Below, piece by piece: positions 1 through 64,000 of a stretch of DNA of 64,000 bases. Both the position numbers and the translations under genes were made by a program. Origin of the DNA: Escherichia phage LQ5; sequence record OR677401; one strand, written 5' to 3'. Positions within the stretch are counted from its first letter, which is position 1; the number at the start of each line of letters is the position of its first letter. The notes beneath the pieces are model-generated. The model searched no databases. It was not told where the DNA came from and saw only the letters and a list, made by a program, of their open reading frames with translations.

Positions 1-965
1 TGTTCAATATTAAATGTCTATCTGAATCTGAACAAGAGAAAGTAGTTTCCCTCTATAAATCCGGTAATTATACTCAGCAAGAACTAGCTGACTGGTATGG
101 TGTTTCGGTTGATACCATTCGTAAAGTTCTGAAAAATGATGAAGAAGCTAAACGTTCTCAAGTGGTTATTACCGGAAATGTTACGGTAACAGTTCCTAAC
201 CTGCTGGTTGTTCCTGTTGAAGCCACTATTGGTGGTTCTCGTCCAGAAATTATCTGGAATGCTAGTTCTAAATTCGTATCCATCACTGAAGGTCGTACAG
301 TATGGAACACCACTAATAAGAACAAACATTTTGATGCCATCGTACAGGCTCTTAAAGAATCTCGTTTCGATGACGCGATTAAACTGATTTCCATTAAAGA
401 AGCCGTTAAGGCCTTTGTTAAAGGCAACGTTCGTATTGAAGGTGGACGTCTGGTTTACCAAGGCATTGAATTGCGTTCAGGGTTGATTGACCGTATTATC
501 ACTTCAATGGAAAACGGTGAAGACTTCGAATTCTACCTGCCGTTCCTTGAGAACCTGTTAGAAAACCCAAGCGAAAAAGCTGTACAACGTTTGTTCGACT
601 TCTTGGTGGCAAACGACATCAAAATTACTGAAGATGGTCACTTTATTACGTGGAAGGTGGTTAACTCCGATTACACCGACTGCCGTACCGGTACGTTTGA
701 TAACTCACCAGGCAAACCGGTTAAAATGCCTCGTTCTCGTGTAAATGACGATGATGAAGTAACCTGTTCAAGTGGTCTGCACGTTTGCTCTCGTAGTTAT
801 ATCGGTCATTTTGGTAACTCAAGCTGTAAAGTAGTTTCATGTAAAGTTAACCCACGTGATGTTGTTAGTATTCCGGTCGATTACGGTGATGCTAAAATGC
901 GTGTATGTTATTATGAAGTTCTGGAAGACGTCACCGAACAGTTCGCAAACGAATACAAATACTAA
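1..965 (+). CDS. rIIB: rIIB membrane-associated rapid-lysis/Rex-exclusion protein (start codon cut by window edge)
   Basis: Frame starting at nt 3 reads (M)FNIKCLSESEQEKVVSLYKSGNYTQQELADW..., matching the T4 rIIB N-terminus (MYNIKCL...); continuous to stop at 965; track ORF 162..965 is an internal-Met fragment of the same frame. Confidence 0.85.
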   Translation, partial: FNIKCLSESEQEKVVSLYKSGNYTQQELADWYGVSVDTIRKVLKNDEEAKRSQVVITGNVTVTVPNLLVVPVEATIGGSRPEIIWNASSKFVSITEGRTVWNTTNKNKHFDAIVQALKESRFDDAIKLISIKEAVKAFVKGNVRIEGGRLVYQGIELRSGLIDRIITSMENGEDFEFYLPFLENLLENPSEKAVQRLFDFLVANDIKITEDGHFITWKVVNSDYTDCRTGTFDNSPGKPVKMPRSRVNDDDEVTCSSGLHVCSRSYIGHFGNSSCKVVSCKVNPRDVVSIPVDYGDAKMRVCYYEVLEDVTEQFANEYKY

Positions 966-1002
966 ATCAATAACGGAGGCTTCGGCCTCCTAATGAGGAA
1001 TT

Positions 1003-1200
1003 ATGTTAGGTTACCAAGCACGTGTAGTTGAAGAATACGACCAGTTGGTTCTTAAAATTACCGCACTAGAAACCTTTATTGAAGGTGGTGTTTTTGAAAC
1101 TCTTGATATCCGTCAACAAGGGTTACTGATTGCACAACTGGATGCGATGGGCGCTTATGCTCATTGTTTAGAGGTTCGTATTTCTTATTTCGGTGAGTAA
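1003..1200 (+). CDS. hypothetical small protein
   Basis: 65-aa ORF with SD-like GAGG 8 nt upstream, preceded by UUCG-tetraloop hairpin. Confidence 0.4.
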   Translation: MLGYQARVVEEYDQLVLKITALETFIEGGVFETLDIRQQGLLIAQLDAMGAYAHCLEVRISYFGE

Positions 1201-1501
1201 AATGATTAATTACCTGAATGTCGGTGAACGTGGTATCAAGATTTCTAATTTGCGTGGATTCCATAAAGCAGGTACTGTTTATTGTGCTAAGCTCGTTAAA
1301 CACCCGGGTGATGTTCATTACGCTTTTCTAGAATGCGATGAGGTGGTCGAAGGCGAATTTCCTTTAGCAGATTCTGATACTTTAGAACCCGACGACCGAA
1401 TTTATTACGGTGAACTTCATATTCGAGGCATTTATGGTGAAGACGAACCCGGGACTACTCCGATTGGCAGCGATGCCGACATTTACCCTGAAGACATCTG
1501 A
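1193..1501 (+). CDS. hypothetical protein
   Basis: 102-aa ORF, start overlaps upstream stop (coupled). Confidence 0.4.
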   Translation: MSKMINYLNVGERGIKISNLRGFHKAGTVYCAKLVKHPGDVHYAFLECDEVVEGEFPLADSDTLEPDDRIYYGELHIRGIYGEDEPGTTPIGSDADIYPEDI

Positions 1502-1514
1502 TTTAACAGGCGAA

Positions 1515-1991
1515 ATGAAGGTTAAGATTAAGGATACCGTACTGTATTCCTTAAGCCAAGACCCGTCCCAAGATAAGAAAGAAGTATTGACTCGGTGTGT
1601 CATTGCAACGTATGCCGAGTATATGGTTGCTGATTGGTTGAAAGGATATGTTAATAGTGGTCTAGAAGACCATGACGACCCTTATACCTATGCATGGGAT
1701 GTTTTAGCTCATCCTATGTACTGTGGACTACGCGTAGAGGTCAAGACCCATCAGTCGGATTCTAAGTGGATTTCCTGCACTACAGGATACTCCGGTGACT
1801 TCCCTTATGGAACAGGGATTAACCTGGGGCCGCTCTTGAATCATAAAGTTGCAGATTGTATAATTATATTCGACACTTCGGTAAATGAGGCAGGCGATGT
1901 CCTGTTCACTCCTAAGTTCTCTGGTGACAGAGAAGCCATCACAAAGCTAGTCCGTAAGAGCAATTACAACGGCTGGTATCTCGCCTTATAA
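1515..1991 (+). CDS. hypothetical protein (occupies the denB/ndd.x position of T4; identity not established)
   Basis: Track ORF 1410..1991; start moved to internal ATG (M36) to avoid 90-nt overlap; start uncertain. Confidence 0.35.
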   Translation: MKVKIKDTVLYSLSQDPSQDKKEVLTRCVIATYAEYMVADWLKGYVNSGLEDHDDPYTYAWDVLAHPMYCGLRVEVKTHQSDSKWISCTTGYSGDFPYGTGINLGPLLNHKVADCIIIFDTSVNEAGDVLFTPKFSGDREAITKLVRKSNYNGWYLAL

Positions 1992-2066
1992 ATTTTTAAA
2001 ATAGTATTTACATACGCCATGGATGGTGTTACTATCTTCCTATCAACTACACGAGAGGAAAATATT

Positions 2067-2294
2067 ATGACTTCTATTACTTATGTTAAAGCAATCAATC
2101 GTAAAATCGAAGAATATAAATTTGAGAATGGTAAAGTGTTTCACAAGCTTACCAATATTAAAACGGGTAATGTTCAAAAAGATTGGACTGAAGTTACCAC
2201 TCCTACAGTAATTAATCTTTACGGTTCTATCGAAAAGTATTGGGAATTTTTAGTAGGTTGGGCTAAACAGCATCCAAAACATTCTGTTGCTTAA
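2067..2294 (+). CDS. hypothetical small protein
   Basis: Track ORF 2019..2294; ATG at 2067 follows GAGG SD of the repeated leader cassette. Confidence 0.45.
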   Translation: MTSITYVKAINRKIEEYKFENGKVFHKLTNIKTGNVQKDWTEVTTPTVINLYGSIEKYWEFLVGWAKQHPKHSVA

Positions 2295-2350
2295 GTTATA
2301 ATGCCACGGATGGTGTTACTATCTTCCTATCAACTAATGAGGAGAACAAA

Positions 2351-2617
2351 ATGGATATCAAATTATATTACGCTAAACACAAAGTTACAGGTATGGTTGT
2401 TGCCGCTATGTATGATGCATCAGGTGAAGGTGATGATGTTACTACAGAGTTATCTCTTTCTGAATGTAAATTTCTCCGTCCCTTAATCGCATCAAAGGAA
2501 GATTTAGAAAAGCTTATTGATGGAAAACTGGATAATGTTGACGGCATAGATATTCTTTATGACCTCCGCACGGCATTGTACAGGGGATTGATTGAGATAA
2601 AAGAGGTGGTGTTTTGA
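2351..2617 (+). CDS. hypothetical small protein
   Basis: 88-aa ORF directly after second copy of leader cassette (GAGGAG-N6-ATG). Confidence 0.45.
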   Translation: MDIKLYYAKHKVTGMVVAAMYDASGEGDDVTTELSLSECKFLRPLIASKEDLEKLIDGKLDNVDGIDILYDLRTALYRGLIEIKEVVF

Positions 2618-2762
2618 GTAGCAAAACGTGGTGCCTTATTTGGATGGCCTGTATCCCAGTGATTTGCGTGTGTTTTAGTTTATTGTTGTGGAAATTGGCA
2701 TAAATCAGTATACATCTCCATTAATCATGATATTATAGACCTATCAACTAATGGAGATGATT

Positions 2763-2873
2763 ATGAAAAACTTACTTAAAGCAATTTGGAACATGTTTGT
2801 GTTGTTAATGGTATTGAGCATTTTCCCAATCGTTTTTATGATTGACCATGTACGTGTATTCTTTAACTTCTGA
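2763..2873 (+). CDS. putative 36-aa hydrophobic membrane peptide
   Basis: ATG after GGAGATG SD in third leader cassette; translation MKNLLKAIWNMFVLLMVLSIFPIVFMIDHVRVFFNF is a single TM helix; below the 60-aa track cutoff. Confidence 0.3.
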   Translation: MKNLLKAIWNMFVLLMVLSIFPIVFMIDHVRVFFNF

Positions 2874-2883
2874 GGAAAATATT

Positions 2884-3096
2884 ATGAAACTTTTTAAAGA
2901 TGTGGTAGTCGGCGAGAGCTTTGTATTGCATAATGGCCAACAACTGATTCGCATTTCTCCTTTGCAAGTTGGGACCGAATTACAACCTGTTAATGCTACA
3001 GACCTTTATGATTCAACTAAGCGTTTTTGTGTAGGCCCTAGTGTGCAATGCCTTACTGTTGATGAACTGATGGCTATTTCTGTTGACGCTGAATAA
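2884..3096 (+). CDS. hypothetical small protein
   Basis: Track ORF 2842..3096; ATG at 2884 preceded by TGAGGAAAATATT SD motif. Confidence 0.4.
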   Translation: MKLFKDVVVGESFVLHNGQQLIRISPLQVGTELQPVNATDLYDSTKRFCVGPSVQCLTVDELMAISVDAE

Positions 3097-3106
3097 GGAA
3101 AATATT

Positions 3107-3451
3107 ATGTCTAAATTATTTTTTGGTAATCGCAACATTATGTTCTTTAAACAGATTAGCATGTCAGAAACATTTGATTTAAGTTATTCGGGCGACACAA
3201 AAGCTGTTAACCTTAAAAATTTAGCGTCTGCAGAATTTGCATTCTATCAGGACCCTGAAACTGGTTTCTACAAATTTATTAAGTTCCGCATGACTATGGA
3301 CCGCGATTATCGTGACGTTTATTATACAAGTTATGAAAGTGCTATCAATGCAATTCGCGAAGCTTATGGATTGGATTCGTTGTCTCTTGACCGCCTGTAT
3401 AATGCAAGCCTTTACACCAGCGGATTTATTTTAGAACAACTTCAAAAATAG
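3107..3451 (+). CDS. hypothetical protein
   Basis: Track ORF 3083..3451; ATG at 3107 preceded by AAGGAAAATATT. Confidence 0.4.
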   Translation: MSKLFFGNRNIMFFKQISMSETFDLSYSGDTKAVNLKNLASAEFAFYQDPETGFYKFIKFRMTMDRDYRDVYYTSYESAINAIREAYGLDSLSLDRLYNASLYTSGFILEQLQK

Positions 3452-3528
3452 TTTACAACCTCGAGAATCATGTTATAATGGTTCTCGTTGACTGGATAAC
3501 AAAACATTAATCTACTGAGGAAATTGAT

Positions 3529-3978
3529 ATGAATACTTATATGACTCGCCGTAACGTTCTGTCTGCTGGTGCTACTACTGTTGCTTATGTTAAGAACGGT
3601 GAATACCAAAATGGTAAACCTTCTAAAGAAATCTCTGCTCAGCCAGGCTTCTACTTCTTTGTTAAAGGTGGAGCTGATTCTCGTGTCGTAGCGGCTCGTT
3701 TTTATGTCGGTAATCAACGTTCGGCCCAAGGGCTCGACGGTATCGTGGCTAACATTCGTAAGAAACGTTCTCAATCAGCTCGCACTATGGCAGTGAACGG
3801 TGTTGTGTATGAAGTTCTTTATGTACCGGCTTCTAAGATGAAACCCCTGACTACAGGTTTTGGTAAGGGTCAAATTGCAATGGCTTTCACTCGTAATCAT
3901 AGTTCCGACCTCCAGACACTGGAAGAAATGAACCGTATGTTGGCTGATAACTTTAAATTCATCCTGCAGGCTTACTAA
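3529..3978 (+). CDS. ndd: Ndd nucleoid-disruption protein
   Basis: 149 aa; C-terminus ...[11 protein letters not shown]...[24 protein letters not shown]...[20 protein letters not shown] matches T4 Ndd as I recall it. Confidence 0.85.
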
Positions 3979-4055
3979 TGAGTAATTTCCATAACGAGCA
4001 TGTGATGCAGTTCTATCGTAACAATCTTAAAACTAAAGGCGTCTTCGGACGCTAA
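3978..4055 (+). CDS. stp: Stp peptide (suppressor of three-prime phosphatase; modulator of the EcoprrI/PrrC anticodon-nuclease system)
   Basis: 25-aa [28 protein letters not shown] overlapping the ndd stop (TAATG); essentially identical to T4 Stp. Confidence 0.8.
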
Positions 4056-4065
4056 TGAGGAAAAT

Positions 4066-4227
4066 ATGGTTATCCTAGTTTTTATTGAACTTATTATGGC
4101 TATAGTCTGTTCAGTTTGCTTCTTTTTAGGTGTGTGGGCCCCTGGTCCGATATTCTTAAGTTTTCTGCTTATTGGTTGGGTTCTTTCTACTTTTGTCGGT
4201 TTACTTAAGACGATTAAAAATGATTAA
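4066..4227 (+). CDS. small membrane protein, Ac-like by position
   Basis: 53-aa hydrophobic ORF (MVILVFIELIMAIVCSVCFFLGVW...) after hairpin + TAATGAGGAAAATATG; T4 has the 51-aa membrane protein Ac here. Confidence 0.4.
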   Translation: MVILVFIELIMAIVCSVCFFLGVWAPGPIFLSFLLIGWVLSTFVGLLKTIKND

Positions 4228-4360
4228 TAAAATCCTGGGCTACTCGTTAGCCCTTGCTGCTTTATTAGTAGCACTGTATTATGGAGTAATGTTCGGACTT
4301 ATCCAAGTTGTGCTTTTTATTTCCGATGTTATTATGGCTATTCATTCACTAGTATGGTAA
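4220..4360 (+). CDS. small membrane protein (52.1-like by position)
   Basis: Track ORF 4172..4360; ATG at 4220 overlaps upstream stop (ATGATTAA); hydrophobic MINKILGYSLALAALLVALYYGVMFGLIQVVLFI... Confidence 0.4.
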   Translation: MINKILGYSLALAALLVALYYGVMFGLIQVVLFISDVIMAIHSLVW

Positions 4361-4364
4361 AATT

Positions 4365-5693
4365 ATGGAATTAACATCTCGTGGTTTAAAAAGTATTATC
4401 GACAACGAAGCATTGGCTTATGCAATGTATACTGTCGAAAACCGAGCCATTCCAAATATGATTGATGGCTTTAAACCTGTACAACGTTTTGTAGTGGCTC
4501 GTTGTCTTGATATGGCTCGCGGTAATAAAGAAAAATTCCACAAACTGGCTTCTATCGCTGGTGGTGTAGCCGACCTCGGATATCACCACGGTGAAGGTTC
4601 TGCTCAGGAAGCAGGGGCTTTGATGGCTAACACATGGAACAACAACTATCCATTGTTAGACGGTCAAGGTAACTTCGGTTCTCGATTGGTTCAAAAGGCT
4701 GCAGCCTCTCGTTATATTTTTGCTCGTATCGGAAGTAACTTTGCAAAAGTTTATAAGGACACAGAATATGCTCCGGTTCATGCGGATGTTGAACATAAGC
4801 CACCGGCTTTTTATCTGCCTATTATTCCTACTGTTCTTCTTAATGGCGTTTCCGGTATTGCAACTGGTTATGCAACTAATATTCTTCCTCATAGTTTTGA
4901 TTCTGTTAAGAAAGCTGTACTGCAAGTTCTTCAGGAAAAACGAGTAACCAAACCCAAAGTGGCTTATCCTGAATTCCGTGGTGAAGTTGTTGAGATTGAA
5001 CCTGGTAGTTATGAGATTCGTGGAACGTATAAGTTCACATCTCGAACCCAAATGCATATCACGGAAATCCCATACAAATATGACCGTGAAACATATGTGG
5101 CTAAGGTATTAGACCCTCTGGAAGACAAAGGGTACATCACATATGATGATGACTGTGACGAGAACGGTTTTGGCTTCAAGGTTAAGATTCGTAAAGAATA
5201 CGAATTGCCTACCGAAGAAAACAAGAAGCATGAAAAAATCATGAAGGACTTCGGGTTAATCGAACGTCGTTCACAAAACCTGACCGTCATTAATGAAAAA
5301 GGTAAACTTAAGGTTTACGAAGATGCAGTTGAACTGATTCGTGATTTCGTTGAGGTCCGTAAGACCTTTGTACAAAAACGTATTGATGGTAAAATCATCG
5401 AAACCGAAGAAGCTTTTAAACTAGCATTGGCTAAAGCCACATTCATCAAAGATGTTATTGACGGGACTGTAGTTATCCAAGGTAAGACTCGTAAGGTTTT
5501 AACTGAGGAATTGGCTGGTAATAAAGTCTACGGCGAATACGCTGATAAACTGGTTGCAATGAACATTTTCCATATCACATCCGATGAAGCCAAGAAACTG
5601 GCCCTCGAAGCCAAGGCTAAGAAAGAAGAGCATCAATACTGGAAATCTACTGATGTGGTAACTGAGTATGTTAAAGATTTGGAGGCTCTATGA
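4365..5693 (+). CDS. 52: DNA topoisomerase II medium subunit gp52
   Basis: 442 aa, same length as T4 gp52; long identical stretches (KSIIDNEALAYAMYTVENRAIPNMIDGFKPVQRF..., ...GNFGSR.VQKAAASRYIFAR...). Confidence 0.92.
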   Translation: MELTSRGLKSIIDNEALAYAMYTVENRAIPNMIDGFKPVQRFVVARCLDMARGNKEKFHKLASIAGGVADLGYHHGEGSAQEAGALMANTWNNNYPLLDGQGNFGSRLVQKAAASRYIFARIGSNFAKVYKDTEYAPVHADVEHKPPAFYLPIIPTVLLNGVSGIATGYATNILPHSFDSVKKAVLQVLQEKRVTKPKVAYPEFRGEVVEIEPGSYEIRGTYKFTSRTQMHITEIPYKYDRETYVAKVLDPLEDKGYITYDDDCDENGFGFKVKIRKEYELPTEENKKHEKIMKDFGLIERRSQNLTVINEKGKLKVYEDAVELIRDFVEVRKTFVQKRIDGKIIETEEAFKLALAKATFIKDVIDGTVVIQGKTRKVLTEELAGNKVYGEYADKLVAMNIFHITSDEAKKLALEAKAKKEEHQYWKSTDVVTEYVKDLEAL

Positions 5694-5793
5694 GCCTTGG
5701 AGTCGAGTTCTTGTTACTCTGTATCTTTGCTGTTATTCTGGGCCTGGCGACAGGCTTAGCTATAGGTTTAATAGCAGCTCACTTTAAAAAGTA
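5690..5793 (+). CDS. putative 34-aa hydrophobic peptide
   Basis: ATG overlapping gp52 stop; MSLGVEFLLLCIFAVILGLATGLAIGLIAAHFKK; followed by terminator; exact ends +/-1 nt. Confidence 0.3.
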
Positions 5794-5816
5794 AGGAACC
5801 TTCGGGTTCCTTTTTT
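5794..5816 (+). terminator. rho-independent terminator (GGAACC-UUCG-GGUUCC + U7)
   Basis: perfect 6-bp GC-rich stem, UUCG tetraloop, T-run. Confidence 0.7.
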
Positions 5817-5833
5817 GGTTTAGTGAAAAAAGT

Positions 5834-5862
5834 GTTTACTTCTGCTTTAAACATGATACTAT
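5834..5862 (+). promoter_or_regulatory. T4-type early promoter (-35 GTTTAC, 17-nt spacer, TGATACTAT extended -10)
   Basis: gtttac at 5834-5839, tactat at 5857-5862; a TGCTTTA MotA-box-like heptamer also lies inside. Confidence 0.6.
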
Positions 5863-5900
5863 AGACCTATCAAAACAATAGAGTGAAATGGAGATACAAA

Positions 5901-6536
5901 ATGTCTAAAATTACTTATATCATCAAAGCTTCTGAAGGCGCCCTGAATGAAAAAACCGCTTCAATCTTAGTACATATCATCAAGCATAACTTCATCACTT
6001 CAGGCGAAGTCCGTGAAGCCCTGAGTGAGCAATTTAGTGCTGTGGTAGTTAACTCTAATATCGGTGTATTGATTAAGAAAGGATTCATCGAAAAATCTGG
6101 TGATGGACTAGTGGCTACAGGTGAAGCAATGGACCTAGTTCAAAAAGCTGCCGACCTGTTCGCTTCTGAAAATGCTCCAGAGATGTTGGAAAAACGTAAA
6201 ACGCGTAGTTCACGTGGTGTTACTCCTGAAATGGTAACACTGGCTGATGAAGTTAAAGCTTTATTAGAAGACCGTATCGAGATTCGTGAAATTGCTGAAA
6301 ACCGTAGCAACCTTGAAGTTCGATTCGCTAAACGTACCAACGGTATTCGTCAAATCGAAGTCCGTCGTGATGGAATGATGCGTATCTTCGGTTATAATAT
6401 GACTGATAAAGAAAAACAGGTGTTTACTTCCTTGAATCTTGATGTTAAGATTAAGACTGGTGGTAAGAATACTTATATCGACTTCCAAAACGTATCATCT
6501 GAAGTTATCAAAACCGTAACCAACGCAATTATCTGA
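5901..6536 (+). CDS. motA: MotA middle-transcription activator
   Basis: MSKITYIIKAS...LNEKTA.IL...NSNIGVLIKKG..EKSGDGL..TGEA matches T4 MotA N-terminal domain; track ORF 5883 uses an upstream non-ATG start. Confidence 0.88.
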   Translation: MSKITYIIKASEGALNEKTASILVHIIKHNFITSGEVREALSEQFSAVVVNSNIGVLIKKGFIEKSGDGLVATGEAMDLVQKAADLFASENAPEMLEKRKTRSSRGVTPEMVTLADEVKALLEDRIEIREIAENRSNLEVRFAKRTNGIRQIEVRRDGMMRIFGYNMTDKEKQVFTSLNLDVKIKTGGKNTYIDFQNVSSEVIKTVTNAII

Positions 6537-6550
6537 CTGAGGAAATTATT

Positions 6551-6880
6551 ATGAACAAGCTGAATATTGTTAATGAACTTCGTCGTTGTGCAGAACCTAC
6601 TCAAGAAGGTTGGGATATTTGGTACCATGGCGCTTATCTTGGAACTATTGTTAAGATTAAAGCCGGTAAATACCTAATCATCCGTGGTGGTACTGAAGCT
6701 TCTATGGGAATTCGTAAAAACTTTATGGCGGCAATCAGCACCTTTGTCCCAGCGGCTTATGAAGTCTATAAAGCGGACTACAAAGAATACCAAGAATCAC
6801 AACCGGTTATCCGTTCAATTGGTGTTAATAAAGCTCAACAGAAATCTTTATGGCAGCGTATTAAAGGATGGTTCAAATGA
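6551..6880 (+). CDS. hypothetical protein (motA-asiA interval)
   Basis: 109-aa ORF with SD GAGGAAATTATT-ATG. Confidence 0.45.
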   Translation: MNKLNIVNELRRCAEPTQEGWDIWYHGAYLGTIVKIKAGKYLIIRGGTEASMGIRKNFMAAISTFVPAAYEVYKADYKEYQESQPVIRSIGVNKAQQKSLWQRIKGWFK

Positions 6881-7215
6881 TTCCGATGGAACTTAACTGG
6901 GACGGTGAAGGTCATTCCCTTAAATTGATTGAAGAACAACGTAATGATTGGGACGAGCGTGTAGCTTTGGTAAGCGGTATTAAGAAAATTTACCAACTCG
7001 ATCTCCAGATTGATAACGTTTATCTTGAATTTGGTATGCAGTTATTACGATTTCTTGAGATTATTTTTATTGAAAAGGTAAATATAACTTCGTATGGCGA
7101 GGGCCAAACAGTTAATATTAAATTATCATCCTATTATAAAGGCGATTTAATTGAAACTGCCACCAAAATTCAAGAATTTGCTAAAGATAACGGCCGTAAG
7201 GTGATTTTCAAATGA
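6877..7215 (+). CDS. hypothetical protein
   Basis: ATG overlapping upstream stop (ATGA); track ORF 6868..7215. Confidence 0.45.
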
Positions 7216-7700
7216 ATCTATTAAAAGGTAAAGCATTATCCTTTAAAGACCGTATGGCTTTATTAGATAAAGCTCTTTCTCGCGAGACTCCTGAAAGTCT
7301 AGCAGCTAAATTACAGGCCTATGGTGATTACACCGAATATACAGAAGAGGATGTTTTAGAAGAGGTTCCTGAAATCTGTTGGCAAGTGGCCCATTGGTGT
7401 GAAGACCAAAAATTCCAGCGTCGAATTGTGTGTGCTGCAAACCGTTTTAAGTTAAAAGATGGTGGAACTCTGGTTATTCCTGCGACACGTCATTACTCTA
7501 AAGATATGGGTGCGGTTATCAAGGCAGTTGAAGATAAATTGGTAACACGATTTGTCTGTGATGATGACCAAGGCTTTGTCGACCAATATGGTAATTATTG
7601 GACTCGCGAAGAAGCAATGATTATTGCGACTTATGCTAATCAAGTTCGTATTGAACGTGGTGGCAGTGAAAAAGAACTTTACTCTGAGGACCTTTACTAA
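7212..7700 (+). CDS. hypothetical protein
   Basis: 162-aa ORF, ATGA overlap with upstream gene. Confidence 0.45.
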
Positions 7701-7981
7701 TGAATCTTAAACAACTCCAGATTGATGCAATCGAAGCCCATATTAATCATGTTAAACGTCTTAATGTCATGGTGGAAGACAACTGGGGAACTTATGTCAA
7801 CCAACCGGCTTGGGATGCCTTAGACCACGAATATATAAAGAATATTAGTTCTAAGACAATCCATGGTAATATGGAAGGGTTGAAGCCGTTCCTACGTGAT
7901 ATGTATATTGCAACTAATAAAGAAATTATCAGCTCTCTTGAATATCAATTAAGGAAATTACGTGAACAATCTGGTAGCTAA
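7700..7981 (+). CDS. hypothetical protein
   Basis: 93-aa ORF, TAATG overlap with upstream gene. Confidence 0.45.
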   Translation: MNLKQLQIDAIEAHINHVKRLNVMVEDNWGTYVNQPAWDALDHEYIKNISSKTIHGNMEGLKPFLRDMYIATNKEIISSLEYQLRKLREQSGS

Positions 7982-8070
7982 GCACGATTTCAATAAGGCT
8001 TCTGTCCATAAGGACAAGAAGAAAAATCTTAAAGAGTCTAAACGTAAGCAGAAACATAAGGGTAAAGGCT

Positions 8071-8226
8071 ATGAGTCATAACTTAGAGAATACAGTAACA
8101 GGCATGCGTACACGTGAGCAGGAGGGCTTTGAGGAATTCCTGGGAGCTGATTTTAAGTTCCAGGAACCAATAGAAGAGATGTATCAGGAATATGTTAAAA
8201 AGAACGAAGAACATGTTTACAATCCC
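8071..8226 (+). CDS. possible 51-aa acidic small protein
   Basis: ATG after AAGG; MSHNLENTVTGMRTREQEGFEEFLGADFKFQEPIEEMYQEYVKKNEEHVYNP; overlaps the asiA promoter at its 3' end. Confidence 0.25.
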
Positions 8227-8243
8227 TAAGGATATGTTAGTAT
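8215..8243 (+). promoter_or_regulatory. T4-type early promoter upstream of asiA
   Basis: gtttac 8215-8220, 17-nt spacer, tagtat -10. Confidence 0.55.
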
Positions 8244-8284
8244 AGCCCTATCAGATAATGACGTACTGAATTGAAGAGAATATT

Positions 8285-8560
8285 ATGACTAAAATTGAAA
8301 TTGTTTCCGAAATTGCTACTATTGTTTCCATTTTGATTAAAACGGATTGTGAAGACATCATGCAACGTCGTGATGAGTTTATTGCCTTTTTGAATGAGTT
8401 GGGTATTCGTAATGAACATGGAAAGGAACTTAATGGTTTGTCTTATAACAAATTATTTAAGTCATTAACTGAAGATGAACGTGATACTCTTATTGAGCAA
8501 TTTAATGAAGGGTATGAAGATATACACCGCTATCTAATGATGTATACCTCCAATTTTTAA
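8285..8560 (+). CDS. asiA: AsiA anti-sigma-70 factor
   Basis: 91 aa; ...VASILIK...FIAFLNE.G......L....F.K....LTEDE...LIEQFNEG.E...RYL.MYT matches T4 AsiA. Confidence 0.88.
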   Translation: MTKIEIVSEIATIVSILIKTDCEDIMQRRDEFIAFLNELGIRNEHGKELNGLSYNKLFKSLTEDERDTLIEQFNEGYEDIHRYLMMYTSNF

Positions 8561-9210
8561 CGAGTTCGACCTAATGTCCTCCCGGCTTGACCACACATAG
8601 ACGAAAGTCTAGGAAATCCTAAATCCGGTTTGATATCATACCAGTACAACGATATCGAGCCGGCGTAGACGTTATCCAAATTAAAAAACGGGCACGAAAA
8701 CATATACGTGAATTGTGTTTTCTTCTTTGTAGGAAGGAATACAGTTTCGGTACTTGATTCAAAATAGTTCCCGTTAACTCCCGCCATATATTCTACTGAC
8801 GTTTTGTCAATTGGAAACCCTCCCGTGTTTTTTGCGTCTACCGTTTCCGGTAATTTACCCTCGTAAGCAACCATATCCACAAAATAATTCATGTTGGTTG
8901 GTCTAAAAGAATATATTGCTGTGAAGTCTGCGCCTGAAGAAGAATGCACTATTCGGAGCTGCTCGATAGCCGCAATTTTAAATCTATTGTCCTGGTCTTG
9001 TCTAATCATTTCAGTATAAGAGGCATAAGTTGTCTCTTTATAAAAGTTTAGAATATACTCGCCTTTATACCAAACCAATGCCATAAAGAACAATAATATC
9101 ACGACTAGGACCCGGGAAAAAACTACTTTCCCGGAAGAAGTATCTTTAAAAATTCTATCAAGAAGTCCAAAAAGTAGGTCTGATAATGAAAATCCTACTT
9201 TTGGTTCCAT
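8557..9210 (-). CDS. t: holin T
   Basis: 217 aa (T4 T is 218 aa); ...SDLLFG.LDR.FKD...GKV..SRV.V.ILLF.MA.VWY... and ...FAVYSFRP.N.NYFVD..AYEGKLP...; single N-terminal TMD. Confidence 0.88.
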   Translation of the reverse strand: MEPKVGFSLSDLLFGLLDRIFKDTSSGKVVFSRVLVVILLFFMALVWYKGEYILNFYKETTYASYTEMIRQDQDNRFKIAAIEQLRIVHSSSGADFTAIYSFRPTNMNYFVDMVAYEGKLPETVDAKNTGGFPIDKTSVEYMAGVNGNYFESSTETVFLPTKKKTQFTYMFSCPFFNLDNVYAGSISLYWYDIKPDLGFPRLSSMCGQAGRTLGRTR

Positions 9211-9228
9211 ACTTTTCTCCTTTAAAGA

Positions 9229-9236
9229 TATTTATA
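9229..9236 (-). promoter_or_regulatory. late promoter TATAAATA (gp55-dependent) for t
   Basis: reverse complement of tatttata lies ~20 nt upstream of the t start. Confidence 0.6.
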
Positions 9237-9251
9237 GAGCTTATGCACGCA

Positions 9252-10052
9252 CTATAGCCAGGAACCGTAGATAACACCTGTATTATGCCAAGTAGGAGAA
9301 CTTCCAGCAACAGCAGCTCCTGCGCCGCCACCAGCGCCGACTTTTAGAACTTTACCGCCATCAGACCATGCATTCTGACCTGCGCCGCCTGCATCGCCAC
9401 CCTGACCAGAGTGGGCATTTCCGTATTGATAACCACCTCCTGGACCATCCAAAGAAGCTCCGCCACCTGAATATCCACCACCGCCGCCTGGGCCAAATGG
9501 ACGTCCACCACCGCCACCGATATCTTGCCAGTTAGCACCTGAGTGAGGACGATACGCAATGCCACCACCGCCACCACCACCGCCACAGATAACCCCACCA
9601 TTATTAATTCTTAAACGACCACCAATATCATTTACAATACAAGTTCCACCCCATTGGCCGTTGCCATCGCCACCCGAGTGGGTCCATCCACCTTGACCAC
9701 CTCGGCCCCATATATGAACCCCACCACCAATATTCAATTGAACATATTCGTTTGGAGTATCCCCATACATAAAGAACAATGGAACATCACGGGTATAAGA
9801 TACTAATGTGCCTGTAAGATTAAACACAATAGGCGCACTACCGGCTTCAAGGCAACGGTCGCGGAACCATTGCCCATTAAAGTTATGGTCCGCTCCAAGT
9901 GTATGAATAATTTCTCTTGAGCGACCTGCAAATTGACTCATCCAGCAAGGAACACCTAATCTTAATTGACCGGCCGCTTGACTCATCCAGCGCTGACCCG
10001 TTTCATTTACGGCTGAACTTCCAATCCAGCCAGGAACACCAACTACTGCCAT
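9252..10052 (-). CDS. 38: gp38 receptor-recognising adhesin, T2/T6 type (glycine-rich)
   Basis: 266 aa; N-terminus [67 protein letters not shown] matches T2 gp38 as I recall it; C-terminal half is poly-Gly blocks separated by variable segments. Confidence 0.9.
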
Positions 10053-10085
10053 AATTTATCTCCAAAGGGGCAAAGCCCCTTGTTA

Positions 10086-13000
10086 TTAGAATTTAAAGTA
10101 TTTACCAATTTTGCGAGCAATTTTAGTGAAGAAAGGCGTTTTCAATTCTTTAATTTCTTCACTCATTTCCTGAATGGCCCTAATTAAAAGAGCATTCACA
10201 GCGGAGTTAGAAATTGTTAAAATTTCTTCTGGGTTATCCTGAGATCCGACACTAGAAGTGCTAACAGCTTCCGGTAATACTTCTTGCAAATCCTGTGCGA
10301 TAATACCAATCTCATGGCCGATAACTTCGCGGTCAGAAAGAGATTTAACTTTATCATAGGTTTTAACTTTGAGTTTATTTACCTTATCTACCGCATTCTC
10401 TTCGTAGTCTTCAACATTAATTTTCAGACGACGGTCAGAACGAATATAAACGTCGTTACAATATACAGAAGCACTAGATGTGAAATCACCATTTGCAGAC
10501 CATTCGTACCAGCCGCCTTTGTTCATATGCATCATTACGGTAGCGTTACCACCGCCAGCATGAACACCCATTGACGCAAGATAATCAGCACCCCAATGAA
10601 CTGCTTTCCAAATTGAATATGCTTGGTTTTGTGAATCCTGACAATCTAAGAGAATACCAGCCGGGCGATCTCGCCAGTCTACCCATGCACCACCAGAAAC
10701 CTCACCGCGAATAATTCCTTGATCTGCGGCATAAGGAACACGTCCGTCAAGTTTAAACATCGCGCCCATGAAGCGATGTTCAATTGGACCACCATAGTTA
10801 TTGCGAATATGTAAAATACCCTCATCTGTAGCCCAGATAACAGCCTTTTCTGCATCGCTATCATCTCTAAACCAGATGTGGCGAGCGCCAGCAGAGTTTT
10901 TGATGGTTATTCCGGAAGGTCCATGCACAGTAAAATTGCCACCAACATCAAAATTCAAACTGTTATCTGTCCTGCGTTCAGTATAGAAGTGATAACCTTT
11001 GGAATCTTTGACTTCCATCACTGCCGCGCGACCAACTTCTGAATTTCCCCAATTATTAATAGAGAATCGTTCAGAGCTATTATTCATCTGATTTAGGTAT
11101 AATGTACCATCAGTGGATGTTTCGCCAAAGAAACGAGTTTTAATTGCACCTGTCGCTAAAGTACGTTCAGTGGAAAAATGAGCGCCTTGACTATCTTCTA
11201 ACTGGATGATGTTATCACGAGCATTATTACTATCACCCAAATGGTTAAATTTAAAATAATCTTGTGATCCTAAATGTCCGGCGTCAAAAGTCATCACGCC
11301 TTTCATGTTAATACCACCATCGACCAGAACGTTATCCGGAAAGTTAACTGTACCATCAGCGTTAAATCTTGATGTATGGCCTTGTGAACCATCTTCTTTG
11401 ATATGGTGTAAAACAAAAGTCCCGGAATTAATTTCAGTACCTAAAGACCAAACTGCTTTACCTTGAAGGTATTTTTGCTTAACAATCGGATAATATTTGT
11501 TTACAGCATCATCATCGATTTCCTGGAAAATAGGAGCTGCTTGAACATACTGAATATCATAACCACCAGCGCCTGCGCCATGACCAACAAATTTAATATA
11601 GCCGTTCGCAGTGATCGTATTGTATCTTGACTGTAAATCTGGAATACTTACTTTACCGGTATCTAAAGCCAAACTAAACGGGCGAAGCGGACCAATATCA
11701 CCAGTTTTACCTTCGCCAAAGGCAGTTGGAATAATATGAAGACTTCCTTCTGAACGACGGAAAATAGCGGCGTAATCGTCGTTCCAAATTCTAAGAGCAT
11801 TGACCGCATTACCAGCAATAGTGCCGGAGACGTTAACTTCCTGGCCGACATTTATACTTTCGTTTACACCCAAAGTTCCATTTAAATGGCTTTGAATAGC
11901 ACCTGAAGACAGTCGTTGATAATATTGAATCCAGCTAGTGGCATCAGATATTTCCATTACGTTTTTACGGTCGCCATCAACATTAGTAAAGGTATTACCC
12001 CAAACGGCGATAGTCATATTATCAACTGAACTACTTCCGGTCGTGTTACCTTTGAACAACAGGGTAGATGCATTGTTGCGGCCATCAATATTAACCGAAC
12101 CGCCAACAACATCAATATTACCCGGAGTAACTAACAAACCACCAGCGGTGTTAACGTTTGTAGTACCCTTACCACGGAAATAGTGGTGATAATTACCGCC
12201 TTGATAATAACCTAAAAGAGTTTGTCCGTCACCTACCGCGTTATTATCATGATAAGTGACAACCGTCGCCAAAGCATAGTTTTCCGACGGAGGAGTGGTT
12301 AAATCGGTGCCGTTTACAGAATACCCCATAACCATTTTTCTAAGACTGGTGGTTTCTGCAGGGCCGTACAGGAAAGTTCTCGTGCCGTTATTAACGCTGA
12401 AATAATATCCATCCTGGTGCCATTTTAACCCGGTGTCATTATCGCCAAGAGCAATTGAACCTTTACCTAAGGCTGAATATGTCATAGGCCCTGATTCCAT
12501 ACCTACTGCAATCGAATGTCCAGCTTGAAAACCGCCAGAATAAGCAAAAGACAACATATAATCAGTAGGGGTTGAACCAGAATACCAACTGATACCGTTA
12601 TTTTCACAAATTTCATGGAGCATTGCAGACGCCGGGTCGGTACGTACAACGCGCAAATAGTTTTTATCCGTGGCAGAATTATTATTTGCTAATGAAGATA
12701 TATCATAATCGCCAGCTTTCTTACCATTTGTAATAACTTTATCGGTCAGAATTTGTGGGGATGAAATAGATTTCCATGCCGATACTTCAGGTGAAGTAAA
12801 TTGACCATTGCCTGAAAATGCATAAGTGCTTTCGCTACCAGCGGCATAATCTTGAACACGGATATTAACTAGCTGAGTTGTCAACCCTTCATTATTAGGA
12901 GAAAAGATAATACCACGTTCACGTGATGCGCCGTCAAAGAATCTCAAATGAGAAGTTGAAGCACTCTTAGAAATAAGTTCTCCGCCTTCAGTCATTATCT

Positions 13001-13307
13001 GACCTGCAGCAATAATATCACGAGTTACGCGAGCAATACCGGTTAAATTAAAATCACCTGTTTGGGTAAAGGTACCATTTAGGGTATAATCGCCGGTTTG
13101 GGTGTAATTTCCTTTATGGATAACATTACCGTCGATATTACCGCCTTTAGCAAAACCGAGGTCGATAATAGCTCCAGTATCGTCTTTAGTAAAAAGTAAA
13201 CGGTCCTTTAAGTTAATAGCCAGTTCGCCTTCAGCCAACTGGGCCGGTGCTGGACGTACACCGGCTACTTTACTTCTTTTAAATTGGATTTGCTTTAAAG
13301 TAGCCAT
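10086..13307 (-). CDS. 37: gp37 long tail fibre distal subunit
   Basis: 1073 aa; N-terminus MATLKQIQFKRSK.AG.RPA...LAEGELAINLKDR..FTKDD.G.IIDLGFAKGG matches T4 gp37; C-terminal ~120 aa begin SDRRLKINVEDYEE (auto-processing chaperone-like motif). Confidence 0.9.
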   Translation of the reverse strand: MATLKQIQFKRSKVAGVRPAPAQLAEGELAINLKDRLLFTKDDTGAIIDLGFAKGGNIDGNVIHKGNYTQTGDYTLNGTFTQTGDFNLTGIARVTRDIIAAGQIMTEGGELISKSASTSHLRFFDGASRERGIIFSPNNEGLTTQLVNIRVQDYAAGSESTYAFSGNGQFTSPEVSAWKSISSPQILTDKVITNGKKAGDYDISSLANNNSATDKNYLRVVRTDPASAMLHEICENNGISWYSGSTPTDYMLSFAYSGGFQAGHSIAVGMESGPMTYSALGKGSIALGDNDTGLKWHQDGYYFSVNNGTRTFLYGPAETTSLRKMVMGYSVNGTDLTTPPSENYALATVVTYHDNNAVGDGQTLLGYYQGGNYHHYFRGKGTTNVNTAGGLLVTPGNIDVVGGSVNIDGRNNASTLLFKGNTTGSSSVDNMTIAVWGNTFTNVDGDRKNVMEISDATSWIQYYQRLSSGAIQSHLNGTLGVNESINVGQEVNVSGTIAGNAVNALRIWNDDYAAIFRRSEGSLHIIPTAFGEGKTGDIGPLRPFSLALDTGKVSIPDLQSRYNTITANGYIKFVGHGAGAGGYDIQYVQAAPIFQEIDDDAVNKYYPIVKQKYLQGKAVWSLGTEINSGTFVLHHIKEDGSQGHTSRFNADGTVNFPDNVLVDGGINMKGVMTFDAGHLGSQDYFKFNHLGDSNNARDNIIQLEDSQGAHFSTERTLATGAIKTRFFGETSTDGTLYLNQMNNSSERFSINNWGNSEVGRAAVMEVKDSKGYHFYTERRTDNSLNFDVGGNFTVHGPSGITIKNSAGARHIWFRDDSDAEKAVIWATDEGILHIRNNYGGPIEHRFMGAMFKLDGRVPYAADQGIIRGEVSGGAWVDWRDRPAGILLDCQDSQNQAYSIWKAVHWGADYLASMGVHAGGGNATVMMHMNKGGWYEWSANGDFTSSASVYCNDVYIRSDRRLKINVEDYEENAVDKVNKLKVKTYDKVKSLSDREVIGHEIGIIAQDLQEVLPEAVSTSSVGSQDNPEEILTISNSAVNALLIRAIQEMSEEIKELKTPFFTKIARKIGKYFKF

Positions 13308-13315
13308 AATGCCTC

Positions 13316-13963
13316 TTAATAATAACCAAAATCTTGAATAGAATCTTTAATAACAATCTGGTCAAAACGAGGAACGTGTCCTGCGTCAGAGGCCGGATTC
13401 AGCGAAATAAAGTTAGGAGCAGCAAGTACTCCGGTCATTGTTTGCATGTTAGTATTATTTATTTGGACCTGTTTTGCGTTATCTACTAACGATAATCCTA
13501 CTTGAGCTTTAGTAGGGGTGTTGCCTGGGCTGAATACACGACCTGATTCGTCATAAACTTGACGGAATAATGAATCACCCATTACGGTAAGTCGTTTAGC
13601 ACCAACTGCTGTATTCGGGTCAAATATTATAAATGGAGTACCGTTTTCCGTTTCATATCCAAAAGCGCCTTTAATACGGAAAGAAGCCGTGAACGGGGCT
13701 CCGCCAGTTCTTGCTCCTAATTTAATACCATATCCATTGGTATCATTAAAGGTCAGGCCTTTTTCAAAATACACGTTATTCTTATAATTACCACCATTTG
13801 CTTTTGAAACAAAGTCGTTATCAGTGGCTTGCGGTTTATTATATTCGGTATAAACTTTATATGTTTTGTAAAGAAGGTCATTTGATACAGGCGTTAAGGG
13901 AAAATTACCTTGGTGCCATAATACCGAACCTCCTGCTGTAGAACCTAATTTTAAATCTGCCAT
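13316..13963 (-). CDS. 36: gp36 long tail fibre hinge protein
   Basis: 215 aa; MADLK.GST.GGSV.WHQGNFPL... and C-terminal HVPRFDQIVIKDS.QDFGYY match T4 gp36. Confidence 0.85.
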   Translation of the reverse strand: MADLKLGSTAGGSVLWHQGNFPLTPVSNDLLYKTYKVYTEYNKPQATDNDFVSKANGGNYKNNVYFEKGLTFNDTNGYGIKLGARTGGAPFTASFRIKGAFGYETENGTPFIIFDPNTAVGAKRLTVMGDSLFRQVYDESGRVFSPGNTPTKAQVGLSLVDNAKQVQINNTNMQTMTGVLAAPNFISLNPASDAGHVPRFDQIVIKDSIQDFGYY

Positions 13964-14010
13964 TTGAGTTTCCTTTGGGAGTTATAGCCTTTTATATATT
14001 TATGGTCGTA

Positions 14011-14038
14011 GAAAACGAAAAAGGAACCCGAAGGTTCC
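14011..14038 (-). terminator. stem-loop/terminator after gene 35 (minus strand)
   Basis: GGAACC-UUCG-GGUUCC on the minus strand followed by U-rich run. Confidence 0.5.
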
Positions 14039-15160
14039 TTAATATTTTTCTCTAAATTCAGCGACCCAAACCTGGCCAGGTTTAGTGCCTGTTTTATCAT
14101 ATAGCTGGGCTATGGTAGTACCCATATTTTTAGTTTCCGTACCAAAGTTCATACGAATACCGTTAACACCAAATTCAGCAGGTTTTGGCTGAGGTTCTGA
14201 TTCAGATATCTCACCGAACATAACATTTCGAACTCCGCCTTGGCCAGCCGAAGCGGTTTTTCTGGCATAAAGGGTAAAGTCTGTAGTACCTTCAGGAACC
14301 ATTACAACCCGTTCAAATGTCATCCATGCACCGGCAGGAACGTTGGAAGGAACGTCCATATTAACTGTCCCGGTTAAAGCACCTGAGGCATTAAAAAATC
14401 TAACAGACATCTGAGAGGTCCCGACGTCTTTTAAAGCTTGGTCGCGCATTAATTGAAACTTAAGGTAAAAGAATTCACCTGGTTTCATATTATAATCTGT
14501 TAATGGGGTAGTAGGAGATTCGGTAGGAAATCGCTTAATTTCATCTCCCTCATTGCTTAGATAAGTGCTTTCGTCTTCAACAATTCTGACAGGATATCCT
14601 GTACCACCGACATCACTGATATCGTCAAATACTACTTCTAATGGAGTAGAAACATCTTCGACCAATACCCCATCATTATAAAGCACATGTTCCATTACTA
14701 TGGCATTCCTTCCTGAAACATAAAATGCAGAATAAGACGGCTCAAAACGGTCTATCAACCACTTAGTCGGGAATGCGGTACTTCCTGCCGCACGGAACCA
14801 ATCGATAAGTTTTTGTGAAGCATTTAATCTACCAGAAGATACTAAACAAACTATTCTATTGGCCGGTATAGAATTTATATACGTTATAAAAGCTTCAGAA
14901 ATAACATCAAAATCTTTTGTAAAACTATAAGTTTTGTTAGCCACTATTTTGGGTTCAGCACTAACATCGATTTCTATAAGGTTTAATCCATTTTGAAAAT
15001 TCTGGGAACCGAAGTTCCCATCTTGAAATTTAACATATGCTTTTGTGGTAGACTTAGTACAACTACCAGCTATACTAAGTTTATACCTTACAGCATTGTT
15101 TTCAGATAATGTAGGAACCTGGACATATCCTTGTCCAAATTCTGCCATAAATCTTTCCAT
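14039..15160 (-). CDS. 35: gp35 long tail fibre hinge connector
   Basis: 373 aa (T4 gp35 is 372 aa); position between 34 and 36. Confidence 0.8.
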   Translation of the reverse strand: MERFMAEFGQGYVQVPTLSENNAVRYKLSIAGSCTKSTTKAYVKFQDGNFGSQNFQNGLNLIEIDVSAEPKIVANKTYSFTKDFDVISEAFITYINSIPANRIVCLVSSGRLNASQKLIDWFRAAGSTAFPTKWLIDRFEPSYSAFYVSGRNAIVMEHVLYNDGVLVEDVSTPLEVVFDDISDVGGTGYPVRIVEDESTYLSNEGDEIKRFPTESPTTPLTDYNMKPGEFFYLKFQLMRDQALKDVGTSQMSVRFFNASGALTGTVNMDVPSNVPAGAWMTFERVVMVPEGTTDFTLYARKTASAGQGGVRNVMFGEISESEPQPKPAEFGVNGIRMNFGTETKNMGTTIAQLYDKTGTKPGQVWVAEFREKY

Positions 15161-15168
15161 AATACCTC

Positions 15169-18100
15169 TTATTCAATCCACTCAAACTTAACGGATTTAG
15201 TGACCGGGTCAGGAATAATACGAACGTTACCAATACGTAACCAATCAAGGATTGTAATGTTACCCATTGTAGCGTTATCAGCAGGCAATGCACCAACCTC
15301 TTCAGCAGAAGGAGGGTTATCTGCCGTATAGACCATAGAGAACGTAGTCCATGCGTTTTTATTTTTCTGCCAGGTACGTGTATAACGAATAGTACCACCA
15401 TTCAGTCCTGTAGGATAGCACACCCAATCCTGATAACATGAATCCAATGTATTACCAAACTGAGTTAACGTACCAGGATATTTAACTTCCTTATCACGAA
15501 CAGAATAATCAAACCAAGTACCACGTAATTTCTGACCTGATGTACCGAGAACCTCGTCACCAAAACTACCGTCTTCGTTACGATAACGAATAGCCGGAGA
15601 ACTAAATGCACCCGTTTCTGTCAACCAACCAGAAGCATTCCATATCTCATCAGAAACACCGGCAGGTTTAGTTTGGACCGTATCAATATTAACCTGACGT
15701 TTAGTTTTCATCGTCCAATAACCTGGGAACAGGTTAAATGTGGCCGAATCATTGATATCAACAGACCAGAAGCCAACTGTTTCTGCAGTAGGGGCCTGGG
15801 ATGCTAATGTAGGTTTAACACCAACAGAACGGACGTATTTTTGAGCAACCAAACCATTATTTGCCGATACCTGTCCGGTGGAAACGATAGTACCTGAAGT
15901 AGTTACGTTTTGCAACGAAGACAGAGCAGAAGCATTTAGTGTGGTTGTAGAAACACCGTTAGAAGTGGTTATACCTGTGATATTAGCATTCTTAGAAATA
16001 CTAATGGAACCACTATTAACAGCAAAGTCACCAGTCGTATTAAAGGTCCAGTAGAAAGATTCTAAAGAACCCGGCGATGGAAGATAATGTATTTTAAAAT
16101 CACGAGTTCCGTCGTTTACAGTGCCTAAAGAGAATGTACCTTGCCCTAAACGTTGTTTAACAATAGGATGGAACTTGGCATCCGGGGTCGAATTTATCTC
16201 GGCAAAAATCGGAGCTAAAGTATCACCTTGAGAGTTCCAAGTACCTGCACCAGATTGGGGTCCTACAAATTTAATAGATTTACCTGAGCTAACAGATACA
16301 TCATTTTTAAAAGTAGAATTTCCGGTTACTTCTAGAGAACCTAAAATAGTGTTGCCGGTAATATTAGCCGTACTAGAAGACACCAGAGGAGCGGCCAGGT
16401 TCAATTGTTTTGTCAACGTTAAAGAACCATTAACCGTTTGGTCAACGTCTCTACGAATGAACTGGAGTGAATCTAGGCCATCCAATTTCTCGGAGTTCAC
16501 AGCCGTAGCATTTATAGGTAAAAAGTTCTGTAAAGTTTTATTCATCTCGTAAGATGAAACCGCATAACCCGTTTTAGGATAGTTCGCTGCGTTCAGAACA
16601 GTATCATCGTTCTCATAAAGGCCTGTACCTGAGTTAAATTTAACACCAGAACCAGTAACTTTATTTCCTGAATGGGTTAAAGCACCTTCGGTTAATTTAA
16701 CAAATCCACGGCGAAGTGCAGTAGCTTCCCAAGTAGTTTCGGTCTGTACTACATATTTTAAACCAGAAGGGCTTACAGCCAAAACTTTAGAAGTTCCTGC
16801 GGTTGTTTCGGTATTGGTTGCAACACGAATAATACCTTCAGAACTTTCAGTAGATTTTTTAGAGTGTAATTTCAAAGGAGTGATGATGGTTTTGTCATCA
16901 GTACCAACGTTGACTTCGGTCTGGGTTGCCAGGCGAGCAGTACCACGTTGTGTCTCATTTGCTTCTCTAATATCTAGTGTATAATGGTTCCATAAGGTTC
17001 CTGATTCAACCAAACCACTGGCTGCTGAGACAGAAGTTCTAGCAGTATCATTAAATCTTGTTTTAATTTTCAACGGAGTTGAAATAACATTATCTAACGT
17101 ACCTGCATCAAATTCTACCTGTGTTGCAATTCTAGCAATACCAGTCAATCCTTCCGTAGCTTTCCTATCATTTAACGTCTTAGGCGTTACCGCACGAGTA
17201 TAATCTGTTCCAGTATCAGTTTCCTGTTGCGTAGCAATTTCAATTAACCCTGTACGAGTATCAAGAGCCACACGAGCATGTAATGTTTCCGGAGAAACAG
17301 CACTGTTGGCAAATCCACTTGCCGATTGGCCTGCGTTAACTTCAGATTGGTTAGAAAGATATACCGTACCCTGTTGAACTTGGGTAGCTTTATACTGGTC
17401 AAGAGCTTTAGGAGAAATAACCAAATTGCCTACGTTCTTATTATAAACGTTAGTACCTACAGTGTCTCTAGCAGTCGCAGGAGTGGTTCCTACAGTAGAG
17501 GTATATGTTACAATACCTGAAAGACTTTCCGAACCCTGGCGTGCTTGTAGCTTCTTAGGAGTGATGATTGTAGTATCATCTGTACCCGTGTTAGTTTCAA
17601 CTTGCGTAGCAATTTCAGCAACACCACGGCGAGTTTCGGTTGCAGTACGTTCGTTTAATTTCTTAGGAGAAATAATCAAATCGTCCTGGAATGCGAAGGT
17701 TGTGTCCTGGTTCACCTGAGCAGTAGTAGCAATACGAGCAATACCACGACGAGATTCAGTCGCCACACGATTAGCTAAAGTCTGCGGAGTAATTGCCAGT
17801 TCTTTTTCAGGATTATTTTCATGGTCAACGTTTGCTTGAGTCTGGGACGCAAGGGCAATAACACCTAAACGAGCACGAGTTAAATCATCTTTAGAATCCA
17901 CACGTTCTATAGTAGGAACGTTCTGGGCAACAACCCAATATTTGCCACCTGTAGCGGTGTCTTCGATATAACTCAGTTCAATAACCGGAGTATAACTTAT
18001 ATTGCCATTAAAGGTCAGTACGTCATTCAATACCCATTCGGTTTCTGGTGGATATTCTGAACGTTTAGGGAATTGAAGCAACTGGACGGATGAAGCAATC

Positions 18101-19218
18101 TTATCTCCTACGGCAGCCTTAATATTTACTGTCTGAGCTTTACGGAGATAGTTCAGAGCAATCTTAACGACATCACCCTGGGCCACACCGGTAGGTAATG
18201 TGATATTAATTGTCTGGGGTGTCGTGTTATTAGGACCAAAAACAATAACACTTTCGTTAGCCAAGAGTTCAACATCGTCACGAATTACACGTAAACGAGT
18301 TTGTCGGTCGCCGTCCCAAACATACCATAATTTTTCGGTAGAGTTATAAACAAAGAATCCATCACCTGAAGTACGGAATTCCATGCTATGCTGGCCAGGC
18401 TTACCTAATGAAGATGACGCATCAAATGTTTCAACGATTAAGTGGAATTTACTTCCTAAACCATCGATATCAACGGTTTTAATAATATCACCTTGGTTCG
18501 CATACTTAGGAAGAGTAAACTTAATTACTGCACCTGAAGTATAACGACGTAAAACGTTATCACCCGCTTGTGATTGGAACTGGGCGGTGTTCGGTTCTAC
18601 ACGAATACCACGTTCTTCATTAGCTGCTTCCCAGAAATGCCATAAACGGTTGGCAAAGATAATCATATTATAGGAAAAAGGCTTCGTAATTAAGGTCTCA
18701 GTGAACTGGTTACCGAAACGGACAATTTTCTGATTACCACCACCTGGAGCAGAACTAGACTGGAGCTTAATTTCATTATAACCTACACGGCCACCAATAT
18801 CCTTGATTACGATGGTATCACCATCAGTAGGGTTCGGAGGCAGGGTAAATGTAGTAAAGCTAGCAGCAGAATCCACAGCAATATATTCACCGGAAGCCAG
18901 CTGGCGTGTAGGAGATGCTACGGTAATCCATTTAGGGTCAGTACGAGTTGCAGTCCAATAACCCGGTACAAAGGTTCCTGCTGGAGCATCGATATCACGT
19001 TGAGCAACCCAGATACGTTGGTCATGGATTACGGCAAACCCTTTCTTATATCCGCGCGTCTCGTCGTACGCCTGGATGGTGTTCTCATCTATAAAGAATT
19101 CAACGTTGACGCCGTCGTCTAATACATTGTAATCGGCTTTGGCAACATTGATAACTTTCTCGCCTGCAGCATCGAGTCCGGATGTAGCACGGAAGGCAGG
19201 TTTTAAAATATCGGCCAT
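15169..19218 (-). CDS. 34: gp34 long tail fibre proximal subunit
   Basis: 1349 aa; ...AGEKVINVA.AD...DGVNV...ENT.Q.YD.TRGY... and C-terminal ...LRIGNVRI.PDPV.K.VKFEW.E match T4 gp34; internal repeats ETRRG.A.IAT. Confidence 0.92.
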   Translation of the reverse strand: MADILKPAFRATSGLDAAGEKVINVAKADYNVLDDGVNVEFFIDENTIQAYDETRGYKKGFAVIHDQRIWVAQRDIDAPAGTFVPGYWTATRTDPKWITVASPTRQLASGEYIAVDSAASFTTFTLPPNPTDGDTIVIKDIGGRVGYNEIKLQSSSAPGGGNQKIVRFGNQFTETLITKPFSYNMIIFANRLWHFWEAANEERGIRVEPNTAQFQSQAGDNVLRRYTSGAVIKFTLPKYANQGDIIKTVDIDGLGSKFHLIVETFDASSSLGKPGQHSMEFRTSGDGFFVYNSTEKLWYVWDGDRQTRLRVIRDDVELLANESVIVFGPNNTTPQTINITLPTGVAQGDVVKIALNYLRKAQTVNIKAAVGDKIASSVQLLQFPKRSEYPPETEWVLNDVLTFNGNISYTPVIELSYIEDTATGGKYWVVAQNVPTIERVDSKDDLTRARLGVIALASQTQANVDHENNPEKELAITPQTLANRVATESRRGIARIATTAQVNQDTTFAFQDDLIISPKKLNERTATETRRGVAEIATQVETNTGTDDTTIITPKKLQARQGSESLSGIVTYTSTVGTTPATARDTVGTNVYNKNVGNLVISPKALDQYKATQVQQGTVYLSNQSEVNAGQSASGFANSAVSPETLHARVALDTRTGLIEIATQQETDTGTDYTRAVTPKTLNDRKATEGLTGIARIATQVEFDAGTLDNVISTPLKIKTRFNDTARTSVSAASGLVESGTLWNHYTLDIREANETQRGTARLATQTEVNVGTDDKTIITPLKLHSKKSTESSEGIIRVATNTETTAGTSKVLAVSPSGLKYVVQTETTWEATALRRGFVKLTEGALTHSGNKVTGSGVKFNSGTGLYENDDTVLNAANYPKTGYAVSSYEMNKTLQNFLPINATAVNSEKLDGLDSLQFIRRDVDQTVNGSLTLTKQLNLAAPLVSSSTANITGNTILGSLEVTGNSTFKNDVSVSSGKSIKFVGPQSGAGTWNSQGDTLAPIFAEINSTPDAKFHPIVKQRLGQGTFSLGTVNDGTRDFKIHYLPSPGSLESFYWTFNTTGDFAVNSGSISISKNANITGITTSNGVSTTTLNASALSSLQNVTTSGTIVSTGQVSANNGLVAQKYVRSVGVKPTLASQAPTAETVGFWSVDINDSATFNLFPGYWTMKTKRQVNIDTVQTKPAGVSDEIWNASGWLTETGAFSSPAIRYRNEDGSFGDEVLGTSGQKLRGTWFDYSVRDKEVKYPGTLTQFGNTLDSCYQDWVCYPTGLNGGTIRYTRTWQKNKNAWTTFSMVYTADNPPSAEEVGALPADNATMGNITILDWLRIGNVRIIPDPVTKSVKFEWIE

Positions 19219-19250
19219 TTTATTTCCTTTTCGTTTTCAGGGTATAGAAC

Positions 19251-19258
19251 TATTTATA
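19251..19258 (-). promoter_or_regulatory. late promoter TATAAATA for gene 34
   Basis: tatttata on plus strand ~33 nt upstream of the gp34 start. Confidence 0.6.
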
Positions 19259-19265
19259 GCAAGAT

Positions 19266-19294
19266 GTTTACTTCCTTAAAACCCATGATATAAT
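19266..19294 (+). promoter_or_regulatory. T4-type early promoter upstream of rnh (divergent from late P34)
   Basis: gtttac, 17-nt spacer, TGATATAAT extended -10. Confidence 0.6.
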
Positions 19295-19325
19295 GGACCT
19301 CTCAACTACTTGAACAGAGGTTCAT

Positions 19326-20273
19326 ATGAACGATTTAGATTTTTTACTTCCTGAAGAAGACCAACAAAAAGATGGATTTTTACTCCTAGATTTCAGCCAA
19401 ATCATTATGGCTGCGGCTTTCCAAGAGTTTGGTGAGAATGCTGGATTTCCTAAAGTAACTACAGCAATGCTTCGACACCTCGTGTTGAATTCAATTAAGA
19501 AAAACATTAAAGACTTTAAAAAACAAGGTTACAGCCAACTGGTTATTTGTGTTGACAACTCTAAATCAGGTTATTGGCGTCGTCGCTATTCACCTTATTA
19601 TAAGAAAAACCGTGCTAAGGCTCGTGAAGAATCATTATTTGATTGGGAAGGCTTATTTACGGCAATGCATATTATTGTTGATGAGCTTGAACATAACATG
19701 CCTTATATTGTTATGAACATCGATACTGTCGAGGCCGATGACCATATTGCTGTTTTAACCCGAATCCTCACGGCTTTAGGCCATCCTGTTATGATCGGTT
19801 CTTCGGATGGTGACTTTACCCAGCTCCATAAATTCCCTGGGGTAAAACAATGGTCTCCAATGCAGAAAAAATTCGTCAAAACAAAATCTGGCGATTCATT
19901 GCTTGATTGCGTGACTAAGGTTGTTAAAGGCGACCGTAAAGATAACGTCGCGAGTATTAAAGTTCGTGGTGATTACTGGTTGACGATGGTTGAAGGCGAA
20001 CGTACTCCTAGCACTCGTGCCAAGGAACTTGAAGCAATTGCTCTGAATTATTACGACCATGATATAATTAAAACACTTCTTACTGAAGAACAATATGAAC
20101 GTTTCTGTGAAAACCAAATCTTAATTGATATGGACTTTATTCCAGATGATATTGTTGCTTTAATTACTGAAAGATATAATACGTATAACAAACCTTCGAA
20201 ATCTAAAGTCTATCCTTATTTCGTTAAATCTGGTTTGTCTAAACTAACCGCTACAGTAGCTGATTTTTATTAA
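19326..20273 (+). CDS. rnh: RNase H (5'-3' exonuclease / flap endonuclease)
   Basis: 315 aa (T4 RNase H is 305 aa); FEN-family acidic motifs; position between 34 and dsbA. Confidence 0.88.
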   Translation: MNDLDFLLPEEDQQKDGFLLLDFSQIIMAAAFQEFGENAGFPKVTTAMLRHLVLNSIKKNIKDFKKQGYSQLVICVDNSKSGYWRRRYSPYYKKNRAKAREESLFDWEGLFTAMHIIVDELEHNMPYIVMNIDTVEADDHIAVLTRILTALGHPVMIGSSDGDFTQLHKFPGVKQWSPMQKKFVKTKSGDSLLDCVTKVVKGDRKDNVASIKVRGDYWLTMVEGERTPSTRAKELEAIALNYYDHDIIKTLLTEEQYERFCENQILIDMDFIPDDIVALITERYNTYNKPSKSKVYPYFVKSGLSKLTATVADFY

Positions 20274-20283
20274 GGTGAATATA

Positions 20284-20553
20284 ATGGCTAAAGAAAAAGT
20301 GAAAGTTGAATTCAATCAAGAAGAACATGGTAACACATTGGCACAACTGATTAAGTCGGCTTCTGATACTAAATTAAAAATGGAAGCTTACGGTGACGAA
20401 ATTAAAGATATCAAAGACCGTGCTAAGACTGAACTTGGTGTAGACGGTAAAATGTTTAACCAACTGTTCTCTCTGTACCATAAAGGCACTCGTGAACGTT
20501 TCGAAGACGAAAAAACTGAAGTGGTAGAACTGTATGACACAATCTTTGAATGA
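20284..20553 (+). CDS. dsbA: DsbA double-stranded DNA-binding protein
   Basis: MAKEKVKVEF...DIKDRAK.ELGVDGKMFN.L..LYHK..RE.FE.E..EVVELYDT.F matches T4 DsbA (MAKKEMVEFDE...). Confidence 0.85.
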   Translation: MAKEKVKVEFNQEEHGNTLAQLIKSASDTKLKMEAYGDEIKDIKDRAKTELGVDGKMFNQLFSLYHKGTRERFEDEKTEVVELYDTIFE

Positions 20554-20836
20554 TTTTGATGGAGCGGTTAATACCGCTTCCGAACCTGTCCATGTGCTCG
20601 TAAACAAACAACAGAATGGCCTTGATATTGAGGCCTTTGTTGAAGCCGAAGGTTGCAGTTACCTCGAAGCGGCTACCGCATGGTTGGAAGAGAACAGCAT
20701 CCCTGAAGGTAACTTTGCTCGTTATTTGCCTGCAGGAATTATTGATAAAATTATGAACGAAGCCATTGATGATAACTTGCTTCGACCTTCAATGGCCCGA
20801 ACGCAAAAGACTAATACCCTGGATTTCTTGTTATGA
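20534..20836 (+). CDS. 33: gp33 late-transcription co-activator
   Basis: 100-aa ORF overlapping the dsbA end, at the position between dsbA and 59. Confidence 0.7.
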   Translation: MTQSLNDFDGAVNTASEPVHVLVNKQQNGLDIEAFVEAEGCSYLEAATAWLEENSIPEGNFARYLPAGIIDKIMNEAIDDNLLRPSMARTQKTNTLDFLL

Positions 20837-21519
20837 TTAAACACACCGTATATAAAGTAACCAATAAATTGAATGGTAAAATTTATATCGGTGTGCATAA
20901 AGAAACCAAACGCCATGACCATTATATGGGTTCAGGTAAGTTAATTAAGAAGGCTATATTAAAACATGGTATAGAGAATTTTGAAAAAGAAATTCTCTTT
21001 GTTATGGATTCCCAAGAGGAGGCCTTTGATAAAGAGCGAGAACTCGTTAACGAAGAATTTGTTTCAGACCCGAATACTTATAATTTGGTTGTTGGCGGTA
21101 AAGGTGGACTTGGTAAGAAAATATCTGAAGAACATAAACTTGCTATAAGTAAATCTAAATTGGGTATTCCACGACCTGATAGTGTTTGTAAAAAAGTTTC
21201 TATAACAAGAAGACTTAGAAATATACCTTCACCAAATAAAGGTATTAATCTTACCGATGCACATCGAAAAGCTCTAAGTAAATCCAGAGCAGGTAAGAAA
21301 GGACCTAAAATGCCTGATAGTACAAGAGCTGCTCTTCTTAAGGCAAATACAGGACCTAGGCCACAATCTTTTAAAGACTTATACAAAAAGAAATTGCTTA
21401 TCGATGGAATATGTTATGATTCATGTTCTGAAGTGGCTTCCAAATTCGGAATATCCAATAGTTTGGTTAGTTACAGATTAAAAAGCGATAAGTGGACTGG
21501 ATGGAAATATCATGATTAA
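20833..21519 (+). CDS. Seg-type GIY-YIG homing endonuclease with NUMOD3-like repeats
   Basis: N-terminus VYKVTNKLNGKIYIGV (GIY...YIG); downstream repeats ISEEHKLAISKSKLG / TDAHRKALSKSRAGKKG / STRAALLKANTG; AT-rich. Confidence 0.7.
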   Translation: MIKHTVYKVTNKLNGKIYIGVHKETKRHDHYMGSGKLIKKAILKHGIENFEKEILFVMDSQEEAFDKERELVNEEFVSDPNTYNLVVGGKGGLGKKISEEHKLAISKSKLGIPRPDSVCKKVSITRRLRNIPSPNKGINLTDAHRKALSKSRAGKKGPKMPDSTRAALLKANTGPRPQSFKDLYKKKLLIDGICYDSCSEVASKFGISNSLVSYRLKSDKWTGWKYHD

Positions 21520-22165
21520 GATTCGTATGCCACCAAACAATAATCGTATGGTGAATGGTAAGAGCGTGTATTCTTTATATTTGCAACTTAAGCATCACTT
21601 CAATGCCAAATACGACGTTATCAAATATAACTGGGTCATGCGAATCTCTGATACGGCTTATCAAAAACGTCGTGACAAATATTTCTTTGAGAAATTGAGT
21701 GATAAATACACTTTGAAAGAGCTTGCTCTTATCTTCATGAGTAACTTGGTGGCTAACCAAGACGCATGGATTGGCGACATCAGTGATGCTGACGCCTTAG
21801 TCTTTTACCGAGAATATATCGGTAGACTTAAAAGAATAAAACAAGTTTTTGAGGATGATATCAAAAACATTTATTATTTTAGTAAGAAAGTGGAAGTCCA
21901 AGCGCTTTCTGAAATTTTTGATTATAATAAAAAAGTTAACTCGAGCTATATTTTTAAGCTCCTTCAATCGAATGTTATTTCATTCGAAACGTTTATTTTG
22001 CTTGACAGTTTTCTCAATATAATTGATAAGCATGATGAACAGACCAACGATTTAGTATGGTCTAAGTATTCAACTAAATTAAATGCTTATAAGAAAATTC
22101 TTATAATAGATGCTGTAGAGGCAAGAAAATTATTCATTGAGACTATTAAGAGTTGTCAATTTTGA
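21512..22165 (+). CDS. 59: gp59 helicase-loading protein
   Basis: 217 aa, same length as T4 gp59; long near-identical blocks (GKSVY.LYL..K.H.N.KYDVIKYNW.MR.SD.AYQKRRDKYFF.KLS.KY.LKELALIF.SNLVANQDAWIGDISDADALVFYREYIGRLK). Confidence 0.93.
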   Translation: MIKIRMPPNNNRMVNGKSVYSLYLQLKHHFNAKYDVIKYNWVMRISDTAYQKRRDKYFFEKLSDKYTLKELALIFMSNLVANQDAWIGDISDADALVFYREYIGRLKRIKQVFEDDIKNIYYFSKKVEVQALSEIFDYNKKVNSSYIFKLLQSNVISFETFILLDSFLNIIDKHDEQTNDLVWSKYSTKLNAYKKILIIDAVEARKLFIETIKSCQF

Positions 22166-22782
22166 ATATAGTTTATTGGCTAGAATTTAGTCAACGTATC
22201 AAAGCCAAAACACCTCCCTATTATTATATCGGGTCTAAGCATGATTGCTTAATTAAAAATGGTGTTATAATTGATTCACGTAACAAAGAATATTGGTCTT
22301 CGTGTAAACAACCACGATTTATCTCTGCTTTGTCTGAGCGTCCTAAAGTTAAAGTTCTTCATGTATGCGAAGATGTTTTAACTGAAGAAGAATTTTACCA
22401 TAATCATTATGATGTGGTTAAATCACCCTTATTCTTTAATAAGGCAATGGCTAAAGGGACTTTCAAATCCTGTTTGAAAGGTAAATCCAAATCTGAAAGC
22501 CATAAACAAAAGATGAAAGAAAGTTCTCATCTTAAAGGTAAAGAGCCATGGGAACATCCTAATGCTATAGCAAAAGGTACCCATTTAGTGTGGAAAAATG
22601 CTAAAGTCTTTTATGACTGGTATATAGGCCCACATGAAACTACTAGATTAGGTCCGAAGATAATGTCTCGTGAAACCGGTTTAGCCTGTTCTATAATGAC
22701 AGGACATTCAATGATAAATAAATTTAAATCAGGATGGAATCCTCATCTCGATATTAAATTTAATGAATTTGCTTCAAACTGA
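22153..22782 (+). CDS. putative Seg-like homing endonuclease (degenerate GIY-YIG, NUMOD-like motif)
   Basis: N-terminus IVYWLEF...YYYIGS; basic GKSKSESHKQKMKESSHLKGK segment; sits in the 59-32 interval where T4 carries segG. Confidence 0.45.
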   Translation: MSILNIVYWLEFSQRIKAKTPPYYYIGSKHDCLIKNGVIIDSRNKEYWSSCKQPRFISALSERPKVKVLHVCEDVLTEEEFYHNHYDVVKSPLFFNKAMAKGTFKSCLKGKSKSESHKQKMKESSHLKGKEPWEHPNAIAKGTHLVWKNAKVFYDWYIGPHETTRLGPKIMSRETGLACSIMTGHSMINKFKSGWNPHLDIKFNEFASN

Positions 22783-22886
22783 GGGTGATATAATTACCCT
22801 CTGGAACAAACCTAGTTATCAAGGTAAATGTGGTAACACCAACTGTTAATAATTAATTAATTAATTAAATAAATAAGGTAAATAAT
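22783..22886 (+). promoter_or_regulatory. gene 32 5' leader: AU-rich (UUAA/UAAU)n tract with upstream GGG...CCC hairpin, candidate gp32 autogenous translational operator
   Basis: gggtgatataattaccc hairpin followed by ttaataattaattaattaattaaataaataagg before the gp32 ATG. Confidence 0.5.
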
Positions 22887-23792
22887 ATGTTTAAACGTAA
22901 AGACCCTTCCCAACTGGCTGCTCAACTGTCTGCAATGAAAGGTGGTTCTTCTTTCTCTTCCGATGATAAAGCTGAATGGAAATTGAAAGATGACAACGGT
23001 GTTGGTACTGCGGTAATTCGTTTCCTACCTTCGAAAAACGAAGAAAATCCATCCCCATTCATTAAGCTCGTTAACCACGGCTTCAAGAAAAACGGTCAAT
23101 GGTACATTGAAAACTGCACGTCTACTCACGGTGATTTCGATTCTTGTCCTGTATGTAAATACATGAACCAGAACGATACCTTTAATACTAATAACGCCGA
23201 ATACAAACTGATGAAACGTAAAACTTCCTTCTGGGCTAACATCCTTGTTATTAAGGATAGTGCAGTGCCTGCTAACGAAGGTAAAGTGTTTAAATTCCGT
23301 TTCGGTCAGAAAATTATGGATAAAATCAACCAGATGGTTGAAGTTGATACTGATATTGGTGAAGTGCCGGTTGACGTAACATGTCCGTTTGATGGTGCGA
23401 ACTTCGTACTGAAATCTAAGAAAGTTGGCGACTTCAAAAACTACGACGATTCCAAATTCATGGGTCAGTCTGAAATTCCTAACATCAATGATGAAGCTTA
23501 CCAAGCTAAATTGATGGAAGAAATGCACGACCTTTCTAAACTGCTCGATTTCAAATCATTCGAAACTAACGAAGCTAAGTTTAAGAAAGTTGTTGGTACA
23601 GCTGCTCTTGGTGGTGCTGCCGCTAAAGCTTCTGCAGCCGCTGATAAGATTGGTGATGACCTGGACGCATTCAGTGCAGACCTTGATGCATATGACTCCA
23701 AACCATCTACACCGACTCGTTCCACTACTCCTGAGCCGTCAGTAAGTCCTTCTGATGACGATGGTCTGGACGACCTGTTAGCGGGTCTATAA
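22887..23792 (+). CDS. 32: gp32 single-stranded DNA-binding protein
   Basis: 301 aa, same as T4 gp32; near-identical over most of its length (GFSS.DK.EWKLK.D..G...[10 protein letters not shown]....[29 protein letters not shown]...; C-terminal DDLLAGL). Confidence 0.96.
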
Positions 23793-23808
23793 GTTATTGA
23801 TTTATAAT

Positions 23809-23833
23809 GGGAAGACTTCGGTCTTCCCTTTTT
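23809..23833 (+). terminator. rho-independent terminator after gene 32
   Basis: GGGAAGAC-UUCG-GUCUUCCC + U5. Confidence 0.75.
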
Positions 23834-23844
23834 GGCATTTAATG

Positions 23845-23873
23845 GTTTACAATGCCTTTAAACATGATACTAT
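23845..23873 (+). promoter_or_regulatory. T4-type early promoter (repeated promoter/leader cassette)
   Basis: gtttac, 17-nt spacer, TGATACTAT. Confidence 0.6.
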
Positions 23874-23902
23874 AGACCTATCAACTACATGAGGAAATAA
23901 AA

Positions 23903-24289
23903 ATGGAAATCGGTAAAAAATACGAACTTCGCCCTGAGCGTATCAAAGCTTTTATTAATATCACCCCTATCAATAATAACGATATGGTGGATATTATCCA
24001 AGACAATGGTGGTTGGTTCGAAGTAAAGGATACGATGACCTCGGATGGGGATAAATTTGTAACTAAAATCAAATGTGCGAATGGTAAGATTTTTAGTGCA
24101 GACGGGACACTAGAGGAATATTTTGAATTGCATGAAGATGAGTTCTATTGCTTCCGTGAATATGGTGAACAAGCTGATGAACCTGACACCCCTGTTACTA
24201 AGGCAGGTGTGACTCAAATCCATTGCATTGTCACCGAACAGAACGTCGACCAAATCATTGAACTTTTGCAAAAAACTTTTAAGGCCTAA
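23903..24289 (+). CDS. hypothetical protein (frd.x region; paralogue of 24902..25279)
   Basis: 128 aa; shares ...EYFEL.E.EF..F.E.......PD..T......V........I.L.K.TF... with the 125-aa ORF. Confidence 0.5.
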   Translation: MEIGKKYELRPERIKAFINITPINNNDMVDIIQDNGGWFEVKDTMTSDGDKFVTKIKCANGKIFSADGTLEEYFELHEDEFYCFREYGEQADEPDTPVTKAGVTQIHCIVTEQNVDQIIELLQKTFKA

Positions 24290-24290
24290 T

Positions 24291-24551
24291 ATGACTAAAG
24301 ATGATTTCCTGGATGCAGTAGAAAAAGCCAGTGAGAAATTTGAAGTGATGGGTGTACGAGTTCATAAAGACCGAAATTATGGGCTCGATATCCAAACGTA
24401 CTCGTTATGGCTTGTAGGTGAACATAGTATTGTAACCACTTTAGTTATGGGTGTTGATGCACAACCTTTACTGGTTAAATTCAGAAGTATGGAAAAAGCT
24501 ACCAAAGAAATGATTAAACTTGGTAAATGGCTTGATAAAATTCAAAAATAA
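24291..24551 (+). CDS. hypothetical protein
   Basis: Track ORF 24228..24551; ATG at 24291 overlaps upstream stop (TAATATG). Confidence 0.45.
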   Translation: MTKDDFLDAVEKASEKFEVMGVRVHKDRNYGLDIQTYSLWLVGEHSIVTTLVMGVDAQPLLVKFRSMEKATKEMIKLGKWLDKIQK

Positions 24552-24553
24552 AT

Positions 24554-24582
24554 GTTTACAACACCTTTAAACATGATACTAT
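24554..24582 (+). promoter_or_regulatory. T4-type early promoter (repeated cassette)
   Basis: gtttac, 17-nt spacer, TGATACTAT. Confidence 0.6.
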
Positions 24583-24614
24583 AGACCTATCAACTAATGA
24601 GTGAGGAAAATAAA

Positions 24615-24842
24615 ATGGCTAAGGTTAATATTGATATCGTTGATTTTGAATACACTTACGAAGTTATCCGTAATCGTTATCCTTCTTTGAGTATGACTTA
24701 CATTAAAGATACCCAATTCTTTAGTATTCAAATTGAAGTCCAAGGTCCTCTTGAAGACCTTACCCGCTTTATGCAAAATGAATATTGTGACGGTATGCAT
24801 GCTGAAGACGCTAAATTTTATATGGGCTTGATTCAAGCTTAG
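24615..24842 (+). CDS. hypothetical small protein
   Basis: Track ORF 24597..24842; ATG (MAKVNIDIV...) after GAGGAAAATAAA. Confidence 0.45.
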
Positions 24843-24901
24843 TATACAAACCAACGGGAACATGATAATATGTTCCCTCAACAAAAAATGAGGAAATTAA
24901 A

Positions 24902-25279
24902 ATGATGGAAACTGGTAAATTTTACGTATTGGACCCTGCTGCTAAAAAACAATTCGTCGCTGGTAGTCCTGATGATAATTATAATTCATGCATGGTCAAG
25001 TTGATGGAACAACACGGCAATTCCTTCAAAGTTCTGGATATGTGTTATATTGAAGGCAATTATTTTGTTGAAAAAGTTGAAATGAAAGATGGCACCATCC
25101 TGAATAGTATGGGTGGCGCTGATGAGTACTTTGAACTCGCTGAATGGGAATTCTGTCACTTCCTGGAAGTTGATGGCGATGCTCCTGATGTTGATACCCA
25201 AACCATTCATGTGCAAGTCAATCACAAAAATGCCGCTGAAGTCATTGCACTGATTAAAGCGACTTTTGATATTCGGTAA
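24902..25279 (+). CDS. hypothetical protein (paralogue of 23903..24289)
   Basis: 125 aa; see paralogue. Confidence 0.5.
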   Translation: MMETGKFYVLDPAAKKQFVAGSPDDNYNSCMVKLMEQHGNSFKVLDMCYIEGNYFVEKVEMKDGTILNSMGGADEYFELAEWEFCHFLEVDGDAPDVDTQTIHVQVNHKNAAEVIALIKATFDIR

Positions 25280-25285
25280 AAAGTA

Positions 25286-25315
25286 GTGTACAGCCAAATG
25301 GGGCTATGATATAAT
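25286..25315 (+). promoter_or_regulatory. early-type promoter with inverted repeat (TGGGGC/GCCCCA) bracketing the -10 TATAAT
   Basis: gtgtac -35-like, 18-nt spacer, TGATATAAT. Confidence 0.5.
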
Positions 25316-25355
25316 GGCCCCATACTGAGATAACAACTAAACACCGGAGAATAAA

Positions 25356-27038
<1,683 letters not shown>

Positions 27039-27095
27039 AAATTCAAATAATCTGTACTCTGTTTTTGGTTATTATGGTCGGACTGAATTTCATTC

Positions 27096-27103
27096 TATAA
27101 ATA
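27096..27103 (+). promoter_or_regulatory. possible late-type TATAAATA element upstream of nrdA
   Basis: exact tataaata 64 nt upstream of the nrdA start; function unverified. Confidence 0.25.
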
Positions 27104-27166
27104 TCAGTCCATGCTTAACAGGTTCTATGATAGAATAATTGTAGAACCTAACACATTGAGGAAATT

Positions 27167-29422
27167 ATGCAAGTACAAAAAAGTAGTGGTGTATCCCAAG
27201 ATTTTGACGCACAAAAAATTATTAAAGTTCTGACTTGGGGATGTGAAGGAACCCAAATCGACCCCTATGAATTATACGAAGAAATCAAATCTCATCTTCG
27301 TGATGGTATGACTACCAAAGATATCCAGAATCTGACTGTTAAGGTAGCAGCCAACCTTATCTCGGTTGAAGAGCCTGATTACCAATATGTTGCTGCAAAG
27401 CAATTGATGTTTGCACTGCGTAAAGAAGTTTACGGCCAGTTTGAACCGCGTAGTTTTATCGACCATATTTCCTATTGTGTTAACGAAGGTAAATATGACC
27501 CTGAATTGCTGTCTCGATATTCTGCAGAAGAAATTACTTTCTTAGAATCTCATATCAAGCATGAACGTGACTTTGAATTGACCTATGCAGGTGCGATGCA
27601 GCTGAAAGAGAAATATCTGGTTAAAGATAAGACTACGGGTAAAATCTACGAAACCCCTCAGTTCGCTATCATGTGTATTGGCATGGCCTTACACCAAGAA
27701 GAGCCAGGTAATCGTTTGGCACATATTATTCGTTTTTATGATGCTGTAAGTACCCGTCAGGTTTCATTACCAACTCCTATTATGGCTGGAGCACGTACAC
27801 CGACTCGCCAATTTAGTTCTTGTGTGGTTATTGAAGCAGGCGACTCACTGAAATCTATTAACAAAACTGCTAACTCGATAATTGAATACATTTCTAAACG
27901 TGCAGGTATCGGCATCAACGTTGGTATGATTCGTGCTGAAGGTTCTCGTATTGGCATGGGTGAAGTCAAGCATACCGGTGTTATTCCATTCTGGAAACAT
28001 TTCCAGACTGCTGTTAAATCATGTTCACAAGGTGGAATCCGTGGCGGCGCTGCTACTGCTTATTATCCTATTTGGCATTTGGAAGTTGAAAATCTGCTCG
28101 TTCTGAAAAACAACAAAGGCGTAGATGAGAACCGTATTCGTCATATGGACTACGGAATCCAGATGAACGACCTTATGATGGAACGTTTCGGTAAAAATGA
28201 TTACATCACGCTGTTTAGTCCTCATGAAATGGGTGGTGAGCTTTATTATTCTTATTTCGAAGACCAAGACCGTTTCCGTGAATTGTATGAAGCAGCTGAA
28301 AAAGACCCTAGTATTCGTAAGAAACGTATTAAAGCACGTGACCTCTTTGAATTGTTCATGACTGAACGTTCAGGCACTGCACGAATTTATCCTCAGTTCG
28401 TTGATAACACTAACAACTTCACACCATTTATTCGTGAAAAAGCTCCTATTCGACAGAGCAACTTGTGTTGTGAAATTGCTATCCCGACTACTGACGTGAA
28501 TAGTCCGGACGCCGAAATTGGTTTGTGTACGTTGTCTGCATTTGTGCTGGATAACTTCGATTGGCAGGACCAAGACAAAATCAACGAGCTCGCTGAAGTC
28601 CAGGTACGTGCACTTGATAACCTATTGGACTACCAAGATTATCCTGTTCCTGAAGCTCTGAAGGCCAAGAAACGTCGTAATCTGGGTGTTGGTGTTACGA
28701 ACTATGCAGCTTGGTTAGCAAGCAACTTTGCTTCTTATGAAGACGCAAACGATTTAACTCATGAACTGTTTGAGAGATTACAATATGGGCTTATCCGAGC
28801 ATCAATCAAGTTGGCCGAAGAAAAAGGACCTTGCGAGTATTATTCAGACACTAAATGGTCTCGAGGCGAATTACCTATCGACTGGTACAATAAAAAGATT
28901 GACCAAATCGCAGCCCCTAACTATGTTTGTGACTGGACGTCGTTGCGGGAAGACTTGGCTAAACATGGCATCCGTAATAGCACATTATCAGCACTTATGC
29001 CGTGCGAATCAAGCAGCCAGGTTTCCAACTCTACAAACGGTATCGAACCTCCGCGTGGCCCGGTAAGTATTAAAGAATCTAAAGAAGGTAACTTCCGTCA
29101 GGTAGTTCCTAATGTAGAACATAACCAAGGGCTCTACGATTACGCTTGGACCCTCGCTAAGAAAGGTAATAAACCTTATCTTACCCAAGTGGCGATTATG
29201 TTGAAATGGGTATGCCAATCTGCATCAGCTAACACGTATTATGACCCACAGATTTTTCCAAAAGGAAAAGTTCCGATGTCTGTAATGCTTGATGACCTGC
29301 TATATTTCTGGTATTATGGCGGAAAAAATCTCTATTATCACAATACCCGTGATGGTTCTGGTACTGACGATTACGAAATCGAAACTCCTAAAGCCGACGA
29401 TTGTGCAGCATGTAAGCTTTAA
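27167..29422 (+). CDS. nrdA: aerobic ribonucleoside-diphosphate reductase large subunit
   Basis: 751 aa (T4 NrdA ~754 aa); class Ia RNR alpha hallmarks including the C-terminal redox-active cysteine pair in the tail (...DDCAACKL). Confidence 0.93.
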   Translation: MQVQKSSGVSQDFDAQKIIKVLTWGCEGTQIDPYELYEEIKSHLRDGMTTKDIQNLTVKVAANLISVEEPDYQYVAAKQLMFALRKEVYGQFEPRSFIDHISYCVNEGKYDPELLSRYSAEEITFLESHIKHERDFELTYAGAMQLKEKYLVKDKTTGKIYETPQFAIMCIGMALHQEEPGNRLAHIIRFYDAVSTRQVSLPTPIMAGARTPTRQFSSCVVIEAGDSLKSINKTANSIIEYISKRAGIGINVGMIRAEGSRIGMGEVKHTGVIPFWKHFQTAVKSCSQGGIRGGAATAYYPIWHLEVENLLVLKNNKGVDENRIRHMDYGIQMNDLMMERFGKNDYITLFSPHEMGGELYYSYFEDQDRFRELYEAAEKDPSIRKKRIKARDLFELFMTERSGTARIYPQFVDNTNNFTPFIREKAPIRQSNLCCEIAIPTTDVNSPDAEIGLCTLSAFVLDNFDWQDQDKINELAEVQVRALDNLLDYQDYPVPEALKAKKRRNLGVGVTNYAAWLASNFASYEDANDLTHELFERLQYGLIRASIKLAEEKGPCEYYSDTKWSRGELPIDWYNKKIDQIAAPNYVCDWTSLREDLAKHGIRNSTLSALMPCESSSQVSNSTNGIEPPRGPVSIKESKEGNFRQVVPNVEHNQGLYDYAWTLAKKGNKPYLTQVAIMLKWVCQSASANTYYDPQIFPKGKVPMSVMLDDLLYFWYYGGKNLYYHNTRDGSGTDDYEIETPKADDCAACKL

Positions 29423-29475
29423 TAAAATCTGATTATAATTGACTCATGGATGAGTCACTAACAAATGAGAATAAT

Positions 29476-30615
29476 ATGTCTACAGTTTTTAATACCACCC
29501 CAGTTGATGTTTTAGTCGAGCCGATGTTCTTTGGTTCAGGATTGGGTATTGCCCGTTATGATATCCAACGTCATAAAGTATTCGAAGAGCTTTGTGAAAA
29601 GCAGTTGAGTTTTTTCTGGCGTCCAGAAGAAGTCAACTTGATGATGGATGCTGCTCAATTTAATAAGCTTCCACAATTCCAACAAAATATTTTTACCAAT
29701 AACCTGAAGTATCAATCACTTCTGGATAGTATCCAAGGACGTGCTCCTTCTGCTGCACTTCAAGCCTTGATTTCCGACCCTAGCCTTGATACTTGGGTTG
29801 CTACATGGACCTTTAGTGAGACCATTCACTCTCGTTCTTATACCCATATCATGCGTAACCTCTATACAGACCCATCTAAGGTATTTGATGAAATTCTGTT
29901 AGATGATGCTATCATGAAACGTGCCGAATCCATTGGTCGTTATTATGATGACGTTATCGAGAAAACTCGCCTTTATCAGAATGCTTTAGAAGAATATCAT
30001 GAGTTTAGCGAAGGCGTAAAACAGGCTAAATACGAACTAATGCGTTCTCTTTACCTCTGTCTGCACGTAATCAACGCCCTGGAAGCTATTCGTTTTTACG
30101 TATCTTTCGCATGCACCTTTAACTTCCACAAAAATATGGAAATCATGGAAGGTAATGCTAAGATTATGAAGTTCATTGCACGTGATGAACAGCTTCACCT
30201 TAAAGGTACTCAGTACATTATTCGTCAACTTCAACTTGGTACTGATGGCGATGAATGGGTTAAAATTGCTCAAGAGTGCGAACAAGAAGCAGTTGATATT
30301 TTCATGGAAGTTAACCGTCAAGAAAAAGAATGGGCCGCTCACCTGTTCAAAGACGGTACTTGCCCTGGATTAAATACTCAGAACATGGGTGCTTTTGTCG
30401 ATTACCTGACAGTTTCTCGTATGAAGCAATGCGGCTTACCATGTCCTATTACTGATGCCCCTGCCCGCCATCCATATCCTTGGATTCGCGAATACCTGAA
30501 CTCTGATGCTGTACAGGCTGCTCCTCAGGAAGTGGAAATCAGTTCTTACCTTGTAGCACAAATTGATAACGATGTTGATGAAAAAGTAATGGCATCGTAC
30601 AAGAAATATTTTTAA
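29476..30615 (+). CDS. nrdB: ribonucleoside-diphosphate reductase small subunit (uninterrupted)
   Basis: MSTVFNT.PVDVL.EPMFFGSGLG.ARYDIQRH.VFEEL...Q.SFFWRPEEVNLMMDAAQFNKLPQ.QQNIFTNNLKYQSLLDSIQGRAP essentially as T4 NrdB; no intron. Confidence 0.93.
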   Translation: MSTVFNTTPVDVLVEPMFFGSGLGIARYDIQRHKVFEELCEKQLSFFWRPEEVNLMMDAAQFNKLPQFQQNIFTNNLKYQSLLDSIQGRAPSAALQALISDPSLDTWVATWTFSETIHSRSYTHIMRNLYTDPSKVFDEILLDDAIMKRAESIGRYYDDVIEKTRLYQNALEEYHEFSEGVKQAKYELMRSLYLCLHVINALEAIRFYVSFACTFNFHKNMEIMEGNAKIMKFIARDEQLHLKGTQYIIRQLQLGTDGDEWVKIAQECEQEAVDIFMEVNRQEKEWAAHLFKDGTCPGLNTQNMGAFVDYLTVSRMKQCGLPCPITDAPARHPYPWIREYLNSDAVQAAPQEVEISSYLVAQIDNDVDEKVMASYKKYF

Positions 30616-30642
30616 GGAATGGGGCTTCGGCCCCTTATTGCT

Positions 30643-31056
30643 ATGAAAGAAATCGCAGACGAATTTAGCTTTATCAAGTACGTCACCCTAGAACTCCAAG
30701 ATGACGCCACCATAGCTCCACTTACGGTACCAAATAAACAAAATGTCATATATGCTATAGCGGTTGATGATATACTAGTCTACGTCGGGAAGACTAAAAA
30801 TCTTCGTAAGCGCATCAACTACTACCGAACCGCTATTAATCGTAAGGACCAAACGTCGGATTCGACCAAGTCCATTCTGATTCATGAAGCATTAATGGCA
30901 GGTAAAAAGGTAGAGTTCTATGCACGGCAGTGCTTTAATCTGTCGATGACTAACGAACTTGGAACTATGTCAGTTGAGACCATGTCTCTTGAAGAGCCAA
31001 TGTTCATAAAAAAATTTAATCCACCTTGGAATACCCAACACCGATTAAAAGGATAA
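30643..31056 (+). CDS. denA: endonuclease II (GIY-YIG family)
   Basis: MKEIA.E.SFIKY..LEL.D.......PNK.NVIYAIA.DD.LVY.GKTKNLRKRINYYRTAINRKD.TSDSTKS.LIH.AL matches T4 EndoII; preceded by GGGGC-UUCG-GCCCC hairpin. Confidence 0.88.
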   Translation: MKEIADEFSFIKYVTLELQDDATIAPLTVPNKQNVIYAIAVDDILVYVGKTKNLRKRINYYRTAINRKDQTSDSTKSILIHEALMAGKKVEFYARQCFNLSMTNELGTMSVETMSLEEPMFIKKFNPPWNTQHRLKG

Positions 31057-31060
31057 AGCA

Positions 31061-32209
31061 ATGATTGAATTATATGATAACTTGATGGCCCTGGTTAAAA
31101 ACTCGACTAAATCTAAGTTCTTCTTTAAAGACTTTCAGAGTGCGCTAGGAGTCAACTATCGCATCTTTAGTTATAACTATGCATCGTACAGTGATTGGTT
31201 GGAAGACGGCGCACTAGAGTGCCGAGGCATTATGTTTGAAATGGACGAGAACGGTCCTGTACGTATTGCTGCTCGTCCTATGCAAAAGTTCTTTAACCTC
31301 GACGAAAACCCACTGACTATCGGTCTGGATTTGTCGCCAGAAAATATCGACCTCGTGATGGCTAAGGAAGATGGTTCTCTGATTTCTACATTCATGGACC
31401 GACAGTATCTTTCTGTTAAATCTAAAGGCTCTATCCATTCATCAATGGTGCATGATTCTTTACGGTTCCTTCGTCTCCCTGAGAACGAGGCTTTTGCTGC
31501 CCGTCTGGAAGAAATCACCAAAGCTGGGTATACCTGCAACCTTGAATATGTTGCACCTACCAACCGTATCGTGCTGGCTTACCAAGAAACAAATCTCATC
31601 CTGTTGAACGTTCGTAATAATGAAACAGGTGAATATATCCCGTATGCTGAATTGTTTAAGGACGGCGCGCTGCGTAAGCATTTGGTTGAAAGCTATGACC
31701 TCGCTGAAGGTGATTTCGTAGAAAACATCCGTAAGCAGGAAGGCATTGAAGGTTTCATCTTTGTACTGAAAGATGGTACGTTCTTTAAACTCAAAACCGC
31801 CTGGTACAGTGCACTGCATCATACCAAAGATTCCATTAACAACAACGAACGTTTGTTTGAAGTTGTAGTGGCTGGTGGAACTGATGACCTTCGTGGTCTG
31901 TTCAGTACGGATTCGTTTGCTATCGAGAAAATCGATGCCTTTGAACGCATCCATTTAGATTACTTAGAACAATCATTGGCCTTGTTAGAAGCAGCGTATT
32001 CTCAGCTCAAGGGCCGGGACCGTAAGGACTACGCCGTTACAGGTCAATTAATCCTTAAGGACTTCCCAGGGTTGTTCTCTATTCTTATGCAGGCGTACGT
32101 AGGTGGCATTAATTATGATACGGTTGTAGACCAGATTAACTCTGTGTTCTTGAAAAACCATAAAGCCCAAATCCCTGAAAAATATTTGAAAGAAATTGTG
32201 GTAGAGTAG
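31061..32209 (+). CDS. rnlA: RNA ligase 1
   Basis: 382 aa; YRIFSYNYASYSDWL...ALECRGIMFEMD...KEDGSL (ligase motif I lysine)...VAPTNRIVLAYQE..IILLNVR.NETGEYI matches T4 Rnl1. Confidence 0.92.
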   Translation: MIELYDNLMALVKNSTKSKFFFKDFQSALGVNYRIFSYNYASYSDWLEDGALECRGIMFEMDENGPVRIAARPMQKFFNLDENPLTIGLDLSPENIDLVMAKEDGSLISTFMDRQYLSVKSKGSIHSSMVHDSLRFLRLPENEAFAARLEEITKAGYTCNLEYVAPTNRIVLAYQETNLILLNVRNNETGEYIPYAELFKDGALRKHLVESYDLAEGDFVENIRKQEGIEGFIFVLKDGTFFKLKTAWYSALHHTKDSINNNERLFEVVVAGGTDDLRGLFSTDSFAIEKIDAFERIHLDYLEQSLALLEAAYSQLKGRDRKDYAVTGQLILKDFPGLFSILMQAYVGGINYDTVVDQINSVFLKNHKAQIPEKYLKEIVVE

Positions 32210-32237
32210 TTTACATCTCCTCATGATGTGTTAGTAT
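32209..32237 (+). promoter_or_regulatory. T4-type early promoter (cassette variant)
   Basis: gtttac, 17-nt spacer, tagtat -10. Confidence 0.55.
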
Positions 32238-32266
32238 AGACTTACCAACTAATGAGGAGAAAACAA

Positions 32267-32767
32267 ATGAATATGCAAATGATTACTAACGAAATGGTTG
32301 TTAAGGCTTTTGGTGACTCTACTGACGGTATCCAAGTTTTTAAAGGTTCTCGTGCAGTAGGTTACCTGACCGATCTTCGTGTTACTTTAGCTAAAAATGC
32401 TAAAAAGAAAATCAAGCAAAAAGAATACTCTACCCGTTATGCTGAAGAAAAGCGTGAAGCCATGCCTGAAGCTGTCAACTCTATGGTTGAGTTTCTCCAA
32501 AACAACCTTTCCAAATACGATGCCGAGGTATTCATTAACATCAGCCAGCCTAATGTTAAAATCTCAGGCATCACGTTCTATTTGATTTGTGACCCATTAA
32601 GCGACAAGTTTAATCGCCTTGGCATTTCAAGTCCTTACCATACTGCTGAAGAATTATGTTTTATGTTTGAAACGTATAAAATTCAGTGTGAAAATCCTAA
32701 AACGGTTCTTATTAATTCCCTGTCACGTGATGACATCATCGAGATTATTACCAAATGTCTAAATTAA
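32267..32767 (+). CDS. alc: putative Alc (host-transcription unfolding/termination protein) by position
   Basis: 166-aa ORF between rnlA and the spanin pair, as in T4; sequence identity not verified from memory. Confidence 0.45.
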   Translation: MNMQMITNEMVVKAFGDSTDGIQVFKGSRAVGYLTDLRVTLAKNAKKKIKQKEYSTRYAEEKREAMPEAVNSMVEFLQNNLSKYDAEVFINISQPNVKISGITFYLICDPLSDKFNRLGISSPYHTAEELCFMFETYKIQCENPKTVLINSLSRDDIIEIITKCLN

Positions 32768-33108
32768 GTATTTACCTTTTAGCTGGAGCCATTGCAGTAG
32801 GTGCTTATGGTTTTATTTCGTATCAATCAAGCCGTATTGATACCCTTACCGAAGAACTGAAAACTACCCAGCAAACGGCAAAACAGAACGCTGAAGCTGT
32901 AGAGGACCTTCGTGGTCAATACTCTGATATTGAATTCCGTACTACTGAAATGAATGCCCGAATGGATAAAATTAAGGTAGAAAATGAAAAGCTCCGTAAA
33001 GATTCGAAGAAGGCGCACGTGGTGGCAAGTAAGCCAGGACTGGTCGAAAAACAAATCAACAAGTCCTTCGATTCCTTTACAGAAGACTTCAGGAGCATTA
33101 CAGAATGA
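32755..33108 (+). CDS. i-spanin (Rz-like; pseT.3 equivalent)
   Basis: 117 aa; N-terminal TMD (LSIYLLAGAIAVGAYGFISY) followed by charged coiled-coil region. Confidence 0.6.
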   Translation: MSKLSIYLLAGAIAVGAYGFISYQSSRIDTLTEELKTTQQTAKQNAEAVEDLRGQYSDIEFRTTEMNARMDKIKVENEKLRKDSKKAHVVASKPGLVEKQINKSFDSFTEDFRSITE

Positions 33109-33395
33109 TTAAATTATCTGTAGTAGTATTATCTATTGGCTTGTTAGTTGGATGTGCCCAGGACATTCCTGTAGTGCCTAAGCAACAACTGCATCCTTCA
33201 TGGCCACAACCTATTGCCGAACATAATGTTAAATGGCAGGTTAAGGTAATCGATGGTAAGGCCTGGGTTGGAATGCCATTTGAAGATTCCCAAGAACATC
33301 GTATTTGGTTGAATGACGTAAAAAGATATGTACAAGACCAGAAATCTATGTTATGTTATTATCGTTCCGGCCTAAAAGAGGAGAAGTGCAAATGA
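33105..33395 (+). CDS. o-spanin lipoprotein (Rz1-like; pseT.2 equivalent)
   Basis: 96 aa; signal peptide with lipobox LLVGC; ATGA overlap with i-spanin. Confidence 0.6.
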   Translation: MIKLSVVVLSIGLLVGCAQDIPVVPKQQLHPSWPQPIAEHNVKWQVKVIDGKAWVGMPFEDSQEHRIWLNDVKRYVQDQKSMLCYYRSGLKEEKCK

Positions 33396-33499
33396 TTGAG
33401 ACATGTGTTTGCGGTTGGGATGCCGTTAGATTTGGCGCTGCATTCTTTTGCTTTGGTATCGTGTTCAGCATGTGTATGCATGGTCTTTTCGGAAAGTAG
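33392..33499 (+). CDS. possible 35-aa hydrophobic peptide
   Basis: ATG overlapping the o-spanin stop; MIETCVCGWDAVRFGAAFFCFGIVFSMCMHGLFGK. Confidence 0.25.
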   Translation: MIETCVCGWDAVRFGAAFFCFGIVFSMCMHGLFGK

Positions 33500-33528
33500 T
33501 TTACAAACTCTTGGGAGCAGAGTATAAT
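33499..33528 (+). promoter_or_regulatory. early promoter with inverted repeat (GGAGCA/TGCTCC) bracketing -10 TATAAT
   Basis: gtttac, 18-nt spacer, tataat. Confidence 0.55.
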
Positions 33529-33562
33529 GCTCCTACGGATTATAAAAATTGAGGAAATTATT

Positions 33563-34766
<1,204 letters not shown>

Positions 34767-34767
<1 letters not shown>

Positions 34768-34964
34768 TGAATAATATCGAAAAGATTTTTCGTACAATCG
34801 AAGAAATTGAAAAACGTAAATGCTTTTTCTTCGGCGTGTGGCCTTTAACTGATGGACGCATTGGCCTGGATGTTATGGACTATAAAGATGAAGACAAGGT
34901 CGATGGTGGTATTTTTAAATCCGCTCCTGAACTCCTTGCCTTCTTGGAAGAACATTATGTATAA
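34767..34964 (+). CDS. hypothetical small protein
   Basis: Track ORF 34737..34964; ATG overlapping the pseT stop (TAATG). Confidence 0.4.
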
Positions 34965-35172
34965 CAAACACCATGAAGTTGAAGAAGAAGCTTATAAAGA
35001 GCTTCAGAAACTGGTAGGTCTGAATATGTCTCCTGCCCTCATTAACTCACTAGCAGCCCTTCGTAATGACCTCAATGAACGTTACAAAGGCGAGTACTAT
35101 GTTGAGTTCGTTCCTCTGACTGAAGTCGTTGACAGGTTTATTGTTAACGTGAAGGTCCATACAGTACACTGA
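34957..35172 (+). CDS. hypothetical small protein
   Basis: Track ORF 34852..35172; internal ATG (MYNKHHEVEEE...) overlaps upstream stop. Confidence 0.4.
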   Translation: MYNKHHEVEEEAYKELQKLVGLNMSPALINSLAALRNDLNERYKGEYYVEFVPLTEVVDRFIVNVKVHTVH

Positions 35173-35179
35173 GGTTATT

Positions 35180-35458
35180 ATGTTCCCTACTTATTCTGAA
35201 ATTGTTAAAACCGTTTTTAGTCAGATTGTATCTGATTACCTATACGAACCCGTCGACACGTCGACTGAACTAAAAGTGCACGGTCGCTTGTCTGCTATTC
35301 TGGAAATCATGTTCCCGGATGCGGTTGATGCAATCACTGTTCAACTCACGCCTGGGGCAGCATTTGCAATTGTTCCATTTAAAATTGATAATCACATTTT
35401 GGCTATTTCATGCAAAATGGACTTCCAGAAACAAACGGTAGTTGTCGAAGCAATTTAA
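35180..35458 (+). CDS. hypothetical protein
   Basis: 92-aa ORF with GAGGTTATT-ATG. Confidence 0.45.
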   Translation: MFPTYSEIVKTVFSQIVSDYLYEPVDTSTELKVHGRLSAILEIMFPDAVDAITVQLTPGAAFAIVPFKIDNHILAISCKMDFQKQTVVVEAI

Positions 35459-35520
35459 GTGTTTACTTTCACCAAGGACGGTGATATGATGACCTTACCG
35501 AAACAAATGAGGAAATCGAA

Positions 35521-36075
35521 ATGAGCCAGTTCTTTGAAGAGCGTAAGTTTTATAAGTTCGTCGGTGAATACACTAAAAACAAATTCACTAATAACGGTGC
35601 TTACGGCCTCAATACAGCTTTTGCCAAGTATGTAGGTATGAACCCGTTTGAAGTTGAAATTGATTACCATAACGGGAAGCCACGTGTAAGCCGAATTCGT
35701 GTATACGATGAGTTGATGTTTGTTGACCTGAGCAAAATCACAGGTAATCCCGACGATGCAACTAGTGTTCTTTTTAATTCAGTAGGCGCCTTTGCCCATG
35801 AATTCGAATACTTTATTGAAGTAGTACGTCCACTGGCTACTACGAGTATTGCTGTAAAGCCGGAACCTAAGCCAGTAAAAGCTACAGCCGATTGGAAAGT
35901 GCTTATTGTTAAAAATGGTAAGATTGAAGTTCATTCTCGCCATAACACAAAGGAACAAGCCGATCGTCAGGCCGAAGAGCTTTTGACCAGCTCGTTCCAA
36001 CAAGTGTGTTATATTGTTAAAGGCGATGTTACCCAAGCTACCACTACCAAACAACTTAAGTTGGAGACCATCTAA
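35521..36075 (+). CDS. hypothetical protein (cd.x region)
   Basis: 184-aa ORF with GAGGAAATCGAA-ATG. Confidence 0.5.
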   Translation: MSQFFEERKFYKFVGEYTKNKFTNNGAYGLNTAFAKYVGMNPFEVEIDYHNGKPRVSRIRVYDELMFVDLSKITGNPDDATSVLFNSVGAFAHEFEYFIEVVRPLATTSIAVKPEPKPVKATADWKVLIVKNGKIEVHSRHNTKEQADRQAEELLTSSFQQVCYIVKGDVTQATTTKQLKLETI

Positions 36076-36311
36076 TGCTGAGCGAACAACCTATTACTGT
36101 AGAGCAGTTCCACGTTAAAGTTAAAGAATTTGCTCAAGCCCTGATTAATAAGGTTTCTGTACGTTTTCCTGACGCAACTCTGCGAGTAATCCAGGAATCA
36201 CCGCGCGCGGTATTGGTTATCGTTAATCCTAAAAATGGCGACCAAATTACCCAGTTGAAACTCGGTTCAGATGGTTTGGTCGAAGCGCAGAGGGTGTATA
36301 TTGATGCTTAA
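36075..36311 (+). CDS. hypothetical small protein
   Basis: 78-aa ORF, TAATG overlap. Confidence 0.45.
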   Translation: MLSEQPITVEQFHVKVKEFAQALINKVSVRFPDATLRVIQESPRAVLVIVNPKNGDQITQLKLGSDGLVEAQRVYIDA

Positions 36312-36642
36312 TTTAAAACTAGCAGTTAATGCCACCTTACAATCTGACGAAGACGGAGACCATCGAGGTCTCTCTGAAAAGGCTACTCAGTACATCAAAG
36401 ACCTTTTTAAACTGAGTGAAGATTTCCAAAGCATCCATACTTCAACATATGATGCTGTGCTGGCTACTGTTCTTCCGGTTGAAATTGGTGATCGAATTCC
36501 GGCAGCGGTATTTTTCGATAAACAAAAACGCTTCCCAGACGGTTATGGTATATTAACCTCACGTGTGAAATCTATCACTAAACTTCGTACCGATTTATAT
36601 CGTGTCGAAACCAATAATACAGCTTATCTAGTGGTGATGTAA
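36304..36642 (+). CDS. hypothetical protein
   Basis: Track ORF 36271..36642; ATG at 36304 overlaps upstream stop. Confidence 0.45.
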   Translation: MLNLKLAVNATLQSDEDGDHRGLSEKATQYIKDLFKLSEDFQSIHTSTYDAVLATVLPVEIGDRIPAAVFFDKQKRFPDGYGILTSRVKSITKLRTDLYRVETNNTAYLVVM

Positions 36643-37187
36643 TGAAAGCAAGCACATATCTTCAGATTGCATATCTGATTTCTCAAGAATCAAAATGTTG
36701 TTCATGGAAAGTGGGTGCGGTTATCGAAAAGAATGGTCGCATTATCTCTACAGGCTATAATGGTTCACCATCCGGTGGTGTTAACTGTTGTGACCACGCT
36801 GTGGAACAAGACTGGACCCGTGTTGTGTATGACCCAGCGCGGATGTCGCATAAATCTGTTCTTCTTAAAGAACACCGCATGGCTCACGCTGCATGGTCAT
36901 CTAAAAATGAAATCCATGCCGAACTGAATGCTATTTTGTTTGCAGCTCGTACCGGAAGTTCTATTGATGGCGCTACGATGTACGTGACGTTATCTCCGTG
37001 CGCTGATTGTGCTAAGTCTATTGCGCAGTCCGGAATTAAAACATTGGTTTATGCTGAGCTCTATGACCGAAATCCTGAAGGTTGGGACGATATCCTCCGT
37101 GAATCAGGCATCGAAGTTATCCAGTATAATCGTACAGGTCTCCGTTCTTTGAACTGGGAATCAATTCAAAACTATTGCGGTGAATAA
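36642..37187 (+). CDS. cd: dCMP deaminase
   Basis: 181 aa; cytidine/dCMP deaminase zinc motifs HAELNA and SPCADCA. Confidence 0.9.
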   Translation: MKASTYLQIAYLISQESKCCSWKVGAVIEKNGRIISTGYNGSPSGGVNCCDHAVEQDWTRVVYDPARMSHKSVLLKEHRMAHAAWSSKNEIHAELNAILFAARTGSSIDGATMYVTLSPCADCAKSIAQSGIKTLVYAELYDRNPEGWDDILRESGIEVIQYNRTGLRSLNWESIQNYCGE

Positions 37188-37492
37188 TGAATATTTTATT
37201 TGAAAAACCTAAACAAGTGGTTACTGTTGATTACACAGATACATTTATTGATGCTCTTCTCCAAAAAGGTATCAAATCTATTAAAGTAGGTCCACTTTAT
37301 GTTATTGAACAGCTTAAAGGCAATTCTACTGGCGAAATTTCGACTCATTCTACTAGTGATATCGAATATGTTATTGACCAATTGGTAAATGTAAACCCAG
37401 AATTGGTATTAGTCCGTGAAGTTCGTAAAGAAACTCGTGGCGGCGAAACCAAGTATATTGTCCGCATTGATTATATAAAAATCGAAGGCTAA
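37187..37492 (+). CDS. hypothetical protein
   Basis: 101-aa ORF, ATGA overlap with cd. Confidence 0.45.
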   Translation: MNILFEKPKQVVTVDYTDTFIDALLQKGIKSIKVGPLYVIEQLKGNSTGEISTHSTSDIEYVIDQLVNVNPELVLVREVRKETRGGETKYIVRIDYIKIEG

Positions 37493-37515
37493 GCATCCTA
37501 ATTGAAGGAAACAAA

Positions 37516-37749
37516 ATGAAATTTCGTTTAGTTAAGTTTTCAGGTCTGAACTCAAAAGGTGAAAACCTGATAGCTTATTCAGTAGAATATAAAAAGTACT
37601 TTTTCTCTCGTTGGAAATCGTACTATAAATCCGAGTGGGTTCGCGCTGAAATGAAATATAAAACGGTGCCTATTCTTGATAATTGCCATAGCCTATTAAG
37701 AGCTCTAAAAGAGCGTAATGCAACCACTATCAAAACTATTCTGGAATAA
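37516..37749 (+). CDS. hypothetical small protein
   Basis: 77-aa ORF with GGAAACAAA-ATG. Confidence 0.45.
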   Translation: MKFRLVKFSGLNSKGENLIAYSVEYKKYFFSRWKSYYKSEWVRAEMKYKTVPILDNCHSLLRALKERNATTIKTILE

Positions 37750-37751
37750 TT

Positions 37752-38051
37752 ATGATTTTAACCGAACAAGAAACTATTCGTCTCCGTGAAAAAGTCAAGA
37801 CTATTTTGTCTGTTGGTTTTCACGAAGTCCTGTTTGAAAAAGCTGATGGCAGCGTTCGTCGTATGACTTGCACTCGTGACTTAGACCTGCTTCCATATAA
37901 AGAAGTCCAGGCCCCTGGCCCAGAAGCTAATAAAGAACCTGTTAATTATATCAGAGTATTTGATACCAAGGTTAATGACTGGCGCTCATTCCGTTTCGAT
38001 AAGCTGGTTTCCGTTAATGGGCTTCAGACTGAAACTCTGCTTGTCCTGTAA
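37752..38051 (+). CDS. hypothetical protein
   Basis: 99-aa ORF. Confidence 0.45.
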   Translation: MILTEQETIRLREKVKTILSVGFHEVLFEKADGSVRRMTCTRDLDLLPYKEVQAPGPEANKEPVNYIRVFDTKVNDWRSFRFDKLVSVNGLQTETLLVL

Positions 38052-38109
38052 TATGCTTTAAGAATAGCGTGTTATTATTAATCTATCAACAAAACAATAT
38101 GGATTAAAT

Positions 38110-38433
38110 ATGGAACTTCCTATTAAAGCGGTCGGAGAATATGTTATTCTCGTTTCCGAACCAAAACAAGCTGGTGATGAAGAAACTACTGCATCTGGTA
38201 TCGTTATTGGCAAACTCCATCAAGGTGAAATCCCTGAACTTTGTGAAATTTATTCTGTAGGACCTGATGTCCCTGAAGATTTTTGTGAAGTAGGCGATTT
38301 GACTCCACTTCCTGTTGGTAAGATTGCTAACGTGCCTCATCCGTTGGTTGCATTGGGTATTAAACAACCTAAAGAAATTAAACAAAAATTCGTTACCTGT
38401 CACTATAAAGCTATTCCTTGCCTTTATAAGTGA
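38110..38433 (+). CDS. 31: gp31 co-chaperonin (GroES analogue for capsid folding)
   Basis: 107 aa; [25 protein letters not shown]...GE.PELC...[53 protein letters not shown] nearly identical to T4 gp31. Confidence 0.92.
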
Positions 38434-38441
38434 TATAAATA
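38434..38441 (+). promoter_or_regulatory. late promoter TATAAATA upstream of rIII
   Basis: exact tataaata immediately after the gp31 stop, ~140 nt upstream of rIII. Confidence 0.45.
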
Positions 38442-38579
38442 ATAATATGGATTGGCTGCCGGACTAGTTAGTTAACCGGAGAATCCTAAGCGGTGGACTA
38501 CAACTGAGAGACTTGCCGAAAGGAAGTGAAATTCAGAAGAACGTGTCCACCAATCTTTATCTCGAATTGAGAAACTAAA

Positions 38580-38828
38580 ATGAACAAACAATTGAATCAC
38601 GCTCTTGAACTGCAACGCAACGCTTGGAACAACGGTCACGAAAACTACGGCGCATCTATTGATGTTGAAGCCGAAGCACTGGAAATCCTGCGTTATTTCA
38701 AACATCTGAATCCTGCTCAGGCTACTCTGGCTGCTGAACTGGAAGCTAAAGATGAACTGAAATTTGCTAAGCCTTTGGCTTCAGCAGCTCGTAAAGCAGT
38801 ACGTCATTTTATTATTACCCTGAAGTAA
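38580..38828 (+). CDS. rIII: rIII lysis-inhibition accessory protein
   Basis: 82 aa; MNKQLNHALELQRNAWNNGHENYGASIDVEAEALEILRYFKHLNPAQA.LAAEL..KDELK.AKPLASAARKAVRHF matches T4 RIII. Confidence 0.88.
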   Translation: MNKQLNHALELQRNAWNNGHENYGASIDVEAEALEILRYFKHLNPAQATLAAELEAKDELKFAKPLASAARKAVRHFIITLK

Positions 38829-39090
38829 GTTAAATCGAGGAGCCGTCGAACTGTTTGATTAATGATTTGCGAATCATTATAGTTTTAAGACCCCAACAGT
38901 TTTACGGTGTACCTCTTGAATGTATTTTGTACTATCACGCGTCAGAAAAAGGTTATCTGTCTAAGTCGTGGTTGGTATGATGACGAGGTTTATGGTTATC
39001 CTGTCGTTAAATATCCGAAACCTATGTTCCCCTTGAGGGCTTGCGCAGGCAACGCTAATAAGTCCTGCATCCTAATTTAAGAGATTTAAA

Positions 39091-39252
39091 ATGGCTAAGA
39101 AAGAAGTTAAAGTAGTTGACGGTACCTCTAAACGCGCTGGTTACAAGCGTGCGTCCAACAAGCGTATCAATCAGGTAGTTGATAAGCTTCAAGCTCGTGC
39201 TCGTGCAGTATTGCGTGCAGATGCTGCTTGCTTTGGTAAGCCTCAGGCATAA
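39091..39252 (+). CDS. small basic protein (53 aa), unknown function
   Basis: ATG at 39091; MAKKEVKVVDGTSKRAGYKRASNKRINQVVDKLQARARAVLRADAACFGKPQA; immediately followed by a strong terminator; below track cutoff. Confidence 0.4.
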   Translation: MAKKEVKVVDGTSKRAGYKRASNKRINQVVDKLQARARAVLRADAACFGKPQA

Positions 39253-39257
39253 GTTAT

Positions 39258-39282
39258 GGGACTCTTCGGAGTCCCATTTTTG
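39258..39282 (+). terminator. rho-independent terminator
   Basis: GGGACUC-UUCG-GAGUCCC + AUUUUUG. Confidence 0.75.
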
Positions 39283-39303
39283 TTTCTAAATCTTTAAAAA
39301 AGG

Positions 39304-39332
39304 GTGTACATCTCCGGTAGGCATGATACTAT
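39304..39332 (+). promoter_or_regulatory. early promoter (GTGTAC -35 variant, TGATACTAT -10)
   Basis: 17-nt spacer; followed by shared leader ...accaaataatac.aaaacaaactggagaataaaatg. Confidence 0.5.
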
Positions 39333-39373
39333 AGACATGTACCAAATAATACTAAAACAAACTGGAGAATAAA

Positions 39374-39706
39374 ATGAAAACTGTAAATCTGAATGCATCT
39401 GTTAAAGCTAAATGTTTCAACGGTGAATATCAAGAAACCATGTGGGTCCTGACTGCAGTTGAAGGTGATATCATCGAAGTTGAAACAACTGAAGGTATGG
39501 GTACTGATTTTACATTCACCATCGAGCTTCACAACTTCTTTACAGGTTGGATTTATGAACTGAAAACTGTAATTACTGGTCGTATTGAAGAAAACAAAAA
39601 TGGTGAATTCTATTATGTTAATGCCCGTACACGTGCTGAACGTCTGATTGCTCAGATGAAAAAAGTTGGTAAACTTGATATGAAAAATTGGAATGTTGTG
39701 AAATAA
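39374..39706 (+). CDS. hypothetical protein (30.x island)
   Basis: 110-aa ORF with GGAGAATAAA-ATG. Confidence 0.45.
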   Translation: MKTVNLNASVKAKCFNGEYQETMWVLTAVEGDIIEVETTEGMGTDFTFTIELHNFFTGWIYELKTVITGRIEENKNGEFYYVNARTRAERLIAQMKKVGKLDMKNWNVVK

Positions 39707-39709
39707 ATG

Positions 39710-39738
39710 TTTTACTTTGGTACAGGTTGTGTTATTAT
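39710..39738 (+). promoter_or_regulatory. early promoter with inverted repeat (GGTACAGG/CCTGTACC) bracketing -10 TATTAT
   Basis: ttttac -35-like, TGTTATTAT extended -10; leader duplicated from 39333-39373. Confidence 0.5.
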
Positions 39739-39779
39739 AGACCTGTACCAAATAATACGAAAACAAACTGGAGAATAAA

Positions 39780-40145
39780 ATGAACTACATCAACTTCGAA
39801 CGTAAATATGTTTCTAACGGTATCGCTGGTTCTTCTGAAGTTATTTGCCTGTGGAAACACAACAACGGCGCGGTGTGCGAAATCGAACAGTGCATGACTC
39901 CTAACTACGTTTATATGCGCTTTGAAAATGGTATTACGGTTTCAATCACATTGGAAGGTTCTACTTTTAAAATCGCTTTAGATGATGATTTCCGTCAACG
40001 TGATTTAGGTACCCATCCTTGCTGGAACGGTGTTAATCGTAAGCTTCTGGTTAAAACTTGGATTCGTCACATCCTGAGCAACCGAGCTAAACCTGAACAC
40101 CTGGAAGCAATCTTTGATGTAGTTCTGAACGAATTCGACATCTAA
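39780..40145 (+). CDS. hypothetical protein (30.x island)
   Basis: 121-aa ORF with GGAGAATAAA-ATG. Confidence 0.45.
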   Translation: MNYINFERKYVSNGIAGSSEVICLWKHNNGAVCEIEQCMTPNYVYMRFENGITVSITLEGSTFKIALDDDFRQRDLGTHPCWNGVNRKLLVKTWIRHILSNRAKPEHLEAIFDVVLNEFDI

Positions 40146-40186
40146 TCTTAAAAATGGAGGCTTCGGCCTCCTTTGAGGAAAATATT

Positions 40187-40474
40187 ATGTTTATGACCAC
40201 TTATTTTGATACTCGTAAAAATTTCTGTGAAGTTGTTTTCTCTAAAGCAGGTAAAGATGTTCCTGCCGACAAACAACCTACTCGTGAATCTATTAAGGCT
40301 TATGCCGATGTTGTATGCCCGGTAGAATTCCGTACTGTTAATGGTCGTGATACCCTAGCAATCACTAAGCTAAACCATGATATCAATATCGACCCAAGTG
40401 TCGCCCGTGAAGTCAATACCTCTGACATCTATGGTGGTAATGTTAAATCACATGGCTTTCAGATGAGGTTCTAA
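40187..40474 (+). CDS. hypothetical protein
   Basis: Track ORF 40154..40474; ATG after hairpin + TTTGAGGAAAATATT. Confidence 0.45.
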   Translation: MFMTTYFDTRKNFCEVVFSKAGKDVPADKQPTRESIKAYADVVCPVEFRTVNGRDTLAITKLNHDINIDPSVAREVNTSDIYGGNVKSHGFQMRF

Positions 40475-40668
40475 TGCAACTATTCTTATCACAAACTGTT
40501 CAGCTAAAAGGTGTAGGTATTCCTGGAATGATTTCAAAGGTTCTACCTGCTTTTAAATTAGGTAATGTTACTATTAAAGAAGCCTACACCGTCTTATGGG
40601 TCGATGGAACTGAAGACGTTCGCATGGGCGGTGAACTGTCTGTAATCAAATGTTTAAAGCGAGGATAA
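40474..40668 (+). CDS. hypothetical small protein
   Basis: 64-aa ORF, coupled start. Confidence 0.4.
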   Translation: MQLFLSQTVQLKGVGIPGMISKVLPAFKLGNVTIKEAYTVLWVDGTEDVRMGGELSVIKCLKRG

Positions 40669-40669
40669 T

Positions 40670-40882
40670 ATGTTTAAGAAATTGATTCAGAAATTATTAG
40701 GTACGGAAATGGTCGAAGTGACTTATCGTGTAACTGATTTATCTCCTGTGCATCCACAAGATGAACCATATACTAAAACAATTAAAATGCTGAAATCTGA
40801 TGGCGGATTATCTATTGAAGACCGTCTACCTGGTTATGGTCATTGGGCTGATGTCGAAATTATAAGTGTCAAAGATGTCTGA
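40670..40882 (+). CDS. hypothetical small protein
   Basis: 70-aa ORF with GAGGATAATATG. Confidence 0.4.
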   Translation: MFKKLIQKLLGTEMVEVTYRVTDLSPVHPQDEPYTKTIKMLKSDGGLSIEDRLPGYGHWADVEIISVKDV

Positions 40883-41333
40883 GTTAGAAATAAGAAGCAA
40901 TTTTCCATGGCCATCATGTGCATTAAGTAACTTTGCTAAATGGCCTTTCGTTATGGATGGTATCCAATTTGGTGGGCTCGAAGGATTCCTCCAAGGATGT
41001 AAGGTGAGAAATCATGAACAACAAAAACGTATATTTGGGATGTCCGGTCTGGCCGCACAACAAACTGGAAGAGCTTATGCTAGAGCTGCGGACCGTGGGA
41101 CGCTTTTCTGGCTTGGAATTCCCTTTTCAAGATACTCTACAGCATGGAAAGAGTTGTACGAAAATGCTTATTTTGAAGCAGCGCTCCAAAACAAAGGATT
41201 CCGCGACGCATTACAAGCTACAAAGGGCAAAGTTTTAAAGCATTCGATGGCGGGCCACCTTACAGAATGTGATACAATACTAACTGAAAAAGAGTTTATC
41301 GACATCCTAAACAAATTGAGAGATTTATTATGA
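40866..41333 (+). CDS. NADAR-domain (YbiA-like) protein, putative ADP-ribosyl/N-glycosidic hydrolase
   Basis: 155 aa; LSNFAKWPFVMDG...LEGFLQGCKV resembles the E. coli YbiA core FSNFAAWPIKVDG...SEHYFQAQKF as I recall it; call is by motif only. Confidence 0.5.
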   Translation: MSKMSELEIRSNFPWPSCALSNFAKWPFVMDGIQFGGLEGFLQGCKVRNHEQQKRIFGMSGLAAQQTGRAYARAADRGTLFWLGIPFSRYSTAWKELYENAYFEAALQNKGFRDALQATKGKVLKHSMAGHLTECDTILTEKEFIDILNKLRDLL

Positions 41334-41968
41334 AACCAGTTATCTTAACAGATATCGATGGAGTATGTTTAAGTTGGCAGTCCGGCTTGCCTTATTTCGC
41401 ACAGAAATATAATTTGCCTTTAGAACATATTTTGAATATGATTCAGGACGAACGTTTCTTATCTCCTGGTGAGCTGTTTAATTGTGATAATGAATTAGGC
41501 GCTCGTTTAATCGAGAAGTACAATCAGTCAGATTTTATTCGTTATCTGTCTCCTTACATGGACGCATTAAAACATATCAACAAGCTCAAAAAAGACTTCG
41601 ATTTTGTAGCCGTGACTGCGCTAGGCGACTCAATTGATGCACTGCTGAATAGACAATTCAATTTGAATGCTTTGTTCCCTGGCGCATTCAAGGAGATTCT
41701 GATGTGTGGTCATTCAGAATCAAAAGAAGACCTCTTCATAAGAGCTAAAAATACGTACGGTAAACGTATTAAGTTTTATGTTGATGATTTGGCTCACCAC
41801 TGTGATGCTGCATCTAATGTTCTCATGGATATCCAAGTTTATTGGTTAGCTCGTGGTGAACGTGACTTTAAACCTAATTTAGCCGTAAAGGTTAATTCAT
41901 GGGACGATATCGCAGCAATCGAATCCCTTCGTAATAATGCCGCAGTTGAATGGATTGCTCGAGGTTAA
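41330..41968 (+). CDS. HAD-superfamily hydrolase (nucleotidase/phosphatase-like)
   Basis: 212 aa; N-terminal HAD motif I ILTDIDGV; ATGA overlap with the NADAR ORF. Confidence 0.5.
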   Translation: MKPVILTDIDGVCLSWQSGLPYFAQKYNLPLEHILNMIQDERFLSPGELFNCDNELGARLIEKYNQSDFIRYLSPYMDALKHINKLKKDFDFVAVTALGDSIDALLNRQFNLNALFPGAFKEILMCGHSESKEDLFIRAKNTYGKRIKFYVDDLAHHCDAASNVLMDIQVYWLARGERDFKPNLAVKVNSWDDIAAIESLRNNAAVEWIARG

Positions 41969-41969
41969 T

Positions 41970-42248
41970 ATGTTTGTAGTTCATACAATTTCAGACTATG
42001 GTCCTACCACTACAATGGATTATGGTCATGTAAACCAGTTTATTCGTCATGTGAATCATGATTACTCATTTGATGTAAATCCGGCTAAAGACCATCCTGT
42101 TTGGCGCGAATGCGTCGAACAGGGATTCATTTATGTCCACTTTATGTCCAAGTTCAAATCTGATGGGCGAATGAGATTTGTGTTCTCTTATCATAAGCGA
42201 TTAGACTTGCTTTTGGCTGATGTGGCTTATAATAGAATCCATGACTAA
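41970..42248 (+). CDS. hypothetical protein
   Basis: Track ORF 41937..42248; ATG after GAGGTTAAT. Confidence 0.4.
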   Translation: MFVVHTISDYGPTTTMDYGHVNQFIRHVNHDYSFDVNPAKDHPVWRECVEQGFIYVHFMSKFKSDGRMRFVFSYHKRLDLLLADVAYNRIHD

Positions 42249-42258
42249 TGAGGTGATT

Positions 42259-43782
42259 ATGATTTTAGATATTTTAAACGAAATTGCTGCTATTGATTCT
42301 ACTAAAGCTAAAGAAGCCATTATTGCTCGTGAAAAGAACAATGAGCTTCTGAAACGTGTTTATCGTATGGCTTATACCCGTCGTCTGAACTACGGTATTA
42401 AAAAGTGGCCAGAACCTGGATTTACATCTCAATCCTTTGGTATGATTACTCTTGAAGACCTTCTTGATTTCGCTGAATTCACATTAGCCACACGTAAGAT
42501 TACGGGTAATGCGGCTATTGAAGAACTGGCTCAAATCATTGCTGATGCTAAGGCCCCGGATGCCGAGGTATTACGTCGTGTAATGATGCGCGACCTTGAA
42601 TGTGGTGCATCGATTTCTATTGCTAACAAGGTTTGGAAAGGTTTAATCCCTGAACAACCGCAGATGTTGGCGAGTTCTTATGATGAAGCTTTGATTAAGA
42701 AAAATATTAAATGGCCAGCGTTTGCTCAATTAAAAGCTGATGGTGCTCGTTGTTTTGCCGAAGTTCGTAACGATGGTGTGACATTCCTTACTCGTGGTGG
42801 TAACGAATATCAAGGGCTTAATCTTTTGGCGGCTGAATTAATGGCCATGACCGAAGAAGCTCGACAACGCCATCCTAATGGCGTTATGATTGATGGCGAA
42901 TTAGTTTACCATACTCCTAAGGTAGAACCTAAAGCATCTAATGATTTGTTTAGTATGTTTGACGAGGAACTTCCTGAATTAAGTAAGGCTAAGGAATTCC
43001 AAACTGTCGCCGATCGTTCTACGTCAAATGGCTTGGCTAACAAAGCTCTTCAAGGAACTATTTCGGCTACTGAAGCCGCTGGTATGGTATTACAGGCATG
43101 GGATTATGTCCCATTGGATGTCGTATATTCCGAAGGTAAAATTAAAGGCGATAAGTATGATGTACGCTTTACAGCCTTAGAACTTATGGTTGCTCATAAT
43201 GTCGTATTGCATGGTACAACGCGTGTTGAAGCTATCGAAAACCAGTGGGTTAATAATCTTGAAGAAGCTAAAGTCGTTTATAAGAAATATGTCGACCAAG
43301 GTCTGGAAGGCATTATCCTTAAGAACATGGACTCCTACTGGGAAAACCGCCGTTCTAAGAATCTTATCAAGTTCAAAGAAGTAATCGATATCGCTTTAGA
43401 AGTGGTAGGTTATTATGAACACTCGAAGGACCCTAACAAGCTAGGTGGTGTCGAGTTGGTATCACGTTGTCGTCGAATTACAAGCGACTGTGGTTCAGGC
43501 TTTAAAGATACCACCCATAAGAAAGATAAATCAGGTAAAAAGGTATTGATTCCATTGGAAGACCGTCCTGATTTAGACCGTGAACTTCTTATGAAACAAG
43601 CTCGTGAAGGTAAATTGATTGGCCGTATTGCCGACTGTGAATGTAATGGTTGGGTTCATTCTAAAGGACGTACCGATACTGTAGGTATTTTCCTTCCAAT
43701 TATTAAAGGTTGGCGTTTCGATAAAACAGAAGCTGATACATTTGAAGATGTATTTGGTGATTGGTCTCAAACTGGACTATAA
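42259..43782 (+). CDS. 30: ATP-dependent DNA ligase gp30
   Basis: MILDILNEIA.I.STK.K.AI....K.NELLKRVYR..Y.R.L.Y.IKKWP.PG...QSFGM.TL.D.LDF.EFTLATRK.TGNAAIEEL and adenylation site AQLKADGARCFAEVR match T4 gp30; track ORF 42220 over-extended. Confidence 0.92.
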   Translation: MILDILNEIAAIDSTKAKEAIIAREKNNELLKRVYRMAYTRRLNYGIKKWPEPGFTSQSFGMITLEDLLDFAEFTLATRKITGNAAIEELAQIIADAKAPDAEVLRRVMMRDLECGASISIANKVWKGLIPEQPQMLASSYDEALIKKNIKWPAFAQLKADGARCFAEVRNDGVTFLTRGGNEYQGLNLLAAELMAMTEEARQRHPNGVMIDGELVYHTPKVEPKASNDLFSMFDEELPELSKAKEFQTVADRSTSNGLANKALQGTISATEAAGMVLQAWDYVPLDVVYSEGKIKGDKYDVRFTALELMVAHNVVLHGTTRVEAIENQWVNNLEEAKVVYKKYVDQGLEGIILKNMDSYWENRRSKNLIKFKEVIDIALEVVGYYEHSKDPNKLGGVELVSRCRRITSDCGSGFKDTTHKKDKSGKKVLIPLEDRPDLDRELLMKQAREGKLIGRIADCECNGWVHSKGRTDTVGIFLPIIKGWRFDKTEADTFEDVFGDWSQTGL

Positions 43783-43783
43783 T

Positions 43784-43966
43784 ATGAAAGCTTATTTAGA
43801 AACCGTGGTTATTGGATATAAAGAAGGTGGGGATGTCTCCACTGCAGTGTCCCAAATTGTCCTTGAATTTGAAAATGAAATCGCATTCGCTGATTTTAAA
43901 GATAATTTCGACCGCTATGAAAAGGGTCCTAAATTTGAAGTATACCGTACGTTGCTACCACTTTAA
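43784..43966 (+). CDS. hypothetical small protein
   Basis: Track ORF 43742..43966; ATG just after the ligase stop; followed by terminator. Confidence 0.35.
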   Translation: MKAYLETVVIGYKEGGDVSTAVSQIVLEFENEIAFADFKDNFDRYEKGPKFEVYRTLLPL

Positions 43967-43986
43967 GGCCTTCGGGCCTTTTCTGG
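43966..43986 (+). terminator. rho-independent terminator
   Basis: AGGCC-UUCG-GGCCU + UUUCUGG. Confidence 0.6.
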
Positions 43987-44016
43987 CATAAATAAGGTTA
44001 TTAAAGAGGAATTATT

Positions 44017-45912
44017 ATGTCCGAACAATTGAATGAGGTATTTGACGGCGCTATAGATTTATCAGCTGTCAATTTAAACCCTAAACTTAAAGTACCACAG
44101 ATTTGGAATATAAAGGCTGAAGGTAATGAGAACCTTGTTGCACGCATGGTTTCATATACTTCTGAAGGTGATACAATCCGCCAAGTTAAACCGGGTGACA
44201 AATACGTTCATATTATTTTAATGAGCCTATCATCTAAAGGGGCCCCGGCAGAACTCAAAGGTGGTTTAGGTAGTAACCCCATTTCCGCTATTCGTTCTAT
44301 ATTTGATACGGTTTATGAACAAGTTAAAAAGCTCCGTATGGATGCCGTTATGTTCCGTTTTCCTACTAAGAAAATGAAAGGTCAGGAAAAAGCTGTACAA
44401 CGAGTTCTAGCCAAATTAATAGCTACTAGAGCAGGTGGGCAATTCAAGGTCCTTGATGCCTTGTATCAATATACAGGCAAACATTCATATGTTTTTATCT
44501 ATCGTAAAAATAAAAATATAGAATCAATAAACGGTATTCCTAATATTAATCCGGAATTGTATACTAAAGTCGAATCTGAAGTCGGTGATGTGTATGTTTC
44601 AAAGAAAACAGGCGAAGATGTTACCAAATTAGAAGCTATAGCTAAGTCTATAGACGAAATAGAAAAATCACGTTCTGATAAAATGGTTATAACCAAGACT
44701 AAGGTTTCTAAACGGGCCGCTATAAATGCGTTATATTCTACCGCCGAGCCTACAGGATTGAGTAAATTTTCGGCAGAGCACAAAAAAGCTTATGCAGATT
44801 ATTCTGCTACTAGTTCCGTTCATTCTTCTGAAGATTCTAAAGAAAGCCAAATAGCTTTAGCCAGTAATAAAATATTAAAAGACACCTCTAAAGAAATGGC
44901 AGAATATTTGGATTATATTTTTAACGGTGTTAATCCATCATTTGAAGTAGACGAGCGCAAACTTAAACTAATTGCTGATATAAAGTTTGCTTTAGAGGCA
45001 TCAGATTCTTTAGATAAATCTAATAGTGTCATAGAGGCTTTAAAATCAGGTAAATCTCATGTAGACATTCTTAGACTAGTCGCTGCGGCCCTTTTAGATG
45101 ATTCAGTTAAAGGTACTTGGGCTAGAGAATCTAAAATCAAGGAAGTAATAAAATCCTTAGTAGCAGTTTATACAAAATCTATCCAACCGTTGTTTAAGAT
45201 ATCTGATAATCCTAATTTATCCAAACCTCAAGAAGAGGCAGTCAAAAAGTATACTCGTGGCGGCTACAACCATATAAACAACTTTTTGCTAGGTAAAACA
45301 GATACCACCGATGAAATGATAAAAATGATTGGTGAGTTGGATTCTACATTTGAAAATGGTACAAAACTTCCTAAAGGAACCATAGTGTATCGTTCTCAGA
45401 TAATGCCTACCGAAATGGCTTTGAATTCTATAAAACATAAGGTGATGTATCTTCCTATTTTTGCATCAACTTCATTGGCTCCTAATATTTTCGGTGAAAT
45501 GGGTCATGCTCAATCCAACTTAGACCCTGAAGCTCTTTCTAGCGATATAGATAGTAATCTTGAAGACACCATTAAAAGTGCGACCGGAAGTGCTAGAGAT
45601 ACCATTAAGCTAGGGTTAATTATTAAAGGTGCTGATAAAATTAAGGTTATTGTGCCCGGTGACTTGGCTAATTGGTCTACAGAAACCGAAGTAATTCTTC
45701 CTCGTGGGGTTATGCTTAAGATTAATAAAGTATACGGTGCTTCCAAGGGACCTATGGGTTCAATTGGTAAATATGTTTTAGTGGAATGTGAAGTTGTAGC
45801 TACCGAGCAAATCACAGAGGAAAATTCATATAGCACCGGATTCTCGTTTGGAAATTATGATAGAATTATGTATGAAGATTCTATGGAAAAATTAGCAAAT
45901 TTATTTAAATAG
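44017..45912 (+). CDS. Alt-like ADP-ribosyltransferase paralogue 1
   Basis: 631 aa; N-terminal ~230 aa conserved with the two downstream ORFs and T4 Alt; C-terminal mART signature Y-R-S-Q ... F-A-S-T-S ... E-V-I-L-P-R-G. Confidence 0.8.
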   Translation: MSEQLNEVFDGAIDLSAVNLNPKLKVPQIWNIKAEGNENLVARMVSYTSEGDTIRQVKPGDKYVHIILMSLSSKGAPAELKGGLGSNPISAIRSIFDTVYEQVKKLRMDAVMFRFPTKKMKGQEKAVQRVLAKLIATRAGGQFKVLDALYQYTGKHSYVFIYRKNKNIESINGIPNINPELYTKVESEVGDVYVSKKTGEDVTKLEAIAKSIDEIEKSRSDKMVITKTKVSKRAAINALYSTAEPTGLSKFSAEHKKAYADYSATSSVHSSEDSKESQIALASNKILKDTSKEMAEYLDYIFNGVNPSFEVDERKLKLIADIKFALEASDSLDKSNSVIEALKSGKSHVDILRLVAAALLDDSVKGTWARESKIKEVIKSLVAVYTKSIQPLFKISDNPNLSKPQEEAVKKYTRGGYNHINNFLLGKTDTTDEMIKMIGELDSTFENGTKLPKGTIVYRSQIMPTEMALNSIKHKVMYLPIFASTSLAPNIFGEMGHAQSNLDPEALSSDIDSNLEDTIKSATGSARDTIKLGLIIKGADKIKVIVPGDLANWSTETEVILPRGVMLKINKVYGASKGPMGSIGKYVLVECEVVATEQITEENSYSTGFSFGNYDRIMYEDSMEKLANLFK

Positions 45913-45920
45913 GATAGATT

Positions 45921-48002
45921 ATGACCCAATTAAATGAAGTGTTCGAGTCCGAAGGTACACTGCCTGTTGTGAACTTGAACCCAAAACTTAAAGTACCTCA
46001 GATTTGGAAGATTGGAGACGCGGAGTCTCAGTTAGTAGCACGTATGGTATCCTATGCTTCTGAAGGCGATGCTATTAAACAGGTTAAGATGGGTGATAAA
46101 TATGCCCACGTTATCCTTATGAGCCTTTCAGCTAAAGGTTCGCCTGCCGAACTTAAAGGCGGCTTAGGCCCTACTCCTGTAGATGCGATTAATACTATTT
46201 TTGATGTAGTTTATGACCAAGTTAAAAAGCTTCGTATGGATGCCGTGATGTTCCGTTTCCCTACTAAGAAAATGAAAGGTCAAGGCCCTATCGTTCAACG
46301 TATTATCCAACGTTTGGTAGCACAGAAAACCGGTGGACGTTTTAAAGTGGTTCCGGCTATGTACCAATTTACCGGTAAACATACTTACATCCTGGTAGTC
46401 CGTAAACAAGCTGATATCGAAGATATCAAAGGTATGCCTGGAATTAATGCTGAATTGTATACTAAGGTAGATTCTGATGTCGGTGAAGTTTATATTTCCA
46501 AAAAAGAAGGTGTGCAGGTTACTAAAGAAACTGCTATTGCTGGCAGTATTGCTAAGGTTGAAGAACGTCGCACTGATAAAATGGTTATAACCAAGACTAA
46601 GATTTCTAGGCGCGCCATTGCAGCAAGCCAATCATTGGAATCTTATCGTAATGAAAGTGAATTGTTTAAGAAATATGAAGCTACTGCAGCGGATTTTAAT
46701 AAACCGGCAACAGTTCCATTAATCCCTGAGGCTCAGGAAATGGTTACTAATAACAATTCTCCTGCGGCTAAAAATAAGGTTGCTAATATAGTGGCTGAAG
46801 GCACTGCTGAAGAATTGCATTACGATTATAAAATGTTCCCACTTCACGGTATTGGCGAAATCCAAGAGAAAATTAAAGAGAAAATTCTTACAGCAATAAA
46901 AAACGAACCTTTGACATCTGTTAAAGCTCTAGAAAAATATGCCTCTGCTATTAATACCATTTTCGAAGAATATAAAGGCGAGTGGCTGGCTATCCATAAC
47001 AGAACTCGTAAAGGCCAACCTGATGACCTTTGGAACGAATTGACAGAGGCCAAGTGGAAAGCAGCCAAGACTAAGTTCATTAAAAAACGCGTGTATAGTT
47101 TTGCTGGTGTGGGTGGTGGTATTATGGTTGATATTACTATTGCTCGTGAAGGTTCTAAATATACTCCATCACAAAAGCGTGGTATCAGAGAATATTGTGG
47201 TTCAGGATATACAGACATAAATAATCTTCTTTTAGGACGTTATAATCCTCAGAACTATGAGGTTATGAGCGAAAAAGATATCGAATCCGCTGTAAATAAT
47301 TTAGATTTAGCTTTTGAAAATGGTGACCGTATACCGGAAGGCATTACAGTTTATCGTGCCCAGAGTATGACTGCTCCTATATACGAAGCACTAGTTAAAA
47401 ATAAAGTGTTTTATTTTAGAAATTTTGTATCTACTTCTTTAACTCCTATAATTTTCGGACGTTTTGGTGTTACGCACGCTGGTATTGGTCTTTTAGAACC
47501 TGAAGTTCGCAATGAATTGACAGTCGATAAAAATGAAGAAGGAATAACTATTAACCCTAATGAAATAAGAGCGTATAAAGAAAACCCTGATTACGTTAAA
47601 GTTCAAATAGGATGGGCTATTGATGGGGCTCATAAAGTTAATGTCGTATATCCAGGAAATCTCGGAATAGCAACTGAAGCCGAAGTTATTCTACCGCGTG
47701 GATTAATGGTCAAAGTTAATAAAATAACAGATTCTTCTAATAATGATGGAACAACATCTAGTAATACAAAACTCATCCAAGCTGAAGTTATGACAACAGA
47801 TGAGCTTCAAGAATCTGTGGTATATGATGGTGACGTACTAATGGAAACCGGCGAGTTGGTCGTATATCAAGATGACTTCGATACTTCCGAAAGCCCCTTA
47901 TCTTTTGATTCATTTGTTAAATCTACACGGTTTGATGTACTGCCTCTTTTGGCTTCATGCATAGACCTCTATGACATCCCAGAAAAATTCACCCAAGGGT
48001 AA
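45921..48002 (+). CDS. alt: Alt ADP-ribosyltransferase (closest to T4 Alt)
   Basis: 693 aa (T4 Alt 682 aa); blocks KVDSDVGEVYISKK.G.QVTK..AIA.SIA, SKYTP.QKRGIREY.GSGY.DINN.LLG.YNP, VFYFRNFVSTSL, EVILPRGLMVKVNKITD, AEVMTT.EL.ESV.YDGD.LMETGELV. Confidence 0.88.
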   Translation: MTQLNEVFESEGTLPVVNLNPKLKVPQIWKIGDAESQLVARMVSYASEGDAIKQVKMGDKYAHVILMSLSAKGSPAELKGGLGPTPVDAINTIFDVVYDQVKKLRMDAVMFRFPTKKMKGQGPIVQRIIQRLVAQKTGGRFKVVPAMYQFTGKHTYILVVRKQADIEDIKGMPGINAELYTKVDSDVGEVYISKKEGVQVTKETAIAGSIAKVEERRTDKMVITKTKISRRAIAASQSLESYRNESELFKKYEATAADFNKPATVPLIPEAQEMVTNNNSPAAKNKVANIVAEGTAEELHYDYKMFPLHGIGEIQEKIKEKILTAIKNEPLTSVKALEKYASAINTIFEEYKGEWLAIHNRTRKGQPDDLWNELTEAKWKAAKTKFIKKRVYSFAGVGGGIMVDITIAREGSKYTPSQKRGIREYCGSGYTDINNLLLGRYNPQNYEVMSEKDIESAVNNLDLAFENGDRIPEGITVYRAQSMTAPIYEALVKNKVFYFRNFVSTSLTPIIFGRFGVTHAGIGLLEPEVRNELTVDKNEEGITINPNEIRAYKENPDYVKVQIGWAIDGAHKVNVVYPGNLGIATEAEVILPRGLMVKVNKITDSSNNDGTTSSNTKLIQAEVMTTDELQESVVYDGDVLMETGELVVYQDDFDTSESPLSFDSFVKSTRFDVLPLLASCIDLYDIPEKFTQG

Positions 48003-48005
48003 ATA

Positions 48006-50129
48006 ATGGAAAATTTAAACGAAGTTTTTGATAGCGATTCCGCTAAAAACTATCCGGTAACAAATCTTAAACCTGGCTCAGGCGTACCGCAGATTTTTGC
48101 GGTACATGCTCCTGGTAATGACAATTTAGTAGCACGTATGGTATCTTATGCGTCTGAAGGCGATGCTATTAAAATGGTTAAGCCAGGCGATAAGTACGTC
48201 CATGTCATCCTAATGAGTTTATCTGCTAAAGGCGCCCCGGCAGAACTCAAGGGTGGTTTGGGTACCGATCCACTCGGTACACTGAACACCATTTTCGATA
48301 CCATATATGAACAAATAAACAAACTTAAAATGGACGCGGTTTTGTTCCGTTTCCCTACTAAGAAAATGAAAGGTAAAGGTCCTACCGTTCAGCGCGTATT
48401 AGCTCGCTTGGCTATGGCTCGTACCGGTGGTAAGTTTAAAGTTGTTGACGACATGTTCCAATTCAGCGGAAAACATACCTACGCTCTTTTAGTACGTCGT
48501 GGTGCTAATATTGAAGATATCAAGGGTATGCCTGAAATTAATGCCGATCTTTATACTAAAGTTGAGTCTAAAGTTGGCGAAGTTTATGTTTCTAAGAAAA
48601 CCGGCCAGGCCGTAAGTAAGGTCGAAGCCGTAGCGGCATCTATTGCACAAGTTGAAGAGAAACGTACTGATAAGGCTGTCATTACTCGTACTAAGATTTC
48701 GCGTCGTATGGCAGCGGCGGCGCAGTATTCTACTGCTGAGCCTGAAACTTTGTCCCCTAAAGAATTGCAGGTTTATAACGAGTTTGAAGCTTCTGTACCG
48801 GTTCACACGGCTGAAGGCCCTGAGAACGAAGGTATTGAACAGATTAGTCAGAACTTTAAAAAAGGTGCCATTACTAAAATGCGTCAGGCTTCTCAGTTTA
48901 AATCTAAGAGCGAGGACCTTGCCAACTTTAGATACACTATTGCTCTCACACACGCTTTAATGACTGATAGTAAATTTAAACTAAATTATGCTAATAGAGA
49001 TAAACAAGGGTTTGAAATTTACTCTAATAATATGGCATTTTTTAATACAGAAGTCGATAGACTTTTAAGTGGCCTTTCGCAAATCAATACAACCAATAGT
49101 CTGGATATTATTAAGAAAATTGTTAATAACCTGAGTACCCGTTTTAAGGGTTCCCCTTCAGAGAAAGCATCTAGAATTGCTTTCGCTATGGAAGCCGTTT
49201 ATAAACTGGTTAACGATTCTATTAGTGATGCATATGCTTATTCAGGCGAGCTCATTAAACCTAAGGACCTAACCAAAGATGAAAGCAATGCTATTATTGA
49301 ATATTGCGCGGCTGAATATGCTCCTATGAACTTATTCCTTTTAGGTAAACCTGAATCCGAAAACAATACAACGGCTATTAAATTGATTAAGGATTTAGAC
49401 TCAGCATTTACTAAGGGTATTAAACTTCCTAAGGGTACTATTTTGTATCGTGGTCAGGATTTGCCATACAAAATTCTGCGCCATAATATCGATAACAAAA
49501 CATTTTACTTTAAGAACTTTGTGTCAGCCTCATTAAAGCCTAACATCTTTGGTGAATTCGGTAAAAATTATATGGCCCTCGACAACCAAGCCGTTTTTGT
49601 TGGTGGTGAAGGTTCTTTGTCCTCCGCTGATGAGTTGTTTAAATTGGCTAGTGGTAGTTCATCTGATGTGGGTGAAGTCGATGACGAAGAGGTAGAATGG
49701 GAAGAAGACGAGTTTGGTAATCCAATTGCACCTGAAGGTCCTGCAGATAGAATTGCTGAAATTGGTATGGTTATTCGAGGTGCTGAAGCAGTTAAAGTTA
49801 TCGCTCCTGGTGACCTTACAGAATATGCCGAAGAAGCAGAAATTATCCTTCCGCGTGGATTATTGTTGAAGGTTGATAAAGTAGCGGCTTTTGCCATGAA
49901 TGATAGAGTATCTCACAAATACCTTATGGAAGCTACCGTAACACCTCCTTCAGAGCTCAGCGAATCTGTTTACGATGGTGACCATTTGATGGAAACTGGT
50001 GAAGTTCGCCTGATGGATGGATTTAGTCAATTCTTGGTTAATGAATCCGTTTCTGAAAGCAACGAAGCTATGGAAATCCTTGCCGCGTCTTTGGATATCT
50101 CTTCTTTATCAAATAAATTCAAAATGTAG
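48006..50129 (+). CDS. Alt-like ADP-ribosyltransferase paralogue 3
   Basis: 707 aa; same N-terminal module and R/S-x-S/E mART signature (ILYRGQ, FVSASL, EIILPRGLLLKV); distinct acidic insert (DDEEVEWEEDEFG). Confidence 0.8.
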   Translation: MENLNEVFDSDSAKNYPVTNLKPGSGVPQIFAVHAPGNDNLVARMVSYASEGDAIKMVKPGDKYVHVILMSLSAKGAPAELKGGLGTDPLGTLNTIFDTIYEQINKLKMDAVLFRFPTKKMKGKGPTVQRVLARLAMARTGGKFKVVDDMFQFSGKHTYALLVRRGANIEDIKGMPEINADLYTKVESKVGEVYVSKKTGQAVSKVEAVAASIAQVEEKRTDKAVITRTKISRRMAAAAQYSTAEPETLSPKELQVYNEFEASVPVHTAEGPENEGIEQISQNFKKGAITKMRQASQFKSKSEDLANFRYTIALTHALMTDSKFKLNYANRDKQGFEIYSNNMAFFNTEVDRLLSGLSQINTTNSLDIIKKIVNNLSTRFKGSPSEKASRIAFAMEAVYKLVNDSISDAYAYSGELIKPKDLTKDESNAIIEYCAAEYAPMNLFLLGKPESENNTTAIKLIKDLDSAFTKGIKLPKGTILYRGQDLPYKILRHNIDNKTFYFKNFVSASLKPNIFGEFGKNYMALDNQAVFVGGEGSLSSADELFKLASGSSSDVGEVDDEEVEWEEDEFGNPIAPEGPADRIAEIGMVIRGAEAVKVIAPGDLTEYAEEAEIILPRGLLLKVDKVAAFAMNDRVSHKYLMEATVTPPSELSESVYDGDHLMETGEVRLMDGFSQFLVNESVSESNEAMEILAASLDISSLSNKFKM

Positions 50130-50158
50130 TTTACAACACCACAAGGATGTGGTACTAT
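50129..50158 (+). promoter_or_regulatory. T4-type early promoter
   Basis: gtttac overlapping the alt-3 stop, 18-nt spacer, GGTACTAT. Confidence 0.5.
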
Positions 50159-50186
50159 TACCTTACACAAACATGAGGAGAACATT

Positions 50187-50477
50187 ATGAAATCTGCATT
50201 CCGTTTTAATGGTCAAGAACTGGTAGTTGAAAACGTTATCCCTGCTTCCGAAGAGTTTGACAGTGCCGTAGGTAATGAATTACGTCGAGTTTTCGGTGAA
50301 GACAAACAGTTTGATATCCGACCTGTTGAGAATTTTTCTTATCCAGAACAAACCGAAAACATTTTTAACGGTGTAGTGACAGGACAACTCGAATCTGAAG
50401 CTCCTATTTCTATCACGGTCTTTGTTAAAAAGCAGCCATTAATGACTGCAGCAGGTTTCATTTCGTTCCGTAAATAA
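50187..50477 (+). CDS. hypothetical protein
   Basis: 96-aa ORF with GAGGAGAACATT-ATG. Confidence 0.45.
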   Translation: MKSAFRFNGQELVVENVIPASEEFDSAVGNELRRVFGEDKQFDIRPVENFSYPEQTENIFNGVVTGQLESEAPISITVFVKKQPLMTAAGFISFRK

Positions 50478-50485
50478 ACCCCTAA

Positions 50486-50511
50486 AGGAGAGCATATGCT
50501 CTCCTTTTTTG
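50486..50511 (+). terminator. palindromic hairpin terminator between convergent genes
   Basis: AGGAGAGCAT/ATGCTCTCCT perfect palindrome followed by U6. Confidence 0.65.
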
Positions 50512-51465
50512 TTATAACAGCCTCGATATTCCATTATTAATAGCACGCCCACCAAATGTATTAACCAATCCTGTTAATCCACTAGAAGCTCCTGAAAGTC
50601 TACTTAATTTGGCCACTGAAGAACTCAGCGAATTGCTCTCACTTAGCCCAGCGACGCCTTTAATAATCTTATCTTCCAACCACTCATAAGCAGCTTGTTT
50701 ACCAACTGCACCCGTCTGTACACTTCTATAAGCAAATGTAACATCAAATGAAGCAATTTGGTTATCACCGTCGTAGGATAATTCCGGTGACGAAACACCA
50801 ACAGGAACACAACCATTAAGCATTACTACTGTATGGGGTAATCCATTACGAGAATGAAGGTTGACTTGAATGTCGGCTTCAACATCCTCGGGTAATGCTC
50901 TTAATTGTGTAATAGGGTCTTGAACACTATTAACCCAATCATTAAAAGCACGGTAGTTAGCAGCTTCAGAATCCATACGGAAGCTTAATACTAATGGAGA
51001 ATATTCTCTTCCGGTAATTTTGATGTTAGGTGAGTTGTGGTTCAAATCCATTTCATAGTTCAAAGTATTATCCGGGATTTTAACGGCGTGGACTAAAAGA
51101 CCTGCCGTAGGATAGGCCATATTGAAAAAATCCATCAGATATGTACCTACTTCAAACTCCCCTAGTAAGCTCTGCACAACCCTGGATGACATAGCTCCAA
51201 TCAAATATTTACTTATGCCTGACTTACGAATCAACTTCTGAGTGCCCGCTGTCACTAATGTCGTAACACCTTGGGTCAACTCTCCTTGTGTAATACCAAA
51301 CAAATCGCTATTCAATGGGATATTGTTAAATAAAGCTCCACCAAACTGGTCGAGGAGCGCTTGGGATTTAGAAGAAGGAACCGTAGCAAATACTACACTA
51401 AACAGGTTATTCCTCTGTAGGTCAATATTAATTGCCTGGTTCTGAAATTCTTGTAAAGTATACAT
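50512..51465 (-). CDS. 54: gp54 baseplate-tail tube initiator
   Basis: 317 aa; MY.L.EF.NQAIN.D.QRNN.FS.VFAT.PS.KS...LIRKSG.SKYLIGAMS.R.VQSLLG.F.VGTYL.DFFNMAY matches T4 gp54. Confidence 0.85.
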   Translation of the reverse strand: MYTLQEFQNQAINIDLQRNNLFSVVFATVPSSKSQALLDQFGGALFNNIPLNSDLFGITQGELTQGVTTLVTAGTQKLIRKSGISKYLIGAMSSRVVQSLLGEFEVGTYLMDFFNMAYPTAGLLVHAVKIPDNTLNYEMDLNHNSPNIKITGREYSPLVLSFRMDSEAANYRAFNDWVNSVQDPITQLRALPEDVEADIQVNLHSRNGLPHTVVMLNGCVPVGVSSPELSYDGDNQIASFDVTFAYRSVQTGAVGKQAAYEWLEDKIIKGVAGLSESNSLSSSVAKLSRLSGASSGLTGLVNTFGGRAINNGISRLL

Positions 51466-52553
51466 TAGAATCCTTCCGTATAAAGTGAGCCACGGTTAAG
51501 AGTAATAATTTCACGGAAAGTAACTTCTAAACTAAACGTAGATGGTAAGTTAGGAGCAATGGCCAATCCGTTAAAATGGCCGTCCGGAGTTTTATCAAAA
51601 CGGATACTCTGGATTTGGCATGGACCAAAAATATCTTCACGACCATCATATGAACTGCTATCGCCAAAGTTTCGGATATACCAAATGGTCGGGTTACTTA
51701 CCACAATAACATTAGAAAGGAAGCTTGTAATACTTTCCCCTAATAGCTTACCATCAAACTTGTCAATAGCTTCTTTTTTAAATGTAGAACGATACCAAGT
51801 ATCAATCTTCTCTTTTAATTCACCTGCGAAAGCCGAATTACCCGTTTCGCCGTAAGAATAATAGTTGAAGATTTCGTATATTTTAATAATCTGGATAAGG
51901 TCTTGGGCATTTCGTGGAGTCATTTCCCAAGTGAATACCTTAGTACGGTTATCCGGACCGGCGTACATACTACGAGCTGTAGTGTATATCTGTTCGCCTG
52001 AATCAGCCATTACGCCGTTAGTCACAGATTCTAATGCACCAAATACCGCGGTACTAGCAACGTTACTTAAAATACCTGTAGCAGTACCACCGCCTTTAGT
52101 AATTAAGGACTCACCAACATCATTAAATTTGTGTGATACGGAATCCACATCAGATTTAGAACGAGGTAAAAGGATATTAGCTAAGGCTTGGCTATCAAAT
52201 TTAACGCCCTTAGTATTTCCACCAAATAAGTTTTTAACAGCACTATATGTTCCACTATTGCCTGTTAATTTGCTGGCTGCACTTGAGAACTTTTTAGTCA
52301 TTTGACTCGAACGGTCGTTACGCAAATCCGGAGATACACGAGAACTAAAATTATATGCGGTAAAAAGCAATCCATTTTTATAGAGGTCGTTTAATACCAT
52401 ATCGGTTGAGGTATCATTACCTGAAGCCCGCTCAGCTGGATACTGAGCGGTTACCGTGGTTTTTATTGGTGGTGTTTTAGATTGACCTGCGGAGGTCTTT
52501 GAACCTCCTTTAAACAAGGAGGCTACATCAAAGTCAAGTTCTTTTACTTTCAT
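51465..52553 (-). CDS. 48: gp48 baseplate tail-tube cap
   Basis: 362 aa (T4 gp48 ~364 aa); KVKDLDFDVASLF.GGSKTSAGQSK.P..KTTVTAQ as I recall T4 gp48; position. Confidence 0.8.
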   Translation of the reverse strand: MKVKELDFDVASLFKGGSKTSAGQSKTPPIKTTVTAQYPAERASGNDTSTDMVLNDLYKNGLLFTAYNFSSRVSPDLRNDRSSQMTKKFSSAASKLTGNSGTYSAVKNLFGGNTKGVKFDSQALANILLPRSKSDVDSVSHKFNDVGESLITKGGGTATGILSNVASTAVFGALESVTNGVMADSGEQIYTTARSMYAGPDNRTKVFTWEMTPRNAQDLIQIIKIYEIFNYYSYGETGNSAFAGELKEKIDTWYRSTFKKEAIDKFDGKLLGESITSFLSNVIVVSNPTIWYIRNFGDSSSYDGREDIFGPCQIQSIRFDKTPDGHFNGLAIAPNLPSTFSLEVTFREIITLNRGSLYTEGF

Positions 52554-52561
52554 TATTAATC

Positions 52562-54298
52562 CTAATTAACTTTAGTAGCTTGACGCATACCAGGAGCAGG
52601 AGTAGAGGACTGTGGGGGCATATTATAGCTTGTCTTACTCGTTTTCTTGATATTCGTTTGCTGATTTATTTGAGTTGGAGCTTGCTGACTATATTTAGCA
52701 TTTTCCTTTGCTCTCATTTGCTCATCAACCTTTTTAACCTGGGTATTTTCAGGAGATTCCGCTACAGAAGCAGGTTTAGGCTTTTCAGCTTCATTAAATT
52801 TCTCTAAAGATTTATTCATCTTATCAAGTAATTGCTGGATATTAAGGTCTTTCGGTGCCCCACCTTTAGCCATAATAGGGTCGGCCAATTGTTTCTCGAT
52901 ATCAGCTTTAAATGCTTTAGCATTTTCGATATCTTTAGAATCTGGCTTCATTATATTATCAGCGGTTTGTGTCAAACGAATAATATCAGCCTGAGCTTTA
53001 TCACGTTTCTTGAAATACTCTAAACGTTCTTCTTCAGGGAGGTCACGGAAGCTTGTGTCAATTCCACCTGCGCGTAATTGGTCGGCTTGTTCTTTAGTAA
53101 GATTACCGTATTTCTCTGCCTGGTTTATAAGCTCAGGTTTATCCTTATACTTCTTATTCATTTTCTCGGCTGTTTCTAAAGCCTCGGCTGAACGTCTATC
53201 ATGGTACTTGGCCACTTTAGTTTGGTCTTCATCGTCCAAAGTGGCTCCGGTATTTTGCTGATATGACATTAAAGCAGAAGCCTCTACGTTTTCAGCTAAA
53301 TCACCCATACCAGGTATTTTACTTAAAATAGCAGAAATCAACTTAGAAATACCAAGCATTAAAAGTTGTGCCATATTTTTAGTAAGATTAACCATACCAC
53401 GAATAATAGCTTCAGCCAGACCTAACCAGTTTCCTTCACTAAACATGGCTTCAGCATTCTTGGCCCATGTCATTAGCCCTTCAAGTAATGGTCCCCACTC
53501 TTTAAACTTATCGTTAAATTCTTTCCACCCTGACTCAAATTGGTCCATGAAATATTGGAAGTATACGCGAATGGCATCTATACCAAATATTAAAAGGACT
53601 AAACCTGCTGCGAGTTTAGCAGCTTCAGCGGCAGCGGTAATGGTATACTTAAAAAGCATGCCTGAAATTCTATCAGCGACGCCTATAGAAGCTTTAAATC
53701 CCTTTTCAGTTATTTTAGTAAGGGCTTCGATTTTCTCGGAAAGAGAAGTCTTATCACCTTCTTTACCTTCATCTGAATTTTTAGGAGGCTCAGGCATAAA
53801 TTCGGCGTCAGGTTTATTATCTTCAGGTGGAAGAATATCTTCAACAACAGCAGGAACTTTAGGAGTTTCGGCCTTAGGTTCTTCTGGAATAGAGTCTTCA
53901 ATAACCTTTAATGAGCTCCCTTCCGGTGGAATAGAAATACCAGAAAATTTAGCCTCCAGCATATTAGAAAGCTTATTAATCTTTTCGTTTAATGCATCCG
54001 AAAGAGCTTTAGACTGTTGGGTTTGTTCTGATATGGCTTCGGCCGTTAATTCTGTTCCAGCGACAACATCTTGGACGCTTTTGTCTACTCGGTCTACAGA
54101 ATTAATAATCTGGTTAGACTTTGTCTCAACAACTTCAGAGAGCAATTCAGACGCCGCCTGGGAATCGGATAAAACATCTGATATATTTCCTAATTCGTCG
54201 TTCTGAGTTTGGGCTAGCGCCTCAGCACGACGCTGAGGAGCCATTTCTTCAATCAGTTTATTGCGACGAAAACTATTCTGATTAGATTCGTTCTTCAT
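52562..54298 (-). CDS. 29: gp29 tail-length tape-measure / baseplate hub protein
   Basis: 578 aa (T4 gp29 ~590 aa), coiled-coil rich; position between 48 and 28. Confidence 0.75.
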   Translation of the reverse strand: MKNESNQNSFRRNKLIEEMAPQRRAEALAQTQNDELGNISDVLSDSQAASELLSEVVETKSNQIINSVDRVDKSVQDVVAGTELTAEAISEQTQQSKALSDALNEKINKLSNMLEAKFSGISIPPEGSSLKVIEDSIPEEPKAETPKVPAVVEDILPPEDNKPDAEFMPEPPKNSDEGKEGDKTSLSEKIEALTKITEKGFKASIGVADRISGMLFKYTITAAAEAAKLAAGLVLLIFGIDAIRVYFQYFMDQFESGWKEFNDKFKEWGPLLEGLMTWAKNAEAMFSEGNWLGLAEAIIRGMVNLTKNMAQLLMLGISKLISAILSKIPGMGDLAENVEASALMSYQQNTGATLDDEDQTKVAKYHDRRSAEALETAEKMNKKYKDKPELINQAEKYGNLTKEQADQLRAGGIDTSFRDLPEEERLEYFKKRDKAQADIIRLTQTADNIMKPDSKDIENAKAFKADIEKQLADPIMAKGGAPKDLNIQQLLDKMNKSLEKFNEAEKPKPASVAESPENTQVKKVDEQMRAKENAKYSQQAPTQINQQTNIKKTSKTSYNMPPQSSTPAPGMRQATKVN

Positions 54299-54809
54299 TT
54301 AAGATATCCATGATTTTAAGCAATCCTTTGATAGGACCATTAGGACCAGGGATAGCTACAGTAGAAGTTATATCGTCGGCCCATGTAGCAACAAAGGCAG
54401 GCATATCCAGAAAATCTGGTACATCATCACCAAGATAAAGAGATTGTAGTACACTATCAACAGGACCAAATGTTTGAAATGGTTCGTGTGATTTAAATTT
54501 AAATGTCTTACCTTGGAACTGGAATTCAAGTCGTTGGCAAATATAAAGGTCATTTAAATTATATGTGAATCCATCTTTAGTTACTTTTTCTTTTAATCGT
54601 CCGTTGAATTCTAAAAGGTGTAAAGCAGCAAAATCTGTTTCTGCTGCAGACAGTCCTTTACAAATGGATTCCATTGTCATATAGAGGGCCTTGTAAGGGT
54701 CCTTTTCATCTTTAACCAATTTCTGGTGTTTAAGACCCAATTTAGGAATGGAAATCTCTTTGTCACCCAGCGTTATTTTCTTGATCGGGAGTATCAGTTT
54801 TAAGTTCAT
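54282..54809 (-). CDS. 28: gp28 baseplate hub distal subunit
   Basis: Track ORF 54282..54851; start placed at [11 protein letters not shown]...; overlaps the 3' end of gene 27; start uncertain. Confidence 0.6.
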
Positions 54810-55932
54810 TTTTAACCTTCGGCGGTTCTTCAATCTTAATAGGCTTACCATTAGTAAACATATAAAGGTTTGTAATTGATGTATTGTTACTCACTTCATG
54901 AATAACTTCGTCTACATAAAAATCGTACTGGAATTGGTTTTTAGGGTCATAGAAATTAATCTTATCGCCTGGAGTTAGTTCAAAGTTACCATATACCTTA
55001 CAATGAGCGTATCCATCGTATTGGGCCATAGTAACTAATCTATCGGCTTCTTCAAAACCGTTTCGGTAGGTATAATCAGAATATCCACCGGAGCGAGAAA
55101 CCAATATACTGTTTTGCCCGTCACCAAAAGTAATTCGTGTGGCGTTTTTGTCTAAGAAAGAGTGGGCGTATACAGTAGCGTTTTCATATGGTTTTCTGGA
55201 ATGTTGGTTGGCTTTAGTTAACCATTCAAAATCAAATGCGATAGGTGTATCCATATCTTGAACGTATTGACCTATTAATCGCGGCTCACCCACTACAAAA
55301 TTAATAGGCTCTTGGTTAACCATAAATTCGTAGTCCATGATAGAAATACCATCTATATCTTCCCAGACAAATACAAATTTATCAGATTCAACGGCCATAC
55401 CTACTTCTCGTACAAATTCCATATAACGGTCCATTGAATCACACCAAGGAACATTAGGAACGTAAACGTTTATCCCGTTCAAAGGAGGAGCAAGAAGCGG
55501 ACGGTCTTGATAAATAACACCAATCATTTCAGTTAATGTTTCTTGGACACTCGGGAAGAACATACGACTAAATTTAAGATTCTCTAAAAAGTGGATTGGG
55601 GCGAGTTGTATTGTTATGATATTGTCGCCCTTCGAATCCACTCCTACAGCAAAGTGTTTGCTTCCATAAATTCTTGACTGGGTACGCTCGGAGTTAGCGT
55701 TCTTAACAGAAATTTGGATAATCTGTTCGCCATCCATTTTAGTATGAAGGTTCTTTGCATCATAAAACTGGAGCAGCCCTTCATTACTACCGTAAAGTCC
55801 ATCTCGCATTGTTAGAGTAGTAAATGTCGCGCCTAGTTCAACAAAACGATGCTCTAACCAGGCGTCATAATCTTCGTAAAGGCGTATACTAATATTAGGA
55901 AAGCCTTCACGTTGCATAGTTTTTGAACTCAT
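54763..55932 (-). CDS. 27: gp27 baseplate hub subunit
   Basis: 389 aa; ...FVELAAT.TTLTMRD.LYG.NEG.LQFYD.KN.HTKMDG.QIIQISV.NAN... and ...[21 protein letters not shown] matches T4 gp27. Confidence 0.85.
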
Positions 55933-56681
55933 TTCTTAAGGTCCTTTTCAACCAAAGACAAAGCAATACCGCGTTCGATTGGAATCATCTGCATAATGCT
56001 TTCTAATGAATAATTGTTCTTTACCAGTAAATGGTTTATTTGGTAAAATAAAAATATCTCATCCGGGTTGACTATAAGCTTAAACACCTCTAAAATATCG
56101 GTATACGTAATTGTTCTACGATTACAGCATCCATATTTTAGTTCAAAATTAATAGGGCTAGTTTGTTTGACTATATCCTCTAAAGTGGATAAGTCTATAG
56201 CATCTATTACGGCTAATTGGTCTTCTTCAGAAAGGTCAGTCCAATTATATTTCCCGTTTTCATCTTCCACGGTTTGGAGGGTGTTCAGAATCAATTCGGA
56301 TTTGTCTTGATATTCTATTTCCGGAAATTTGAATGTTAGCTTCAAGCCGGCCACTTCAATTGTGGGATTATCTAACTTGGTCTGTTTCAAATTGAATAAA
56401 ACTTGTCTATCCTTTTCACACTTACTACAAGTGTATCGGATAGGAATTTTGGTCTTGCCGAGTGATGACGTATAAAGTTCAATGAACATATATGGGCGCC
56501 ATGACATAGGATATTCACCGAAGTATTCTTCCAGTAACTCATCTAAAATTTGTTTTTGCTCTTCAGGCGATTTATTATTCATGTCATTTCGAATCAAAAT
56601 AAAATCACGATAATCAGCTACTGTAAAAGGTTTAAATCGGTGGACTCCATCAGGCATTTCACAACGTACTATATTAGCCAT
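55929..56681 (-). CDS. 51: gp51 baseplate hub assembly catalyst
   Basis: Track ORF 55929..56732 runs through the late promoter; start moved to [12 protein letters not shown]; coordinates +/- a few nt. Confidence 0.65.
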
Positions 56682-56699
56682 AGGGTGTCCTCTTATTGA

Positions 56700-56716
56700 T
56701 GTATTTATAAATAAGC
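56700..56716. promoter_or_regulatory. back-to-back late promoters (TATAAATA on both strands) between genes 51 and 26
   Basis: plus-strand string tatttataaata contains tataaata (for 26/25) and the complement of tatttata (for 51); position approximate. Confidence 0.55.
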
Positions 56717-56731
56717 TTAAAGGAGAAGACA

Positions 56732-57355
56732 ATGAATTATACTTTTGACGTAAAAATTAAAAACAAAACCATAAAATGCAGAGCATTTACCCTCAGAGAG
56801 TATAAGGACTTGCTCCAAGCTAAATTAGAAGGCAGAATAGAGTCCTTTATCAATGAACTCATTTCGAATTGCACAGATGCTCGTGATTTAAACAAGCAAG
56901 AATCTGAGCTCCTGGTGATAAACCTGTGGGCCCATTCATTAGCTGAAGTGAATATAGAACGTGAGTGGGTTTGTAGTTGCGGTCGCTCACAGGTTGTTCC
57001 TATGACACTAACTCGCGCAACATTAGGTAAAGAGCCAGATGTTATTAAAGACTTTGGCAACTTTAAAATTGTTTTCAGATATCCTAAACTCTTTGAAGAT
57101 AAAAATAGGGCTATGATGGTCGCAGGGTGTATCGATTATATTTTAACTTCTGCAGGCGAAAAGCTTTTTCTTTCCGATTTAAGCGATGCGGAACTTGATG
57201 ACCTTTATTCTGCGATAACAGAAAAAGACATAAAAGAAGTTTATGATGCACTAGTCGCCCCTAAGCCTATTTTGGCTATACCTATTTCTTGTGAATGTGG
57301 TGAACATACCGTCCACGTTATTGAGGGACTTAAAGAGTTCTTTAAGGTGATGTAA
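56732..57355 (+). CDS. 26: gp26 baseplate hub subunit
   Basis: 207 aa (T4 gp26 208 aa); position. Confidence 0.7.
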   Translation: MNYTFDVKIKNKTIKCRAFTLREYKDLLQAKLEGRIESFINELISNCTDARDLNKQESELLVINLWAHSLAEVNIEREWVCSCGRSQVVPMTLTRATLGKEPDVIKDFGNFKIVFRYPKLFEDKNRAMMVAGCIDYILTSAGEKLFLSDLSDAELDDLYSAITEKDIKEVYDALVAPKPILAIPISCECGEHTVHVIEGLKEFFKVM

Positions 57356-57744
57356 TGAATATCAATAAAATGTATTCAGATTTAGACCCTGAAATGAGGA
57401 CGTCTTGGAATAGAGACGTCGCTAAAGCTACAGGTGCTCGTGCAGTTAAAAATAGTTTGTTAGGCATTATTACTACTCGCAAAGGTTCACGCCCTTTTAT
57501 GCCTGAATTTGGTTGTGACATCAGTAACCAATTGTTTGAGAATATTACTCCATTAATCACGGATACTATTAAGCGTAATATAGTTTCCGCAGTGCGGAAC
57601 TTCGAGCCTCGAATCTCTGCCTTGGCTGTAGGTGTAACACCCGTGTATGATGATAACTCGATTATAGTAACGGTTCAGTTTAGTATAGTTGATGACCCGG
57701 ATACATTAGAGCAAATTAGAATCCAGCTCTCACAGAGTGGTTAA
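57355..57744 (+). CDS. 25: gp25 baseplate wedge subunit (gpW/lysozyme-like fold)
   Basis: 129 aa; ...SLLGIITTRKGSRPF.PEFGCD.S.QLFEN.TPL..DT..RNI.SAVRN.EPRI matches T4 gp25. Confidence 0.88.
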   Translation: MNINKMYSDLDPEMRTSWNRDVAKATGARAVKNSLLGIITTRKGSRPFMPEFGCDISNQLFENITPLITDTIKRNIVSAVRNFEPRISALAVGVTPVYDDNSIIVTVQFSIVDDPDTLEQIRIQLSQSG

Positions 57745-57802
57745 TTGCTGTTCAAATGAATAGTGTATAATGGTCCTATGGTTATTACACAGGAAACATG
57801 CG

Positions 57803-58237
57803 ATGAGTAAAGAGATTGAATATAAGTTGGAGTCGTTTCAAGATGCATTAGACGAGGATTTAAAGATTGATGGAACTCGTTTACAATATGAAGTACAGAA
57901 CAACGTTTTGCTGCACAGCAAATGGCTAAGGCTGTATACGAATTGTAAGAAAGAAATAATGAGATTAGAAATCCAGAAAAAGACCTCACTTAAGAAGCGA
58001 TTAGATTTCTACACGGGACGTGGAGAGCCTGGTGATGAGGTTTGTATGGACCAATATGAGAAATCTGAATTAAAGACCGTTATGGCTGCGGATTCTAGTG
58101 TAATTAAAATCGACACATCAATTCAGTATTGGGCTTTATTACAAGACTTTTGTAGTTCAGCACTTGATGCTATTAAGGCGCGTGGTTTTAACCTTAAGAC
58201 CATGCATGAGATGAGACAATTTGAGGCGGGCAAATGA
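57803..58237 (+). CDS. uvsY: UvsY recombination mediator
   Basis: Track ORF 57770; true start MSKEIEYK...; ...G.RLQYE..NNV.L.SKWL...EIMRLE.QKK..LK.RLD.Y.GRG...DE..MD.YEKSE.KTV.AAD..V.K.DTS.QYW..L.DFCS.ALDAIK.RGF matches T4 UvsY. Confidence 0.9.
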   Translation: MSKEIEYKLESFQDALDEDLKIDGTRLQYEVQNNVLLHSKWLRLYTNCKKEIMRLEIQKKTSLKKRLDFYTGRGEPGDEVCMDQYEKSELKTVMAADSSVIKIDTSIQYWALLQDFCSSALDAIKARGFNLKTMHEMRQFEAGK

Positions 58238-58366
58238 GTTATCGTAAACCAGTCATCAATAAATGCCCTAAACCATCTAAAGAGCGGATGGACGAACTCC
58301 AAAAATTCATTAATGCTGCTTTAGCAAGTAATAAATAGGTATGTAAGTTAAACTAAGGAGACAATC

Positions 58367-58534
58367 ATGTCAGATAAGATTTGCGTTGTCTGTAAAACTC
58401 CAATCGATGCTGCATTGGTTGTTGAAACAGAAAAAGGTCCGGTTCATCCGGGCTCATGCTATAATTACGTTCAAAGCCTGCCTGTTACGGAAAACACTGA
58501 AGAACAGCTGAACGAAACCCAATTACTACTTTAG
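58367..58534 (+). CDS. small Cys-containing protein (55 aa; uvsY.-2-like by position)
   Basis: ATG after AAGGAG; MSDKICVVCKTPIDAALVVETEKGPVHPGSCYNYVQSL... (CxxC...C). Confidence 0.35.
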   Translation: MSDKICVVCKTPIDAALVVETEKGPVHPGSCYNYVQSLPVTENTEEQLNETQLLL

Positions 58535-58562
58535 TCTAGTGTGTATAGCCATTTATGGTTAT

Positions 58563-58591
58563 TGGCCCTTCCGAAAGGTTGGGCCTTTTTT
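58563..58591 (+). terminator. rho-independent terminator
   Basis: GGCCC...GGGCC stem followed by U6. Confidence 0.65.
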
Positions 58592-58593
58592 GT

Positions 58594-58821
58594 TTAGAAA
58601 TCTTCCTCTTCCTCGTCGTCCATCGACTCCAATTCAGCTCTCTTACCAGCCAATGCATCACGCACGCTAATATCATCCGAATCACGAAGTTCGGCTTCCT
58701 TACTACGAGTTTTGTAATACTTCTCCAATTCCTTCAGACCATCCATAGTCTGACAAGAACCAATTTTAGCCATGAAGCTTTCAATAGATGCTTCTTGAAT
58801 AACTTCTTTAAAGGTTTTCAT
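58594..58821 (-). CDS. UvsW.1 small acidic protein
   Basis: 75 aa; MKTFKE.I.EAS...FMAKI..C.T.DGLKE.EKYY..R..EAELR.SDDISVRDALA.KR; ATGA overlap with the uvsW stop. Confidence 0.65.
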   Translation of the reverse strand: MKTFKEVIQEASIESFMAKIGSCQTMDGLKELEKYYKTRSKEAELRDSDDISVRDALAGKRAELESMDDEEEEDF

Positions 58822-60314
58822 AAATCCACCTGTTTCATTACGTAATTAAATTTCTCATCAGCATAACGTTGAATACGTTCTAAAGCGTGTTTGAGGGCGT
58901 AGTTCAAATGAACATATTTCTTTTTAGCCGTAGCTGATTTAGGCTTAACACCCATGTCGTCGATGATATCCCACACCTGTGCTGTTGATTTAGAGGCATG
59001 TTTACGGAGTACACGACCAATTGTCTGGAGTACAATGATTTTAGATTTTACTGGATGGGCAAATACAACGTGGTGAAGGTTCTTAACGGAAATACCAGTA
59101 GAGAACACACCATAACTTGCCACAACAATAATACCCTTACCATTTTCCGCCATTACTTTCAGAGCATTACGCGTTTCGGTATTAACTTCACCTGATACGT
59201 AATAAACTTCTTTATGTTGCTCTTTAACCATTTCAAAAAGAGTTTTACCGTGTTCGATGTTTTTAAACATCAGGAATACGTTCTCTTCTTTCTTAGCGAG
59301 TTTAACAGCTAAATTAGCAACCCATTTATTACGACGAGTAGCCTTAGTAATGACCTTGATTTCTGATTGGTAATCTTTACCTTTCATTTTAACCGTGAAT
59401 TCGTCTGGGTATCGAAGGAAAATACTGTTGATTTTAAGGTCAGTAACCTGTCCTTCTTCCATTAATTGGGAGGTGGATACTGGCTTAAACACATCACCAA
59501 ACAAGCCCATATATTGCATTAAATTAGCTTTACCATCTTTTAAAGAACCCGACAAACCGAATTTAAACATACAGTTGGTTAGGCCTTCGATGATAGTAGA
59601 AATAGATTTACCTGTAGCCAAATGGCATTCGTCGTTCATAAACATACCGAACTGAGCAAACCATTCTTTAGGTTGCTTGATAGCGGTTTGATAAGTTGAA
59701 ACATAAATCATTGCATCGGAATCACGAGCAGTACCTGAACGAATACCAAGCATTGCGGCTTTAGGGAACAGACGATAATCGATGAAGTCGTTAATCATCT
59801 GGTCGACAAGTGCAGTAGTAGGAACTAAGATGAGGATTTTACCTTCATAGTTCTCAACGTAATATCGACTCAGGAGTGCCTGGATTAATGATTTACCTGC
59901 AGATGTAGGTAAATTCAGAATTGCGCGACGTTTTGTCAGGCCGTTGTATACGGCTTCATTCTGATACCAATGAGGCTCAATCTTGGTAGACCCTGAATAA
60001 ATTTCTTGAGAAGCCACCCATGAATCAAAATCTTCACGAGAAATATCTTCCTGTTCAAGAATACGTGGGTCAATCCACAGAGAGTATTCAAATTGTTCAG
60101 CGAACTTTTTAATTTGAGGGACCAATCCATAAGGAAGTTTACGGTTGTAATCCAGAAGGCGAATACGTCCGTCCCATTGGCCATAACGAAATTTAGGGTT
60201 GAATTTATATCCATCAGCTTCAAAGCTAAAATAGTCTCTGAGTTCGTAGAATGTAGATTCATCGCATTCAATACGGACATGACTAAAATTATCAAAATGT
60301 ACTTGAATTTGCAT
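58818..60314 (-). CDS. uvsW: UvsW SF2 DNA/RNA helicase
   Basis: 498 aa; helicase motifs (PTSAGKS Walker A, DECH box) and T4-UvsW-like N-terminus MQIQVHFDNFSHVRIECDEST. Confidence 0.92.
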   Translation of the reverse strand: MQIQVHFDNFSHVRIECDESTFYELRDYFSFEADGYKFNPKFRYGQWDGRIRLLDYNRKLPYGLVPQIKKFAEQFEYSLWIDPRILEQEDISREDFDSWVASQEIYSGSTKIEPHWYQNEAVYNGLTKRRAILNLPTSAGKSLIQALLSRYYVENYEGKILILVPTTALVDQMINDFIDYRLFPKAAMLGIRSGTARDSDAMIYVSTYQTAIKQPKEWFAQFGMFMNDECHLATGKSISTIIEGLTNCMFKFGLSGSLKDGKANLMQYMGLFGDVFKPVSTSQLMEEGQVTDLKINSIFLRYPDEFTVKMKGKDYQSEIKVITKATRRNKWVANLAVKLAKKEENVFLMFKNIEHGKTLFEMVKEQHKEVYYVSGEVNTETRNALKVMAENGKGIIVVASYGVFSTGISVKNLHHVVFAHPVKSKIIVLQTIGRVLRKHASKSTAQVWDIIDDMGVKPKSATAKKKYVHLNYALKHALERIQRYADEKFNYVMKQVDL

Positions 60315-60328
60315 AAGTAATTCTCAGT

Positions 60329-60336
60329 TATAAATA
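60329..60336 (+). promoter_or_regulatory. late promoter TATAAATA for inh-hoc
   Basis: exact tataaata ~35 nt upstream of the inh start. Confidence 0.55.
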
Positions 60337-60342
60337 TAGTTA

Positions 60343-60350
60343 TATTTATA
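60343..60350 (-). promoter_or_regulatory. late promoter TATAAATA (minus strand) for uvsW
   Basis: tatttata on plus strand ~30 nt upstream of the uvsW start; divergent from the inh promoter. Confidence 0.5.
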
Positions 60351-60369
60351 CACCAACAAGAGACTAATT

Positions 60370-61041
60370 ATGGATACTCAATATATTGAAGAGCTTCGTG
60401 CACTCGAAGATAAAAAAGAAGCTAAAGCTAAGTTAATCGAATACGGCGAACAGTTCGGTTTAAAACTTAAGAAAACCCGTTCGTTTGATAATTTGATTAT
60501 CGATATCTCTGAAGGCCTTAAAGCCTTGGCTGACGAACCACTTCCAGAAACCGAAGGGTTGTCCATTTCTGATTTGATTGATGCCGCCGACGAACTCACT
60601 GGTGATAAAGATTTTATCGAAGGTGCTGAACCAGCTAAAGAAGAAGCCACCCTGTTGTTCGATGCCCCTGAGGCTGCAGTAGAAGTCGTTGAGGTAGCCG
60701 AACTTCCTAAGGTAGAGATTATCGAAGAGGATGTTCCATTTGACGAAGAGAAATTCAAAGGGGCTATAGCCAAGGTTGTTGAATCTGAAAAACCCGTATT
60801 CTCTTTACCTGAAAACTTCAGTCCTAATCTTTTGCTTATCGGTAAGAACCCAGGTTATTGCACCGTTCCTTGGTGGATTTACCAATGGATTTCTGAGACC
60901 CCGGATTGGAAAGAACGTCCAACTGCTTTCCAACATCCTTCTGCCCACCAAACATTATTTAGTCTGATTTATTACATTAATCGTAATGGTTCAGTATTAG
61001 TACGTGAAACTCGTAACTCATCTTTTGTCACTTTAAAATAA
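60370..61041 (+). CDS. inh: putative Inh (prohead-protease inhibitor) by position
   Basis: 223-aa acidic ORF between uvsW and hoc, as T4 inh. Confidence 0.5.
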   Translation: MDTQYIEELRALEDKKEAKAKLIEYGEQFGLKLKKTRSFDNLIIDISEGLKALADEPLPETEGLSISDLIDAADELTGDKDFIEGAEPAKEEATLLFDAPEAAVEVVEVAELPKVEIIEEDVPFDEEKFKGAIAKVVESEKPVFSLPENFSPNLLLIGKNPGYCTVPWWIYQWISETPDWKERPTAFQHPSAHQTLFSLIYYINRNGSVLVRETRNSSFVTLK

Positions 61042-61050
61042 GGGTTTATT

Positions 61051-61899
61051 ATGGCTTATACCGTAGATATGGCTCCTTTGGCGGCTACGGCCGTTATTGG
61101 AGCAACAACCAATTTCACTGCGACCGGTTCCGGTGCTGCAGCTGAAGGTACCGAATCATTTGTCTGGACCGTTGATGGCGTTCCTCAATCTTCTGTGACT
61201 GCTGCAATGGATTATGTTGCTGTTGGCCCGGCAGGCAGCAAGACTATTAAAGTTGTTGCAACAACTACACCGGCGGACGGCGAACCAGAAACAGCTGAAG
61301 CCGAAACAACTTTAACTATCCAGAATAAAACCATTTCCGGTGTTTCTGTGACATTAACCCCAGCTTCGATTAATGTTCCGGAAGGCACTCCAGCTTCTTT
61401 TAAAGCGGATGTGGTCGGCGCTCCTGCTGGTGCTACTTTTGCCTATTCTTGGAAGAAAGACGGTTCTCCTGTAGTTGGCACCACGGATACTCTAGCAATC
61501 GATACAAGCACTGAAGGTTCACAGGTTATTGAAGTTTCTGTTGTGGTTTCGGCGACTGATTATAACCCGGCGACGGTCACAAAAACCGGTAATGTGACAG
61601 TCACGGCTAAAGTCGCACCGGTTCCGGATGGCGAATTACCTTACGTTCATCCACTCCCTGTTCGTAATTCAGCATATATTTGGGTTGGTTGGTGGGTTAT
61701 GGATGAAATCCAGAAAATGACTCTTGAAGGCAAAGACTGGAAAACAGATGACCTGGATAGCCCGTATTATTTGCACCGATATACACTTCAAAAAATGATT
61801 ACCGACTATTCAGAGGTTGATGTACAAGAATCTCGTAATGGTCGAATTATTAATCGCACCGCTTTAGAAGCTGGTATTATATACGATTACATTTATTAA
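61051..61899 (+). CDS. hoc: Hoc-like capsid decoration protein (Ig-like domains)
   Basis: 282 aa; T/V/A-rich beta-sandwich-like repeats (TFAYSWKKDGSPV..., FVWTVDGVPQ...) resembling Ig-like domains; shorter than T4 Hoc (376 aa). Confidence 0.6.
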   Translation: MAYTVDMAPLAATAVIGATTNFTATGSGAAAEGTESFVWTVDGVPQSSVTAAMDYVAVGPAGSKTIKVVATTTPADGEPETAEAETTLTIQNKTISGVSVTLTPASINVPEGTPASFKADVVGAPAGATFAYSWKKDGSPVVGTTDTLAIDTSTEGSQVIEVSVVVSATDYNPATVTKTGNVTVTAKVAPVPDGELPYVHPLPVRNSAYIWVGWWVMDEIQKMTLEGKDWKTDDLDSPYYLHRYTLQKMITDYSEVDVQESRNGRIINRTALEAGIIYDYIY

Positions 61900-61901
61900 T
61901 A

Positions 61902-61923
61902 ATGGGCCGCAAGGCCCATTTTG
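61902..61923 (+). terminator. rho-independent terminator after hoc
   Basis: AUGGGCC-GCAA-GGCCCAU + UUUG. Confidence 0.6.
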
Positions 61924-62002
61924 CATTAAAGTACAAAATTCCTGTTTACAAGTTAAAAATTCTATGTTAAGATGGGTTTACCAACTCAACGAGAGAATTG
62001 TT

Positions 62003-62212
62003 ATGGATAAGGTTAAAGTACATTTTTTACACGAATCTGGGTTGAATTTTATAGAAATTGCTAAAAAAATGGGCGGGACCGCTAAGGACATGGCCAAAGC
62101 ATGGGTTGATGTAGAACAAGCCAAGGCCAAATTTAAAGCGAAAGAAAAGGTTGTTTATCGTAAAAGATTGAACAACAAGGTTCGGCGCAAAGCGCGTTCT
62201 AGTTCAAAGTAA
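62003..62212 (+). CDS. hypothetical small basic protein
   Basis: Track ORF 61964..62212; Lys/Arg-rich C-terminus. Confidence 0.4.
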   Translation: MDKVKVHFLHESGLNFIEIAKKMGGTAKDMAKAWVDVEQAKAKFKAKEKVVYRKRLNNKVRRKARSSSK

Positions 62213-62240
62213 TATGCTTTAAATTTAGGTGTGATATAAT
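62213..62240 (+). promoter_or_regulatory. candidate MotA-dependent middle promoter (MotA box TATGCTTTA, 13-nt gap, TATAAT)
   Basis: tgcttta at 62215-62221, tataat at 62235-62240, upstream of rnlB. Confidence 0.45.
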
Positions 62241-62326
62241 GGGTCTAGGTCCTTCCGTTAAACCATTTGGCTTGGTGACAGAAGACTACTAGCTCTTCTA
62301 TTTAATTATATTTATTATGGTGATTT

Positions 62327-63334
62327 ATGTTCAAGAAATATAGCAGTCTCGAAAACCACTACAACAGTAAGTTTATCGAAAAACTCCGTACTAACGGTTT
62401 GACTGGTGGTGAATGGGTAGCACGTGAGAAGATTCATGGAACCAACTTTAGTTTAATCATAGAACGTGACGCAGTCACATGCGCCAAGCGCACTGGCCCT
62501 ATCCTCCCTGCTGAAGATTTCTATGGTTATGAAATTGTACTTAAGAACTATGCTGATTCTATTAAATCTGTTCAACATCTAATCGAATCGATTAATTACC
62601 AGTCATATCAGATTTACGGCGAATTCGCTGGGCCAGGTATCCAGAAGAATGTGGACTACGGCGATAAAGACTTTTATGTGTTCGATATCCGAGTTACTAA
62701 AGAAGATGGCTCAGAATCTGTTCTAACCGATACATTGATGGAAGCCTTCTGTATTATCCATAAGTTTAAGGTAGCTCCATGTCTGGCCACTGGTAGCTTT
62801 GAAGACCTTATTAAACTTCCTAATGATTTTGATTCAGTTGTTCCTGATTATAATTTTGCAGTGGATAACGCAGGCTTAACTATTGCAAACTCAACCGATT
62901 TTATTCCTAAGGTAGAAGGTAAGGTATTCACGGCTGAAGGCTTTGTATTGAAACCTGATGTTCCTACCTGGCTTCCAAACGGAAATCGTGTGGCGATTAA
63001 ATGTAAGAACTCTAAATTCAGCGAGAAGAAAAAGTCTGATAAGCCTATTAAAGTTGCAGTGGTATTGTCCCAAGACGATATGGATTTGATGTGGCAATTC
63101 ACCGATTATGTGACTGTTAACCGCATTAACAATGTCATCAGTAAGATTGGCGAAGTATCGCCGAAGGATTTCGGAAAGGTGATGGGCTTGACAGTCCAGG
63201 ATATCCTTGAAGAAGCCGCCCGTGAAGAATTGGAATTAACTGATGCGGAAAATCCCGTTGAAGTTAAAAAGCAGCTCATTGAGTGCGTAAAAGAAACATT
63301 AAGACATGTATGGATTGAACTAGTATCCAAATAA
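62327..63334 (+). CDS. rnlB: RNA ligase 2
   Basis: 335 aa; [20 protein letters not shown]...[56 protein letters not shown] near-identical to T4 Rnl2. Confidence 0.94.
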
Positions 63335-63341
63335 ACGATAA

Positions 63342-63368
63342 AGGGACCTTACGGTCCCTTTTATTTTT
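63342..63368. terminator. hairpin terminator between convergent rnlB and gene 24
   Basis: AGGGACC-UUAC-GGUCCCU + U-rich run on plus; stem also present on minus. Confidence 0.6.
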
Positions 63369-64000
63369 CTAAAGGCGGTAATTTTACGCCGAGATAAGAA
63401 CTCAATTGACTTTGATTAGCCATTTTGTCCATATCAGAACCATCAATAATGCGGGCTTCTTTATCGTCCTTAGCGACGGTATAAGGGTTTGCAGTCAATG
63501 CATAACGAGCAAGCAATGCTACTGTAGGTTGTAAGCTTTCCGGGTCAACAATAACCTTAAATTCACCAACTGAAGTATCACCTTCTTCGTCAACCACATT
63601 CAAACCTTCCGTATAAGGCGCATAATATAAAGATGCGACCGTCTGTCCTTCACCCATCTGGGCATTTACACCAACAATAACATAATCACATGGACTATTC
63701 ATATCAGCATAAAGTGGTAGGCCATTCTTTAATATACCATAAGCCAATTCGTCCTGGTCTTCCTTTTTCTCAACCCAACCAGAGGCGGCGAGAATAGCAG
63801 CACAACGAGAACTAGCTACTGCATAAGTCCCGGCAAAAGAAGTCTGTCGTTGGACGGCAGAGTTCATCTCACACATATAATAATATAATGTGCGAGCACG
63901 GTCCTGGGCATTATCGTAGCGAGGGTTGGTAAGGTCTAATACACCCTTTTCAGAAACACCCCGGACTTTAAAACGAGAGCTCACGGTAATTAATGACTGT
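63361..64000 (-). CDS. 24: gp24 capsid vertex protein (C-terminal part; N-terminus beyond window end)
   Basis: C-terminal ...AILAASGW...DYVIVGV...YYAPYTEGL...FKV.VDPESLQP...L.ARYAL.ANPYTVAKD.KEARIIDG.DMDKMA..S.LS..LGVKLP matches T4 gp24; track Met at 63984 is internal. Confidence 0.88.
   Translation of the reverse strand, partial: QSLITVSSRFKVRGVSEKGVLDLTNPRYDNAQDRARTLYYYMCEMNSAVQRQTSFAGTYAVASSRCAAILAASGWVEKKEDQDELAYGILKNGLPLYADMNSPCDYVIVGVNAQMGEGQTVASLYYAPYTEGLNVVDEEGDTSVGEFKVIVDPESLQPTVALLARYALTANPYTVAKDDKEARIIDGSDMDKMANQSQLSSYLGVKLPPLEK

Follow-up and report, generated by a model that had tools for sequence, protein, structure and literature searches.

The closest described system is the gene 32 translational operator of T4, in which a structured nucleation element is followed by an unstructured, AU-rich tract of UUAA(A)/UAAA character that runs into the ribosome-binding site (PMC535899, PMC3014915). 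The structured element is a pseudoknot of about 28 nt, the UUAAA/UAAA tract exceeds 40 nt including the ribosome-binding site, and both parts are essential (PMC535899). The T4 gp32 footprint extends from +3 to -70. A structure of the T2 pseudoknot has been solved by NMR (PDB 2TPK, cited in PMC3014915). In T4 the pseudoknot and the end of segG overlap, the gene 32 promoters are embedded in segG (PMC2988022), and RNase E cleaves at -71, between the segG and gene 32 RNAs (PMC3014915, PMC2988022). The RB69 operator is diverged, keeps both the pseudoknot and the unstructured tract, and has been found experimentally to be repressed by either gp32 (PMC535899); it thus provides a precedent that sequence drift like that described below is compatible with function. 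A small extra hairpin is reported in the ribosome-binding region of RB69, whereas none is predicted for the sequence studied here. The rpsO (S15) operator of E. coli is alike in that an autogenous repressor acts via a pseudoknot beside the ribosome-binding site (PMC3014915), but its RNA and protein are unrelated, it lacks cooperative spreading over an AU lattice, and the likeness is not a family relationship.

The window analyzed here is a 64,000-nt stretch of DNA from Escherichia phage LQ5 (OR677401). The phage is T4-like, a member of the genus Dhakavirus (JS98 group), and its gene 32 lies within the dsbA-33-59-32-frd block. The closest match to this region is Escherichia phage 04086, with 97.4% identity over 1.8 kb. 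The 104 nt from 22783 to 22886 make up the entire intergenic leader of gene 32. This leader is probably a T4-type gene 32 translational operator, composed of a pseudoknot and an AU tract and placed under a MotA middle promoter; from the sequence comparisons given below, we put the probability of this reading at roughly 0.78. The predicted features of the locus are as follows.

22153 to 22782, plus strand: gene for a SegG-family, GIY-YIG-type homing endonuclease, between genes 59 and 32 (BLASTP)
22767 to 22776, plus strand: MotA box ATTTGCTTCA of a putative T4-type middle promoter (consensus match, 12 bp from the -10)
22781 to 22801, plus strand: GGG/CCC hairpin of 9 bp with the loop AUA, spanning the stop codon of the segG-like gene and enclosing the -10 hexamer
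22786 to 22794, plus strand: extended -10, TGa plus TATAAT (hexamer 22789 to 22794), read from the sequence
22810 to 22837, plus strand: H-type pseudoknot of 28 nt, homologue of that of T4/T2 gene 32 (layout, alignment and covariation)
22838 to 22850, plus strand: conserved linker ACCAACUGUUAAU, directly 3' to the pseudoknot, identical in T4 and holding the ACUGU motif
22846 to 22876, plus strand: A/U-only tract, (UUAA)4 and (AUAA)2, the proposed lattice for cooperative gp32 binding
Part of the gene 32 leader, besides the hairpin and the pseudoknot: the ACUGUUAA element
22875 to 22879, plus strand: Shine-Dalgarno sequence AAGGU, 7 nt before the AUG, read from the sequence
22887 to 23792, plus strand: gene 32, encoding gp32, the single-strand DNA-binding protein of 301 aa (Pfam PF08804, E 2.7e-52)
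23809 to 23838, plus strand: intrinsic terminator 3' to gene 32, with an 8-bp stem, a UUCG loop and a T-run (terminator scan)

The genes that surround the leader are arranged as in T4. The gp32 of the window is 62% identical to T4 gp32, and in the protein alignment the Zn ligands H64, C77, C87 and C90 are invariant, as are F2 and R4 in the N-terminus, which reads MFKRKDPS in the window and MFKRKSTA in T4, differing at residues 6-7. The protein thus appears to retain the ssDNA/RNA-binding core, the Zn site and the basic N-terminus needed for cooperativity. In several relatives (L001, L004, L033, L003) gene 32 opens with ATGTCTATG (MSM...), two codons ahead of the MFKRK start that the window shares with T4, so that the distance from pseudoknot to start codon depends on the AUG chosen. 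T4, like the window, has a segG-family gene upstream, with T4 segG occupying the same place at the junction of genes 59 and 32. The segG-like ORF is 35% identical to T4 SegG (BLASTP, E 4e-38), and a Pfam search with the ORF at 22153-22782 gave zero matches. Gene 59 is flanked by two homing endonuclease genes (20833-21519 and 22153-22782), one of which is I-TevI/SegE-like GIY-YIG with NUMOD3 and an I-TevI DNA-binding domain in Pfam; JS98 is without either of them. The stem of the terminator 3' to gene 32 is G+C-rich and followed by TTTTT, and the element agrees with the conserved terminator found downstream of gene 32 in T4-like genomes (PMC1524935).

In the predicted pseudoknot, helix S1 is formed by ACCU (22810-22813) and AGGU (22822-22825), 4 bp, and helix S2 by GUUAUCA (22815-22821) and UGGUAAC (22831-22837), 7 bp; S2 abuts S1 directly. 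Loop L1 is the single A at 22814 and L3 is AAAUG (22826-22830), 5 nt. The window sequence ACCU-A-GUUAUCA-AGGU-AAAUG-UGGUAAC and the T4 sequence UGCC-A-GCUAUGA-GGUA-AAGUG-UCAUAGC are both 28 nt with the same partition, and MAFFT aligned the two without gaps. By the same parse the T4 pseudoknot lies at -67 to -40, in agreement with the literature (PMC3014915), whereas that of the window starts at -77. The window and T4 agree at only about 60% of the pseudoknot bases, and the window helices are weaker. They are the weakest of those compared, with S1 at -2.8 and S2 at -3.5 kcal/mol, against -3.1 and -7.3 for T4 and -6.1 and -7.0 for a T2-like phage; at 22832, in S2, the window has G and its nearest relatives A, so that a G.U pair takes the place of A-U. 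More generally, the T4/T2/T6 operators have the same gene, leader position and element order as the window, and that of T4 has the same 28-nt pseudoknot layout followed by the identical 13-nt ACCAACUGUUAAU, an unstructured A/U tract, AAGG and AUG. A blastn search with the leader reached T4-group phages from query position 83 onward. The locus therefore presents the leader position (-77 to -1), a predicted pseudoknot of about 28 nt, an unstructured A+U tract, T4 homology and the repressor, which are the marks of the operator.

Gene 32 loci were gathered from IMG/VR and GenBank for comparison. The same compact pseudoknot was found 29-49 nt before the AUG in the window, 04086/MX01, VR5, T4 and the T2-like phage, and likewise in Klebsiella Marfavirus F48 and several uncultured lineages. 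For covariation, 12 distinct phage leaders were used, which MAFFT aligned in register without structural input. All 131 of the 131 pair cells form standard pairs, a figure that is partly so by construction because the rows were picked with a pseudoknot filter. Both sides have changed in compensatory fashion in 7 of the 11 pairs, and the covariation score was 0.80 compared with 0.24 in shuffles, none of 500 of which reached it. When the partners were slid, pairing fell to 23-50%. For the single sequence, an equal or better compact pseudoknot occurred in 23 of 300 dinucleotide shuffles of the window leader, a chance of about 8% that is not significant, so that the case rests on homology and covariation.

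Other structure searches gave little. An Rfam scan of 22000-24200 at E<=10 returned only chance matches of the snoRNA type and no family for the operator, and the fold of the entire leader is no more stable than those of shuffles (z -1.18). Nested MFE folding cannot display a pseudoknot and gave S2 in one context and S1 in another. In such nested folds ACCU (22810-22813) or ACC (22838-22840) paired with the AGGU of the Shine-Dalgarno sequence; these pairings are weak and not conserved in T4, and were set aside. A metagenome scan with the Dhakavirus pseudoknot pattern gave 0 matches. Among more distant T4-like leaders (L055, L059/L060, L072, L092, L056/L057), a 7-bp S2 is seemingly kept as judged by eye, one example being GGUGUAC...GUACAUC followed by ACCAACUG. 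In these leaders the S1 hairpin is much longer and the loops are long, so that, again by eye, they look like expanded pseudoknots.

The 13-nt linker ACCAACUGUUAAU has no other exact match in the window, and a search of the window for another ACCAACTGTTAAT found none beyond chance. The AU tract that follows, TTAATAATTAATTAATTAATTAAATAAATAA, is 31 nt of A and T only; no other A/T-only run in the 64-kb window exceeds 20 nt, and about 0.004 runs of 31 nt are expected per 64 kb at 60.5% A+T. Within it, (TTAA)4 at 22853-22868 is the only tetranucleotide repeat of at least three units in the window, and Tandem Repeats Finder described the tract as period 4 with 8.0 copies and 89% matches. The whole stretch from pseudoknot to AUG (22838-22886) is 49 nt and 88% A+U, the longest AU tract among those compared (39 nt in T4 and 34 in the T2-like phage), and is made up of UUAA x4 and AUAA x2 rather than the UUAAA x2-3 of T4 and the T2-like phage. 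Its MFE of -2.8 kcal/mol (z +0.43) indicates no structure beyond that of shuffles, and the 39-nt tract of T4 is similarly unstructured (z +0.12). An unstructured, repetitive AU tract had been proposed here from the start and is confirmed by these results. AAGG is kept at the Shine-Dalgarno place in nearly all leaders.

The last codons of the segG-like gene contain the MotA box ATTTGCTTCA. The MotA-box consensus is (a/t)(a/t)(a/t)TGCTTtA, located 12 +/- 1 bp from a σ70 -10 that often carries TGn; the window sequence, 12 bp from TATAAT and with TGn, agrees with T4 middle promoters in consensus and spacing (PMC2988021). Both strands of the window were scanned for the pattern TGCTTnA-N11-13-TAnnnT, which was found 11 times on the plus strand and once on the minus strand, with 1.9 expected per strand. 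This strand bias and excess indicate that the pattern marks real promoters in the phage. A σ70 scan found no -35/-10 promoter at the gene 32 middle-promoter site, and the putative promoter has the MotA box, spacing and -10, without a -35, that are typical of T4 middle promoters. It differs from these in that its -10 sits in the loop of a strong inverted repeat; to our knowledge, such a placement is not a described feature of T4 middle promoters. Comparable promoters lie directly upstream of the pseudoknot in the T2-like phage and other relatives. In contrast to T4, the window has a putative MotA-type promoter and a hairpin immediately upstream of the operator. No late promoter TATAAATA was found in the leader, the nearest plus-strand copy being at 27096. 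Two more matches to the MotA-box/-10 pattern are present at 21999-22026, at the end of gene 59, and at 22246-22274, near the start of the segG-like gene; they recall the T4 gene 32 promoters inside segG.

The GGG...CCC hairpin that the original prediction placed before gene 32 is present at 22781-22801 and is stable by RNA folding. Its arms are GAGGGUGAU (22781-22789) and AUUACCCUC (22793-22801), and its energy of -12 kcal/mol compares with a shuffle mean of -4.5 (z = -4.0; 0 of 200 shuffles equal). At the same site the MX01 group has a hairpin with different arms, GAAGUGAU...AUUACUUC (-7.3 kcal/mol, z -5.3), and VR5 one with arms UGAAGUAGUA...UAAUUACUUCA (-9.0 kcal/mol, z -5.4). Because the arms differ among the three Dhakavirus variants yet stay complementary, the hairpin appears to be under selection as a structure in these phages. 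No significant hairpin was found at the corresponding site in T4 and most other lineages. The hairpin was also considered as an intrinsic terminator and rejected: it has no U-run, UGGAACAAAC comes next, and it was absent from the terminator scan. Since the arms flank the -10, an RNA initiated at the middle promoter omits the hairpin, which can exist only in read-through RNA from the upstream segG-like gene. It may act at the junction of the endonuclease and gene 32 messages, as a boundary or as a stability element, and its position is comparable to that of the T4 RNase E cut at -71. In two other leaders (L041/L045), a 5-bp stem (CUGAU/AUCAG) likewise encloses a late-promoter TATAAATA; the loop AAUUA resembles the RNase E motif RAUUW found just 5' to the T4 pseudoknot.

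Taken as a T4-type operator, the locus would work as follows. The MotA-dependent middle promoter, its -10 wrapped by a hairpin that would belong only to read-through RNA from the segG-like gene, would start a monocistronic gene 32 mRNA near 22801, the predicted transcript start. In this mRNA the pseudoknot (22810-22837) and the adjoining ACCAACUGUUAAU would form a high-affinity nucleation site for gp32, from which the protein would spread cooperatively in the 3' direction over the 49-nt unstructured tract (22838-22886). The site size of gp32 is about 7 nt per monomer, and the 49-nt lattice would hold about 7 monomers. The spread gp32 would cover the Shine-Dalgarno sequence (22875-22879) and the AUG, blocking ribosome entry. 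Repression would begin only once there is more free gp32 than single-stranded DNA to take it up, and would in this way set the gp32 level. That gp32 binds the window leader and represses through it is expected by analogy with T4 and RB69.

A search of 50,697 phage genomes found no record with this leader. The best leader match, 04086, is 88.6% identical over the leader and 97% over the flanks, and (TTAA)4 was found in none of the collections searched outside this phage, the metagenome scan included. In the nearest relatives the AU tract is non-repetitive and 42-47 nt long; VR5 reads ACUGUUAAUAAUUAAAUAUAUCAAAUAAGG and MX01/04086 reads ACUGUUAAUAAAUUUAUUAAAUAUAUCAAAUAAGG. VR5 has one UUAA unit at the position of (UUAA)4, and the window tract looks like a VR5-type tract plus three UUAA units, minus a small deletion. 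The (UUAA)4 would most simply be explained as a slippage expansion within the gp32 lattice. An identical leader is found in MX01, LHE83, Bp7 and AnYang, which were named and deposited as four separate phages; the tract is therefore not generally hypervariable. T4 and two related leaders (L068/L118) differ by exactly one UUAAA unit and have identical pseudoknots, so changes in unit number do occur in the family. An IMG/VR scan for ACCAACTGTTAA...AAGG...ATGTT yielded 5 true T4-type leaders and 15 chance matches, and these 5 are too few to assess repeat-number polymorphism.

Within the genus, the pseudoknot leader is one of two types. Most Dhakavirus isolates have a JS98-type leader, which is unstructured and without a pseudoknot and contains four CUGYUAA repeats. 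The phages with this leader (JS98, IME08, JS10, QL01, NC-G and others) belong to the same genus as the window and have gp32 sequences 98-100% identical to its own; their leaders have the same MotA box and the same AAGGUAAAUAAUAUG ribosome site as the window and share one ACUGUUAAUAA element with it. In L005/L029 (IMGVR_UViG_2974735671), gp32 is 100% identical to that of the window and the leader is JS98-type. As an identical gp32 is there served by a leader without a pseudoknot, the pseudoknot may be dispensable in Dhakavirus. NC-G (L003) combines the window's segG-like endonuclease with a JS98-type leader (L002 being JS98 itself), which indicates that the leader of about 100 nt is a recombination mosaic. 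In the window, the pseudoknot half of the leader resembles VR5/MX01 and gene 32 resembles the IME341/QL01 group.

Several other readings of these sequences were weighed against the operator. The original prediction compared the leader with T4 and assigned to the GGG...CCC hairpin the part of the structured nucleation site beside the AU tract, the role of the T4 pseudoknot. The hairpin is real and stable, and the retention of its structure with differing arm sequences in the MX01 and VR5 groups would suit such a role. However, it encloses the promoter -10 and precedes the point, about 22801, at which the RNA is predicted to start, so that it would be missing from RNA begun at that promoter; 44 nt separate it from the AU tract, and the true pseudoknot homologue (22810-22837) lies in that gap; it has no second helix with which to form a pseudoknot; and most other pseudoknot-bearing leaders, T4 included, have no significant hairpin there. 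A nucleating role for the hairpin is very improbable on this evidence. Of the T4-like architecture that was proposed, the pseudoknot and the unstructured AU tract were found, but the hairpin is not the equivalent of the pseudoknot; the proposal is in part supported, as it named the kind of system correctly but picked the wrong structure as the important one. The AU tract could also be an unstructured, S1-friendly translation enhancer of a gene with very high expression, with the pseudoknot, in this genus, a decaying relic through which gp32 autoregulation does not act. The lack of structure in the tract fits an enhancer, the window pseudoknot is the weakest of those compared, relatives with identical gp32 have no pseudoknot, and for RB49 neither operator element is reported (PMC3014915). 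Against this, the pairs of the pseudoknot are all intact in the window and the three nearest variants, the sole difference among these variants, G versus A at 22832, preserves the pair, and ACCAACUGUUAAU is retained exactly; moreover, an enhancer and a repressor lattice can coexist. We regard loss of autoregulation as unlikely.

The remaining alternatives concern the repeats in the tract. The (TTAA)4 was proposed to be microsatellite-like and to vary in length between isolates, and a stronger form of this idea would make it a contingency-type microsatellite whose length tunes the gp32 level between isolates. No other perfect tetranucleotide repeat occurs in the window, one UUAAA unit separates T4-type leaders, and relatives differ in how far the pseudoknot stands from the AUG (29 to 49 nt). 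Yet (TTAA)4 occurs in no relative searched, the searches gave no further isolate carrying this repeat in which a length polymorphism might be visible, the four separately deposited leaders of the MX01 group are identical, and four units is short for high slippage rates. Variation in repeat length is thus weakly borne out, by the one-unit difference between T4 and L068/L118, and a contingency function seems rather improbable. The eight UAA triplets of the tract, which parses as U-UAA-UAA-U-UAA-U-UAA-U-UAA-U-UAA-A-UAA-A-UAA, might instead mark a target of the translational repressor RegA, in place of gp32 or besides it. UAA triplets emerge from SELEX with RB69 RegA, and the sites of RegA lack structure and have a high A+U content (PMC3014915). 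On the other hand, reviews describe gene 32 as autogenously controlled by gp32 and not as a RegA target, and the UAA periodicity is missing from the nearest relatives; it would be surprising if RegA acted here.

The comparison of leaders also drew attention to a short motif. In 66 distinct 70-nt gene 32 leaders, ACUGU is the most over-represented 5-mer, with 72 occurrences against 2.8 expected, although z-scores for it overstate independence because the leaders are phylogenetically related. The motif is strand-specific and shows a sharp peak at -80 to -1, with 76 ACTGT against 1 ACAGT in the gene 32 leaders L029-L108, and it recurs in otherwise unalignable gene 32 leaders. T4 and the window each have the longer form (A)ACUGU(U/A)AA once, at the 3' edge of their pseudoknots (22842-22849 in the window), and leaders without a pseudoknot, the JS98-type included, have two to four copies. 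In phages with almost no intergenic space, the ACUGU motif lies within the last codons of gene 59 (GAAACTGTTAAAAACTGTAAATTTTAA). A literature search for an ACUGU motif in gene 32 leaders found no description of it. We suggest, tentatively and with more doubt than confidence, that the strand-specific (A)ACUGU(U/A)AA, and not the pseudoknot, may be the most widely conserved element of gene 32 leaders.

The type of operator is already known from T4 gene 32, and the window adds a member in another genus. The finding as first given matters little, and the present analysis corrects which structure is the nucleation site. Its comparative value is that many T4-like lineages display clean compensatory changes in the pseudoknot, and that the window phage stands at the end of the range with a weak pseudoknot and a long tract. 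If the ACUGU motif proves to be the sequence-specific determinant by which gp32 (or another factor) recognizes the gene 32 mRNA, the weak pseudoknot of the window would be an accessory. The two Dhakavirus leader types would then constitute a natural swap experiment on an Ssb that recognizes its own message. The occurrence of an identical gp32 with either a pseudoknot leader or an ACUGU-repeat leader bears on a question raised in reviews, how gp32 distinguishes its own mRNA from single-stranded nucleic acids in general.

Follow-up and report, generated by a model that had tools for sequence, protein, structure and literature searches.

Two FRD2-family early genes from separate lineages in the gene 32-frd interval of a JS98-like T4-type phage

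Between gene 32 and frd, Escherichia phage LQ5 carries two small open reading frames (ORFs), here called A and B, that resemble each other and are separated by two other small ORFs. The locus raises the question of how such a pair arose: by duplication and divergence of an early gene under selection for a host-interaction function, as the original prediction from the nucleotide sequence proposed, or by the assembly of genes with separate histories. To place the pair, we analyzed a stretch of 64,000 nucleotides of this phage (sequence record OR677401, one strand, 5' to 3'), referred to as the window. Its DNA is 92-95% identical to that of JS98-like T4-type phages (genus Dhakavirus), with phage LHE83 as the top match.

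Family membership and map of the locus

Both ORFs were confirmed on the + strand at the positions given in Table 1. Pairwise comparison of A and B with BLASTP gave 45 identities over 128 positions (35%; 53% positives; E = 1e-20) across essentially the full length of both proteins, and the G..F.V.D, EYFEL.E.EF..F.E, IH..V...N and TF motifs from which paralogy had been proposed are visible in the alignment, which lies well above background. Each protein spans positions 1-95 of the 96 in the Pfam profile PF03197 (FRD2), with scores of 132.2 bits for A and 113.8 bits for B at a curated gathering threshold of 29 bits, and both cover phrog_622 from end to end. These scores exclude chance similarity of A and B and identify both as members of the T4 Frd.2 family (Pfam FRD2 / phrog_622). 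A is 92% identical to JS98 frd.2b and 63% identical to T4 Frd.2 (NP_049852), while B is 89-91% identical to JS98 frd.2a and 95% identical to the second copy of LHE83. By these identities, A is the sequence orthologue of T4 Frd.2 and JS98 frd.2b, and B belongs to the JS98 frd.2a lineage; the correct labels are Frd.2 for A and Frd.2a lineage for B.

The family is small and phage-restricted, comprising 48 clusters at 50% identity in a profile search of 1.84 billion representatives. By tblastn, FRD2 was present in 887 phage records at 966 places, with at most about 9% of the records carrying two detectable copies, and B-type genes of at least 60% identity were found in 66 records. The pair itself is already known, since frd.2a and frd.2b, both labelled T4 frd.2-like, are annotated in JS98 and JS10. 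A literature search found no paper on the two-copy state, the term "frd.2a" being matched only falsely, to "frd.2am". Within the window, a search of 580 six-frame ORFs with an FRD2 profile built from 71 sequences gave no third FRD2 copy (next best E = 0.059). NCBIfam and PADLOC yielded no match to A, B or o232, and a PDB sequence search with A returned noise only (E of 0.35 or worse). Giant bacterial proteins considered as relatives (P0097, P0103, P0107 and P0111) were rejected because their scores were sums of weak matches to repeat domains of the SH3_3 or RTX/HCBP-related kind. Weak FRD2-profile matches to repeated SH3_3/RTX-related proteins fit an SH3-like barrel and are not evidence of homology.

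Table 1. Features of the gene 59 to nrdA region, in window coordinates
Feature	Position	Strand	Evidence or remark
Gene 59	21512-22165	+	PF08993 and PF08994
SegG-type homing endonuclease	22153-22782	+	phrog_7504, 1.6e-69; without Pfam match; between genes 59 and 32
Gene 32	22887-23792	+	position and matches to annotated gene 32 of related phages
Gene 32 terminator-like hairpin, GGGAAGAC-TTCG-GTCTTCCC and T run	23809-23828	+	terminator scan; kept in centroid fold
Early-promoter cassette, 48-nt direct repeat copy 1	23840-23887	+	TTTACA-16-TACTAT at 23846-23873; putative driver of A and o232
ORF A (FRD2, 128 aa)	23903-24289	+	PF03197, 1.2e-38
o232 (86-aa ORF, equivalent to JS98 orf232)	24291-24551	+	phrog_4423; without Pfam family
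Early-promoter cassette, 48-nt direct repeat copy 2	24549-24596	+	TTTACA-16-TACTAT at 24555-24582; putative driver of frd.3
frd.3 (75 aa)	24615-24842	+	PF05798, 2.5e-37; GAGGAAAATAAA ribosome-binding site precedes ATG
Cassette before B	24843-24877	+	promoter-like TATACA-N17-TAATAT at 24843-24871, G at 24842; TG at extended -10
ORF B (FRD2, 125 aa)	24902-25279	+	PF03197, 6.3e-33
Cassette before frd.1	25287-25323	+	TGTACA-17-TATAAT at 25287-25315; hairpin 25298-25323 spans -10, z = -3.31
frd.1 (DUF5417)	25356-25595	+	PF17438, 1e-35; downstream limit of shuffled interval
frd, td, nrdA	downstream of frd.1		position; frd and td also through matches to annotated genes of related phages

The gene order 59, segG-like, 32, A, o232, frd.3, B, frd.1, frd, td, nrdA agrees with the T4 map, and the location of the pair in the 32-frd interval, with early-type expression signals, had been predicted correctly. 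The two intervening ORFs are unrelated to FRD2, as had also been proposed, and were identified as o232 and frd.3, of which the former starts one base past the stop codon of A (TAAtATG). For frd.3, the program-called ORF begins at 24597; annotated homologues and the conserved ribosome-binding site instead point to the ATG at 24615, which is probably the true start and gives a protein of 75 aa, as in T4. A search of Rfam with E up to 1 over the region 22000-26500 gave no match.

T4 SegG drives co-conversion of markers around gene 32. The SegG-type endonuclease of the window is missing in JS98 and IME08 and has only 30% identity to the Bp7 endonuclease in the same slot. Adjoining gene 32 as it does, it may promote co-conversion or exchange of the 32-frd interval.

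Predicted fold and candidate functions

AlphaFold2 models of both proteins, computed from the 71-sequence alignment, are confident (pLDDT 86 for A and 89 for B). Both run through the same succession of elements: strand 1 (about 6-9), then two helices, strands 2-4 (about 39-47, 50-58 and 63-65), a short helix and strand 5 (about 84-86), after which come an acidic linker of low confidence (92-99) and a C-terminal helix. In both models an SH3/Tudor-like barrel of five strands at the N-terminus is joined by the acidic linker to a small C-terminal unit of strand and helix. The linker of B is 7 residues shorter than that of A, and the C-terminal unit is clade-specific, with 9 of the 12 clade-switch positions falling within the last 27 residues. 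Searching with B, Foldseek retrieved GoF (9.5e-6) and T4 MotB.1 (2.3e-4). The fold was published in 2025 for T4 Frd.2, GoF and MotB.1 as that of an LSm-like family of Tevenvirinae (Kim et al. 2025, PMC12152347), and on their models A and B fit this barrel superfamily, with a bent antiparallel barrel, a flexible linker and a C-terminal domain.

The authors of that study favor an LSm-like, RNA-related role (PMC12152347). Applied to this locus, A and B would be LSm/Hfq-like RNA chaperones that alter the stability or translation of phage or host mRNA, each with different RNA targets (Kim et al. 2025). The predicted five-stranded bent barrel at their N-terminus does resemble GoF and MotB.1, and the GoF(D25Y) variant stabilizes a reporter mRNA; however, wild-type GoF and MotB.1 have no such effect, and Frd.2 is absent from the proteins reported in the reporter assay (PMC12152347). 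In the models, moreover, two helices between strands 1 and 2 replace the Sm N-terminal helix. Strong acidity marks all FRD2 copies (pI 4.2-4.7; net charge -4 to -23), and only one conserved column is basic (K5) versus six that are acidic. Charge and conserved columns argue against RNA binding without excluding it, and because of the acidity and the single conserved basic residue we favor protein binding over RNA binding. The RNA-chaperone explanation is in our view unlikely, direct RNA binding by A and B is similarly improbable, and protein binding is put forward as a tentative reading.

Under the protein-binding reading, A and B would be made within minutes of infection and would bind a protein of the host or the phage by way of the barrel and the acidic-aromatic segment YFEL-E-EF--F-E, which is the most conserved part of the family. 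They would act as accessory, conditionally useful take-over factors, and A and B would differ in partner or specificity through their clade-specific C-terminal unit. Plating is normal for T4 frd.2 amber mutants (PMC12152347). Alone among T4 genes of unknown function, frd.2 was called "Fit" in CRISPRi-ART, with a marginal result (score 0.83, p = 0.027, versus 3.29 for gene 32). The host-interaction role that had been suggested is plausible for a non-essential early T4-type protein.

Lineages, gene layouts and exchange at early-gene cassettes

A neighbor-joining tree divides the FRD2 family into two groups. One of them, the A group, comprises T4 Frd.2, the A copies of Dhakavirus, a Gelderlandvirus A copy and a deeper branch of 134-aa (Mosigvirus-type) proteins; the other, the B group, comprises copies from Dhakavirus, Gaprivervirus and Gelderlandvirus. 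A is 61-63% identical to the T4 and Gelderlandvirus copies and B is 66% identical to the Gelderlandvirus copy, whereas A and B share only 35-37%. Since the identity between the two types is lower than that within a type between genera (61-66%), the split is older than the divergence of the genera and does not reflect a recent local duplication.

Layouts were compared by mapping eight reference genes onto 30 related loci. A-type and B-type genes assort independently among these loci, which carry either type alone or the two together and show at least nine gene orders. The layout of the window (32, A, o232, frd.3, B, frd.1) recurs in LHE83 and IME341. Both types are also present in JS98 and IME281 (32, B, A, o232, frd.3, frd.1), in MN01 (32, A', frd.3, B, o232, frd.1) and in Gelderlandvirus UTK0003 (frd.3, B, A, frd.1). 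IME08 and QL01 have 32, A, o232, frd.3, frd.1; Bp7 and VR26 have 32, B, o232, frd.3, frd.1; T4 has 32, frd.3, A, frd.1; and two Tequatrovirus loci have 32, frd.3, A, o232, frd.1. A Gaprivervirus-like genome (L012) has 32, a barrel-only FRD2 gene, B, o232, frd.3, frd.1.

The barrel-only gene of L012 (3678-3935) encodes 85 aa and adjoins the full B copy, and a metagenomic contig (L026, 641-1480) carries a tandem pair of an A-like and a B-like gene. Together, this gene and this tandem pair support the view that the domains are separable and that the two lineages began long ago as a tandem. The A|B or B|A tandems of JS98, UTK0003 and L026 are compatible with an original tandem duplication in a remote ancestor, so that "duplication" is mistaken only when it means a recent event at this locus.

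Wherever o232 is present in these layouts, it directly follows an A-type or B-type FRD2 gene on the 3' side, joined to it by a TAAnATG stop-start junction, and a functional pairing of FRD2 and o232 is possible on this sequence evidence. The o232 protein is 95% identical in the two Tequatrovirus loci (L020 and L024), whose flanking genes are only 55-76% identical, which suggests that o232 moved recently by horizontal transfer along with the 3' end of the A gene. The block that one Tequatrovirus locus has in common with the window starts at 24216 and includes the C-terminus of A together with o232.

The intergenic regions of the interval follow a common cassette design: a stop codon, GTTTACA, 16-17 nt, a -10 box (TAcTAT or TAATAT, often inside a hairpin), ATCAACTA, GAGGAAAtAAA and the ATG. 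The gene 32 terminator hairpin lies at the 5' edge of the first cassette, upstream of A. The two copies of the 48-nt repeat are 92% identical and bracket the module of A and o232. They precede A and frd.3, so the expectation of an early promoter cassette before each member of the pair holds for A in the form of the repeat but not for B. What precedes B is a different, promoter-like cassette, near-identical to one conserved in MN01, whose site scores 8 of 12 and thus falls under the 9-of-12 threshold of the scanner. It contains the hairpin GGGAACAT-GATAAT-ATGTTCCC (24856-24877; -11.9 kcal/mol; z = -3.45), which spans the -10 box. The cassette before frd.1 is of the same type as the o232-to-frd.1 cassette of MN01, and the cassettes before B and frd.1 make up a second subtype that is nearly identical to cassettes of Gaprivervirus MN01. 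The frd.3 cassette has no significant hairpin (z = 0.19), and the hairpin is degenerate in two of the four cassettes of the window. A generic promoter scan showed no enrichment in this region (10 sites found versus 11 expected), and the promoter argument therefore rests on cassette conservation rather than on the scan. The hairpins at 24856-24877 and 25298-25323 both enclose the -10 box of a promoter-like site. Judged from their sequence, such hairpins would serve as a promoter element in the DNA, and in RNA read through from upstream they would fold into a stable 3' hairpin or an attenuator.

In T4-type phages, PeSL (promoter-early stem-loop) elements have been shown to mediate the shuffling of modules and to form mini-circles (Arbiol et al. 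2010, PMC2839356; Comeau et al. 2014, PMC4122927); in hyperplastic regions they border small non-essential ORFs, and the breakpoints of insertions, deletions and replacements fall at them (PMC2839356, PMC4122927). Colinearity of the window with JS98, IME08, Bp7, VR26 and MN01 breaks at intergenic cassettes or at start or stop codons. In Bp7 and VR26, B substitutes for A, with limits exactly at the promoter cassette on one side and at the TAAnATG junction to o232 on the other, and JS98 has B as an insertion separating this cassette from A. The B module is most similar to DNA of Gaprivervirus MN01, to which the frd.3-B block is 90% identical and the B-to-frd.1 cassette together with frd.1 92% identical. 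A breakpoint also falls inside A: its block 23913-24206 (barrel and linker codons) has 47-90% nucleotide identity to IME08 and LHE83, versus 97-100% upstream and 90-100%, mostly 97-100%, over the C-terminal codons and o232. On these identities, the A barrel is represented by distinct alleles exchanged at a domain boundary. From the breakpoints and comparative layouts we infer recombination at the cassettes. The 32-frd interval is a hyperplastic region of single-gene modules bounded by near-identical early promoter/hairpin/ribosome-binding cassettes of the PeSL type, in which homologous recombination between co-infecting T4-like phages would insert, delete, swap and reorder the modules.

Pairwise dN/dS was 0.13-0.27 for A and 0.08-0.27 for B, versus 0.00-0.09 for gene 32 and likewise 0.00-0.09 for o232. 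A and B are both kept as coding genes under purifying selection and evolve faster than their neighbors; gene-wide positive selection was not found in either by pairwise dN/dS among few sequences. These values bear on the alternative that frd.2 was duplicated in place recently in this phage lineage and that the copies then diverged rapidly, driven by positive selection in a host arms race. In its favor, two copies lie within 1.4 kb, each with its own promoter-like cassette, and FRD2 genes do evolve faster than gp32 and o232 (dN/dS 0.1-0.27 versus 0.00-0.09). However, dN/dS is well under 1, B-type orthologues are 66-95% identical in three genera while A and B share only 35-37%, and genomes with A only or B only exist. 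Synonymous divergence is raised as well in the divergent block of A (dS 0.65-0.87, versus 0.10-0.29 in gene 32), which points to different ancestry rather than to local acceleration. Phylogeny and layouts contradict a recent duplication, which we consider very improbable. "Duplication and divergence" in this genome is a misleading description of the pair, because the deep A/B split, the independent assortment, the gene orders numbering at least nine and the MN01-like B module together indicate cassette shuffling of two old lineages; the pair is not evidence of fresh duplication or of positive selection. That chance or composition produced the similarity, or that one ORF is a decaying pseudogene copy, has nothing more than small ORF size in its favor and can be practically dismissed, given the E-value of the pair (1e-20), Pfam scores four times the cut-off, full-length ORFs conserved in many genomes under purifying selection, pLDDT of 86-89, and a spacing between ribosome-binding site and ATG in A and B identical to that of neighboring genes.

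As a whole, the locus is with high probability best explained as two anciently separated, intact FRD2 early genes held under purifying selection and brought together by cassette shuffling, with a putative accessory function. Natural phages with A only, B only or both on similar backbones, together with the constant FRD2-o232 linkage, provide handles for Frd.2 function. A more speculative and doubtful extension is that A, B and the always-adjacent o232 form a swappable specificity set, in which the hypervariable barrel alleles and the clade-specific C-terminal units would each recognize a different host factor or defense component. By analogy, one candidate target could be the RNA polymerase beta lobe, which is bound by CarD and the UvrD Tudor domain. 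If this were true, carrying both types would widen the host range, the 32-frd interval would be a counter-defense or host-range island, and the only T4 "Fit" gene of unknown function would gain a testable role.

Comparison with known systems

In their predicted architecture (N-terminal small barrel, linker and variable C-terminal part), A and B resemble the GoF/MotB.1/Frd.2 family (PMC12152347), and, in agreement with that study, the solved folds closest to them include FeoA-type SH3 barrels. The CarD N-terminal domain, the UvrD/PcrA C-terminal domain, the Mfd RID and FeoA barrels match at 7-17% identity with low scores typical of small barrels. No motif or known binding residues in common with RNA-polymerase-binding Tudor-like domains were identified, and the likeness to these is one of resemblance rather than membership. 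The pair also differs from Sm, LSm and Hfq proteins proper, for which an N-terminal helix followed directly by five strands (Sm1/Sm2 motifs) and a closer structural similarity to Hfq or Sm than to other barrels would be expected; A and B have two helices between strands 1 and 2 in place of the N-terminal helix.

The PeSL promoter consensus of the T4 group is TTTACW-N17-TAYWAT (PMC4122927). The window cassettes fit this consensus, are intergenic and combine a predicted sigma-70-like early promoter with a hairpin. They differ in that the hairpin usually spans the -10 box and is degenerate in two of the four. Having a promoter-like site with a stem-loop and lying at breakpoints, they would qualify as PeSL elements.

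The frd.2a and frd.2b genes of JS98 and JS10 (NC_010105 and NC_012741) represent the same two lineages as B and A; the JS98 pair is in tandem, whereas here o232 and frd.3 separate A and B, as in LHE83 and IME341. A shares with T4 Frd.2 its length (128 aa) and the 32-frd interval, and the early-promoter context applies to A and B alike. In T4, however, the single copy lies between frd.3 and frd.1, while here A directly follows gene 32 and the slot between frd.3 and frd.1 is filled by the divergent B type. With a known family, an annotated pair and a known mechanism of plasticity, the locus is a clean small example of T4-type early-gene shuffling.

Follow-up and report, generated by a model that had tools for sequence, protein, structure and literature searches.

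A predicted ortholog of the T4 anti-DarT gene adfN and its HAD phosphatase neighbor in the Dhakavirus phage LQ5

The window analyzed here, a stretch of 64,000 nucleotides from Escherichia phage LQ5 (sequence record OR677401), belongs to a Dhakavirus, a T4-like phage, and shares 99.5% identity with phages PSD9 and QL01. Genes in the region considered follow the T4 order (30.5-30.4-30.3-30.2-30.1-30-alt), and the 8-nt and 4-nt overlaps seen in T4 recur here. The relevant features are the following.

40670..40882, plus strand: gp30.4 ortholog, 70 aa (phrog_2042, E 3.6e-34; 46% identity to T4 gp30.4)
40875..41333, plus strand: adfN (gp30.3 ortholog), predicted 152-aa phage-type NADAR (PF08010, E 1.2e-63)
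41014..41238, plus strand: 30.3', a 74-codon ORF in the +1 frame inside adfN (61% identity to T4 30.3')
41330..41333, plus strand: ATGA overlap between the adfN stop codon (TGA) and the gp30.2 start codon (ATG), read from the sequence
41330..41968, plus strand: gp30.2 ortholog, predicted 212-aa HAD-superfamily phosphatase with a helical C1 cap
41970..42248, plus strand: gp30.1 ortholog (DUF3045; PF11243, E 5.9e-16)
42259..43782, plus strand: gene 30, ATP-dependent DNA ligase (PF01068, E 1.5e-23; QL01 gene model, 1524 nt)
44017..45912, plus strand: first of three tandem Alt-like ADP-ribosyltransferase genes (PF03496, E 8e-14)
45921..48002, plus strand: second Alt-like gene (PF03496, E 9e-35)
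48006..50129, plus strand: third Alt-like gene (PF03496, E 3e-17)

The 3' end of the gp30.4 ortholog overlaps the start of adfN by 8 nt, and the 4-nt overlap between adfN and gp30.2 is identical in T4, according to the coordinates of the T4 record. Overlaps of these two lengths are usual across the gene block around adfN, both here and in T4, and the ATGA junction is ordinary T4 gene packing. A promoter and terminator scan of the interval from 38.4 to 44.1 kb found promoter-like sites at a frequency not above that of shuffled sequences, and no internal signal that would convincingly separate adfN from gp30.2. An earlier note on this DNA had placed the pair directly upstream of the DNA ligase gene; in fact, the 30.1/DUF3045 gene intervenes (the PF11243 match begins at residue 12 of the program-made ORF, and the RefSeq QL01 model measures 279 nt). 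The ADP-ribosyltransferase array mentioned in the same note is indeed present as three tandem Alt-like ORFs spanning 44017..50129, all of which match PF03496; the middle protein (45921..48002) aligns with T4 Alt along its entire length at 47% identity. In PSD9, QL01, WG01 and the other closest GenBank/RefSeq genomes, the orthologs of both adfN and 30.2 are annotated "hypothetical protein".

An overlapping frame inside the gene, 30.3', carries annotation in T4. In LQ5 as in T4, this frame stays open for 76 codons, where codon shuffles would predict about 44, and it is closed in most diverged adfN homologs. Since it is open only in close T-evens and lacks conservation in the diverged homologs, we treat 30.3' as unsupported; it was rejected as a real overlapping gene and is probably not a gene.

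Both ORFs of the pair are as previously described: the first contains the motifs LSNFAKWPFVMDG and LEGFLQGCKV, the second ILTDIDGV, and the two meet in the ATGA at 41330-41333. The start of the first ORF had been put at the GTG at position 40866 and needs correction. The gene actually begins with the ATG at 40875, yielding a protein of 152 aa, because the T4 and RefSeq QL01 models are both 459 nt long with an 8-nt overlap with 30.4, and because the catalytic residues then carry the numbers published for T4, E36 and K43. The assignment to the NADAR family, originally made from recall of motifs, is upheld. The ORF matches PF08010 (Phage_30_3), not an unrelated fold, with 213.4 bits (cut-off, 36 bits) over model positions 2-138 of 138; 14 of the 49 family members are also matched by the Pfam NADAR model, PF08719. 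LQ5 AdfN and T4 gp30.3 are of the same length and align without gaps, with 129 of 152 residues identical (85%); none of the 23 differences affects an invariant family position. E36, K43 and H123, the latter within the sequence VLKHS, are invariant in an alignment of 49 sequences that includes homologs down to 35% identity, and when a profile is aligned to PDB sequences, E36 and K43 fall on the SEHYFQAQK motif of YbiA. The protein has the catalytic Glu characteristic of NADARs (E43 in PnNADAR, equivalent to T4 E36) and the Lys seven residues downstream (K43). The gp30.3 family constitutes the superfamily's "phage NADAR" branch, whose last strand has a His where YbiA-type proteins have a Glu and DarG1-type proteins an Asp (PMC11125620; PMC11543638). 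LQ5 AdfN combines this last-strand His with a PF08010 score above threshold. Searching NCBIfam with AdfN and gp30.2 produced nothing usable, and PADLOC models gave no match to AdfN, gp30.2 or gp30.4.

The structural model agrees with this assignment. As predicted by AF2 (pLDDT 94.6), AdfN has a helical core flanked by small beta hairpins, a fold of the NADAR/YbiA type, and its sole significant or probable PDB matches are NADAR structures: 2B3W (YbiA), 8BAU (PnNADAR) and 8BAT (the NADAR of G. lovleyi DarG1). The best of these is YbiA (Foldseek E 1e-4, TM 0.68), the very comparison that the earlier note had proposed. A C-terminal helix spanning residues 138-151 is predicted with high confidence, and the protein aligns end to end with T4. 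An RB69 frameshift allele that is 15 residues short is defective, which makes an intact C-terminal helix a hallmark of AdfN; the LQ5 protein is full length and retains this helix. Judging from its sequence, ORF 40875..41333 is orthologous to T4 adfN (gene 30.3) and is predicted to encode a single-domain, minimal NADAR.

The anti-DarTG1 biology of this gene is already published for T4. Johannesman et al. (Nat Commun 2025; PMC11825919) renamed gp30.3 AdfN, for anti-DarT factor NADAR, and showed that DarTG1 resistance requires adfN, as seen with deletions in T4 and T2, and that the gene also suffices for it. The E36A and K43A substitutions and a C-terminal truncation each impair T4 AdfN, and the protein, once purified, strips ADP-ribose from DNA modified by DarT1 (PMC11825919). 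In vitro, T4 AdfN cleaves guanosine-ADPr and not thymidine-ADPr (PMC11125620). Independent confirmation of the role against DarTG1 comes from a published transposon table (HIDEN-SEQ), in which T4 adfN insertions are lost under DarTG1 (log2FC -7.25, padj 0). The anti-DarT counter-defence suggested in the earlier note has thus been demonstrated in experiments on the T4 ortholog, which is 85% identical, and by analogy the LQ5 allele would act like T4 AdfN. For this reading, orthology, residues, fold and gene order were obtained from LQ5, and enzyme activity and the DarTG1 phenotype from T4. T4 AdfN does not rescue uninfected E. coli from DarT1 toxicity and rescues non-T-even phages only partly; a further T-even factor therefore contributes to its activity (PMC11825919), which renders the mechanism as stated incomplete. 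Furthermore, DarT1 variants differ, and resistance to one system is no guarantee of resistance to others.

One could envision that the NADAR protein acts mainly on small molecules, be they ADP-ribose-derived immune signals or riboflavin intermediates of the kind handled by YbiA. The E. coli YbiA protein is an N-glycosidase of riboflavin intermediates, and AdfN gives a very weak match to TIGR02464 ("riboflavin fusion"; E 0.12). This match amounts to 12.6 bits, however, against a cut-off of 73.7 bits; H123 occupies the place of the Glu that defines YbiA, and the DNA de-ADP-ribosylation assay and DarTG1 genetics of the T4 ortholog speak directly against the idea. A small-molecule role has already been largely refuted for T4 AdfN, and we find it highly improbable here. 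The nucleotide-salvage role envisaged for the NADAR in the earlier note likewise found no support.

The second member of the pair, gp30.2, matches phrog_420 with E 1.5e-70, which like the PF08010 match of AdfN lies well beyond chance, and possesses the complete set of HAD motifs (DxD, T, K and DD): D8, D10, K132, D152 and D153 are invariant among 50 homologs, and T96 (motif II) is conserved in at least 90% of them. Its predicted structure is a confident HAD fold, a Rossmannoid core with a C1 cap after motif I. The HAD assignment made in the earlier note is therefore sound, and gp30.2 is predicted to be a catalytically competent HAD phosphatase. Its substrate may be a nucleotide or a sugar-phosphate; structural matches of the model do not discriminate among HAD subfamilies. 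With the NT5C model (PF06941) the protein scores 13.4 bits, below the 24.8-bit threshold, and any NT5C match at all is seen in only 9 of 50 family members (best E 0.002). Sequence searches of the PDB returned sub-threshold hits, the best meaningful one being to the deoxyribonucleotidase cdN (2JAO), with E 0.25 for the single sequence and E 0.095 for the 50-sequence profile, and gave no substrate assignment. A literature search under "gp30.2" found nothing, and a broader one gave noise. The gene is non-essential in T4, according to published transposon data, and gp30.2, a conserved, complete HAD phosphatase, counts among the approximately 100 T4 genes still without function.

Does the close linkage of adfN and gp30.2 reflect a functional pairing? 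In such a two-enzyme module, the HAD protein would process the released ADP-ribose or its phosphorylated remnant, or else potentiate AdfN. The ATGA overlap is kept in both T4 and LQ5, both genes are near-core in Straboviridae and nearly alike in distribution (1510 versus 1437 phage records, with matching genus counts), and the extra T-even factor needed for full AdfN activity (PMC11825919) could be sought in gp30.2. Against this, short overlaps of 4 and 8 nt typify the entire gene block, and AdfN purified alone is active in vitro. Moreover, adjacency is lost beyond the close T-evens. We examined 80 AdfN-family loci in IMG/VR for a gp30.2 homolog within 4 kb and found one in 24: 16 overlap or abut the AdfN-family gene, an arrangement limited to close T-evens (and L015), and 8, from more distant T4-like loci, lie 0.7-1.2 kb away. 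No homolog was found within 4 kb in the other 56 loci (one of them truncated), several complete T4-like genomes included. The genetic data point the same way: T4 30.2 insertions are neutral under DarTG1 (log2FC -0.12, p 0.61, 71 sites; HIDEN-SEQ), as opposed to the -7.25 value for 30.3. Neither the conserved adjacency nor the shared phenotype that would mark a two-gene system is thus found, and on these two grounds, adjacency decay and neutral insertions, we rejected a functional link between the NADAR and HAD proteins. The existing data separate gp30.2 genetically from the DarTG1 phenotype; a two-enzyme module appears very unlikely, and gp30.2 is an ordinary conserved neighbor of adfN rather than a demonstrated partner.

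If the T-even factor required for full AdfN activity were encoded beside adfN, the 30.4 gene (40670..40882) would be a better candidate than the HAD protein. Homologs of 30.4 are confined to the 14 close T-even loci, the group in which T4 AdfN is fully active, and T4 30.4 insertions are moderately yet significantly depleted under DarTG1 (log2FC -1.79, padj 0.014, in the same published table). The authors of that study made no comment on the 30.4 depletion and argued that polar effects are rare. We nonetheless regard this arrangement as very unlikely; a weaker variant of it would have gp30.2 assist against a different ADP-ribosylating defence.

The three Alt-like genes, 2.7 kb downstream, raise yet another scenario, in which the NADAR would undo ADP-ribosylation that the phage's own enzymes inflict on nucleic acids as a side effect. 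Alt-family enzymes are known as protein ADP-ribosyltransferases. On hosts without DarTG1, T4 alt and adfN insertions are both neutral in the transposon data, and loss of AdfN is therefore not toxic to a phage carrying Alt. The genomic closeness of the three Alt paralogs to adfN would favor the scenario, as would the observation that T4-like NADARs are early genes co-expressed with ADP-ribosyltransferases (PMC9503650); however, the proximity of adfN and alt is inherited T4 synteny. We consider this scenario barely credible. Altogether, the idea that the HAD, ligase or Alt genes form a functional unit with the NADAR is unsupported, given the inherited T4 synteny, the decaying adjacency and the lack of a DarTG1 phenotype for T4 30.2.

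It is thus very probable that the locus carries an adfN ortholog that counters DarTG1, with gp30.2 as an independent neighbor. By this account, host DarT1 would ADP-ribosylate the N2 of guanines in replicating phage DNA; by orthology, AdfN would hydrolyse the N-glycosidic bond between ribose and guanine, releasing ADP-ribose and restoring the base, so that phage replication could go on. AdfN would in effect be an "orphan antitoxin" carried by the phage. E36 and K43 would hold the distal ribose during catalysis, H123 stands where YbiA-type NADARs carry a Glu and DarG1-type NADARs an Asp, and full activity would require the C-terminal helix (residues 138-151). The gp30.2 phosphatase would share the tightly packed transcription unit with adfN and be independent of it in DarTG1 counter-defence. 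ORF 40875..41333 can be confidently named adfN, which fixes the annotation and predicts resistance to DarTG1-type defences in Dhakavirus phages; the LQ5 gene extends a characterized counter-defence family by one intact, diverged allele.

Comparison with known systems places the two proteins differently. T4 gp30.2 (NP_049815) has the same position and ATGA overlap as its LQ5 counterpart and is 74% identical to it over the HAD domain, but possesses about 85 extra C-terminal residues, a tail that is hypervariable across the family. The NT5C 5'(3')-deoxyribonucleotidases (cdN/mdN, 2JAO, 4MUM, 6G2N; bacterial 3BWV) share with gp30.2 the HAD fold, a small helical cap, the DxDGV...[W/F]xSGL sequence after motif I and the DD of motif IV. 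They provide its best meaningful sequence-level PDB/Pfam match, yet one below every curated threshold, with 14-18% identity and structural scores no better than those of many unrelated HAD phosphatases and dehalogenases.

As for AdfN, E. coli YbiA (2B3W), the founding NADAR/DUF1768 member, has the LSNF...E..FQ..K motif in common with it, but is only 18% identical and carries a Glu where AdfN has H123; LQ5 AdfN shows neither the last-strand Glu nor the TIGR02464 equivalog score of the YbiA family. YbiA, whose N-glycosidase activity serves riboflavin intermediates, affords no protection against DarT1 in vivo (PMC11125620). The DarG1/BC4488-type NADAR antitoxins (G. lovleyi 8BAT, E. coli C7 NADAR) are reported to form the clade nearest the T4 family (PMC11825919). 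They share the NADAR core fold with LQ5 AdfN and the chemistry of its family, removal of ADP-ribose from guanine N2, but have a catalytic Asp, are extended at the N terminus and share an operon with DarT1, whereas LQ5 AdfN has H123, consists of the 152-aa core only and is flanked by the phage genes 30.4 and 30.2, with no adjacent DarT toxin. In uninfected cells, T4 AdfN cannot replace DarG1. The closest likeness is to T4 AdfN itself (NP_049816), which is also 152 aa long, occupies the same slot with the same overlaps and has E36, K43, H123 and the C-terminal helix; the LQ5 genome differs from that of T4 in its three Alt paralogs and shorter gp30.2.

The window is a segment of a T4-like phage genome: the 1.7 kb round adfN (the ortholog of T4 gene 30.3) and gp30.2 share 99.5% identity with Shigella phage PSD9 and 99.3% with Escherichia phage QL01 (Straboviridae; Tevenvirinae; Dhakavirus). 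The local gene order, 31, rIII, 30.9-30.4, 30.3, 30.2, 30.1, 30 (DNA ligase) and alt, is colinear with that of T4. The genes of immediate concern are these:

40670..40882, + strand: gp30.4 ortholog (comparison with T4 gp30.4)
40875..41333, + strand: adfN, gp30.3 ortholog (PF08010 match, T4 identity)
41330..41968, + strand: gp30.2 ortholog, HAD protein (phrog_420 match, HAD motifs)
41970..42248, + strand: gene 30.1, DUF3045 (Pfam match position and QL01 gene model)
42259..43782, + strand: gene 30, DNA ligase (Pfam match position and QL01 gene model)

The earlier note had proposed a NADAR reading frame at 40866..41333. The frame is present, but its start is the ATG at 40875 (152 aa), the GTG at 40866 being only a mechanical listing. 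The ATG agrees with the T4 gene, with the 459-nt RefSeq QL01 model and with the residue numbers used in publications, and starting there gives an 8-nt overlap with the end of gene 30.4. The second frame (212 aa) does begin within the ATGA that ends adfN, as had been noticed; the pair does not, however, lie directly upstream of ligase, as gene 30.1 intervenes. The mechanical frames of 30.1 (41937..42248) and ligase (42220..43782) start too far 5'; with the real starts, these genes lack the overlap implied by the list of frames. The ADP-ribosyltransferase array described nearby is genuine, and consists of three tandem Alt-like genes at 44017..50129. All three are full-length (631, 693 and 707 aa) and match PF03496, and the middle copy is the ortholog of T4 Alt (47% identity). 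In T4 there is a single alt, with alt.-1 and alt.-2 as short duplicated fragments.

Two other features of the locus deserve mention. A strong intrinsic-terminator-like hairpin lies at 39256..39277 (+), directly 3' of a small ORF (39091..39252); its 9-bp stem contains 5 GC pairs and carries a 4-nt loop, TTCG, and a T-run follows. It separates rIII from the 30.8-30.3 block, and could be a boundary between transcription units on the 5' side of adfN. Within adfN, an ORF in the +1 frame (41014..41238, +; 74 codons from ATG) is the counterpart of the annotated T4 30.3' (61% identity). This frame is open for 76 codons in the window and T4, against about 44 expected by codon shuffling (p ~0.03), but most of the diverged AdfN homologs do not keep it open, which leaves a genuine overlapping gene unsupported.

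The assignment of AdfN to the NADAR family, originally made from motif recall, proved correct. A Pfam search assigns the protein to PF08010 ("Bacteriophage protein GP30.3"; E 1.2e-63, 213 bits, cut-off 36 bits), and it aligns with T4 gp30.3 over all 152 residues at 85% identity with no gaps. Among 49 homologs, down to 35% identity, invariant positions include L17-S18-N19-F20, E36-G37-F38, K43 and H123. The best PDB sequence match of this 49-homolog profile is Escherichia coli YbiA, with the catalytic residues E36 and K43 falling on the YbiA motif SEHYFQAQK, and 14 of the 49 family members individually match Pfam NADAR PF08719 (best E 1.5e-7). The AlphaFold2 model is confident (pLDDT 94.6, pTM 0.89) and includes an intact C-terminal helix (residues 138-151). 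Its top Foldseek match in the PDB is YbiA 2B3W (E 1e-4, TM 0.68), followed by 8BAU, a Phytophthora NADAR with ADP-ribose, and 8BAT, the NADAR of Geobacter lovleyi DarG1; beyond these three solved NADAR structures, nothing in the PDB exceeded a probability of 0.04. Every sequence and fold comparison thus places the protein in the NADAR superfamily and the gp30.3/AdfN family.

The anti-DarT role suggested for this gene has been published for T4. Gene 30.3 was found genetically as the T-even determinant of DarTG1 resistance and renamed adfN, for anti-DarT factor NADAR; its deletion makes T4 and T2 sensitive to DarTG1, and its expression rescues RB69, in which a frameshift has removed the final 15 residues of the phage's own copy (PMC11825919). 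E36A, K43A and C-terminal truncation impair T4 AdfN; when purified, the protein strips ADP-ribose from DNA modified by DarT1, and it is ineffective against DarTG2, which modifies thymidine (PMC11825919). An independent study found that the T4 protein hydrolyses guanosine-ADPr in vitro but not thymidine-ADPr (PMC11125620). The methods of that paper give the "T4 phage NADAR (gp30.3)" construct as residues 1-208, whereas reference T4 gp30.3 has 152 aa; the construct may be another phage's protein or carry extra sequence. A 2026 study lists cytidine-ADPr as a target that NADAR and YbiA-type enzymes remove and phage NADAR does not (PMC12945103). In T4 transposon sequencing, adfN insertions were completely lost on a DarTG1 host (log2FC -7.25, adjusted p 0, in the supplementary DarTG1 table). 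As the window allele retains all residues known to matter in T4 AdfN, including the C-terminal helix, it most likely acts by the same mechanism, and by analogy with T4 would have the same activity and phenotype. Host DarT1 would modify guanines of the phage DNA with ADP-ribose; AdfN would most likely cleave the ribose-N2-guanine bond, restoring the template for replication. The finding, though correct, thus repeats published work: gp30.3 has been described as a NADAR from the definition of the superfamily onwards (PMC11125620, PMC11543638), and its role against DarT was established in 2024-2025.

The neighbouring gp30.2 matches phrog_420, a family of unknown function (E 1.5e-70), and over residues 1-191 it shares 74% identity with T4 gp30.2, which has about 85 more C-terminal residues. 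The HAD assignment holds: across 50 homologs the four motifs are conserved (I, D8-x-D10-G11; II, T96; III, K132; IV, D152-D153), the second Asp of motif I marking phosphatases as opposed to dehalogenases, and W16, S18, R108, N111 and R175 are also invariant. The sole recurrent specific sequence signal, NT5C/cdN, is always sub-threshold (Pfam, 13.4 versus 24.8 bits; profile against 2JAO, E 0.095), although the stretch aligned to 2JAO shares DGV..[W/F]xSGL. We would guess at a phosphatase acting on nucleotides or sugar phosphates. The C-terminal tail (window ~41900..41968) is hypervariable among T4-like phages, at 0 to ~130 residues; the window protein is short (212 aa versus 278 aa in T4). Identity is discontinuous, at least 95% in 49 phage records and at most 80% in all others, a pattern that points to an allele peculiar to the genus or to a 3' end replaced by recombination.

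One could envision adfN and gp30.2 as a functional pair, since T4 has the ATGA overlap too and the two are near-core genes of T4-like phages whose taxonomic ranges almost coincide (1510 versus 1437 phage records). However, overlaps of 4-8 nt are the rule across the gene block, so that this one is not specific to the pair. Among 80 AdfN-family loci from IMG/VR, the genes overlap or abut in 16 (close T-evens and locus L015) and are 0.7-1.2 kb apart in 8 more distant T4-like loci, while in 55 complete loci, several of them entire T4-like genomes of ~170 kb, gp30.2 has no homolog within 4 kb; one locus, L014, stops inside adfN. Moreover, AdfN purified alone is active in vitro (PMC11825919, PMC11125620), and T4 30.2 is non-essential (72 of 72 sites hit), its insertions being neutral on DarTG1 (log2FC -0.12, p 0.61, 71 sites). 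We reject the pairing and conclude that gp30.2 is a syntenic neighbour, outside DarTG1 counter-defence.

T4 AdfN fails to neutralise DarT1 when cells are uninfected, and its rescue of non-T-even phages is partial; its discoverers infer from this an unknown T-even factor (PMC11825919). A candidate for this helper, on the less likely of two readings of the transposon data, is gp30.4. In the T4 transposon table, 30.4 insertions are significantly depleted on DarTG1 (log2FC -1.79, adjusted p 0.014); 30.5 is not significant (log2FC -3.00), and 30.6 and 30.7 are unaffected. Homologs of 30.4 are limited to close T-even loci (14/80), and the T4 and window proteins share only 46% identity. The depletion is most simply read as a polar effect on translation of adfN, whose start lies within 30.4; the text of the transposon paper leaves 30.4 unmentioned and argues that polar effects are uncommon. 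Several near-identical relatives, among them WG01, PSD2002 and LHE83, have 222 bp inserted here in comparison with the window. In Escherichia phage WG01 (locus L083, 271..705; equivalent to window ~40670) the insertion forms a second ORF of 213 nt, in tandem with the 30.4-like gene and immediately 5' of adfN.

The practical value of these results lies in re-annotating "hypothetical protein" entries in Dhakavirus genomes. Within the superfamily, the "phage NADAR" branch is defined by a His at the site occupied by Glu in YbiA-type and by Asp in DarG1-type enzymes (PMC11125620, PMC11543638). PADLOC returned no match for window AdfN, and TIGR02464 scored far below cut-off. We considered and rejected both other types: DarG1-type antitoxins have the Asp, an N-terminal extension and a DarT partner, none of which accompanies window AdfN, and YbiA-type enzymes have the Glu, whereas the window protein carries H123 at this site and is a member of the phage NADAR branch.

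Follow-up and report, generated by a model that had tools for sequence, protein, structure and literature searches.

Analysis of a window of 64,000 nucleotides from Escherichia phage LQ5 (OR677401) indicates that positions 44017 to 50129 probably encode an operon-like array of three diversified mono-ADP-ribosyltransferases of the Alt family, designated A1, A2, and A3, that are delivered in the same manner as T4 Alt. The latter enzyme is packed in the phage head (about 40 copies), injected, and ADP-ribosylates RNA polymerase alpha and other host proteins. A1 to A3 were found to share a common layout comprising an N-propeptide, a basic N-domain, a helical central bundle, an ADP-ribosyltransferase (ART) core of the R-S-E type, and an acidic tail (Table 1).

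The window belongs to a T4-like Dhakavirus (99.1% identity with Salmonella phage ABTNLS3 and 97.9% with Escherichia phage WG01). The three consecutive plus-strand open reading frames, of 631, 693, and 707 residues, are separated by 8 and 3 nucleotides and lie exactly where the initial annotation had placed them. They occupy the position of alt in T4, with the DNA ligase gene (gene 30) and alt.1 on one side and alt.-3 and gp54 on the other, and the gene order (ligase, alt.1, alt genes, alt.-3, gp54) is the same in T4 and Ozark. The alt.1 homologue matched its Pfam family over residues 15–74 of the open reading frame 43742–43966 (E = 2.8e-29) and is 67% identical to T4 Alt.1. The alt.-3 homologue, which closes the apparent transcription unit, matched Pfam DUF5498 (E = 2.9e-34) and PHROG 1739 and is 59% identical to T4 Alt.-3. 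All three alt genes are annotated as "Alt-like RNA polymerase ADP-ribosyltransferase" in the close relatives ABTNLS3 and WG01. A1 to A3 are therefore ordinary members of an annotated family and their classification is unchanged. The three-gene array itself is already known from the annotation of WG01, MX01, QL01, and other phages, and Alt duplication has been published for JS98, Bp7, and Ac42.

Table 1. Features of the alt locus (window positions) and parts of the encoded proteins (residue numbers).
Feature	Position	Strand	Remarks
alt.1 homologue, small gene between DNA ligase gene and first alt copy	43784..43966	+	PF24647
GC hairpin GGCCTTCGGGCC followed by TTTTCT, terminator-like	43968..43985	+	read by eye
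Late-promoter-like box CATAAATA	43987..43994	+	one mismatch from T4 box TATAAATA
Shine-Dalgarno AAAGAGG, upstream of A1	44003–44009	+	
A1 (631 aa)	44017..45912	+	assigned to a rare third Alt lineage
A1 parts			N-propeptide 1–7 (predicted), N-module 8–235, central 236–385, ART 386–601, C-propeptide 602–631 (predicted)
A2 (693 aa)	45921..48002	+	assigned as T4 Alt orthologue
A2 parts			N-propeptide 1–6 (predicted), N-module 7–235, central 236–395, ART 396–631, C-propeptide 632–693 (predicted)
A3 (707 aa)	48006..50129	+	assigned to the widespread second Alt lineage ('Alt2')
A3 parts			N-propeptide 1–6 (predicted), N-module 7–236, central 237–405, ART 406–653, C-propeptide 654–707 (predicted)
alt.-3 homologue (96 aa)	50187..50477	+	DUF5498, PHROG 1739
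Intrinsic-terminator-like hairpin, 10-bp stem and T run, between alt.-3 and convergent gp54 gene	50484..50507	+	terminator scan

The short intergenic gaps and the Shine-Dalgarno sequences that accompany them suggest that A1 to A3 are co-expressed. The late-promoter-like box is located 22 nucleotides upstream from the A1 start codon; the exact T4 box was absent throughout positions 43500–50600. The terminator scan made no call at the GC hairpin preceding this box. By analogy with T4 Alt, the three proteins may be expressed late, packaged, and injected, the one-mismatch box and the conserved processing motifs described below being the hints to this effect.

Pfam PF03496 (ADPrib_exo_Tox) matched A1, A2, and A3 with E-values of 7.6e-14, 8.7e-35, and 2.6e-17, respectively, which are so low that the similarity is far beyond chance. 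These matches, the N-domain, and the genomic position agree with the initial identification of the three proteins as Alt-like. All the catalytic motifs quoted at that stage were located. They comprise R459 (VYRSQ), R479 (VYRAQ), and R482 (LYRGQ) in A1, A2, and A3, respectively, the S-x-S motifs S484-T-S486, S504-T-S506, and S507-A-S509, and the E-x-E motifs E556-T-E558, E586-A-E588, and E610-A-E612, which are followed by [VI]ILPRG. The corresponding columns were kept in 123 to 124 of the 124 aligned family members, and also in T4 Alt, ModA, and ModB, in keeping with the proposal that the three copies are catalytically intact. Judged by the E-x-E motif, A1 to A3 are probably mono-ADP-ribosyltransferases that target arginine. 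The loop preceding this motif differs between the copies (W in A1, I in A2, and Y in A3). The ART fold was borne out for A1 by the predicted structure.

The closest known systems include the bacterial ADP-ribosylating toxins of the R-S-E type (C3, Vis, VIP2, iota/CPILE-a, Certhrax, and Tre1). The two-ART-domain layout of VIP2, iota Ia, and C2I was ruled out since A1 to A3 contain one ART fold preceded by an all-helical bundle, with an N-module of a different alpha/beta fold. ModA and ModB align with A1 to A3 at the R, S, and E-x-E residues, but they are encoded at another T4 locus, are about 200 residues long, and possess neither the N-domain nor the central region nor the motifs of the propeptides. 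According to PMC5512222, they differ from Alt in not being injected from the phage head. A small ART of this type was ruled out by the length of A1 to A3 (631–707 residues), their N-domain, and an identity of only 15–16% with ModA and ModB. A MuF-fused or polyvalent packaged effector was also rejected, as the Pfam search (E ≤ 1) returned just PF03496 and a chance, sub-threshold match to PF22240 (E = 0.15; 12.9 bits for a cut-off of 27).

Identity between the three copies varies sharply along the proteins. It amounts to 67–72% for residues 1–129 and 56–68% for residues 130–235, which confirms the shared N-terminal module of about 230 residues reported in the initial annotation, and drops to 13–25% in the central region, 34–41% in the ART domain, and 17–38% in the C-terminal tails. 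A3 additionally carries an acidic insert (residues 554–581). The N-domain was assigned from the match of A1 residues 1–234 to PHROG 802 ('Alt-like RNA polymerase ADP-ribosyltransferase'; E = 1.6e-119), positions 1–235 of which correspond to the Alt-specific Pfam domain PF26846 (Tevenvirinae_ADPRT), and from the presence of the latter domain in all 120 of the A3 homologues listed. It was confidently predicted as an alpha/beta fold of about 228 residues (pLDDT 88.9) and is strongly basic (pI about 9.7, net charge +13), whereas the tails are acidic (pI 4.0–4.5). Weak, tentative fold matches of the N-module were to large uncharacterised phage proteins. The middle domains had been described as different in the three proteins. 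Their divergence is real, but PHROG 802 also matched the central regions of A1, A2, and A3 (E = 1e-5, 8e-21, and 2e-16), which were helical in the predicted models, indicating divergent versions of one region rather than unrelated domains.

T4 Alt is cleaved at ITE-6 and LTE-619 (PMC5694885). Motifs of the form [L/I]xE align with the first site (LNE-7 in A1, LNE-6 in A2 and A3) and with the second (ITE-601, LQE-631, and LSE-653), and are present at these sites in 119 and 117 of the 124 homologues, respectively. Since both T4 sites have counterparts, an N-propeptide of 6–7 residues and an acidic C-propeptide of 30–62 residues are predicted. The C-terminal tail was disordered in the models, and pLDDT was below 50 for residues 1–7 of A2 and 599–631 of A1. 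By analogy, the N-domain would stay in the mature protein. The shared N-terminus had been proposed to hold the prohead-protease signal. The motif is indeed there, but the predicted propeptide is limited to 6–7 residues and the remainder is a folded basic domain. The second site had been overlooked: the distinct C-terminal tails, which do diverge, start at the motif aligned to LTE-619 and are therefore probably propeptides that are removed.

T4 Alt (gpalt, 682 residues) resembles A1 to A3 in domain order, genomic position, R-S-ExE residues, and both gp21 motifs. The window differs in harboring three copies, of which A1 and A3 share only 34–41% identity with Alt-type ART domains and 13–25% in the central region. 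The N-modules of A1 to A3 are 41–44% identical to that of T4 Alt, with 36–42% for the first 129 residues, which is below the roughly 60% observed for most neighboring genes compared with T4 (gp29, 35%).

A2 is assigned as the T4 Alt orthologue on the basis of identities of 62% (ART), 35–37% (central region), and 52% (tail), in contrast to 13–36% for A1 and A3. Full-length matches to A3, with about 50% identity, occur in about 470 phage records, many of them from Tequatrovirus. Its identities with Tequatrovirus Alt2 (ART 58–65%, central region 48–49%, tail 63–65%) and its synteny with Ozark Alt2 identify it as an orthologue of the latter, and hence as a member of a widespread second lineage. 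Alt2 of Ozark, RB3, MLF4, and Kha5h occupies the same slot, 3' of alt and 5' of alt.-3; the N-domain of A3 is of the Dhakavirus type, with only 38–39% identity to Tequatrovirus Alt2 over residues 1–129. T4 alt.-1 and alt.-2 are 95–96% identical to residues 1–56 and 62–116 of Ozark Alt2. In the T4 DNA, about 1.7 kb is missing relative to the Ozark gene. As deduced from this alignment, alt.-1 and alt.-2 are the remnant of the second lineage, the A3 counterpart having been cut to two small open reading frames by a deletion. A1 is ascribed to a rare third lineage common to phage SP18: its nearest relative, SP18 P0018, is 51% identical in the central region and 69% in the ART domain, and its central and ART regions were at least 99% identical in just seven phage records and less than 60% identical in every other.

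Annotated tandem Alt genes are present at the same site in JS98 (altA/altB), MX01 and QL01 (trio), and SP18 (alta/altb), phages of the Dhakavirus and Gaprivervirus groups. MX01 and QL01 harbor a second kind of trio (A2-type, X-type, and A3-type). A2 and A3 of the window are 96–100% identical to slots 1 and 3 of this trio; the third member differs, being A1 before A2 in the window and in WG01. In MX01 and QL01, where it separates the A2-type and A3-type genes, it is an X-type gene whose cassette shows about 77% identity with SP18 altb.

Relative to WG01, dN/dS was 0.06 for A2 and 0.05 for A3, indicating strong purifying selection; A1 differs from its WG01 counterpart by one nucleotide, so that selection on it is not measurable. 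These values bear on the explanation that at least one copy falls outside the virion proteins and might be expressed intracellularly, as ModA and ModB are, or that it is a decaying gene or an inactive passenger. Extra alt copies are indeed often lost or split (T4 alt.-1/alt.-2, the split genes of ZZ1, the truncated forms of Melville, HY03, and CF1 in BFVD) and hence dispensable in some settings at least, and the exact late-promoter box is missing here. We consider this explanation very unlikely because none of the three frames is truncated and all the catalytic and processing motifs are retained, purifying selection acts on A2 and A3, the copies have the N-domain of the packaged Alt family, ModA and ModB are so distant, and the short gaps suggest co-expression.

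If delivery is as for T4 Alt, A1 to A3 would be made late and incorporated in the prohead core, trimmed at both ends by the prohead protease (gp21), kept with the DNA, and injected. All three copies may thus be packaged. Each would then ADP-ribosylate a different set of host proteins; for A2, the most likely target is RNA polymerase alpha, as for T4 Alt. The divergence of the ART domains, the differences in the loop preceding E-x-E, and the long separate retention of the lineages suggest that the targets may differ. Alternatively, the three copies might all perform the function of T4 Alt, modifying RNA polymerase alpha together with an identical set of further proteins, so that the array would raise or buffer the injected dose. 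In favor of this, the catalytic motif and architecture are identical in kind across the copies, phages with one, two, or three alt copies were all found, and T4 Alt is non-essential and modifies many proteins (PMC9026906, PMC5512222). We regard this alternative as unlikely in view of the low ART and central identities, of lineages kept apart across genera (A3 with Tequatrovirus Alt2, A1 with SP18), and of the strong purifying selection. In addition, recent dosage duplicates are expected to be near-identical, whereas the N-modules of A1 to A3 are only 64–76% identical at the DNA level.

Comparisons across the family showed that the N-domain and tail track the phage lineage and that the cassette formed by the central and ART regions is exchanged between genes and between genera by recombination. 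This exchange goes beyond the account given in the initial annotation. Ozark Alt matches T4 Alt in the N-domain (98–100%) and tail (92%), and its ART domain is 93% identical to that of A2. JS98 altA carries another cassette on an A2-like N-domain and tail; P0027, of the JS98 type, is 96–100% identical to A2 in residues 1–225 and 620–693 and about 45% between them. Conversely, a single cassette (99%) is found in P0093 and P0009, whose N-domains show only 68% identity. The 124 sequences formed 35 cassette clusters versus 24 N-domain clusters, and 154 pairs had N-domains at least 90% identical yet cassettes less than 50% identical.

Such exchange could reflect an arms race in which A1, A3, and, elsewhere, the X-type act against host immunity proteins or against toxins, and not on the transcription machinery. 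Cassettes cross genera while the delivery parts stay, clusters and pairs are distributed as described above, gain and loss are frequent, and there is a precedent in the injected proteins Ip1, Ip2, and Ip3, which have specific anti-GmrSD roles, each blocking particular GmrSD variants (PMC12373910). Like the Alt proteins as envisaged here, T4 Ip1–3, which bear a capsid-targeting sequence, are several proteins injected per virion, with a short N-propeptide cut after Glu by gp21, and in T-even phages the Ip loci differ from one phage to another (PMC9026906, PMC12373910). They differ from Alt in being small (8–20 kDa), non-enzymatic, and unrelated in sequence, Alt adding a large conserved N-domain and a C-propeptide. 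A counter-defense role appears somewhat doubtful because purifying selection has kept cassettes of the A2 and A3 types well conserved, unlike what rapid diversification would produce, and it would refine the reading of the locus as an array of diversified injected enzymes rather than compete with it. A broader proposal, which we advance tentatively, is that the T-even alt locus is a polymorphic locus for injected effectors, with a fixed, head-matched delivery frame (basic N-domain and acidic C-propeptide) and swapped cassettes acting on different targets, some of which would be defense proteins. T4 would then have hidden this system because it deleted the second copy.

Alt is the standard example of an enzyme that a phage injects along with its DNA, and its study has centered on T4, which has one functional copy. 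The second Alt lineage is kept by many relatives and the third by few, and T4 alt.-1 and alt.-2 can be recognized as what a deletion left of the second. The catalytic cassette is mobile between phages, the N-domain and propeptides remaining with the lineage. The locus therefore provides a natural set of injected ADP-ribosyltransferases, probably with different substrates, as well as a natural scaffold for the delivery of foreign cargo by T4-like heads.

The window carries three tandem genes, designated A1, A2, and A3 in 5' to 3' order, which are separated by 8 nt (A1-A2) and 3 nt (A2-A3) and whose products match the ADP-ribosyltransferase exoenzyme family PF03496 of Pfam (E = 7.6e-14, 8.7e-35, and 2.6e-17, respectively). 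The initial annotation had placed three Alt-like open reading frames at exactly these coordinates and had described a shared N-terminus and ADP-ribosyltransferase (ART) core with divergent central regions and tails, a description borne out by the regional identities of the three-way alignment (see table). Its proposal that the catalytic residues are intact in all copies also held, since the R, S-x-S, and E-x-E columns are kept in 123-124 of 124 family members and T4 Alt, ModA, and ModB align with A1-A3 at these columns. A sequence search of the PDB revealed no solved Alt structure and yielded only a weak match, at E about 0.007, to the CPILE-a/BEC-a ART.

Table. Coordinates, conserved residues, and between-copy identities of the Alt array and nearby features of the window.
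Feature	Coordinates	Strand	Details
212-aa ORF	41330-41968	+	T4 30.2 position
GC hairpin			upstream of A1
Late-promoter box	43987-43994		CATAAATA, one mismatch; upstream of A1
Shine-Dalgarno sequence			upstream of A1
A1	44017-45912	+	631 aa ORF; catalytic Arg R459; S484-T-S486; E556-x-E558; positions aligned with T4 Alt cleavage sites: LNE-7, ITE-601
A2	45921-48002	+	693 aa ORF; catalytic Arg R479; S504-T-S506; E586-x-E588; positions aligned with T4 Alt cleavage sites: LNE-6, LQE-631
A3	48006-50129	+	707 aa ORF; catalytic Arg R482; S507-A-S509; E610-x-E612; positions aligned with T4 Alt cleavage sites: LNE-6, LSE-653
N-module of A3	48006-48713		
Acidic insert of A3	49665-49748		residues 554-581
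alt.-3 homologue	50187-50477	+	96 aa; DUF5498, PHROG 1739
Terminator-like hairpin	50484-50507		strong; after alt.-3
N-terminal residues 1-129			identity 67-72%, three-way alignment
Residues 130-235			identity 56-68%, three-way alignment
Central region			identity 13-25%, three-way alignment
ART domain			identity 34-41%, three-way alignment
C-terminal tails			identity 17-38%, three-way alignment

The array occupies the T4 alt locus, as indicated by the gene order of the window (DNA ligase, alt.1, A1, A2, A3, alt.-3, and gp54/48/29). Over the 6.1-kb array region, identity reaches 99.1% with Salmonella phage vB_SalD_ABTNLS3 and 97.9% with Escherichia phage WG01; the genus is Dhakavirus (Tevenvirinae). 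In both records, the counterparts of A1-A3 are already labelled 'Alt-like RNA polymerase ADP-ribosyltransferase'. Duplication of Alt in phages JS98, Bp7, and Ac42 was reported in 2014 in the paper on Acinetobacter phage ZZ1, which itself holds three Alt-like genes, one full and one split (PMC4177764). A1-A3 fall within the Alt family as ordinary members for which annotation already exists. The initial annotation had set its reading of diversified effectors against that of a routine, redundant array; since the array is annotated in relatives and Alt duplication is in print, this objection applies in part: annotation is routine, but in a small clade only, and no paper retrieved by a literature search deals with the function or virion proteomics of a second or third Alt paralogue. 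Upstream from the array, the 212-aa ORF has no Pfam match; its start, MKPVILTDIDGVCLSW, contains a D-x-D-G-V sequence that, as read by eye, we take to resemble the first motif of HAD-type phosphatases. Downstream, the alt.-3 homologue closes the alt transcription unit, and its product is 59% identical to T4 Alt.-3, in which C-terminal extension mutations enable T4 to evade the CmdTAC defence (PMC11618068).

The orthologue of T4 Alt is A2: comparison of the two revealed identities of 62% (ART), 35-37% (central region), and 52% (tail), versus 13-36% with A1 and A3. A3 represents a second, widespread Alt lineage (Alt2): full-length matches to its central, ART, and tail regions at about 50% identity were found in about 470 phage records, including those of many Tequatrovirus (RB3, Ozark, MLF4, Kha5h, and SH7). 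The Ozark Alt2 gene (L006 3802-5859) sits between alt and alt.-3. At the same slot, T4 harbors two small ORFs, alt.-1 and alt.-2 (L002 7066-7451), annotated in the T4 record as an old duplication of the alt start. Their products match two stretches of Ozark Alt2, residues 1-56 and 62-116, at 95-96% identity, and the T4 DNA follows the Ozark alt2 gene over its first ~350 nt (96%) before jumping by ~1.7 kb to the 3' end of that gene. The T4 reference genome has therefore lost an A3-type gene by deletion, alt.-1 and alt.-2 being what is left of it. A1 is a rare Alt type: only 7 records match its central and ART regions at 99% identity or above, and all others fall below 60%. The protein closest to it is the first Alt (624 aa) of Shigella phage SP18, with identities of 70% in the N-module, 51% in the central region, and 69% in the ART; this conservation, with all motifs intact, argues that A1 is functional. 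Another kind of trio, combining A2-type, A3-type, and a further type designated X, is present in MX01, QL01, AnYang, KIT01, C6, LHE83, and fDHCT2, and the X cassette (central and ART part) is about 77% identical to that of SP18 altb. From the A2/X/A3 combinations and the 7 A1-type records, we estimate that three full copies are present in at least about 17 of ~1200 records containing the Alt N-terminal domain (N-module, residues 1 to about 235).

Within residues 1-129, identity is 67-72% among the three window copies and 62% between the two Ozark copies, versus 36-43% across lineages, orthologues included. Most of the neighboring genes compared are 59-67% identical to their T4 counterparts, with the exception of gp29 (35%). 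The N-module thus tracks the phage lineage, whereas the cassette does not. In Ozark Alt (L006 1705-3798), the N-module and tail agree with those of T4 Alt (98-100% and 92% identity, respectively), but the ART shares 93% identity with that of A2 and 67% with that of T4 Alt. In DNA comparisons, identity between Ozark and T4 alt is 95-98% within nt 1-680 and again from nt 1846 onward, but 45-72% between these segments, and Ozark alt is 82-95% identical to A2 over nt 1180-1850. Ozark Alt represents a clean catalytic-cassette exchange between genera. A2 and P0027, a database homologue of the JS98 type, share 96-100% identity at residues 1-225 and 620-693 and about 45% between, and two other homologues, P0093 and P0009, have a common cassette (central region 99%, ART 99%, tail 95%) behind N-modules that are 68% identical. 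Clustering of the 124 sequences at thresholds of 80% for the N-module and 60% for the cassette gave 24 and 35 clusters, respectively, and 154 sequence pairs combine N-modules at least 90% identical with cassettes less than 50% identical. Together, these comparisons provide evidence that the catalytic cassette is swapped inside a lineage-specific delivery frame.

Compared with WG01, A1 differs by 1 in 1893 nt and A3 by 82 nt, of which 69 are in the N-module (dS 0.50) and 13 elsewhere (dS 0.04), which suggests that A1 spread very recently and that recombination has acted on a fine scale within A3. In the same comparison, dN/dS was 0.06 for A2 and 0.05 for A3, and was not measurable for A1 owing to its single nucleotide difference. 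Recent gene conversion among the window N-modules was ruled out, as their DNA is 64-76% identical without long identical tracts.

A model of residues 1-240 of A2, based on a 68-sequence alignment, displayed a confident alpha/beta domain (pLDDT 88.9, pTM 0.87). Among predicted viral structures, it matched Alt homologues, many of them truncated or split, and, weakly (E 1e-5 to 1e-6, TMq 0.45-0.5, identity 10-17%), large uncharacterised proteins encoded by Ackermannviridae, Vibrio, and Agrobacterium phages (BFVD), RC-2014 and VP-1 among them; one, from Atu_ph07, is annotated with a zeta-toxin domain. The N-module alone gave just 3 matches in a word-indexed protein search. An HMM search, whose profile spanned all 681 columns, beyond the intended N-module, so that ART-only matches are mixed in, gave 176 clusters at E <= 1e-3 in a set of 1.84 billion proteins, which marks the Alt family as a small one. 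A few metagenomic proteins, P0184 (1142 aa; L007 552-3980), P0187 (541 aa), P0190 (347 aa), and P0173 (485 aa), harbor the first ~170 residues of the N-module without a Pfam-detectable ART; degenerate ART-like motifs were seen by eye in P0184 and P0173 and none in P0187. The N-module may carry cargo other than an ART, and the BFVD matches point in the same direction. The 'different middle domains' of the initial annotation are indeed divergent but not unrelated: all three central regions are homologues, as each matches PHROG 802 in its central part (E = 1e-5, 8e-21, and 2e-16 for A1, A2, and A3).

Mass spectrometry of T4 heads has shown that Alt is cut at ITE-6 and LTE-619, thereby losing six N-terminal and 63 C-terminal residues (PMC5694885; PMC9026906). 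The motif [L/I]xE is present at the corresponding columns in 119 (N-terminal) and 117 (C-terminal) of 124 homologues, and AF2 models show disorder (pLDDT below 50) at residues 1-7 of A2 and 599-631 of A1. Of the shared N-terminus, which had been proposed to hold the capsid-targeting or processing signal, only the first 6-7 residues thus have support in this role, and the distinct C-terminal tails are most plausibly second propeptides. The predicted mature proteins contain 594 (A1), 625 (A2), and 647 (A3) residues. The N-domains are strongly basic (pI 9.7, net +13); the tails predicted to be removed are acidic (pI 4.0-4.5).

A2 and A3 follow short gaps and have their own Shine-Dalgarno-like sequences. 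The exact T4 late promoter, TATAAATA, was not found in 43500-50600, where only one-mismatch boxes occur, and the one-mismatch pattern shows no enrichment in the window. Late timing is thus proposed by analogy with T4. By extension from T4 Alt, the three copies would be synthesized late, incorporated into the prohead core, trimmed at both ends by the prohead protease, retained with the DNA, plausibly with the aid of the basic N-domain, and injected to ADP-ribosylate host proteins on arginine.

It is reasonable to propose that the substrates differ among A1, A2, and A3, based on the divergence of the ART domains, on the residue in the loop preceding E-x-E (W in A1, I in A2, and Y in A3), on the highly acidic 28-residue insert of A3 (DVGEVDDEEVEWEEDEFGNPIAPEGPADR), and on long-term separate retention. 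The insert, located between S-x-S and the strand leading to E-x-E, is not present in A1, A2, or T4 Alt. A role of the Alt copies in counter-defence is also possible, by analogy with Ip1-3 (PMC12373910). To an array already annotated in relatives, the present analysis adds a map of orthology, conserved double processing sites, and evidence for cassette exchange within a lineage-specific delivery frame.
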